The notes beneath the pieces are model-generated. The model was given only the letters and a program-made list of their open reading frames with translations. It ran no database searches and had not been told where the DNA came from. Below, in pieces: positions 1 through 4,954 of a stretch of DNA of 4,954 bases. Positions within the stretch are counted from its first letter, which is position 1; the number at the start of each line of letters is the position of its first letter. A program made the position numbers and the translations under genes. The DNA comes from a virus (taxonomy: Duplodnaviria > Heunggongvirae > Uroviricota > Caudoviricetes): IMG/VR virus record IMGVR_UViG_2579779052_000005; one strand, 5' to 3'.

Positions 1-294
1 GTTGCGCACGTATTCGGTGAACGCACTATGGCGACGCTGGGGCGTCTTATGAGCCTGCTGTCACCCTTTGACGTGGTGATATGGATGACGGATGGCTGGC
101 CGCTGTATGAATCCCGCCTGAAGGGAAAGCTGCACGTAATCAGCAAGCGATATACGCAGCGAATTGAGCGGCATAACCTGAATCTGAGGCAGCACCTGGC
201 ACGGCTGGGACGGAAGTCGCTGTCGTTCTCAAAATCGGTGGAGCTGCATGACAAAGTCATCGGGCATTATCTGAACATAAAACACTATCAATAA
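1..294 (+). CDS. insB: IS1 transposase InsB reading frame, C-terminal part (5'-truncated by window edge)
   Basis: ORF track 28..294 is the Met-initiated tail; the frame is open from base 1 and matches InsB as I recall it. Stop TAA at 292-294. Confidence 0.93.
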
Positions 295-309
295 GTTGGA
301 GTCATTACC
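287..309. repeat. IS1 right terminal inverted repeat (IRR)
   Basis: atcaataagttggagtcattacc; its reverse complement ggtaatgactccaacttattgat matches the IRL at 4472-4494 at 18 of 23 positions, including the shared core ccaactta-tgat. Confidence 0.9.
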
Positions 310-521
310 ACCAATCTGTTATATTATATATAGCTGCGTGGAATCATAATATCATATATTTTGACTGGCATGTTTACCAAATTTAAGTTGCATCTCAATG
401 GTTTCTTCAGCGTAAACAGAGTTTTTATACAAACTGACACTCTGGGTATCATAGTGTAGTTTTTACGATTGTAAATATCCTGTATGCAGGAACTCATCCT
501 TTTGGATGATATCGCATACAA

Positions 522-1481
522 TTAATTTACCATCAGTCTTAGAGCCAGTTCGTCCGGATAGGGATCGAAGTAATTCTGTGTAAGCAAGTAATCATTAGGA
601 TACTCACCCAGATAATGCTTCAGCAGAGTCAACGGCGCAAGAAGAGGTAATGTGCCAGAACGATAGTTAAGTATAACCTCGCTCAACTCTTTACGCTGGC
701 GTGTACTTAAGTAGTTACTAAAATACCCCTGTATATGCATCAGCACATTCGTGTGATTTTTACGTGATGCAGGTTTTCTGAGAATCGCCATCAGCTTATC
801 ACGATACACCTCAAAGTATGATTCAAGATCCGCCCACTCGTGTATTGCAGCCACAAATGGTCCCATATCTTTATAGCCTGTCTGACTATGCGCCAACAAC
901 TGAAGCTTATAACGACTATGAAAAGCCAATAACTCTCTTCTTGATAATTTCTCCTTGTAAAGGTGATTGAGCTCATGCAAAGCAAAAACTCTTTCAACAA
1001 AATTCTCACGAAGCACTGGATCATGTAATCGCCCATCCTCTTCAACCGGTAGCCAGGAAAACTTTTCCATCAAAGTGCTCGTAAATAGTCCCACTCCATC
1101 TTTACGACCTCGATTACCATTTTCATCATAGACACGCACGCGCTCCATGCCACAGCTGGGAGATTTAGCACAAACCACAAACCCCGATACATCCTTTAAT
1201 TTGTCCATATAAGAACGACTAAACTCTGTCATTCTCTCTGTCACATCCTCATTCTGGTCGTGGCTGAAACACATCCGTATATTTCCTTGCGTCGAGCGCA
1301 CAAGACGTAGAGCAGGACGCGGAACTGGCAGCCCTATAGCCATTTCCGGACATACTGGTCTGAATGTTACCCATTCCACTAATTTGTCCATTAAAAAGTC
1401 AGCTCTTTTGTGACCACCATCAAAACGAACAGCAGAACCGGCCAAACAACCGCTGATTCCAATCACAGGTTTTTTTATCAT
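522..1481 (-). CDS. DUF523 (TudS-like 2-thiouracil desulfurase domain) / DUF1722 (YbgA-like) fusion protein, 319 aa
   Basis: The N-terminus (IGISGCLAGSAVRFDGGHKR ... VCPEMAIGLPVP ... VVCAKSPSCG) resembles DUF523/TudS with Cys at 12, 44 and 104. The C-terminal half (HSQTGY...HTNVLMHIQGYF...YRSGTLPLLAPLTLLKHYL...YLLTQNYFDPYPDELALR) resembles DUF1722/YbgA. GGAGG lies just upstream of the ATG at 1481, though the spacing is short. Recognition is from memory, not a search. Confidence 0.8.
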   Translation of the reverse strand: MIKKPVIGISGCLAGSAVRFDGGHKRADFLMDKLVEWVTFRPVCPEMAIGLPVPRPALRLVRSTQGNIRMCFSHDQNEDVTERMTEFSRSYMDKLKDVSGFVVCAKSPSCGMERVRVYDENGNRGRKDGVGLFTSTLMEKFSWLPVEEDGRLHDPVLRENFVERVFALHELNHLYKEKLSRRELLAFHSRYKLQLLAHSQTGYKDMGPFVAAIHEWADLESYFEVYRDKLMAILRKPASRKNHTNVLMHIQGYFSNYLSTRQRKELSEVILNYRSGTLPLLAPLTLLKHYLGEYPNDYLLTQNYFDPYPDELALRLMVN

Positions 1482-1673
1482 ATCCTCCCCCTTGACTAAT
1501 TCATTAACACATAAACTGTGTAGTGCACGGAATAAATTGCCTTTCTGGCGTCATCACTGACAATTTTTCTGTTATGGACTATTCCTAATATAGTATGAAA
1601 GTTCTTTAAGTGATCGGTCGTAATCATCTATCTTTCATACTTACTCTCAACTATCAAAAGTACAGGATTTATT

Positions 1674-2198
1674 ATGAAGTTATGGCCTGTGTTGACTGGC
1701 ATTGCGCTCTCTTTCACTCTTATAGCATGTAAGGCCCCGACACCACCTAAAGGTGTGCAGCCGATTACAAATTTTGACGCCAACCGCTACCTCGGAAAAT
1801 GGTATGAAATAGCTCGCCTCGAGAACCGGTTCGAACGTGGTCTGGAACAGGTCAGCGCTACTTATGGAAAACGGAACGACGGAGGGATTCGTGTACTTAA
1901 CCGTGGATACGATCCAACGAAAAATAAATGGAGCGAGAGCGAAGGTAAAGCATACTTTACTGGAGATACTAAAACTGCAGCGTTGAAGGTTTCGTTTTTT
2001 GGCCCCTTCTATGGTGGCTATAATGTAATCAAACTGGATGATGAGTATAAGTATGCTCTTGTCAGTGGTCCGAACAGAGAATACCTATGGATTCTGGCAA
2101 GGACCTCAACTATTCCAGATAAAGTAAAAGCAGACTATGTGCGAACCGCTCAAAAGTTGGGATTCAATGTCAATGAATTATTATGGGTTAAACAATAA
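1674..2198 (+). CDS. blc: Blc-family outer-membrane lipoprotein (bacterial lipocalin), 174 aa
   Basis: The translation aligns along its whole length with E. coli Blc as I recall it (shared blocks NFDA.RYLG.WYEIAR...RFERGLE.V.ATY...SEGKAYFTG...AALKVSFFGPFYGGYNVI.LD.EY..ALV.GP.R.YLWIL.RT), at roughly 60% identity. Lipoprotein signal peptide with lipobox LIAC (Cys19) and Lys at +2, which predicts outer-membrane sorting. AGGA lies 7 nt upstream of the ATG. Confidence 0.9.
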   Translation: MKLWPVLTGIALSFTLIACKAPTPPKGVQPITNFDANRYLGKWYEIARLENRFERGLEQVSATYGKRNDGGIRVLNRGYDPTKNKWSESEGKAYFTGDTKTAALKVSFFGPFYGGYNVIKLDDEYKYALVSGPNREYLWILARTSTIPDKVKADYVRTAQKLGFNVNELLWVKQ

Positions 2199-2226
2199 AA
2201 TCCCTACCCGAAATGATACTTATTAG

Positions 2227-2253
2227 AAAAAAACCAGCCTTTGGGGAGGCTGG
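2227..2253 (-). terminator. Rho-independent terminator acting on minus-strand transcripts (between convergent quuD and blc-like genes)
   Basis: Perfect 7-bp inverted repeat ccagcct (2234-2240) / aggctgg (2247-2253) with a 6-nt loop. On the minus strand the hairpin is followed directly by a run of 7 U (complement of aaaaaaa at 2227-2233). On the plus strand it is followed by cuaaauc, so it is a weak terminator at best for blc. Confidence 0.6.
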
Positions 2254-2353
2254 CTAAATCAGGAAACAAGCTGTTATATGATAATAACTACGTTGCGATT
2301 CCAACATTTAAAATGTTAGACTAATGACAATCAGACAGCAACTTTTCCTTTAA

Positions 2354-2731
2354 TTATTTCGAACAATCAGCATCCATCTCCAATCGGAGATCCAACACCA
2401 TCAGCATACCCTCCACTACGCCCTCAGCTTTCTGGAGCATCCTGCCAACCCAACAATCAGATCGCCCATGCTTACGTGCAAGCGCCATAAAAGTCATGCC
2501 GCCGACATAATAGTCCACCAATAAATCATGCAAATCGCTGTTGTTCTTTTTCAGACGGGCCATGCACCCGCAAATGATCATCGCGTCATCGTCACAACAT
2601 TGTGGGCGAGATTTTACTTTTGAAGGAATTAATCCCTTAAAACCGGCGGCAATGGACGACCAGGTCACATCTTCATGATTATTAGCCGCCCACGCTCCCC
2701 AACGCTCAAGAACCATCTGAATATCACGCAT
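2354..2731 (-). CDS. quuD: Lambdoid prophage late-gene antiterminator Q (QuuD-like), 125 aa
   Basis: Translation [88 protein letters not shown]... matches DLP12 QuuD as I recall it. The ORF track's N-terminal extension MWSKL comes from a TTG; the likely true start is the ATG at 2731-2729, with GGAG 8 nt upstream. Confidence 0.88.
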
Positions 2732-2816
2732 CAACTTACTCCACAAAAATCAGACCAGAACGCCAATTACAAGCAAAAATCAACAAAACAGTATTAGTTG
2801 ATTGTTATCTCTGACT

Positions 2817-2954
2817 TCATACTCCTGCTCCTGTCAGGGTTTTGGCGTAATTCTTCAGTATTCGGTAATCGGTCAAAACAGAACCGGGAAAATGATATAA
2901 GTGCAGGCGCACCCAGCGGCGGCGAAGACGTTCTGCCATATAAGACTCAAACAT
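2817..2954 (-). CDS. ylcG: YlcG-like small prophage protein, 45 aa (alternative internal start at 2939 gives 40 aa)
   Basis: Not in the ORF track (too short). Hand translation of the minus strand gives [45 protein letters not shown]. The ATG at 2954-2952 overlaps the rusA stop (TGATG). Size and position between rusA and quuD match ylcG in DLP12; the sequence itself is not verified from memory. Confidence 0.5.
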   Translation of the reverse strand: MFESYMAERLRRRWVRLHLYHFPGSVLTDYRILKNYAKTLTGAGV

Positions 2955-3316
2955 CATTCATCTCCCAGTTCAGTGATGGTCAGCTCCAGCTTCCCACCTT
3001 TGGTAACGGGCATCTTCACAACACGGTAATCAACGACCTGAACATCATCCAGCCAGAAACCTGCTTTGGTAAGTGCGTCAAAAGCAGCTTTTTGCAGATT
3101 ATCCAGGTCACGGCGACGGCGATCCGGCATGTGACACTCAATGCGGATTTTCACAGGAATAGCCAGGCCGATATCCAGCATTGCGTTTTTAATGATTCGG
3201 GCGACGTTATCGCGGTATGCCTGCCCCTCTGCGCTGATGTGCGTGCGCCCGCGATTATGGCGGTAATAGCGATTATTGCTCGGAGGCCAGGGTAATGTGA
3301 TGCTGTAGGTATTCAC
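2954..3316 (-). CDS. rusA: Holliday-junction resolvase RusA (crossover junction endodeoxyribonuclease), 120 aa
   Basis: Translation [108 protein letters not shown]... is near-identical to E. coli RusA as I recall it. Asp70, Asp72 and Asp91 are present. GTG start at 3316 overlaps the ybcO stop (GTGA). Confidence 0.93.
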
Positions 3317-3603
3317 GCCTTAATAACCCCCTCTTTCAGCCAGATAACCTGTGTTCTCGCCATATCTTCCAGCGCGCATTCTTTTGCATACTCAGCATCG
3401 ACAAAATGTGTGCGGCGGTCGATTTCGTCGTGACAGGCAGAACATGCAATGGTGGCAATCAGGTCTGGCGGTTTGATACCGGTACCGCACAATCCAGCCA
3501 GCCGGATATGTGCCAGTACAGACGTCTCAGAATTGCCATTACATACGCCAGGGATTCTTACCTGGCATTCCCGACCACGCGCTGCTTTTCTCAAATCAGC
3601 CAT
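3313..3603 (-). CDS. ybcO: YbcO (DUF1364 family, putative Cys-rich nuclease), 96 aa
   Basis: Translation [96 protein letters not shown] matches DLP12 YbcO. The ORF track starts 13 codons upstream, but the ATG at 3603-3601 is preceded by AGGAGG at a 5-nt spacing (minus strand gcaAGGAGGaatcATG). Confidence 0.88.
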
Positions 3604-3766
3604 GATTCCTCCTTGCTGCCAGTCGCAACCATTTTTTATCAACCAGGCTGGCGGTATACCCTAGCAGTGTTGGTATTTCGGATGGCTTCAGCTCAGGCTT
3701 ACGCTTACGACGATTTGGTACTCTGTAGATGTGTCCGTTCATGACCCGAATAAGCGGTGTAGTCAT
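3596..3766 (-). CDS. ninE: NinE-family small phage protein, 56 aa
   Basis: Not in the ORF track. Hand translation gives [56 protein letters not shown]. The ATG overlaps the ybcN stop (TAATG) and the 3' end overlaps the ybcO start by 8 nt (ATGGCTGA). Position between ybcN and ybcO fits nin-region synteny. Confidence 0.75.
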   Translation of the reverse strand: MTTPLIRVMNGHIYRVPNRRKRKPELKPSEIPTLLGYTASLVDKKWLRLAARRNHG

Positions 3767-4221
3767 TACGCCTCCTGCTTGTCGCGCAGCAGCTGGAACT
3801 CGCAGCTCTGCGGAATAGTCAGGCGGCAGCCAATATTCATCGCCCAGGCTTCAACCTTACACAGGAAGACATACATCTCTCCGGTATCAAGATCGGAGGT
3901 ATGGCGTAACGACTGGATCGTAGTGACTTCGCCGGTTACGACATCAACCAGGTCCTTGGTTTCATAACCGAGGTATGTGTGTTTGAGAGCATCTTTTACC
4001 CATGCTGCAGTAGCGAACGATTCCCCCCTGCTGATGAGGTACTCACTGATTTCGCTGTACCACATGTGGCTGAGTGCATTCTGGGAAAGACTGCGTCTTT
4101 CGCGCCACGGTTTAAGCACCATGCGAAAGCATTTGCCGTCCTCCAGATAAGGCTGGATCTGCTGACCGATAGCGGTGAAGTTACCGCGATGTAATTTGAT
4201 GCCGTCTTGTGGGAGGTTCAC
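3766..4221 (-). CDS. ybcN: YbcN (DLP12-type prophage DNA base-flipping protein), 151 aa
   Basis: Translation [66 protein letters not shown]... matches E. coli YbcN as I recall it. GTG start at 4221 with GGAGGT 5 nt upstream. Confidence 0.9.
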
Positions 4222-4319
4222 GCTTCACCTCCGCAGAGGTCAAACGCTGGATGCAAAAAATCGCAGGTGCATTTCTGCATCTGTGAAGGGAGAAGAGAGT
4301 TTAGATTGTATGTGCGCAT
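4218..4319 (-). CDS. ylcH: YlcH-like small prophage protein, 33 aa
   Basis: Not in the ORF track. Hand translation gives [33 protein letters not shown]. Its stop overlaps the ybcN GTG start (GTGA). Size and position upstream of ybcN fit DLP12 ylcH; the sequence is not verified from memory. Confidence 0.45.
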
Positions 4320-4374
4320 AAACGTCCCCGTTTAGCGCAGAAGTCACCGGAGTTGTTCAGGCTCCGATGACATG

Positions 4375-4403
4375 ATTATGGCGAGTTGATTATGGAAAAT
4401 CAA
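4375..4403 (-). promoter_or_regulatory. Candidate sigma70 promoter for the ylcH-ybcN-ninE-ybcO-rusA-ylcG-quuD gene string
   Basis: On the minus strand: TTGATT (4403-4398), a 17-nt spacer, then CATAAT (4380-4375), about 55 nt upstream of the ylcH ATG. Pattern match only. Confidence 0.25.
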
Positions 4404-4471
4404 ATTAGTACAAATCACCACTGAAGCGTAAATTTTCCAGTTTGTTACGGTGAAAATTGATTTGCTGTGCG

Positions 4472-4494
4472 GGTGATGCTGCCAACTTACTGAT
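4472..4494. repeat. IS1 left terminal inverted repeat (IRL)
   Basis: ggtgatgctgccaacttactgat; imperfect inverted repeat of the IRR at 287-309. Confidence 0.9.
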
Positions 4495-4526
4495 TTAGTG
4501 TATGATGGTGTTTTTGAGGTGCTCCA

Positions 4527-4802
4527 GTGGCTTCTGTTTCTATCAGCTGTCCCTCCTGTTCAGCTACTGACGGGGTGGTGCGTAACGGCAAAAGCACTGC
4601 CGGACATCAGCGCTATCTCTGCTCTCACTGCCGTAAAACATGGCAACTGCAGTTCACTTACACCGCTTCTCAACCCGGTACGCACCAGAAAATCATTGAT
4701 ATGGCCATGAATGGCGTTGGATGCCGGGCAACCGCCCGCATTATGGGCGTTGGCCTCAACACGATTTTCCGCCATTTAAAAAACTCAGGCCGCAGTCGGT
4801 AA
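4527..4802 (+). CDS. insA: IS1 InsA (transposition inhibitor / DNA-binding protein), 91 aa
   Basis: Translation [91 protein letters not shown] matches InsA with its zinc-finger-like CxxC...CxxC N-terminus. Confidence 0.95.
4778..4784 (+). other. IS1 programmed -1 ribosomal frameshift site (A6C slippery heptamer)
   Basis: aaaaaac at 4778-4784, lying in the insA zero frame as tta-aaa-aac, 16 nt before the insA stop. Confidence 0.8.
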
Positions 4803-4954
4803 CCTCGCGCATACAACCGGGCAGTGATGTGATTGTCTGCGCTGAAATGGACGAACAGTGGGGCTACGTCGGTGCTAAATCACGTCAGCGCTGGCTGTTT
4901 TACGCGTATGACAGGATACGGAAGACGGTTGTTGCGCACGTTTTCGGTGAACGC
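4778..4954 (+). CDS. insB: IS1 insB' reading frame, 5' part (-1 frame relative to insA; 3'-truncated by window edge)
   Basis: The -1 frame from the slippery site reads [60 protein letters not shown], matching InsB and running into the same InsB segment seen at the start of the window. It has no start codon of its own and is expressed as an InsAB' fusion. Confidence 0.85.

Follow-up and report, generated by a model that had tools for sequence, protein, structure and literature searches.

A nin-Q-moron segment of a decayed lambda-like prophage lies between two direct IS1 copies that were very probably acquired separately

The stretch of DNA analysed here (hereafter the window; 4,954 nt) begins and ends within IS1. 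At its left end lies the 3' part of one copy (IS1 positions 460-768; window positions 1-309, + strand), which is identical over 460-768 to the IS1 copies of the Escherichia coli CUWW06 chromosome (L001) and is, by that comparison, purely the common ('C-type') allele. This part holds the C-terminal 97 codons of insB' (1-294, +), with a Pfam DDE_Tnp_IS1 match at 1-291 (E = 4e-54), and the right inverted repeat (IRR; 287-309), ending ...aagttggagtcattacc. At the right end, the 5' part of a second copy (IS1 positions 1-483; 4472-4954, +) opens with the left inverted repeat (IRL; 4472-4494), starting ggtgatgctgccaacttactgat, and comprises insA (4527-4802, +; Pfam Zn_ribbon_InsA and HTH_Tnp_IS1) and the start of insB'. 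The A6C motif AAAAAAC can be read at 4778-4784. In IS1 this motif serves a -1 frameshift that joins insA and insB'; the two frames meet at it here, and the RefSeq annotation of the element records a 'programmed frameshift'. The ends of the window overlap, 1-24 matching 4931-4954 with one mismatch (A versus T at IS1 position 471), just as a previous reading made from the letters alone (the sequence-only reading) had described, and the lengths of the two parts sum accordingly (309 + 483 = 792 = 768 + 24).

The IS1 parts enclose a cargo of 4,162 bp (310-4471). A RudS-type tRNA 4-thiouridine desulfidase, in which TudS is fused to DUF1722, is encoded at 522-1481 (-; Pfam 2-thiour_desulf and DUF1722). 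The gene is a phage moron gene annotated as 'YbgA family', and its product shares 93% identity with RudS_vir of phage 1H12, a tested protein (PMC11417400), with Cys12, Cys44 and Cys110 kept. A Blc-like lipocalin with a lipoprotein-type N-terminus (1674-2198, +; Pfam Lipocalin_2, E = 7e-43, and RefSeq annotation) is encoded convergently with the gene for a QuuD-like late-gene antiterminator Q (2354-2731, -; Pfam Phage_antitermQ, E = 2e-51, and annotation). Some 100 nt downstream of Q, a consensus scan picks out a terminator-like hairpin followed by a T-run (2232-2255, -), whose position makes it a candidate tR'-type terminator; an Rfam scan of the window gave no family above threshold. On the other side of Q follow ylcG (2817-2957, -; RefSeq annotation, PF26818), the Holliday-junction resolvase gene rusA (2954-3316, -; Pfam RusA and annotation), ybcO (DUF1364; 3313-3603, -; Pfam YbcO, E = 4e-41), ninE (3596-3766, -; annotation, with a Pfam NinE match just under the family cut-off) and the NinB-like ybcN (3766-4221, -; annotation, with a weak Pfam NinB match). 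Pfam and annotation thus confirm the four genes that the sequence-only reading had named between the IS1 parts (blc-like, TudS/DUF1722, rusA and quuD) and add ylcG, ybcO, ninE and ybcN.

The order ybcN-ninE-ybcO-rusA-ylcG-Q is the lambdoid nin-Q string, which lies between the replication genes on its upstream side and the lysis genes on its downstream side. The same cargo gene order is present in two intact prophages (L003 and L004) and in phage 1H12, and the free phage IdasGreatGrand is colinear with the cargo at 97.3%. What lies between the IS1 parts is therefore native to the phage: the nin-Q-moron region of a lambda-like prophage.

On the CUWW06 chromosome the window is colinear in one piece and identical over 1-4815, and 768-bp direct IS1 copies at 7542-8309 and 12472-13239 (both +) flank the cargo exactly. 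The NCTC sequence UGBN01000001 (L006) is likewise colinear with the window and has the segment between two full-length direct IS1 copies; altogether, the segment has an IS1 copy on either side in three long-read chromosomes, and three 768-bp IS1 copies were mapped in CUWW06 and a further genome, L002. IS1 is an element of 768 bp whose terminal inverted repeats, of some 23 bp, are imperfect, and the copies in CUWW06 have this full length. The flanking pair differs only at IS1 position 127, its inverted repeats are intact and both transposase genes are annotated as intact. Since long-read E. coli chromosomes hold the whole window colinearly between two IS1 copies, the window is not a small circle. 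The suggestions that two distinct IS1 copies in direct orientation bracket the segment, and that the window is not a trivially circularised contig, are both upheld. We read the window as a probable contig-sized piece of an E. coli chromosome, taken from a decayed lambdoid prophage that is integrated at thrW/proA and spanning its nin-Q-moron region.

The left IS1 is a simple insertion with a 9-bp duplication. The right-hand copy of its target-site duplication, ACCAATCTG, occupies 310-318, and the same sequence stands directly left of the element in CUWW06 and L002. In the IS1-free relative L003, the empty site has ACCAATCTG once. The insertion site is intergenic, between an AraC-type HTH gene and rudS. 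Two further genomes (L013 and L009) have the left IS1 end without the right IS1, and both run on into an intact replication region.

Among sister strains, the orthologous left IS1 shows 0, 1 or 8 internal differences, a variation that offers a small, clean example of sequence exchange between IS1 copies.

The right IS1 sits at a deletion junction. The last bases of the cargo (...tttgctgtgcg; 4460-4471) form the left breakpoint of a prophage deletion and abut the element; in the intact prophage L004 the sequence at this point continues ataaaactt..., and the kil-side flank is reached 6,266 bp further on. The missing 6,266 bp are the immunity and replication region of the prophage, and the other end of the right IS1 abuts kil. 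A target-site duplication is absent, as expected for a deletion junction. In a sister strain a nested deletion of 5,604 bp shares the kil-side junction; 14EC033 keeps 662 bp more at the breakpoint. Nested adjacent deletions by intramolecular transposition of IS1 would account for this arrangement, as might IS1-by-IS1 recombination. Neither process leaves a duplication, and the end products alone cannot separate adjacent deletion from recombination between two former IS1 copies. Where IS1 or Tn9 has made a deletion by intramolecular transposition, no direct repeats flank the element afterwards (PMC9330008 section 5.2.1). Independent origins of the two IS1 copies are part of an overall explanation that we regard as highly probable.

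The right IS1 of the window is unlike the copy at this site in the long-read genomes. Twelve clustered differences separate it from the same copy in CUWW06, the last of which (4942) is the mismatch seen between the window ends. These 12 SNPs form a block (4816-4942, +; IS1 positions 345-471) that matches a divergent allele, X, located at about 701.6-702.3 kb of NZ_CP182139.1, some 430 kb from this locus in CUWW06. The right IS1 is thus a hybrid of the common allele over positions 1-344 and the divergent allele over 345-483, and the two alleles are identical over an 82-nt stretch, a possible switch region. Gene conversion between IS1 copies, and a short-read assembly path that switched alleles within the 82-nt stretch, are about equally probable origins. 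The exact 483-nt right IS1 part is found in no complete genome (best 99.6%), so that none of the reference genomes is that of the source strain. From the one mismatched base, the sequence-only reading had deduced two IS1 alleles. The copies are indeed distinct, but the difference at position 471 is one of 12 SNPs in a block that derives from a third allele and is possibly an assembly chimera. As a practical point, an SNP within a multi-copy IS element and close to the end of a contig may be an allele chimera.

The window stops inside each IS1 because this lineage has the element in at least about 40 copies. There is only a loose explanation for its two ends falling within 24 nt of one IS1 position. 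An assembler hotspot at IS1 positions 458-460 was considered and rejected: 343 index blocks record the corresponding 97-aa truncated InsB product, and contig ends account for nine of the ten places shown, all at position 458, but neighbouring break positions gave 660 and 1,632 blocks. It is very common in public assemblies for a contig to break off within this part of IS1.

Taken together, these observations are most probably those of an ordinary IS-driven erosion of an E. coli lambda-like prophage between two separately acquired IS1 copies, with a unit that has been neither moved nor amplified; we hold this reading with high, if not complete, confidence. On this reading the segment did not arrive as a composite transposon, and it bears no sign of movement, excision or amplification.

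It is very unlikely that the segment was tandemly amplified or recurrently deleted in the source strain by homologous recombination between the IS1 copies. Direct repeats of 768 bp, with one or no difference in the long-read genomes, are what such events would use, and near-identical repeats of this length are adequate RecA substrates. However, the predicted single-IS1 product, in which the HTH flank is joined to the kil flank, is present in none of 5,426 complete genomes, and both genomes with the IS1-kil junction keep one copy of the cargo. The description of the segment as an amplifiable or deletable unit survives as a generic potential of any two direct repeats, but not as something for which there is evidence of occurrence here. 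We consider it highly improbable that the rudS-lipocalin-Q-nin segment of the source strain is an excised circle or a tandem amplification formed by IS1-by-IS1 recombination, a reading with which the assembly-graph signature (cargo, one IS1 and a short overlap) is compatible. Were it correct, the hybrid right IS1 would be a genuine recombination or gene-conversion product, and the locus would show that IS1 can, in nature, mobilise or amplify a phage module for tRNA demodification (RudS).

The sequence-only reading had also suggested that the segment is potentially mobile as a Tn9-like unit. We think it exceedingly improbable that an IS1-cargo-IS1 element of about 5.7 kb has transposed, or is actively transposing, through its outer IS1 ends. 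The window alone shows partial copies, and it is in CUWW06 that two complete, full-length direct IS1 copies with intact outer ends and inverted repeats, and with transposase genes annotated as intact, give the proposal its appeal; moreover, this is a locus where IS1 composites do arise. In NCTC9080 (H3), which serves as a positive control, IS1A-corA-IS1A lies in the lipocalin gene with an 8-bp target-site duplication, GTTTTTTG, around the whole unit. The pair described here has no such duplication around it: the outer flanks, where the earlier reading had suggested looking for one, read accaatctg (left) and cagaagtct (right) and do not match, and the left IS1 has a 9-bp duplication of its own while the right has none. 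Within the cargo, and in the outer flank on either side, the DNA is colinear with the ancestral prophage, and intermediates with the left IS1 only exist. We found neither foreign cargo nor two or more genomic contexts. A search for the IS1-cargo junctions in other genomes, likewise suggested by the earlier reading, returned neither in any other context. Among the 5,426 complete genomes the cargo-IS1 junction is present in one and the IS1-kil junction in two, always at this locus and never on a plasmid. Exact-pattern scans for both IS1-cargo junctions gave no match in metagenome contigs and none in GTDB genome contigs. In essence, this is the outcome that the sequence-only reading had itself named as counting against a mobile unit.

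Candidates for mobilisation or for a second such pair were set aside. The sole 'plasmid' record with the cargo holds a whole lambdoid prophage and has no IS1 junction. NCTC9080, taken as a second genome with two IS1 copies around the cargo, has a different insertion, IS1A-corA-IS1A inside the lipocalin gene. In H5, the one genome inspected of H5-H19, a lone IS1 separates essD from the HTH gene. Separately, H20, H21 and H34 show the same two-IS1 search pattern as NCTC9080, the latter alone having been inspected in detail.

Extremely improbable, too, is a 4,930-bp circle of one IS1 and the cargo (whether a small replicon, a translocatable unit or the excised product of recombination) in which the end mismatch would be an error of reading or assembly: the window length equals cargo, one IS1 and a 24-nt overlap, as an assembler gives for a loop on a collapsed repeat, but a plain chromosomal arrangement gives the same assembly-graph loop, the terminal overlap is not the exact one of a circular element, its mismatch is part of the 12-SNP allele block and not a lone error, the cargo has no replication gene, and three long-read chromosomes put the segment between two IS1 copies.

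Erosion of the prophage by separately acquired IS1 copies thus remains our preferred reading, and it makes the locus a textbook case of IS1 dismantling a prophage through a simple insertion and nested adjacent deletions, of little wider importance. Complete genomes in which the same structure is annotated are already on deposit, and the biology is already known. The practical lesson is that, where a sequence has both its ends in one IS element, with a near-identical overlap, target-site duplications and native context should be checked before a composite transposon or a circle is called.

Like Tn9 (IS1-cat-IS1) and other IS1 composites, the locus has two complete direct IS1 copies flanking a few kb; unlike Tn9, it has no target duplication around the unit, its cargo is in native context, its IS1 copies were in all likelihood separately acquired and the unit is never seen elsewhere. 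The contrast is provided by IS1A-corA-IS1A of NCTC9080, a true IS1 composite with an 8-bp target-site duplication, which another strain carries in this prophage region. The closer likeness is to IS1 adjacent deletions, as in the gal region and with Tn9 (PMC9330008 section 5.2.1): the kil junction is fixed, the loss is variable and there is no direct repeat. Against that class nothing here is distinctive, the end products suggesting the mechanism. With phage 1H12 and the 'Lambda_ev' phages the locus shares the order Q, lipocalin, RudS, HTH gene and holin; unlike in those phages, the module resides in a dead prophage, and IS1 cuts it off from the lysis genes. The string ybcN-ninE-ybcO-rusA-ylcG-Q within an IS-eroded prophage also recalls the defective lambdoid prophage DLP12 of E. 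coli K-12, which has this gene string and is likewise eroded by IS elements. Unlike DLP12, the prophage examined here occupies the thrW/proA site, carries a lipocalin-rudS moron downstream of Q and has IS1 as its eroding element.

The window is composed of two incomplete IS1 elements in direct orientation, with 4,162 bp of non-IS DNA (the cargo) filling 310-4471. Positions 1-309 correspond to IS1 from position 460 through the right inverted repeat (the left IS1), and 4472-4954 to positions 1-483 of a second copy, left inverted repeat included (the right IS1). Given that 309 + 483 equals 768 + 24, the terminal 24 nt at both ends represent the same IS1 stretch, differing by a single mismatch (A vs T) at IS1 position 471. 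Pfam recognized the transposase parts and every cargo gene. Coordinates, end comparison and domain content thus agree with the sequence-only reading of two direct IS1 parts with near-identical ends.

Megablast of the window against 5,426 complete E. coli genomes placed it, colinear and in a single piece, on one chromosome, that of strain CUWW06 (NZ_CP182139.1; locus L001), which is identical base for base over 1-4815, all 12 differences being clustered in 4816-4942. The NCTC long-read assembly UGBN01000001 (L006) is arranged likewise. On each of the two, a separate, complete 768-bp IS1 copy stands on either side of the segment, both copies in direct orientation (L001 7542-8309 and 12472-13239). 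Hence the window is not a small circle, and the proposal that two real IS1 copies bracket it, rather than a circularized contig being joined upon itself, is borne out on the chromosome. The host element is a lambdoid prophage remnant adjoining tRNA-Thr/proA, with ykgL/ykgM at the opposite boundary. A third, inverted IS1 (L001 5707-6474) lies 1 kb further left and, together with the left IS1, encloses only an AraC-type HTH gene (L001 5707-8309). This copy lacks a target-site duplication and joins the prophage straight to ykgL, which indicates that the late/lysis region and anything beyond it were also deleted.

That the window ends within IS1 is consistent with a contig interrupted at a multi-copy repeat. 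Truncated InsB products matching contigs ended in this part of IS1 were abundant in public assemblies for three nearby end positions (343, 660 and 1,632 index blocks); among those displayed, most sit at contig ends beside unrelated genes. A special break point at IS1 position 460 was considered and dropped, neighboring end positions being on record as well.

The cargo represents a standard nin-Q-moron region, as found in a family of lambdoid phages. On the minus strand the gene order is ybcN, ninE, ybcO, rusA, ylcG and Q, followed by a convergent lipocalin gene and then a TudS-DUF1722 gene. The cargo is colinear with that of the intact, IS1-free prophage L003; it is likewise colinear, at 100% identity, with the intact prophages L004 and L010 and with contig L013, and at 97.3% with the free phage IdasGreatGrand. 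Phage 1H12 shares the same order. Outside window 310 these prophages and phages continue directly into an AraC-type HTH gene and holin/lysozyme genes, and outside 4471 into replication and immunity genes. The TudS-DUF1722 and convergent lipocalin genes constitute a moron that separates Q from the lysis genes, the slot in which Stx phages place their toxin genes. A GC-rich hairpin with a trailing T-run (2232-2255, minus strand), recognized by consensus scan only, lies ~100 nt beyond the stop codon of Q, where it would suit a candidate tR'-type terminator read through by Q-modified polymerase. By its domains and its similarity to RudS_vir, the TudS-DUF1722 fusion (522-1481, minus strand; annotated 'YbgA family') is a RudS-type tRNA 4-thiouridine desulfidase; it shares 93% identity with the phage 1H12 protein RudS_vir and retains Cys12, Cys44 and Cys110. 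Expression of RudS_vir in E. coli lowers tRNA s4U (PMC11417400).

The two IS1 copies have different histories. The left IS1 carries ACCAATCTG on both sides, and this 9-mer occurs once at the matching site in L003; the copy therefore came in as a simple insertion that duplicated its own target site. Its junction with the cargo was found at 100% identity in two genomes and at lower identity in ~10 more, always in this prophage. In a further observation, the prophages of genome matches H107-H116 (strains a7, JX21CE35, PSS-04, MB1 and others) and H38-H40, only 93-98% identical over the junction region, carry, at precisely this position ahead of ACCAATCTG, the end of an IS1 or a 34-nt remnant of one. 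This recurrence reflects either an ancient insertion passed down in the phage family or a hotspot for insertion in the AT-rich spacer.

The right IS1 has no duplication. Its left inverted repeat is flanked by ...tttgctgtgcg and its right by cagaagtct..., adjoining kil/gam/bet/exo; in L004 these flank points are 6,266 bp apart. According to the gene table, the missing DNA comprises small ORFs beside ybcN, the P and O replication genes, ydaS/ydaT-like genes, an S24 repressor and two further ORFs. Strain 14EC033 (L002) shares the identical IS1/kil junction and keeps 662 bp more on the left-repeat side, corresponding to a 5,604-bp deletion. Adjacent deletions by intramolecular transposition of IS1 leave no direct repeat (PMC9330008 section 5.2.1), and nested events of this kind would account for a constant kil end, a varying opposite end and the missing direct repeat. 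An identical product would result if two previous IS1 copies had recombined, and so the deletion mechanism is one that we infer only. The left IS1 is also reached by contigs L013 and L009, which terminate 63 and 51 nt into it; at the other side both run past window 4471 into an intact replication region. These genomes have the left IS1 and lack both the right IS1 and the deletion, which shows that the two copies were acquired separately.

The one-base difference between the window ends belongs to a larger pattern. A divergent allele, X (protein WP_264366568.1), is present in CUWW06 ~430 kb away; it differs from the common IS1 allele at positions 127 and 262 and at 34 sites in block 345-661. 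The window's left part (460-768) is purely of common type. Its right part has common bases at 127 and 262 and X bases at all 12 sites between 345 and 471, making the end mismatch the last SNP of a hybrid; it stops at 483, four bases short of the next diagnostic site. The switch lies within the 82-nt stretch 263-344, identical between the alleles. No exact hybrid was found in complete genomes (best match 99.6%), and all three long-read genomes carry the common type at the right copy. Two explanations are about equally likely: an assembly path that switched alleles within a collapsed repeat of at least ~40 copies, and real gene conversion between IS1 copies. The latter is made plausible by the left IS1 orthologs, which share site and duplication (L001 7542-8309, L002 7542-8309, L006 13913-14680) and depart internally from the common type by 0 differences in 14EC033, 1 in CUWW06 and 8 in the NCTC strain, the last including the IS1A-type bases 298A, 301T and 304C. 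This variation suggests patchy gene conversion in an IS1-rich lineage, one with at least ~39-40 IS1 matches per chromosome.

Although bracketing by two IS1 copies holds, the suggestion that they form a Tn9-like unit that is mobile or amplified finds no evidence and several counter-indications. The only target-site duplication belongs to the left IS1, and the outer flanks of the pair form none. The cargo/right-IS1 junction occurs in one of the 5,426 complete genomes; the IS1/kil junction occurs in two, the same two as the exact left junction, with the cargo still in place in both. The predicted IS1-by-IS1 deletion product was absent from the complete genomes searched. Neither IS1-cargo junction was found on plasmids, the sole plasmid-labelled record with the cargo holding an entire prophage, and exact-pattern scans of metagenome and GTDB contigs found neither. 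The junctions are confined to this prophage locus, which is a case of ordinary IS1-driven prophage decay, and its structure can already be found, with annotation, in public complete genomes.

A chance find in the same prophage region serves as a positive control. In NCTC9080 (NZ_LR134295.1), a 3,242-bp block (L034 7693-10934) consisting of IS1A(-), corA, ysgD, a partial ORF and IS1A(+) interrupts the lipocalin gene at a target equivalent to window 1994-2001, bounded by the 8-bp direct repeat GTTTTTTG. The block has the appearance of a true IS1 composite transposon that picked up the corA region of the chromosome. Strains YZB902, HE302 and 2EC1 show the same megablast match pattern. Unlike the window's pair, the IS1A-corA-IS1A block carries a duplication around the whole unit, the signature of IS1 composite transposition.

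Follow-up and report, generated by a model that had tools for sequence, protein, structure and literature searches.

Organisation of the locus

The window, by which we mean the whole stretch of 4,954 nucleotides that was analysed, is 100% identical to a locus of E. coli 14EC033 that lies in an IS1-riddled prophage beside tRNA-Thr/proA. It contains a divergent pair of genes, one coding for a Blc-type lipocalin and the other for a protein in which a TudS (DUF523) domain is fused to a DUF1722 domain, with a gap of 192 bp between them (Table 1). A preliminary description of this DNA had placed such a pair at 310-2353; the pair was observed to be real, and these limits fit exactly the stretch from the right inverted repeat end of an IS1 copy (terminal inverted repeat at 287-309) to the end of the Q open reading frame. 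The fusion gene has the orientation of the phage late operon, while the lipocalin gene reads antisense to it. The IS1 copy cuts the cassette short towards the lysis genes and separates from the window a third cassette gene, which is AraC-like; in intact phages the spacer next to IS1 leads to this AraC-family gene of 243 aa. The window, we conclude, is a piece of a lambdoid prophage that sits at thrW, has decayed and was cut by IS1. tRNA genes, which occur downstream of Q in Stx phages, were not found in the window, and the sole match of an Rfam scan was sub-threshold (28.6 vs 50 bits) and corresponded to the terminator hairpin itself.

Table 1. Features of the analysed window, with the evidence for each
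Feature	Position	Strand	Evidence or remark
IS1, 3' part	1..309	+	InsB C-terminus at 28-294; Pfam DDE_Tnp_IS1; RefSeq annotation of the identical locus
AT-rich spacer, rudS downstream side	310..521	-	33% GC
rudS, TudS (DUF523)+DUF1722 fusion, 319 aa	522..1481	-	Pfam PF04463, PF08349
Divergent spacer	1482..1673		34% GC; alignment with 15 chromosomal spacers
Blc-type lipocalin, 174 aa	1674..2198	+	Pfam PF08212, E = 7e-43
Intrinsic terminator, candidate tR'	2232..2255	- (late-operon strand)	9-bp GC-rich stem, then U7; terminator scan
Q-proximal spacer	2256..2353	-	pR' expected there from lambdoid architecture
Antiterminator Q (Q82/QuuD family)	2354..2746	-	Pfam PF06530

Base composition and origin of the gene pair

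The interval 310-2353 has a GC content of 41.0%, against 49.9% for 2354-4221 (chi-square p = 3e-8), so that the claim of an interval AT-richer than the prophage block holds. The figure of about 32% GC given for the fusion gene does not; this gene has 43.3% GC (GC3 40%), and its 60-nt lines range from 33 to 55% with a mean of 43%. The lipocalin gene is similar at 44.0% (GC3 41%), rusA has 51.8%, and the intergenic spacers have 33-36%. Since 32% fits only the lowest 60-nt lines and the spacers, the contrast in GC is real and about half the size stated. In an intact phage the whole cargo from Q to the holin gene has 38% GC, compared with about 48-50% in the phage backbone and host flanks.

It had been proposed that the pair came from a donor of lower GC; in this reading the acquisition would be recent and the AT-richness the imprint of that donor. 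The low GC of the cassette and of the intact-phage cargo agrees with this, and no close donor is known, which leaves room for an unsampled one. Relatives were sought in 5.8 billion proteins and 185,579 species genomes, and the best 120 of several thousand matches were considered in each search. Among the matches listed, the chromosomal relatives all belong to Enterobacterales and their genes have 51-62% GC (GC3 57-81%), which is above the phage copies and mostly above E. coli; the gap between the phage copies and all relatives found is 10-18 points. The nearest relatives among these matches are 76% (RudS) and 82-85% (lipocalin) identical. Relatives at about 85-96% identity were absent from the best 120 of several thousand matches of each search, and nothing listed falls between the phage clade and these nearest relatives, which argues against a recent transfer of this kind. 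AT-rich composition is moreover a general property of lambdoid morons, shared by other cargo such as the membrane morons bor and lom, which are likewise AT-rich relative to the backbone, and this fits drift or selection within phages. A lower-GC donor thus appears improbable to us.

On Enterobacteriaceae chromosomes, a gene for an MlrA/MlrB-like MerR regulator heads an operon at whose two ends the lipocalin clade and rudS lie, and the full operon adds genes for SnoaL, SDR, amine-oxidase-like, DUF1365, CFA-synthase-like, DUF2878 and DUF3833 proteins. The lipocalin gene is divergent from merR...rudS in 15 of 28 genome loci with a close RudS, and when look-ups were anchored on the lipocalin, rudS was found on the same unit in all five. 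The two genes are linked because both are ends of one MlrA/MlrB-like-regulated operon. It would seem that they were captured jointly from a single kind of locus on Enterobacteriaceae chromosomes, and that the phage version, as a collapsed operon, lost the regulator, the operator and the middle genes. Of the chromosomal lipocalin-merR spacer, two blocks survive in the divergent spacer: AATATAGTATGAA (1587-1599) and CATACTTAC (1636-1644). Lenient tblastn and short blastn searches of the 192-bp and 212-bp spacers for remnants of merR, the transthyretin-like gene, DUF3833 and other operon genes returned noise only; as the spacers hold no coding remnants, the collapsed-operon origin rests on synteny, clade membership and these two short blocks.

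The cassette has no MerR gene, although adjacent control of the MerR/LitR/MlrB type is typical (if not strictly defining) of RudS. The MlrB-type operator dyad that lies upstream of chromosomal rudS is likewise absent from the window, where one of its half-sites has three matches, each with 3 mismatches and none in the divergent spacer, against about 0.5 expected by chance. A useful comparison is the Salmonella SPI-2 pair mlrB (orf242)-orf319 (RudS_ST, STM1389), which belongs to the same RudS paralogue group with 69-73% identity and is a short form of the MerR-headed unit. Salmonella has kept the regulator and the operator dyad and lacks an adjacent lipocalin, whereas the phage has kept the lipocalin and lost the regulator and the dyad. 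orf319 is repressed by MlrB and also by MlrA (bioRxiv 10.1101/2021.03.09.434593). In the literature searched and in the supplement of the RudS paper (PMC11417400), no link was found between a lipocalin and YbgA/RudS in phages, or between a lipocalin and the DUF1365/DUF2878/DUF3833 cluster. A report retrieved as possibly related (PMC7724020; lipocalin, prophage) proved irrelevant to the cassette.

The fusion protein belongs to the RudS family

In the fusion protein PF04463 covers residues 7-149 (E = 3e-40) and PF08349 residues 192-309 (E = 2e-40). The pair had been considered as possibly an uncharacterised module, but the fusion protein is not without a described function: it falls in the characterised RudS family of tRNA 4-thiouridine desulfidases, and assays of its phage orthologue have been published (Jamontas et al., NAR 2024, PMC11417400). 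This orthologue, RudS_vir (H3V29_gp66 of Escherichia phage 1H12), has the same length of 319 aa and is 93% identical (22 substitutions), with the same TudS+DUF1722 architecture. The [4Fe-4S] ligands Cys12, Cys44 and Cys110 (RudS_vir numbering, after Table 1 of PMC11417400) are present in both and invariant in our alignment. The same is true of E46, R55, S107, S109, S239 and R240, which were mapped from Table 2 of that paper and correspond to E51, R60, S111, S113, S243 and R244 of RudS_KT; there, E51, S111, S113 and R60 are catalytic and S243 and R244 form the Ser-Arg pair of DUF1722. RudS_vir is likewise encoded between a lipocalin and an AraC-like gene, the difference being that the copy in the window sits in an IS1-cut defective prophage. 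A dN/dS of 0.11 between phage alleles indicates purifying selection on rudS. We therefore identify the fusion protein as RudS, with tRNA 4-thiouridine desulfidase activity predicted from its conserved residues.

Every RudS variant assayed, RudS_vir included, lowered tRNA 4-thiouridine (s4U), and none supported growth as TudS did (PMC11417400). RudS_vir gave less tRNA desulfidation than the other RudS proteins despite good expression and a high level of soluble protein, and it conferred the shortest lag on 4-thiouracil (PMC11417400). Taken together, the last two results suggest that tRNA may not be the only substrate of the phage RudS. They could be carried further, to a phage RudS that chiefly salvages free 4-thiouracil or 4-thio-UMP in the manner of TudS, with the lipocalin as an unrelated passenger. 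Yet purifying selection acts on the intact tRNA-binding DUF1722 domain with its unbroken Ser-Arg motif, the assays just described point to tRNA and show no TudS-like aid to growth, and the fact that lipocalin and rudS stay linked speaks against a random passenger; we regard a mainly salvaging enzyme as distinctly unlikely.

The RudS of the ybgA-phr locus, a member of this homologous family, is linked to photolyase and thus stands in a light/UV-related context (PMC11417400). It differs in belonging to another paralogue group (55-63% identity) and in lying between kdpA and phr, never beside a lipocalin. E. coli YbgA is a remnant consisting of DUF1722 only (PMC11417400), and the RudS of the window scores under the YbgA equivalog cutoff.

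The lipocalin

The lipocalin scored 313.5 bits against the NCBIfam Blc model NF007786 (cutoff 267), and matched the sequences of the E. coli Blc structures (PDB 1QWD, 2ACO, 3MBT) with E = 5e-68. Its N-terminus, MKLWPVLTGIALSFTLIAC-KA, is a lipoprotein signal with the lipobox LIAC and Cys19 (codon 1728-1730), and the +2 residue is Lys and not Asp, which predicts sorting to the outer membrane. From these features the protein is predicted to be an outer-membrane Blc-type lipoprotein. It shares the fold family, the size and the lipoprotein signal with E. coli Blc, but it is only 63% identical over the mature protein, in agreement with the divergence noted in the preliminary description, while it is 75-85% identical to the merR/rudS-linked lipocalins. 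Judged by these identities, it is not an orthologue of chromosomal E. coli blc and belongs to a separate clade tied to the merR...rudS unit. Its dN/dS between phage alleles is 0.08, again indicative of purifying selection.

Cor and Llp are outer-membrane lipoproteins that mask a receptor, and such lipoproteins often exclude other phages when a prophage encodes them. The interval between Q and S often holds genes of this kind, and PHROG families 3275 and 2809 are labelled 'unknown function', so one might read the cassette as a module for superinfection exclusion or anti-phage defence, in which the lipoprotein masks a receptor or tRNA de-modification acts as an abortive or protective device. PADLOC-DB, however, gave 0 families for all three cassette proteins (RudS, the lipocalin and the AraC-like protein), and the suggestion of a defence system thus found no match. 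The lipocalin is an ordinary member of the Blc subfamily whose chromosomal relatives lie in a stress operon and not in defence islands, and there is no experimental hint of exclusion. We hold this reading to be very unlikely.

Position in lambdoid phages and distribution

The position immediately downstream of Q was borne out, and in lambdoid phages the Q-to-lysis interval does carry this accessory cargo: the isolated phages IdasGreatGrand and Lambda_2E9 and the deposited genome of phage 1H12 have the pair between Q and the holin gene. The order Q-lipocalin-rudS-AraC-holin was observed in these three phages and in three of four other E. coli genomes inspected; in the fourth, BL21, the copy is truncated by IS3 inside rudS. 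The pair is present in 1152 of 5426 complete E. coli genomes (~21%), on at least two different prophage backbones, and plaque-forming phages carry it. The expectation that the two genes would be conserved as neighbours was also supported, as they are linked on many Enterobacteriaceae chromosomes and their 192-bp spacing is fixed in all 80 IMG/VR contigs in which they occur. Of these 80 viral contigs, 79 also have Q, which so travels with the cassette. That the pair consists of ordinary host chromosomal genes merely abutting a prophage remnant, as its IS1-flanked place in a scrambled region might suggest, can be dismissed, because isolated temperate phages carry it between Q and the holin gene and just 21% of E. 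coli genomes have it, distributed over at least two prophage backbones.

Q has about 88.7% nucleotide identity to the DLP12-type Q, and homology with phages of the related Q allele ends at 2372, within the 3' end of Q. In phage 434B, the one such record inspected, DLP12-derived nmpC follows Q. The parallel drawn earlier with nmpC of DLP12 was therefore apt, since nmpC lies after quuD in the same insertion interval and is antisense like the lipocalin, next to a closely related Q allele. In Stx phages, stx follows Q and is in sense to the late operon like rudS, although the content of the cargo differs. By its insertion site and deviating composition, the cassette fits a lambdoid moron (sensu Hendrix).

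Signals for expression

The terminator hairpin folds with -14.9 kcal/mol (z = -3.9) and is conserved in Lambda_2E9; on the plus strand it lies 3' of the lipocalin gene and has no U-tract. In the Q-proximal spacer, TTGCTG and ATATAACAG are common to the region downstream of DLP12-type quuD, but alignment with that region gave only these short common blocks and no confident -35/-10 for pR'. Matches to sigma-70 promoters in the spacers are weak, and conserved -10-like blocks are present, of which CATACTTAC is a candidate sigma-S-like -10 for the lipocalin. Being read against the late operon, the lipocalin gene presumably has a promoter of its own, perhaps of sigma-S type, that would serve it in the lysogen. 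rudS, in late-operon orientation behind a strong terminator, should be made upon antitermination by Q, and what is kept of the former merR promoter region might add low-level expression. In a promoter scan, the sigma-70-like match that scored best across the interval lies on the minus strand (-35 at 475-470, -10 at 453-448; 10/12) and now faces into IS1. IS1 has cut up this defective prophage and broken the late-operon context, so that Q can no longer drive rudS here along with the lysis genes.

Interpretation

We consider it likely that 310-2353 is what remains of a lambdoid moron cassette between Q and the lysis genes, made up of a lipocalin and RudS that were captured jointly. RudS would act as a [4Fe-4S] desulfidase converting 4-thiouridine at position 8 of host tRNA to uridine, as shown for the 1H12 orthologue. 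The benefit would probably lie in tRNA being photo-crosslinked less by near-UV light, so that translation is arrested to a lesser extent, be it in the lysogen or in the course of induction, and the lipocalin may contribute as a lipid-binding protein of the envelope.

UV triggers the SOS response and prophage induction, and it also crosslinks s4U8 to C13 in tRNA. One could speculate, though we think it rather doubtful, that with rudS freed of an MlrB-type repressor and placed behind Q/tR', erasure of tRNA 4-thiouridine has become coupled to prophage induction. If this were true, RudS made late would strip the host tRNA of its photosensor, the stringent response and translational arrest would be avoided, and late protein synthesis and burst size would be protected, while the lipocalin would serve the envelope of the lysogen. 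It would also amount to a phage-directed rewriting of the host tRNA epitranscriptome in about a fifth of E. coli strains.

Joint capture from one enteric stress locus largely explains the finding, which is not new and opens no new category. The literature already covers the two genes and where they sit in phages, as blc was listed in 2020 as a moron in >50% of infant-gut lambda phages (PMC6969025) and RudS_vir is an assayed desulfidase. What is added is that ~21% of complete E. coli genomes have a full prophage RudS, though the species has been described as being without one. Also added is a phage copy apparently freed of MlrA/MlrB-like regulation and placed under the control of Q, which offers a testable idea of why a temperate phage erases a UV-sensing tRNA modification. 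Finally, the lipocalin and rudS are linked through the MlrA/MlrB-like-regulated operon, of which the SPI-2 mlrB-orf319 pair is a part.

The lipocalin and rudS genes are carried as phage cargo

The features of the window are listed in the table. Since the first IS1 copy ends at 309 and the Q ORF, read on the minus strand, ends at 2354, the interval 310-2353 singled out in the preliminary description fills precisely the space between IS1 and the stop codon of Q. The 4.16-kb prophage fragment (310-4471) is bracketed by two IS1 copies in direct orientation (1-309 and 4472-4954), resembling a composite element. A 165-aa ORF on the plus strand (2798-3295), antisense to rusA and ylcG, has no family support and is probably spurious.

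Features of the window and the basis of their assignment
Feature	Position	Strand	Basis or remark
3' end of IS1 copy	1-309		inverted repeat at 287-309
rudS, 319-aa protein, 2-thiouracil desulfurase/DUF523 domain + DUF1722 domain	522-1481	minus	ORF list and Pfam scan
rudS-lipocalin spacer, 192 bp	1482-1673
Lipocalin gene, 174-aa Lipocalin_2 protein	1674-2198	plus	ORF list and Pfam scan
Lipocalin-Q spacer, 155 bp	2199-2353
Q (PF06530), ylcG, rusA, ybcO, ninE, ybcN	2354-4221	all minus	ORF list and Pfam scan
Second IS1, start	from 4472		inverted repeat at 4472-4494

Over its 2044 bases the interval matched the chromosomes of E. coli 14EC033 and of other strains with 100% identity. The 14EC033 locus is a decayed lambdoid prophage next to tRNA-Thr/proA, dissected by three IS1 copies, in which an AraC-family gene is stranded between two inverted IS1 copies (L001 11413-19577). 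The intact order, Q - lipocalin (antisense) - DUF523/DUF1722 gene - AraC-family 243-aa gene - holin - endolysin - Rz, was observed in two isolated temperate phages, IdasGreatGrand (99% identity) and Lambda_2E9 (91.6%), in the deposited genome of phage 1H12 (91.6%), and in three of four further E. coli genomes sampled, where two different backbones lie upstream of it; in the fourth, BL21, the cassette copy is truncated by IS3. Several E. coli copies are broken by IS3 or IS1. The prophage in the window is defective, and IS1 cuts its cassette off from the lysis genes and the AraC-like gene.

The two divergent genes are conserved neighbours at a fixed spacing of about 192 bp: all 80 IMG/VR contigs retrieved carry the pair with this spacer (once 191 bp), 79 of them with Q, and the AraC-like gene is found in 74 of the 77 having room for it. 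The Q allele shows about 89% nucleotide identity to DLP12-type Q, and homology ends at 2372, within the 3' end of Q. In phage 434B (DLP12 segment), the single related record inspected, nmpC follows Q, antisense like our lipocalin gene. The site had been described as the classic accessory-gene position downstream of Q. This reading is correct, because the same order recurs in isolated phages, with the cargo between Q and holin, and nmpC follows a related Q. The lipocalin and rudS genes are thus phage cargo and not host chromosome; a pair at its ancestral chromosomal position, the alternative raised earlier, is contradicted by the gene order of the isolated temperate phages.

E. coli was stated to be without TudS/RudS homologues (PMC11417400), whereas, of 5426 complete E. 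coli genomes, 1152 (21%) had some match to the prophage-borne cassette and 1047 carried at least 80% of it.

Properties of the encoded proteins

RudS is a TudS-DUF1722 fusion that removes 4-thiouridine (s4U) from tRNA (Jamontas et al., NAR 2024, PMC11417400). The viral example assayed, RudS_vir, is H3V29_gp66 of phage 1H12 (PMC11417400), and its gene sits in the same cassette. As 297 of 319 residues (93%) are identical between RudS_vir and the fusion protein of the window, sequence comparison identifies the latter as RudS. The cluster ligands C12, C44 and C110 are kept and invariant among relatives, as are E46, R55, S107, S109 and S239/R240, the equivalents of RudS_KT residues whose mutation abolished or reduced activity (PMC11417400). 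Overexpression of RudS_vir in E. coli lowered tRNA s4U, but less than other RudS enzymes did, and gave the shortest lag on 4-thiouracil; RudS elsewhere lessens UVA-induced growth delay and is often encoded in light-responsive operons (PMC11417400). Two odd fusions among the homologues (P0002/P0006 entries), a 403-aa E. coli protein with a GGDEF domain and a 500-aa DUF3833-RudS on a short contig, may be assembly or gene-calling artefacts.

The lipocalin scored 313.5 bits with NCBIfam NF007786 (cutoff 267) and has a lipobox, LIAC, with Cys19, which places it as a Blc-subfamily lipoprotein. It is diverged from E. coli Blc, as had been noted, with 63% identity over the mature protein. The type genomes of 1H12 and Lambda_2E9 were deposited by Mathieu et al., who had already counted blc among the morons, with more than half of their lambda-like phages carrying it (Nat Commun 2020, PMC6969025). 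Between two phage alleles, dN/dS was 0.11 for rudS and 0.08 for the lipocalin gene; both are therefore maintained by selection. Each protein has its own PHROG family, labelled function unknown, and a defence-system check gave no PADLOC match for either.

The AraC-family gene has 31.7% GC (L001 12353-13084, and L002 8130-8861 and L003 2417-3148 at two further loci). The best NCBIfam match of its product, YdeO, reached 127 bits, below the cutoff of 348; we take it to resemble the prophage-encoded EHEC regulators of acid resistance and type III secretion (PatE, PsrA/B).

Base composition and the question of a donor

GC content was 41.0% for 310-2353 versus 49.9% for 2354-4221 (chi-square p = 3e-8). 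The AT-rich cargo of the preliminary description is therefore real, at about half the contrast stated: the value of about 32% quoted for the fusion gene fits only its poorest 60-nt lines (range 33-55%), the whole gene having 43.3% and the lipocalin gene 44.0% (GC3 40-41%), with 33-36% in the spacers and 51.8% in rusA. In an intact phage, the cargo from Q to holin has 37.9% GC overall. Acquisition from a lower-GC donor, suggested by this contrast, is not supported, because the chromosomal relatives among the matches listed all have 51-62% GC (GC3 57-81%; phage copies 43-44%, GC3 40%) and no homologue bridging the phage clade and the 76% (RudS) or 82-85% (lipocalin) relatives was among the best 120 listed per search. 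Drift towards AT during long residence in phages would explain the AT-richness no less well than an unsampled lower-GC donor would.

A chromosomal operon links lipocalin and rudS

The nearest non-phage RudS proteins among the matches listed (68-76% identity) are encoded on chromosomes of Citrobacter, Klebsiella, Enterobacter, Serratia, Buttiauxella, Salmonella and others; the nearest lipocalins listed show 72-82% identity when whole proteins are compared and 75-85% when only the mature part is taken. Gene context was analysed at 80 genome loci and in eight contig look-ups. The chromosomal lipocalin gene is divergent from a MerR-family gene (MlrA_helical and MlrA_C domains) across a 117-119-bp spacer, and this merR heads an operon whose last gene is rudS. 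The full form is merR-(transthyretin-like)-SnoaL-SDR-amine-oxidase-like-DUF1365-CFA-synthase-like-DUF2878-175-aa protein-DUF3833-rudS (e.g. L012, L021, L178, L180). Shorter forms are merR-transthyretin-like-rudS (Enterobacter), merR-rudS (Raoultella, Buttiauxella izardii, Serratia rubidaea) and transthyretin-like-rudS (Huaxiibacter). In other Proteobacteria, photo-oxidative stress regulons probably include the SDR/amine-oxidase/DUF1365/CFA-synthase cluster.

Among the 28 loci that carry the close RudS paralogue, 15 had the lipocalin gene in this divergent arrangement, and rudS lay on the same unit in 5/5 lipocalin-anchored look-ups. The second paralogue group (55-63% identity) had no lipocalin gene within 8 kb at any locus; its single locus inspected (L052) lies between kdpA and a photolyase gene, the E. 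coli ybgA position. E. coli Blc falls outside the group that the phage lipocalin forms with the operon-linked lipocalins.

In Citrobacter, Enterobacter, Klebsiella and Serratia the operon starts with a MerR gene of 72-83% identity, so the label 'Salmonella-specific' for MlrB looks too narrow. The SPI-2 mlrB(orf242)-orf319 pair of Salmonella enterica subsp. diarizonae (L026 7086-8960) is a short form of the MerR-headed operon. Kluyvera cryocrescens carries adjacent lipocalin and rudS genes on the chromosome outside a prophage, 115 bp apart (L025 7352-8960), where the same locus has collapsed separately and independently; its spacer is unlike that of the phage, and its neighbours encode a DEAD/ResIII-family helicase, a glycosyl hydrolase of family 28 and a nucleoid-associated protein (NA37 family).

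Two blocks that are conserved in the spacer between chromosomal lipocalin and merR genes can still be aligned in the phage spacer. AATATAsTAyGAA lies in what would be the region of the merR -10, on the opposite strand; CAyACTTA, which reads CTACACTTAA in chromosomal copies, may be a sigma-S-like extended -10, CTACACTTAA resembling what we take to be the sigma-S extended -10 consensus. A dyad, ACTTrGACAAA-N9-TtGTGTAAGTTTTA, found upstream of chromosomal rudS and absent from the window, is positioned at the site of the reported repression of orf319 by Salmonella MlrB and MlrA (bioRxiv 10.1101/2021.03.09.434593). Salmonella SPI-2 (ssrB-mlrB(orf242)-orf319) has kept the regulator and has no lipocalin gene, whereas the phage cassette has kept the lipocalin gene and lost regulator and dyad. 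The simplest reading of these comparisons is that the cassette is a collapsed copy of the merR...rudS locus, in which the two end genes would remain and the regulator, its operator and the genes in between would be gone.

The preliminary description knew of no described functional link between a lipocalin and a desulfurase-like protein. On this reading the question is answered, as both genes belong to one regulon-like unit; a fusion protein without described function is not supported, a phage orthologue of this RudS having been assayed (PMC11417400). Neither the cassette components nor their location in phages are new to the literature. We found no literature linking lipocalin with RudS/YbgA, so the derivation of both genes from opposite ends of a single MlrB-type operon seems to be a new, if minor, observation, comparative in kind, which leaves the category of finding unchanged.

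Transcription of the cassette

About 100 nt past the Q stop, the minus strand, which is that of the late operon, has a hairpin with a 9-bp GC-rich stem and a run of seven U behind it (2255-2232; -14.9 kcal/mol, z = -3.9), conserved in Lambda_2E9. It sits where a pR'-tR' unit is expected and is a candidate tR'; alignment with the DLP12-type region gave short shared blocks but no confident -35/-10 match for pR'. In a lysogen, late transcription would end at this terminator, and the lipocalin gene, being antisense to the late operon, would need a promoter of its own. Once Q is active, RNA polymerase would read past the terminator, antisense over the lipocalin gene and in the sense direction through rudS and on into the AraC-like and lysis genes, a read-through like that driving stx in Stx phages. 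RudS would then strip s4U8 from host tRNA and may, we hypothesise, keep translation going in UV-triggered induction. That Q-coupled erasure of a UV-sensing tRNA modification is a phage strategy seems to us rather unlikely.

A sub-threshold Rfam match to 'Betaproteobacteria toxic sRNA' (28.6 bits versus 50; 2225-2268, minus) falls on the hairpin, in all likelihood by structural coincidence. Of the sigma-70-like matches in the region, the best (TTTACA-16-TATGAT, 10/12; 448-475, minus) lies downstream of rudS and points towards the site of the AraC-like gene, now into IS1.

Follow-up and report, generated by a model that had tools for sequence, protein, structure and literature searches.

A probable prophage allele of the tRNA 4-thiouridine desulfidase RudS in a cargo slot of lambdoid phages of Escherichia coli

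We analysed a stretch of 4954 bases (called here, at its full length, the window) and observed that it was 99.8% collinear with the chromosome of E. coli strain CUWW06. Most of its genes are on the minus strand. These are ybcN (3766-4221), ninE (3596-3766), ybcO (between ninE and rusA), rusA (2954-3316) and ylcG (2817-2957), together with a gene for an antiterminator Q of the Q21/Q82 type (2354..2731 with the RefSeq start; Phage_antitermQ E 2.5e-51, and the Q21 structures 6P18 and 6JNX at E 1.9e-8). A blc paralogue encoding a 174-aa outer-membrane lipocalin lipoprotein is on the plus strand (1674..2198; Lipocalin_2 E 7e-43, and 313.5 bits against 267 for the NCBIfam Blc model). Beyond it, on the minus strand again, is the gene that concerns us here (522..1481), an open reading frame of 319 aa with an ATG start, which we refer to as rudS. 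Escherichia phage 1H12 was among the phage matches of the window. Both ends of the window fall at the same point inside an IS1 element, the pattern left when a short-read contig breaks off in a repeat.

A Shine-Dalgarno sequence of rudS, GGGGGAGGA (1483..1491, minus strand), could be read directly from the sequence, 2-10 nt upstream of the ATG. The gene is flanked by two short open reading frames of 65 aa and 43 aa (324-521 and 1496-1627, both on the minus strand), whose counterparts in phage IdasGreatGrand are annotated as 'hypothetical protein'. Pfam gave no match for either of them, and nothing suggests that they are real genes.

The rudS product had two Pfam matches, both far above the curated cut-off. 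PF04463, a family earlier called DUF523 and at present named 2-thiour_desulf (2-thiouracil desulfurase), covered residues 7-149 (1035..1463, minus strand) with an E value of 3.1e-40, and PF08349 (DUF1722) covered residues 192-309 (555..908, minus strand) with an E value of 2.2e-40. An earlier note on this DNA had proposed a TudS-like domain fused to DUF1722, and this HMM check showed that it was right. PF04463 followed by PF08349 in one polypeptide is also the architecture that defines RudS (TudS/DUF523 and then DUF1722, each over more than 80 residues at E < 0.001; PMC11417400). The assignment of the C-terminal half to the family of YbgA held for the domain, which is shared, but not at the level of the whole protein, since its score for PRK10167, the NCBIfam YbgA equivalog, was 190.8 bits and below the cut-off of 237. 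The protein is named 'YbgA family protein' in RefSeq, and the same name is carried by the representative (99% identical to it) of the 90%-identity cluster to which it belongs (2556 members).

By sequence, the sole solved relative of the protein was TudS (PDB 6Z92). TudS was also the only significant structural match of an AF2 model of the protein (mean pLDDT 80.7), in which the DUF1722 half was all-helical. When this C-terminal half was compared with solved structures, no specific relative was found. The model was poorly defined in the loop of residues 14-25, which has been linked to contact with tRNA. We also came across a 403-aa E. coli protein (P0002) in which the RudS domains are joined to GGDEF (PF00990); with one member on one contig, it probably reflects a rearrangement or faulty annotation.

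The active site was examined with a set of 150 cluster representatives of homologues, from which 77 full-length sequences (mostly 35-56% identical to the window protein) were aligned. The profile made from these 77 matched TudS 6Z92 at E 1.8e-15. Cys12 (codon at 1446..1448, minus strand) aligned with TudS Cys10, and Cys44 (1350..1352, minus strand) with TudS Cys43; each column held cysteine in 76 of the 77 sequences. These two had been correctly named as cluster ligands by the earlier note, from the contexts GISGC and VCPEM. Its third ligand, Cys104 (in VVCAK), was wrong. The column of this residue corresponds to TudS Lys98 and is variable (K in 39, M in 16 and C in 12 of the 77), and the misassignment arose because the residue number of TudS had been transferred. 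The cysteine that aligned with TudS Cys104 was instead Cys110 (1152..1154, minus strand), in the motif S107-P-S109-C110-G, where cysteine was found in 74/77. The proposed triad therefore agreed with TudS in two of its cysteines and not in the third. We conclude that the predicted [4Fe-4S] ligands are Cys12, Cys44 and Cys110, and the same three are given for the phage 1H12 enzyme, RudS_vir, in Table 1 of PMC11417400.

The other catalytic residues could be placed in the same alignment. Glu46, two codons downstream of Cys44, aligned with TudS Glu45 and was invariant (77/77). Ser107 was in the column of TudS Ser101 (conserved in 76/77) and Ser109 in that of TudS Ser103 (69/77), while Arg55 was conserved in 76/77 homologues. 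The cysteine set of RudS and its set of one glutamate, two serines and one arginine are thus all present. Although the protein has the fold and active site of TudS, at 319 aa and with a second domain it lies outside the single-domain TudS class (about 150-166 aa). In the DUF1722 half, Ser239 and Arg240 aligned with residues 243 and 244 of a Pseudomonas-type proxy (P0149), matching Ser243 and Arg244 of the Pseudomonas putida enzyme RudS_KT.

To describe the surroundings, we used 80 IMG/VR prophage loci with rudS; the IMG/VR and genome scans were made by closer-relative alignment, and the counts given here and below therefore cover close relatives. The order Q, blc (on the opposite strand), rudS, an AraC-like gene and holin was seen in 71 of the 80 loci, and in 68 of these 71 a lysozyme gene came after the holin. 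The blc gene was beside rudS in every one of the 80, divergently oriented and at a fixed distance of 193 bp, with a gap of about 162 bp between Q and blc. The isolated phages IdasGreatGrand and 1H12 had the same order. The phage setting that had been suggested for the gene was borne out, and can now be described as a lambdoid prophage module.

In phage 4A7 the nin and Q genes are near-identical to those of the window, and the slot between Q and holin contains a porin gene, which indicates that the slot holds interchangeable cargo. This porin is OmpC/NmpC-like and is encoded on the opposite strand (1706-2788 of locus L093). The GC content of rudS and blc was 43-44%, that of the AraC-like gene 31%, and that of the nin genes about 51%. 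Judged by its position between the Q gene with its terminator and the holin gene, by its deviant GC content and by the alternative cargo in 4A7, rudS is a cargo gene (moron) of the Q-to-lysis slot. Between the window and 1H12 alleles, dN/dS was 0.106 for rudS (dS 0.30) and 0.074 for blc; the substitution pattern indicates that rudS is under purifying selection.

The gene that follows rudS in the 71 loci encodes a 243-aa regulator of the AraC family (3766-4497 in L008 and 7130-7861 in L002, both on the minus strand). It is outside the window, beyond the left IS1. The regulator was 54% identical to ECs_0287 of the Sakai prophage Sp1, which is at thrW. If ECs_0287 is PatE, the AraC-like neighbour would probably belong to the PatE/Psr type of prophage regulators, with blc or rudS as possible targets. 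The MerR/LitR-type light regulator of chromosomal rudS genes was absent from the phage module. A search of the neighbourhood for phr or thiouridine-synthesis genes, which had been advised for this gene, found none near rudS; its conserved partners were instead the Blc-type lipocalin and, in intact prophages, the AraC-like regulator.

Downstream of Q, and just past the blc stop, scanning and folding identified a tR'-like intrinsic terminator with a hairpin and U-run (2232..2255, minus strand). Its RNA fold had an energy of -21.6 kcal/mol (z -4.8), and it was conserved in 1H12 and IdasGreatGrand. The alignment also brought out a block, ATATAACAG (2271..2279, minus strand), common to this module and to 4A7 with its different cargo, as a candidate -10 and start region of pR'. 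The block and the terminator probably make up pR' and tR' for a Q21/Q82-type antiterminator, although no convincing match to the -35/-10 hexamers of a sigma-70 pR' was seen downstream of Q. The intact phage has a second terminator immediately ahead of the holin gene, and on the late strand the cargo has a terminator on either side. This layout is as expected of a late promoter and terminator, with a cargo that would be read only when Q acts.

Other signals were also looked for. The promoter-like sites upstream of rudS were weak (9/12 matches) and no commoner than in shuffled sequence. A LexA/SOS box near rudS was considered and rejected, as the one match with a single mismatch was inside the coding region, and such matches were fewer than expected by chance. 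Searches of the window for Rfam families and tRNA genes gave no tRNA and only a sub-threshold match, to RF02278 at the terminator (28.6 bits vs 50), which we regard as spurious.

The prophage in the window is a remnant at the thrW/ykgM region. Its immunity (pR), replication, lysis and structural genes are absent. Because the pR/immunity region and the lysis genes have been deleted, Q-driven expression is doubtful in this remnant. The left IS1, of which the window contains the 3' part (1..309, plus strand; DDE_Tnp_IS1 in Pfam), entered 212 bp beyond the stop of rudS and parts this gene from the AraC-like one. It is a simple insertion, with the target duplication ACCAATCTG at 310-318, a perfect 9-bp duplication in the collinear CUWW06 chromosome. 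The right IS1 is partial (4472-4954), has the same orientation as the left one, is without a target duplication and adjoins kil-gam-bet-exo. These last two features point to an IS1-mediated deletion of the immunity/replication region. We also considered an IS1-flanked composite transposon carrying rudS, and rejected it, since a 9-bp duplication goes with the left IS1 by itself and is lacking at the right one.

We then estimated how widespread the gene is. Of 5426 complete E. coli genomes, 1136 (about 21%) had it, 1064 of them with at least 80% of the gene length. The blc-rudS module as such was found in 1152 complete E. coli genomes (1044 at 80% length or more). According to the RudS paper (PMC11417400) as well as a 2026 review, RudS is missing from E. 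coli. This is true of K-12 and BL21, but not of about one fifth of the complete genomes. Among 50,697 phage records only 12 contained a full-length RudS, and all of these were lambdoid phages of E. coli.

Outside E. coli, the nearest relatives were chromosomal proteins of Citrobacter, Serratia, Klebsiella and Enterobacter (about 69-76% identity). In Citrobacter, rudS is the last gene of a cluster with SnoaL-like, short-chain dehydrogenase, amine oxidase, DUF1365, cyclopropane-fatty-acid (CFA) synthase, DUF2878 and DUF3833 genes. A hidden lipocalin in this cluster was considered and rejected, as the 175-aa open reading frame there was not homologous to Blc. In 15 of 80 enterobacterial chromosomal loci (L103-L129), a Blc paralogue sharing 74-81% identity with that of the phages was encoded upstream of rudS on the opposite strand. 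Its gene directly adjoins rudS in Kluyvera cryocrescens (L116). In Enterobacter, an mlrA-like MerR regulator gene and a transthyretin-like gene lie between the two, and in Pseudescherichia and Buttiauxella the whole CFA-synthase cluster does. The phage module looks like a captured blc-rudS pair that has lost its MerR-type regulator. A 93%-identical rudS fragment was also seen on a 3.2-kb contig binned as Candidatus Nanosynbacter (L122); most likely this is DNA of an E. coli prophage that was wrongly assigned to the MAG.

E. coli has thiI, and its tRNA carries s4U8. The fusion of TudS and DUF1722 has been known since 2024 as RudS, a [4Fe-4S] desulfidase that converts s4U at position 8 of tRNA to uridine (PMC11417400), so that the gene family, the mechanism and a phage orthologue are already published. 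In that work, six RudS genes overexpressed in E. coli lowered tRNA s4U by 4.7- to 26-fold. RudS_KT lost its activity on mutation of the three cysteines and of Glu51, Ser111, Ser113 and Arg60; its DUF1722 domain binds the tRNA anticodon arm, with Ser243 and Arg244 contributing to tRNA binding (PMC11417400). Together with the alignments, this makes it very probable that the gene in the window is a lambdoid-prophage allele of RudS, the tRNA 4-thiouridine desulfidase; the s4U desulfidase activity of this particular allele is predicted from conservation. The view of the gene as a thionucleoside fusion of unknown function is outdated, since RudS has a demonstrated substrate, s4U in tRNA, and growth on 2-thiouracil was supported by none of the RudS enzymes tested (PMC11417400).

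It could be argued that the phage RudS is mainly a TudS-like enzyme of salvage or detoxification, acting on free 4-thiouracil, 4-thiouridine or 4-thio-UMP from tRNA turnover, and that its activity on tRNA is a side effect of overexpression. The catalytic domain is, after all, a bona fide TudS fold. RudS_vir was cloned and lowers E. coli tRNA s4U, the evidence being from overexpression only; it removed less s4U than the Salmonella enzyme RudS_ST at a similar protein level, and had the shortest lag on 4-thiouracil among the tested RudS (PMC11417400). With this weaker removal of tRNA s4U and the short lag, a greater role of the phage enzyme on free 4-thiouracil compounds is a serious rival reading. 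However, no RudS equalled stand-alone TudS in rescuing a uracil auxotroph on 4-thiouracil, and all of them lowered tRNA s4U, which stand-alone TudS left unchanged, as did YbgA (PMC11417400). The DUF1722 domain is also conserved, including Ser239 and Arg240 at the positions used by RudS_KT for tRNA binding, and purifying selection has acted on the whole gene. We therefore consider a mainly salvage role unlikely.

That rudS is inert cargo, carried along as a prophage decays and now of no use to either cell or phage, is more improbable still. Such a fate would be consistent with the state of the remnant, cut by IS1 and stripped of most of its phage genes, and with promoter-like sites that do not exceed the shuffled background. 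But the open reading frame is intact with every catalytic residue in place, the low dN/dS holds across phage lineages already separated by a dS of 0.30, the gene persists at 80% or more of its length in the E. coli genomes counted above, and isolated phages (IdasGreatGrand and 1H12) carry it. Finally, we give next to no credence to the proposal of the earlier note that the enzyme deals with thionucleoside or near-UV damage alongside the adjacent rusA, ybcN and ybcO, for which physical closeness in the window and the near-UV sensitivity of s4U could be cited, because these genes, together with ninE, form an ordinary lambdoid nin region upstream of Q that has the same order in phages with the porin gene and without rudS (such as 4A7), because Q, the terminator and the oppositely oriented blc stand in between, and because on bacterial chromosomes rudS is accompanied by blc, the mlrA-like MerR gene or the CFA-synthase cluster and never by rusA.

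Returning to RudS as a tRNA 4-thiouridine desulfidase, its mechanism has been shown for TudS and RudS_KT, and can be transferred conditionally to the window protein. The N-terminal TudS domain would hold a [4Fe-4S] cluster on Cys12, Cys44 and Cys110, and the fourth iron, being free, would bind the s4U sulfur (position 8 or 9 of the tRNA). Arg55, Ser107 and Ser109 would orient Glu46 for the activation of a water molecule, which would displace the sulfur through a [4Fe-5S] intermediate and yield uridine and sulfide. DUF1722 would dock the anticodon arm, and in this way a small-molecule desulfidase would become a tRNA enzyme.

In the intact phage, the position of rudS past the tR'-like terminator and its late-gene orientation would put its transcription under the action of Q, with a possible contribution from a weak promoter belonging to the gene itself. 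A lower s4U content would remove the near-UV chromophore of tRNA. The link to near-UV biology, which had been suggested earlier, is supported in so far as s4U is the near-UV target in tRNA. With less s4U there should be less UVA-induced crosslinking to C13 in tRNA, less growth delay, and a smaller ppGpp burst and stringent response; overexpression of RudS did shorten the UVA-induced growth delay (PMC11417400). The beneficiary may be the lysogen, or phage production in late development. Tentatively, then, RudS may be an auxiliary editor of the tRNA pool in lambdoid phages, expressed in the lysogen or as part of the Q-dependent late operon. By stripping s4U8, it would keep the UVA that accompanies induction by solar UV from crosslinking tRNA, stalling translation and raising ppGpp. 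It would thereby secure phage protein synthesis, or give about one fifth of E. coli strains a UVA tolerance that K-12 lacks, and the blc-rudS pair would have been captured en bloc, as a piece of a photo-oxidative stress island of enterobacteria.

As the enzyme is known, the value of the present analysis is in its context. It adds the corrected ligand, a conserved cargo module with its probable chromosomal source, and the count in E. coli genomes. Since rudS is found in a sizeable minority of these genomes, UVA growth delay, tRNA s4U and the near-UV stringent response may differ by strain, and prophage content could explain strain differences in near-UV responses. It is also among the few cases of a temperate phage with an eraser of a tRNA modification, and it occupies the slot that holds the Shiga toxin genes in Stx phages.

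Among the known systems, the closest characterized one is RudS_vir (1H12 gp66, YP_009909557). It has the same length as the window protein (319 aa), and the two were identical at 297 of 319 positions (93%) without gaps. None of the 22 substitutions was at a ligand or catalytic position, and Cys12, Cys44, Cys110, Glu46, Arg55, Ser107 and Ser109 are shared. The protein of phage IdasGreatGrand was closer still (99.4% identical). RudS_vir is also encoded in the same slot, in the order Q, blc (on the opposite strand), rudS, a 243-aa gene (the AraC-like regulator in related prophage loci) and holin. The difference is in the state of the phage, as the gene for RudS_vir belongs to the inducible phage 1H12, whereas rudS in the window belongs to a defective prophage cut by IS1.

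RudS_KT (Pseudomonas putida PP_0741) and RudS_ST (Salmonella STM1389/ORF319) have the same TudS-DUF1722 fusion with the catalytic set conserved. Both have tRNA s4U desulfidase activity in vivo, and RudS_KT in vitro too. Chromosomal rudS genes are found with MerR/LitR-type light regulators and in photolyase or CFA-synthase clusters, while the phage copy is without these and is part of a late operon. TudS (DUF523Vcz, PDB 6Z92-6ZW9) is a single domain of about 150-166 aa (chain of 166 aa) without DUF1722, and its substrates are free thiouracils and 4-thio-UMP, with s4U in tRNA left untouched. E. coli YbgA (b0707), a stand-alone DUF1722 protein encoded upstream of phr, shares the other half of RudS and is without the TudS domain.

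Follow-up and report, generated by a model that had tools for sequence, protein, structure and literature searches.

Organization of the locus

The window, that is, the whole stretch of 4,954 nucleotides analysed here, is a prophage remnant lying between two copies of IS1 (1–308 and about 4472–4954). Both copies have the same orientation, and the first and last 24 nt of the window differ at a single position; the window thus runs from inside one IS1 to the same point of the next. The minus strand carries, in this order, ninB, ninE, ybcO, rusA, a ylcG-like ORF and the antiterminator gene Q; the region upstream of ninB has been replaced by IS1 in the window genome. The following features are referred to below:

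4221–3766, minus strand: ninB
2354–2731, minus strand: Q antiterminator of the Q21/Q933W family, 125 aa, ATG at 2731 (PF06530)
2277–2353, minus strand: spacer from the Q stop to the conserved block; no PR', QBE or StxS similarity detected
2227–2276, minus strand: block homologous to the 3' 54 nt of StxS (tR' and the preceding U-rich stretch), by alignment
2227–2255, minus strand: predicted intrinsic (rho-independent) terminator, from a unique strict match, folding energy and conservation
1674–2198, plus strand: lipocalin (Blc-like) cargo gene, convergent with Q (PF08212, E = 7e-43)
522–1481, minus strand: cargo gene in the Q sense, DUF523 (2-thiouracil desulfurase) and DUF1722 (YbgA family) (PF04463 and DUF1722)
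429–483, minus strand: putative PR' homologue, from an exact core, alignment and a profile match
1–308, plus strand: 3' part of an IS1 copy, from comparison with the intact phage L001 and the annotation of strain 14EC033

The genes flanking the interval of interest have the identities proposed for them in the preliminary description. Q matched PF06530 with 173.2 bits (gathering cutoff 26; E = 2.2e-51) and, more distantly, the Q21 structures 6P18 and 6JNX (crystal and cryo-EM; E = 1.9e-8). Phage IdasGreatGrand has an identical Q (100%), and over residues 1–120 the window Q shares 81–88% identity with Q of 933W-type and DLP12-type phages, the value for VT2-Sakai/933W-type Stx phages being 81%. 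Past LEMD (residue 120) the C-terminal tail diverges. Comparison of the window (2354–2370) with L004 (3362–3435) and L003 (3364–3384) revealed three Q types that are colinear to LEMD and then continue into unrelated tails of 5, 24 and 7 residues, indicating a module junction inside the 3' end of Q. In 933W, the sequence coding for the Q tail holds the −35 element of the late promoter PR'.

Between Q and blc lies an interval of 155 bp (2199–2353) which, as first described, is AT-rich (GC 0.37 over 2101–2400). The cargo genes have a GC content of 0.35–0.47, compared with 0.51 for the nin region. The interval was found in 1113 of 5426 complete E. coli genomes, E. coli B derivatives among them. 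In E. coli B/BL21 derivatives, Q, the interval and blc lie inside the Qin prophage (strain C2566, L010 8137–9533), and the ybgA-like gene is truncated by IS3, so that the PR' copy has been lost. Within the interval, position 2328 is hypervariable (G, C, T and A all occur among eight relatives), and the 21 nt neighbouring it, after the Q stop, are invariant among eight relatives.

A single Q-sense intrinsic terminator follows Q

The interval contains a hairpin located 98 nt past the Q stop codon (2356–2354); 28 nt separate the end of its T-run from the blc stop (2198). The minus strand reads 5'-AG CCAGCCT CCCCAA AGGCTGG TTTTTTT CTAAT-3' at this point, the hairpin itself being AGCCAGCCT-CCCCAA-AGGCTGGTT followed by T's. 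The core stem-loop (2253–2234) comprises seven Watson–Crick pairs, five of them G–C, and a 6-nt loop; in the extended hairpin (2255–2232) nine pairs form, the last two of which take up the first two T of the run. Its parts, all on the minus strand, are:

2255–2247: 5' arm
2246–2241: loop
2240–2232: 3' arm
2233–2227: T7 run

A G+C-rich stem-loop thus stands directly before a U-tract, as in an intrinsic terminator. The calculated folding energy of 2255–2227 is −14.2 kcal/mol, compared with −14.5 kcal/mol for the StxS terminator of Stx phages, and the hairpin is unchanged in eight related loci, whose T-runs comprise 7 or 8 residues. A generic terminator scan of the window was not discriminating (5 sites versus 4.3 ± 2.0 in shuffled sequences). 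A strict search requiring at least 7 Watson–Crick pairs, at least 5 G–C pairs, a loop of 3–8 nt and at least 6 T in the next 7 positions returned exactly one site in the whole window, the minus-strand hairpin after Q; of 300 dinucleotide-shuffled versions of the window, only 0.3% contained any site of this type. The position first assigned to the hairpin and U-tract (2227–2253) was accurate.

The hairpin also has the polarity attributed to it, facing the 3' end of blc. On the plus strand the stem is followed by CTAAATCAGG and a U-tract is absent; the A7 run stands before the stem, and the strict search gave no match on the plus strand of the window. As no U-tract follows the stem on that strand, the hairpin is unidirectional and acts, if at all, in the Q sense. 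By structure, 2255–2227 is a single strong Q-sense intrinsic terminator that is not a random occurrence, and it probably terminates transcription in vivo.

The terminator is homologous to the 3' end of StxS

In Stx1 and Stx2a phages, StxS is the prematurely terminated leader product of PR' (Sy, Lan & Tree 2020, PMC7547250). Its 3' end at tR' was mapped by Term-seq 258 nt from the start identified by dRNA-seq, the PR' transcript carries an RNase E site (GU|AUU) at +173, and the 3' module StxS-S binds Hfq (PMC7547250). Positions 2276–2227 of the window aligned with the last 54 nt of StxS from VT2-Sakai with 42 identities in 54 positions (E = 5e-7 in that search space), and the local alignment score of 25.5 was reached by none of 1000 shuffled sequences (10.2 ± 1.6). 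At the level of sequence homology, the block therefore corresponds to the 3' terminator and Hfq-binding module of StxS-S. The similarity does not extend further: for the 77 nt from the Q stop to the block, 486 of 1000 shuffles scored equally well against StxS. Judged by these alignments, the hairpin is tR'-like by descent and the remainder of the interval is not. The earlier designation of the hairpin as a tR'-like terminator consequently stands with respect to its origin and falls with respect to its function, given that no PR' core lies between Q and the hairpin (see below). The element is located upstream of PR' and hence is not derived from a PR' transcript in the manner of the 258-nt StxS-L, which is processed by RNase E. 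A reading of the whole interval, made by eye, as a shortened StxS-S starting near 2306 was rejected, because the upstream 77 nt are not significantly StxS-like and because PR' of Stx phages lies 258 nt upstream of tR', not 74 (PMC7547250).

We evaluated pairing with the 32-nt activating site of the rpoS 5' UTR. The rpoS-activating seed of StxS is absent from the interval, whose best duplex with this site had an energy of −8.1 kcal/mol (464 of 500 shuffles were as good); StxS itself reached −23.7 kcal/mol (0 of 500). Unconstrained duplex folding against the 230-nt rpoS leader yielded long duplexes and was uninformative. In Rfam, the best hit of the hairpin (2225–2268, minus strand) was Betaproteobacteria_toxic_sRNA at 28.6 bits, below the cutoff of 50. 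Rfam contains no StxS family, and StxS itself (L004 3602–3718) retrieved RprA at a sub-threshold E of 0.6.

The homology raises the question of whether the interval encodes an Hfq-type small RNA resembling StxS-S, roughly 50–130 nt long and ending at the hairpin, which would arise from a weak promoter of its own or through an RNase E cut in the 3' UTR of the Q mRNA; the terminator would then serve mainly as a 3' scaffold. The homologous block comprises exactly the terminator and the U-rich 3' module of the Hfq-binding StxS-S, with a tail of 7–8 U and an AU-rich stretch ahead of the stem. The interval is widespread, as noted above, and leader RNAs of Stx phages have been argued to be a source of sRNAs (PMC7547250). 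Positions 2301–2227 are also better conserved than their flanks, with 2 substitutions in 75 positions between two haplotypes, compared with 8 in 31 just upstream and 5 in 28 downstream, although a contrast drawn from only two haplotypes is weak. However, neither a promoter nor a processing site is in evidence, the rpoS-activating seed has been lost, and no Rfam family scored above threshold. On balance, we consider it unlikely that the last 50–130 nt of the interval form a stable Hfq-binding sRNA combining the StxS terminator scaffold with a different seed. If they did, about one-fifth of E. coli genomes, including B/BL21, would carry a so-far unnoticed prophage sRNA, and the StxS-type scaffold would be a mobile 3' module that phages have recombined onto new leaders.

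The PR' core of the Q933W/QuuD clade lies beyond the cargo genes

The PR' start of Stx phages is A3457 of L004, 7 nt past TATCAT, and the −35 element TTTACG overlaps the end of Q; the distance of 258 nt to the 3' end and the RNase E site at +173 (PMC7547250) both place the start at this nucleotide. The sequence surrounding it, GTTTACGATCGTAAAAA...TATCAT...AAGAGTGG, has four further occurrences: in a Morganella phage, where it likewise lies at the end of Q; in DLP12-type phages (mEp332, ev207 and 434B), past the convergent porin gene and about 170 nt before the holin gene, where it precedes the short hairpin also seen in 933W; in phages 1H12 and IdasGreatGrand, past the ybgA-like gene; and at 475–448 on the minus strand of the window. 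In an alignment of eight examples from four module types, TTTAC, CGTAAAAA, TAT..T and A.AGT are invariant and the flanks diverge. From this we defined the PR' core of the clade as TTTACRnnCGTAAAAA-n6-TATnnT.

In the window the core occurs only once, at 475–448 (minus strand), downstream of both cargo genes and beginning 47 nt past the stop codon of the DUF523/DUF1722 gene. It consists of a −35 element TTTACA (475–470), the spacer ATCGTAAAAA and a −10 element TATGAT (453–448), reading TTTACA-ATCGTAAAAACTACAC-TATGAT with the exact core at 475–460. No other site in the window matches the sigma70 consensus as well as this TTTACA-16-TATGAT arrangement (10/12). The predicted start, A441, corresponds in the alignment to the PR' start of Stx phages identified by dRNA-seq. 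A profile derived from 47 independent cores, none of them of the window type, matched 479–438 (minus strand; E = 8.4e-8), and a separate run gave E = 2.9e-9 at 429–483. At 483–429 the window thus has a core of the clade on the Q strand, downstream of a Q gene belonging to that clade, and we infer that PR' at 475–448 is the site of Q action.

The relation between Q and the core holds across the clade. TTTACRnnCGTAAAAA is present once, in the Q sense, in each of nine loci (seven phage and two E. coli chromosomal). Scanning IMG/VR for the core together with the −10 pattern identified at least 120 core-bearing stretches (L015–L134). Among the matches listed, 101 of 120 carry a gene of the Q clade (60–100% identical) upstream on the same strand; no other arrangement of Q and core was seen among them, the remaining 19 holding at most 1.9 kb of upstream sequence. 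Each Q is accompanied by a single core in 101 of 101 informative loci among the matches listed, at a variable distance that, in the same set, falls into discrete classes: 27–70 nt (933W type), about 600, about 820–910, about 1050–1085, about 1545–1681 (porin type), about 1896 nt (window type, at least 12 loci) and 2.4–4.1 kb. The porin (DLP12) type is the commonest among the matches listed, accounting for about 44 of 101. Discrete distances ranging from about 30 nt to about 4.1 kb indicate that insertion of cargo between Q and PR' is common in this clade. The StxS-like terminator has position +264 relative to the core in loci of the 933W type and −1778 in those of the window type.

The core is palindromic, with perfect 14-mers in 933W (TTTACGATCGTAAA) and in the DLP12 type (TTTACGTACGTAAA) and one mismatch in the window (L004 3423–3438, L007 4540–4555 and window 460–475, respectively). 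Since the palindrome covers the −35 element and spacer, it is a candidate Q-binding element, and the conserved core is proposed here solely as a candidate for that element in the Q933W/QuuD clade. We know of no biochemical definition of the Q-binding element of this clade. That of Q21 consists of two direct 8-bp repeats (phage 21, L136 1647–1662), unlike the palindrome of the clade.

PR' units of the 933W, DLP12 and Morganella types share a short hairpin and T-tract ending at about +50 (L004 3480–3506, L007 4598–4619 and L005 about 2965–2990). Its geometry matches the terminator of phage 21 (+3 to +50), and the StxS 3' end lies at +258 (PMC7547250). The window-type PR' is without a short hairpin at about +50.

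Gene order in intact relatives

The same arrangement is found in the intact genomes of two plaque-forming or induced phages, IdasGreatGrand and 1H12, with interval identities of 99.6% for IdasGreatGrand and 92% for 1H12 together with ten related records. Both genomes contain, in order, Q, the interval, the convergent blc, the ybgA-like gene, the PR' core and an HTH gene, followed by a second Q-sense terminator and the genes for holin, endolysin and Rz. These three lysis genes are therefore encoded downstream on the Q strand in the intact phages; in the window they have been removed by IS1, and the late genes of the genome closest to the window have likewise been removed by IS1 insertions. In the intact relatives, accordingly, the terminator after Q does stand on the Q strand with Q before it and the late genes after it.

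The second Q-sense terminator has the sequence ACGCCAGAATAATCGCTGGCGT followed by TTTTC and stands about 85 nt before the holin gene (minus strand; L002 2355–2334 and L001 3228–3207, in phages 1H12 and IdasGreatGrand). The HTH gene, which encodes 243 aa, is positioned between PR' and this terminator and would thus sit in a constitutive PR' leader. In the window, the left IS1 (1–308) interrupts the PR' leader about 133 nt past the predicted start, and the window genome thereby lacks an uninterrupted operon for Q to act on. In strain 14EC033 (L009), the severed HTH gene is found between two further IS1 copies.

Role of the terminator between Q and the cargo

The preliminary description had proposed a late promoter within 2254–2353, with Q allowing polymerase to read through the hairpin into the cargo, in antisense across blc and then in sense into the DUF523/DUF1722 gene, so that the hairpin would divide Q-dependent from Q-independent cargo expression. 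PR' and a Q-utilisation site between the Q stop and the hairpin would occupy the canonical position directly after Q, as in lambda, 21 and 933W, and the hairpin, which would then be tR', is homologous to a real tR'. The PR'–tR' unit of phage 21 is as short as 50 nt, so leader length alone is no bar to a start inside the interval. A 9/12 promoter-like match, TGGAGA-18-AATAAT, overlaps the Q stop codon at 2382–2353, its 1H12 counterpart TGGAGA-18-GATAAT has an extended −10 TG, and TATCAT-ATAACAG...GTTTC resembles 933W PR' by eye in the −10 element and the initially transcribed stretch, a resemblance that is not significant (reached by 32 of 500 shuffles).

Against this proposal, the interval lacks a PR' core, and an unfiltered search of 2199–2420 with the PR' profile returned nothing at E ≤ 100. 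The single core lies 1.78 kb downstream of the hairpin, which is therefore not placed downstream of PR' in the same transcription unit, as a tR' is. A solitary core at variable distance from Q is, moreover, the rule in the informative loci described above. The candidate −35 TTGTCA falls on the site at which all four bases occur among relatives, and 9/12 promoter-like matches are found in the window at chance frequency (13 versus 8.1 ± 3.3). Only weak promoter-like matches were detected in the spacer (2277–2353), which showed no similarity to the PR' profile of the clade, to phage 21 or to the rest of StxS; in an alignment with the pR'–QBE–SDPE–terminator region of phage 21, 204 of 500 shuffles scored as well. 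Lacking similarity to known Q-utilisation regions, the functional part of the proposal fails in silico, and the supposed division of cargo expression is contradicted by a PR' core located beyond both cargo genes. A late promoter between Q and the hairpin, with Q reading through into the cargo, thus appears improbable. From the weak promoter-like site at the Q stop, a short transcript reaching as far as the hairpin could be made.

Several individual candidates were discarded. A search for PR' by consensus within the interval yielded only the 9/12 match at 2382–2353, which is at chance level. Of TTGCTG-17-TAACAT and TATCAT/TATTAT, both picked by eye, one is located on the hypervariable site, and none was backed by profile or alignment. 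Vestigial PR' remnants next to Q, also suggested by eye (TTCGAAATAAT in the window and GTTTACTAAAAAT in DLP12), gained no support from the unfiltered profile search.

That the hairpin is instead the terminator of blc, or a bidirectional one common to blc and Q, is very improbable: it lies 28–35 nt past the blc stop, no other terminator-like plus-strand site follows blc before 3954, and the stem would form in the blc mRNA, where it could protect the 3' end, but on that strand it is followed by CTAAATCAGG without a U-tract and preceded by the A7 run, the strict search found no plus-strand match, and the homologue of the element is a Q-sense terminator of phages.

We therefore return to the hairpin as an insulator. 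In our assessment it is probably a functional insulating terminator that ends the nin–Q unit and is not overridden by Q, whose promoter PR' (475–448) is located beyond the cargo. Unmodified RNA polymerase proceeding past Q would stop at the hairpin, about 100–130 nt after Q, and nin–Q transcription would be kept from running antisense into blc or onward into the DUF523/DUF1722 gene. Q-modified polymerase would start at about 441 and head away from the cargo, at present into IS1; in the intact relatives it would pass through the HTH gene and the second terminator just before the holin gene. Starting beyond the cargo, it would never meet the hairpin at 2255–2227, and cargo situated between Q and PR' would be expressed independently of Q. 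From what holds for lambda in general, polymerase that N has modified and that comes from pR would probably pass the hairpin in the intact relatives. Gating of cargo read-through by an antiterminator could hold in this form, for N-modified polymerase in those relatives.

An insulating role fits the wider clade. Several other, unrelated classes of cargo in this Q clade likewise start with a Q-sense terminator 115–165 nt past Q residue 120, and the convergent porin gene of DLP12-type phages is directly adjoined by a hairpin in the Q sense. Taken together, the comparisons suggest that the hairpin most likely ends non-antiterminated nin–Q transcription and shields the convergent blc.

The element itself is ordinary, and nothing here would surprise a specialist in lambdoid phages; the useful by-product is a map of PR' positions in the Q clade. 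For annotation, the first terminator after Q should not be equated with tR', because in the Q933W/QuuD clade 0.6–4 kb of cargo often separates Q from its promoter. Cargo genes such as porins, the lipocalin and the YbgA-like enzyme would then be outside Q control, which alters the predicted timing of prophage cargo expression and, in Stx-type phages, which sequences must stay together for toxin or late-gene induction. The palindrome-like 14-bp core of the TTTACGATCGTAAA type offers a concrete candidate for the Q-binding element of the clade, and the apparently relocated StxS-type terminator represents a small case of phage regulatory modules being shuffled as units.

Comparison with known systems

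DLP12, mEp332 and ev207 resemble the window in several respects. Their Q (quuD) belongs to the same clade (87–88% identical), a convergent cargo gene (the porin gene nmpC) separates Q from the PR' core, the 3' end of that gene is adjoined by a hairpin and T-tract in the Q sense, and the core stands shortly ahead of the lysis genes, as a late promoter upstream of essD. For DLP12, the lysis-cassette promoter that responds to Q has reportedly been located upstream of essD, a position that agrees with that of the core found here. The DLP12 type differs in carrying a porin rather than a lipocalin and a YbgA-like gene, and its post-Q sequence and terminator are unrelated to those of the window. It also has a cargo-sense terminator beside Q and retains the short hairpin after PR', which the window type lacks.

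Morons with insulating terminators are said to have been described in lambdoid phages by Hendrix and colleagues. The window shares with them an AT-rich cargo that has been inserted among phage genes and has transcription signals on both sides, although its terminator faces phage transcription and does not end the transcript of the cargo gene itself.

The canonical lambdoid Q–PR'–QBE–SDPE–tR' cassette is represented by phage 21 (OL657228; Yin et al. 2019, bioRxiv 10.1101/651190). Within 90 bp past Q, phage 21 has a −35 element, QBEu (ATTGAGCA), QBEd (AATGAGCA), a −10 element, the start, the SDPE and a terminator (OL657228). The window has in common with it a Q of the same Pfam family and an intrinsic terminator within about 100 nt on the same strand, whereas no counterpart of its −35 element, QBE repeats, −10 element, start or SDPE is detectable before the window hairpin.

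The closest likeness of the hairpin itself is to StxS/tR' and covers a near-identical stem (CCAGCC...GGCTGG), the C-rich loop, the U-tail and about 20 nt upstream; the orientation relative to Q, which in both cases belongs to one clade, is also shared. The StxS body and the rpoS seed are absent from the window, and the setting differs: in Stx phages the terminator lies 258 nt downstream of PR' and ends the PR' leader, whereas in the window it lies 1.78 kb upstream of the core. As judged from these alignments, the element is a StxS/tR'-related terminator, an element of a known kind in a new position upstream of PR'.

Follow-up and report, generated by a model that had tools for sequence, protein, structure and literature searches.

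An IS1-bounded nin-to-Q segment with lipocalin and RudS cargo, very probably the middle part of an eroding lambdoid prophage of Escherichia coli

Introduction

Seven genes of the nin-to-Q interval, of the kind known from the K-12 prophage DLP12, lie here between two partial copies of IS1, and the question that they raise is whether such a block is what is left of a prophage, a unit moved by its insertion sequences, or a part of a phage that the host has kept. The window analysed (the whole stretch of DNA, 4,954 nt) consists of a unique non-IS1 segment at positions 310–4471 between IS1 parts at 1–309 and 4472–4954. Its source contig ends within IS1 at both ends, and for the wider context we relied on the closest complete genomes. 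The analyses presented below lead us to conclude that the window is very probably the middle part of a defective lambdoid E. coli prophage under erosion by insertion sequences. The retained DNA would belong to the right arm, running from a small nin gene through ylcH–ybcN–ninE–ybcO–rusA–ylcG to Q and on into the moron slot ahead of the lysis cassette. Each component falls in a previously described family. Of the 5426 complete E. coli genomes analysed, 2305 cover at least 80% of the nin–Q block, and 446 cover at least 80% of the whole window.

Results and Discussion

The nin-to-Q genes

The module shows the one-strand gene order with overlapping or abutting frames and the high protein identity that characterize lambdoid nin–Q modules of the DLP12/phage-82 type, so that the match in gene order and proteins claimed in a sequence-only reading of this DNA is borne out (seven genes, 85–96% protein identity, and 93.8% ungapped DNA identity over 2372–4404, 2033 bp). 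All genes are on the minus strand, and identity counts are given against the K-12 proteins with the K-12 length as denominator. From the upstream end, they are the ylcH ORF (4218–4319, 33 aa, 29/33 identical); ybcN (3766–4221, 151 aa, 141/151), encoding a recombination mediator of the Orf/NinB family (NCBIfam PRK09741, 275 bits; phrog_72), the YbcN protein having been characterized as a member of the Orf family (PMC4118853); ninE (3596–3766, 56 aa, 54/56; NCBIfam PRK09689, 140 bits); ybcO (3313–3603, 96 aa, 91/96; PF07102, phrog_131), a DUF1364 protein and putative HNH-like nuclease; rusA (2954–3316, 120 aa, 114/120), encoding the Holliday-junction resolvase; ylcG (2817–2957, 46 aa, 39/46; NCBIfam NF033498); and Q (2354–2731, 125 aa, ATG start, 106/127 identical to QuuD). 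None of the seven frames contains an internal stop, and both rusA and Q are intact. RusA has the fold and profile of its family (PF05866; NCBIfam PRK09786, 275 bits; E 1.5e-77 to PDB 1Q8R) and retains the three catalytic aspartates of E. coli RusA (D70, D72 and D91), as well as K76.

Pfam, NCBIfam and PHROGs together name six of the seven proteins. The exception is ylcH, which finds no family match in these three collections and differs from two relatives by five non-synonymous and no synonymous codon changes; it is doubtful whether this ORF is coding. Within ylcH, a tR2-like terminator (4279–4262) was considered and rejected, the fold being weak (z −1.8) and its form not conserved in K-12.

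Upstream of ylcH, positions 4405–4471 (minus strand) are the 3′-terminal 67 nt of a small nin-region gene of 204 nt (WP_087898273.1) cut by IS1. This stretch is absent from K-12, from phage IdasGreatGrand and from MS6198, and has no match in the phage collection; it is 100% identical in 23 complete E. coli genomes, in 22 of which a hypothetical-protein CDS is annotated there, and the intact gene is seen in 14EC033, in an O8:H8 strain and in strain 100416. The ybcM gene would be expected at this place only if the K-12 layout applied (ybcM–ybcL–ybcK–emrE), whereas in the present lineage two small nin genes are followed by ren–P–O.

IS1 insertion and loss of the early region

The left IS1 part (1–309, plus strand; ORF 28–294) comprises the end of insB and the right inverted repeat, ...AAGTTGGAGTCATTACC, and is 100% identical to the IS1B copies of CUWW06, the closest genome. 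The sequence-only reading had made no mention of this second copy at the other edge of the window. Phage DNA resumes behind it with the right-hand copy of a 9-bp target-site duplication, ACCAATCTG (310–318). In CUWW06 this IS1 is flanked by the same 9-bp duplication, and its two flanks both map to IdasGreatGrand with a 9-bp overlap (L002 8001–8009); it is a simple insertion that duplicated 9 bp of its target. Beyond it, phage DNA continues in CUWW06 with an HTH gene and 89 bp of the holin as far as a third IS1. No more of the holin than these 89 bp is left in the closest complete genomes, and structural genes are lacking between the third IS1 and ykgL.

The right IS1 part (4472–4954, plus strand; insA at 4527–4802, with Pfam InsA domains) is of another nature. 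Its left inverted repeat, GGTGATGCTGCCAACTTACTGAT, begins at 4472, 4471 being the last non-IS1 base, and lies 152 bp from the ylcH start codon, in agreement with the distance of about 150 bp estimated earlier. Target duplication is absent around this copy in CUWW06 (tgctgtgcg versus cagaagtct), and in the closest complete genomes its far side adjoins kil–gam–bet–exo–int, the immunity and replication region (cI/cro/O/P) being missing and replaced by IS1. The right IS1 is a true deletion junction at which about 6.3 kb has been removed (ren, P, O and cII/cro/cI-like genes). The description of the locus as a decayed prophage fragment with intact rusA and Q thus holds, given the full frames and the loss of immunity and replication genes in the closest genomes. 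Of the abrupt stop that had been claimed on both sides, the upstream one is real, whereas downstream of Q there is none, since positions 310–4404 are collinear with IdasGreatGrand and MS6198 (97.3–97.9%). Nor is the block without neighbours, as had been stated: past the left IS1 come the HTH gene and holin stub, and past the right one recombination genes and an integrase.

Three strains show three decay states of one prophage, and so provide a small worked example of stepwise erosion by IS1. Strain 100416 still has cI/cro/O/P/ren; 14EC033 has IS1 in place of 5604 bp; and CUWW06 and the window have IS1 in place of 6266 bp, a deletion that exceeds that of 14EC033 by 662 bp and shares its right junction. 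The nin–Q block is identical bar at most one base across this series. CUWW06 matches 310–4471 without mismatch, and 14EC033 matches 1–4471 with one; as the 12 differences from CUWW06 are all confined to the final 139 bp (right IS1, 4816–4954), the source of the window may be another strain, or that end may be a consensus of IS1 copies. Very probably, one IS1 made a clean insertion between RudS and its neighbour, giving the 9-bp duplication; a second took the place of the immunity and replication region (ren, P, O and the cII/cro/cI-like genes); and a later IS1-adjacent deletion of 662 bp brought this copy to its present distance from ylcH.

Two IS1 copies in the same orientation around 4.16 kb might instead be taken as a composite transposon of the Tn9 type, or as a translocatable circle, that moves rusA, Q, the lipocalin gene and the RudS gene, and the two ends of the window indeed fall on the same IS1 coordinate and overlap by 24 bp, so that it comprises exactly one IS1-equivalent plus the segment, as would be the case for a circular product or for a cycle in an assembly graph. 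We regard this as extremely unlikely. The outer flanks of the IS1 pair do not match (ACCAATCTG versus cagaagtct) and the left IS1 of CUWW06 has its own 9-bp duplication on both sides, so that the two copies did not come in together as one element, and on this target-duplication evidence the composite transposon is rejected. In addition, the DNA between them runs collinearly with the phage sequence outside the pair on either side, and among the 5426 complete genomes the arrangement is confined to a single locus (seen in CUWW06 and, longer by 662 bp, in 14EC033); two flanking IS1 copies are found as in Tn9, but neither a shared target duplication nor multiple loci. As to the circle, the overlapping ends carry a mismatch, and a short-read contig entering a collapsed repeat is the simpler explanation.

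The position of the eroding prophage also bears on whether the segment could be DLP12 itself, rearranged at the argU locus. In 14EC033 the integrase and exo–bet–gam–kil lie just past the right IS1, and the integrase of the remnant borders on a tRNA-Thr gene next to proA and not on argU/fimZ, so that in this strain the remnant does not occupy the location proper to DLP12 (argU, between fimZ and ompT). The same gene order and the 93.8% DNA identity to K-12 DLP12 would suit identity with DLP12, as would the same nin–Q–cargo arrangement in the argU prophage of MS6198; yet the similarity to K-12 DLP12 stops at 4404 and at 2372 (18 nt short of the Q stop codon), and CUWW06 has three places matching the nin–Q block, so that further copies exist elsewhere in the genome. 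The segment is almost certainly not DLP12.

The Q antiterminator and its downstream signals

Q belongs to the Q21/Q933W family, as indicated by a match to PF06530 over profile residues 1–118 of 118 (173 bits, cutoff 26) and by similarity to the Q21 structures 6P18 and 6JNX (E 1.9e-8). It is identical to Q of phage IdasGreatGrand at 125 of 125 residues, and this identity indirectly supports antitermination activity, so that the allele is probably functional. On the same strand, 99 bp downstream of the Q stop, a terminator scan identified an intrinsic terminator hairpin (2225–2255, minus strand; a 9-bp stem followed by seven T), the fold of 2220–2310 reaching −24 kcal/mol (z −3.7). Stem and loop are invariant in four relatives, the T-run of phage 1H12 having one additional T. 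From its position, this hairpin is a candidate for tR′, the terminator that Q would override.

Between Q and this hairpin we tentatively place a candidate late promoter pR′ (2313–2341, minus strand: TTGCTG and TAACAT 17 nt apart, the spacer having direct repeats that contain GTC). Its layout resembles that of the curated phage 21 pR′; however, identity anchored on the −35 is 13/36 (shuffle p ~0.12), and neither TGAGCA Q-binding repeats nor a clear pause element of the −10 type between +2 and +8 is seen in the candidate region, for which reasons the assignment stays tentative and phage 21 pR′ was rejected as a template for the late promoter. A generic promoter scan did not list the candidate. 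Among four relatives the region downstream of Q has a mean column identity of 97%, a similarity too high to decide on a promoter, and the differences of 1H12 cluster in the candidate stretch, which is a mild argument against it. A paQ-type CII site (TTGYN6TTGY) antisense to Q was likewise rejected, the single match being no better than chance and falling on the wrong strand. A scan against Rfam returned nothing at gathering score and a tRNA scan no tRNA genes; in phage 21 and the Stx phages, by contrast, tRNA genes lie 3′ of Q.

Cargo genes between Q and the lysis cassette

Two genes follow. The first (1674–2198, plus strand) encodes a Blc-like outer-membrane lipocalin lipoprotein with the lipobox LIAC (PF08212; NCBIfam PRK10477, 313 bits; phrog_2809 matched over its full length); its strand is opposite to late transcription, and it has the same position in phages and prophages. 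The second (522–1481, minus strand), co-directional with late transcription and annotated 'YbgA family protein', encodes a tRNA 4-thiouridine desulfidase of the RudS type, a family defined by a TudS domain fused to DUF1722 and by three cluster-binding cysteines (PMC11417400). The protein shows this fusion (Pfam PF04463 and PF08349; phrog_3275 matched over its full length), is identical at 297 of 319 residues to phage 1H12 gp66 (RudS_vir), and keeps the three cysteines (Cys12, Cys44 and Cys110). The gene for RudS_vir is one of a set of RudS genes that were cloned for overexpression in E. coli, and RudS genes, when overexpressed, lower tRNA s4U and the UVA-induced growth delay (PMC11417400).

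Because the related phages and MS6198 have the lipocalin and RudS genes between Q and the holin, this cargo fills the slot held by nmpC in DLP12 and does not replace lysis genes. Lipocalin and RudS are the usual cargo of the present phage lineage. An AT-rich block in place of lysis or porin genes had been proposed; the region is moderately AT-rich (GC 0.38–0.46 over 200–2400 versus 0.50–0.53 over 3000–4400) and the porin slot is right, but the replacement of lysis genes is not. A RudS-type desulfidase in a late-operon moron slot is an item of wider interest, although the protein family is already published. The significance of the locus is mainly one of annotation, in that the boundaries of the remnant are corrected and the supposed foreign cargo becomes native phage cargo.

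Expression and possible function

By analogy with characterized relatives, YbcN would act as an Orf-type recombination mediator and RusA would resolve Holliday junctions, while Q would load onto RNA polymerase at a late promoter just 3′ of its own gene; the Q-loaded polymerase would then pass the terminator at 2255–2225 into RudS and, in an intact phage, into the lysis genes. Since pR has been lost with the remainder of the early region, the module most likely is without a dedicated promoter, and would be silent or weakly expressed. Expression of rusA in K-12 DLP12 requires an inserted upstream promoter (PMC4118853). A promoter scan places a promoter-like site upstream of ylcH at 4403–4375, and outward transcription from IS1 into the module may occur.

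An alternative view is that the module is no debris but serves the host, domesticated and under selection, in which case IS1 or an internal promoter would drive Q, Q would drive RudS through pR′–tR′, and RusA would serve as a back-up resolvase. All nine frames are intact although neighbouring regions are deleted; Q, the terminator and RudS are contiguous and co-directional; the promoter-like site lies upstream of ylcH; and overexpressed RudS genes have the effects on tRNA s4U and UVA-induced growth delay described above (PMC11417400). The segment is, however, identical or one base apart among the three decaying copies, leaving no time for frame decay, so that the intactness of the frames is uninformative on selection; the copy of this prophage in strain 100416 no longer has RudS; and the natural promoter pR is deleted. 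We therefore give domestication only the slightest probability, and suggest that the intact frames reflect the recency of the decay. A bolder reading, in which the segment is either a host-kept Q→pR′/tR′→RudS cassette tuning tRNA s4U or an IS1-mobilized excising circle, the window ends meeting at the same IS1 coordinate, is very unlikely; if true, the cassette would be fed by an IS1-derived or internal promoter.

Comparison with known systems

The eroded prophage described here is most readily compared with K-12 DLP12 (b4588–b0551), which has the same seven genes in the same order and with the same frame overlaps, all of the same length except Q (125 aa here versus 127 aa). Both are IS-ridden defective lambdoid prophages, and here, as in DLP12, rusA most likely has no proper promoter. 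DLP12 is located at argU, whereas the closest relatives of the present remnant are at tRNA-Thr beside proA, and the last Q residues and everything downstream differ (nmpC in DLP12, lipocalin and RudS here). The cargo arrangement is instead that of a group of phages and one full prophage: positions 310–4404 are collinear without gaps with phage IdasGreatGrand (PP925829; 97.3%), where holin, endolysin, spanin and terminase come after the cargo, and with the full prophage of MS6198 at argU (97.9%), both of which carry the same lipocalin and YbgA/RudS genes between Q and holin. The order Q–lipocalin–RudS–HTH–holin is common to these two and to phage 1H12 (NC_049947), whose Q, lipocalin and RudS proteins are 93–97% identical to those of the window, and lambdoid phages of the Lambda_ev series also carry the lipocalin–RudS cargo. 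IdasGreatGrand, 1H12 and the Lambda_ev phages are complete, with immunity, replication, lysis and morphogenesis genes, which the window lineage has lost to IS1.

With RudS_vir (1H12 gp66) the present RudS shares its length of 319 aa, 93% identity, both domains and the three cysteines, but it resides in a defective prophage. The late switch resembles that of phage 21 in the Q family (PF06530) and in having an intrinsic terminator close behind Q; phage 21 Q is longer (162 aa versus 125 aa) and only residues 8–90 align, the candidate promoter has no significant similarity to the pR′ of 21, and morons, not tRNA genes, come after the terminator. Finally, the locus resembles a Tn9-type composite in having two direct-orientation IS1 copies around a few kb of passenger DNA, and differs from it in the lack of a shared target duplication, in the left IS1 having a duplication of its own, and in having no second location.

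Results

The seven frames of the nin-Q block adjoin or overlap one another on the minus strand (ORF reading): ylcH (4218–4319), ybcN (3766–4221), ninE (3596–3766), ybcO (3313–3603), rusA (2954–3316), ylcG (2817–2957) and Q (2354–2731). They lie in the unique DNA (310–4471, including the interval 2354–4471), which is enclosed by portions of two IS1 copies of like orientation: at 1–309 a 3' portion with the right inverted repeat and the end of insB, and at 4472–4954 a 5' portion with insA and the left inverted repeat. DLP12, the cryptic lambdoid prophage of Escherichia coli K-12, is annotated with the same seven genes in identical order, and BLAST aligns it with 2372–4404 as a single ungapped match at 93.8% identity; with the agreeing family names, this bears out the DLP12-like gene order and proteins proposed in the sequence-only reading, which had also placed IS1 about 150 bp upstream of ylcH (152 bp separate the ylcH start from IS1). 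Counted over K-12 protein length, the residues identical to K-12 are 29/33 in YlcH, 141/151 in YbcN, 54/56 in NinE, 91/96 in YbcO, 114/120 in RusA, 39/46 in YlcG and 106/127 in Q. Six of the seven products keep the K-12 length, the exception being Q (125 aa versus 127), and internal stops are absent from all seven.

Family searches name Q (PF06530, 173 bits), RusA (PF05866 and NCBIfam PRK09786), YbcO (PF07102), NinE (PRK09689), YbcN (PRK09741 and the PHROG for NinB/Orf) and YlcG (NF033498); YlcH has no match in the Pfam, NCBIfam or PHROG libraries. Codon differences between ylcH and two relatives comprise 0 synonymous and 5 non-synonymous changes, and the annotated 33-aa ylcH may be non-protein-coding. 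RusA, whose family comprises Holliday-junction resolvases, aligns with the E. coli RusA of known structure (E 1.5e-77) and retains D70, D72, D91 and K76. YbcN belongs to the Orf-type recombination mediators (PMC4118853). Over residues 8–90, Q is related to two structures of Q21, 6P18 and 6JNX (E 1.9e-8), and so falls into the Q21/Q933W family in the sense of the Yin et al. preprint; because it is identical (125/125) to Q of Escherichia phage IdasGreatGrand, the gene very probably encodes a functional Q.

An abrupt end of the block downstream of Q, as claimed previously, was not found: a phage collection search showed that 310–4404 is gaplessly collinear with IdasGreatGrand at 97.3% identity, and only the likeness to K-12 DLP12 stops, at 2372 near the Q stop, at a mosaic joint of the ordinary lambdoid kind. 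RudS, lipocalin and Q show 99–100% protein identity to IdasGreatGrand (310–2800 side) versus about 85–98% for the nin genes ylcG to ylcH (2800–4404 side), a contrast that points to a recombination joint near the ylcG–Q boundary. Downstream of Q lie a Blc-like lipocalin lipoprotein gene on the plus strand (1674–2198; PF08212, NCBIfam PRK10477, full-length phrog_2809) and, on the minus strand, a gene for a 319-aa RudS-type TudS + DUF1722 protein (522–1481; 'YbgA family protein'; domain search, full-length phrog_3275), TudS being a 2-thiouracil desulfurase domain. With 297/319 residues (93%) identical to phage 1H12 gp66 (RudS_vir) and Cys12, Cys44 and Cys110 retained, the 319-aa product is predicted to be a RudS-type tRNA 4-thiouridine desulfidase. 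The part of PMC11417400 drawn on here defines RudS enzymes as tRNA 4-thiouridine desulfidases, includes RudS_vir (1H12 gp66) in the set of RudS genes that were cloned and then overexpressed in E. coli, and mentions the phage solely as its source, without discussing a phage role.

The block downstream of Q has a GC content of 0.38–0.46 versus 0.50–0.53 in the comparison region. IdasGreatGrand carries, in order, Q, lipocalin, the 319-aa gene, a 243-aa gene (annotated in E. coli genomes as an HTH-domain protein), holin, endolysin, spanin and terminase, and the Q–lipocalin–319-aa block recurs in 1H12, in about ten 'Lambda_ev' phages and in a complete-looking prophage at argU of E. coli MS6198. Since these collinear phages and the prophage carry the same genes, the AT-rich block is native cargo occupying the moron slot that separates Q from the lysis cassette; it has not taken the place of the lysis genes, one of the two options in the earlier description. 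RudS occupies this moron slot in the late operon of a common lambdoid lineage. That Q and RudS constitute a domesticated cassette seems very improbable, given that RudS has been lost from the same prophage in E. coli strain 100416.

Statements on the wider locus are drawn from near-identical complete genomes, the source contig ending inside IS1 on both sides; the non-IS1 DNA (310–4471) has zero mismatches to E. coli CUWW06 and one to 14EC033. In CUWW06 the left IS1 has ACCAATCTG on both sides and its flanks map to overlapping IdasGreatGrand positions (...8009 and 8001...), which identifies it as a simple insertion that duplicated 9 bp of target. Farther out come the HTH gene and 89 bp of holin sequence, after which a third IS1 links the remnant to ykgL. 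The right IS1 lacks a target duplication (tgctgtgcg versus cagaagtct in the CUWW06 flanks), and on its far side are kil-gam-bet-exo, smaller early genes and the integrase. The block is therefore not 'without neighbours', as had been stated; an integrase is present and lysis is reduced to the holin piece. The strand layout fits a lambda map that lacks only its middle.

The same prophage is found in strain 100416, where the nin-Q block matches that of the window at 100% identity; this copy retains ren, P, O, cII-, cro- and cI-like genes plus two accessory genes. In 14EC033, 5604 bp of the ren-to-cI-like region are replaced by IS1; in CUWW06 and the window 6266 bp are replaced, with the same right-hand junction, and the extra 662 bp lost adjoin the left end of IS1, as an IS1-promoted adjacent deletion would leave them. 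Positions 4405–4471 are the 3'-terminal 67 nt of a 204-nt small nin gene seen intact in 14EC033, an O8:H8 strain and 100416 (a CDS is annotated over the 67 nt in 22/23 genomes holding them); with this gene upstream of ylcH in the lineage, ybcM is not the neighbour to be expected there, contrary to the first reading. Three complete genomes thus hold three decay states of one prophage: in 100416 immunity and replication are retained and IS5/IS1 cut after the lipocalin gene, and the CUWW06 integrase is split by IS2. The stop-free frames and the deleted middle agree with the description as a piece of decayed prophage in which rusA and Q are intact. The integrase of the 14EC033 remnant adjoins a tRNA-Thr gene and proA, and this differing integration site contradicts the notion, scarcely credible, that the remnant is DLP12 itself.

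Window positions 1–24 and 4931–4954 share one IS1 coordinate, overlapping by 24 bp with one mismatch (A at 12, T at 4942); 309 + 483 − 24 = 768 bp, exactly one IS1. The matching ends suggest a short-read contig or assembly-graph cycle entering a collapsed IS1 from both sides. A Tn9-like composite transposon formed by the IS1 pair and the segment between would likewise have two direct IS1 copies, and the window begins and finishes at one IS1 coordinate; we nevertheless consider it most unlikely, since a separate duplication brackets the left IS1, the sequences outside the pair do not match each other, the arrangement is at one locus only in complete E. coli genomes, and the overlapping ends are more simply those of a short-read contig in a collapsed repeat. 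The 12 differences from CUWW06 are all confined to the terminal 139 bp of the right IS1 (4816–4954, 8.6% divergence), its first 344 bp being identical; the divergent part represents either one mosaic isoform of IS1 or several copies merged into a consensus. In a right-junction search the best match reached at least 99% identity in 111 records; as the non-IS1 part of the query is covered in CUWW06 alone, these are presumably copies of IS1 similar to this isoform. The exact right-hand junction is found in CUWW06 only, among 5426 complete genomes.

Discussion

The finding is real and its decayed-prophage core was read correctly; what was said about the boundary downstream of Q, about the cargo and ybcM, and about missing neighbours needs correcting. 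The nin-Q remnant and its parts are already known: every protein has a named family, that of the cargo enzyme is characterised, IS-mediated prophage decay is textbook, and at least 80% of the nin-Q block is covered in 2305/5426 complete E. coli genomes (of the whole window, in 446/5426). Since the copies in the three decaying strains are at most one base apart, the intact frames reflect recent decay and are no evidence of selection.

Q-family proteins are late-gene antiterminators that load at a Q-binding element in pR', after which polymerase ignores the downstream terminator (Yin et al. preprint). A strong intrinsic terminator on the Q strand (2255–2225), 99 bp after the Q stop, is taken by its position as a candidate tR'. 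The candidate pR' (2341–2313, Q strand; TTGCTG, 17 nt, TAACAT; GTC repeats within the spacer) is laid out like the curated pR' of phage 21 but does not resemble it in sequence (13/36, p about 0.12), and differences from 1H12 cluster in this stretch. At 2273–2281 stands ATATAACAG, found also downstream of quuD in K-12 DLP12 (about 10410–10420 of its record) in unrelated surroundings; the two occurrences may reflect a common late-promoter or pause element, or chance. In the intact phage, Q-modified polymerase would run antisense across the lipocalin gene and then sense across RudS and the HTH gene to the lysis genes. With pR and the remaining early region deleted in the remnant, the nin-Q module would probably have no dedicated promoter; rusA in DLP12 is known to lack one (PMC4118853).

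In these phages the gene for the 243-aa HTH-domain protein invariably follows RudS (13662–14393 in CUWW06, 7130–7861 in IdasGreatGrand; just outside the window). In Salmonella SPI-2, orf319 (STM1389, named RudS_ST in PMC11417400) adjoins a regulator gene, orf242, so that chromosome and phage may have exchanged the pair as one unit. In DLP12 the slot between Q and the lysis cassette is occupied by nmpC, whereas the lineage of the window has lipocalin and RudS there.
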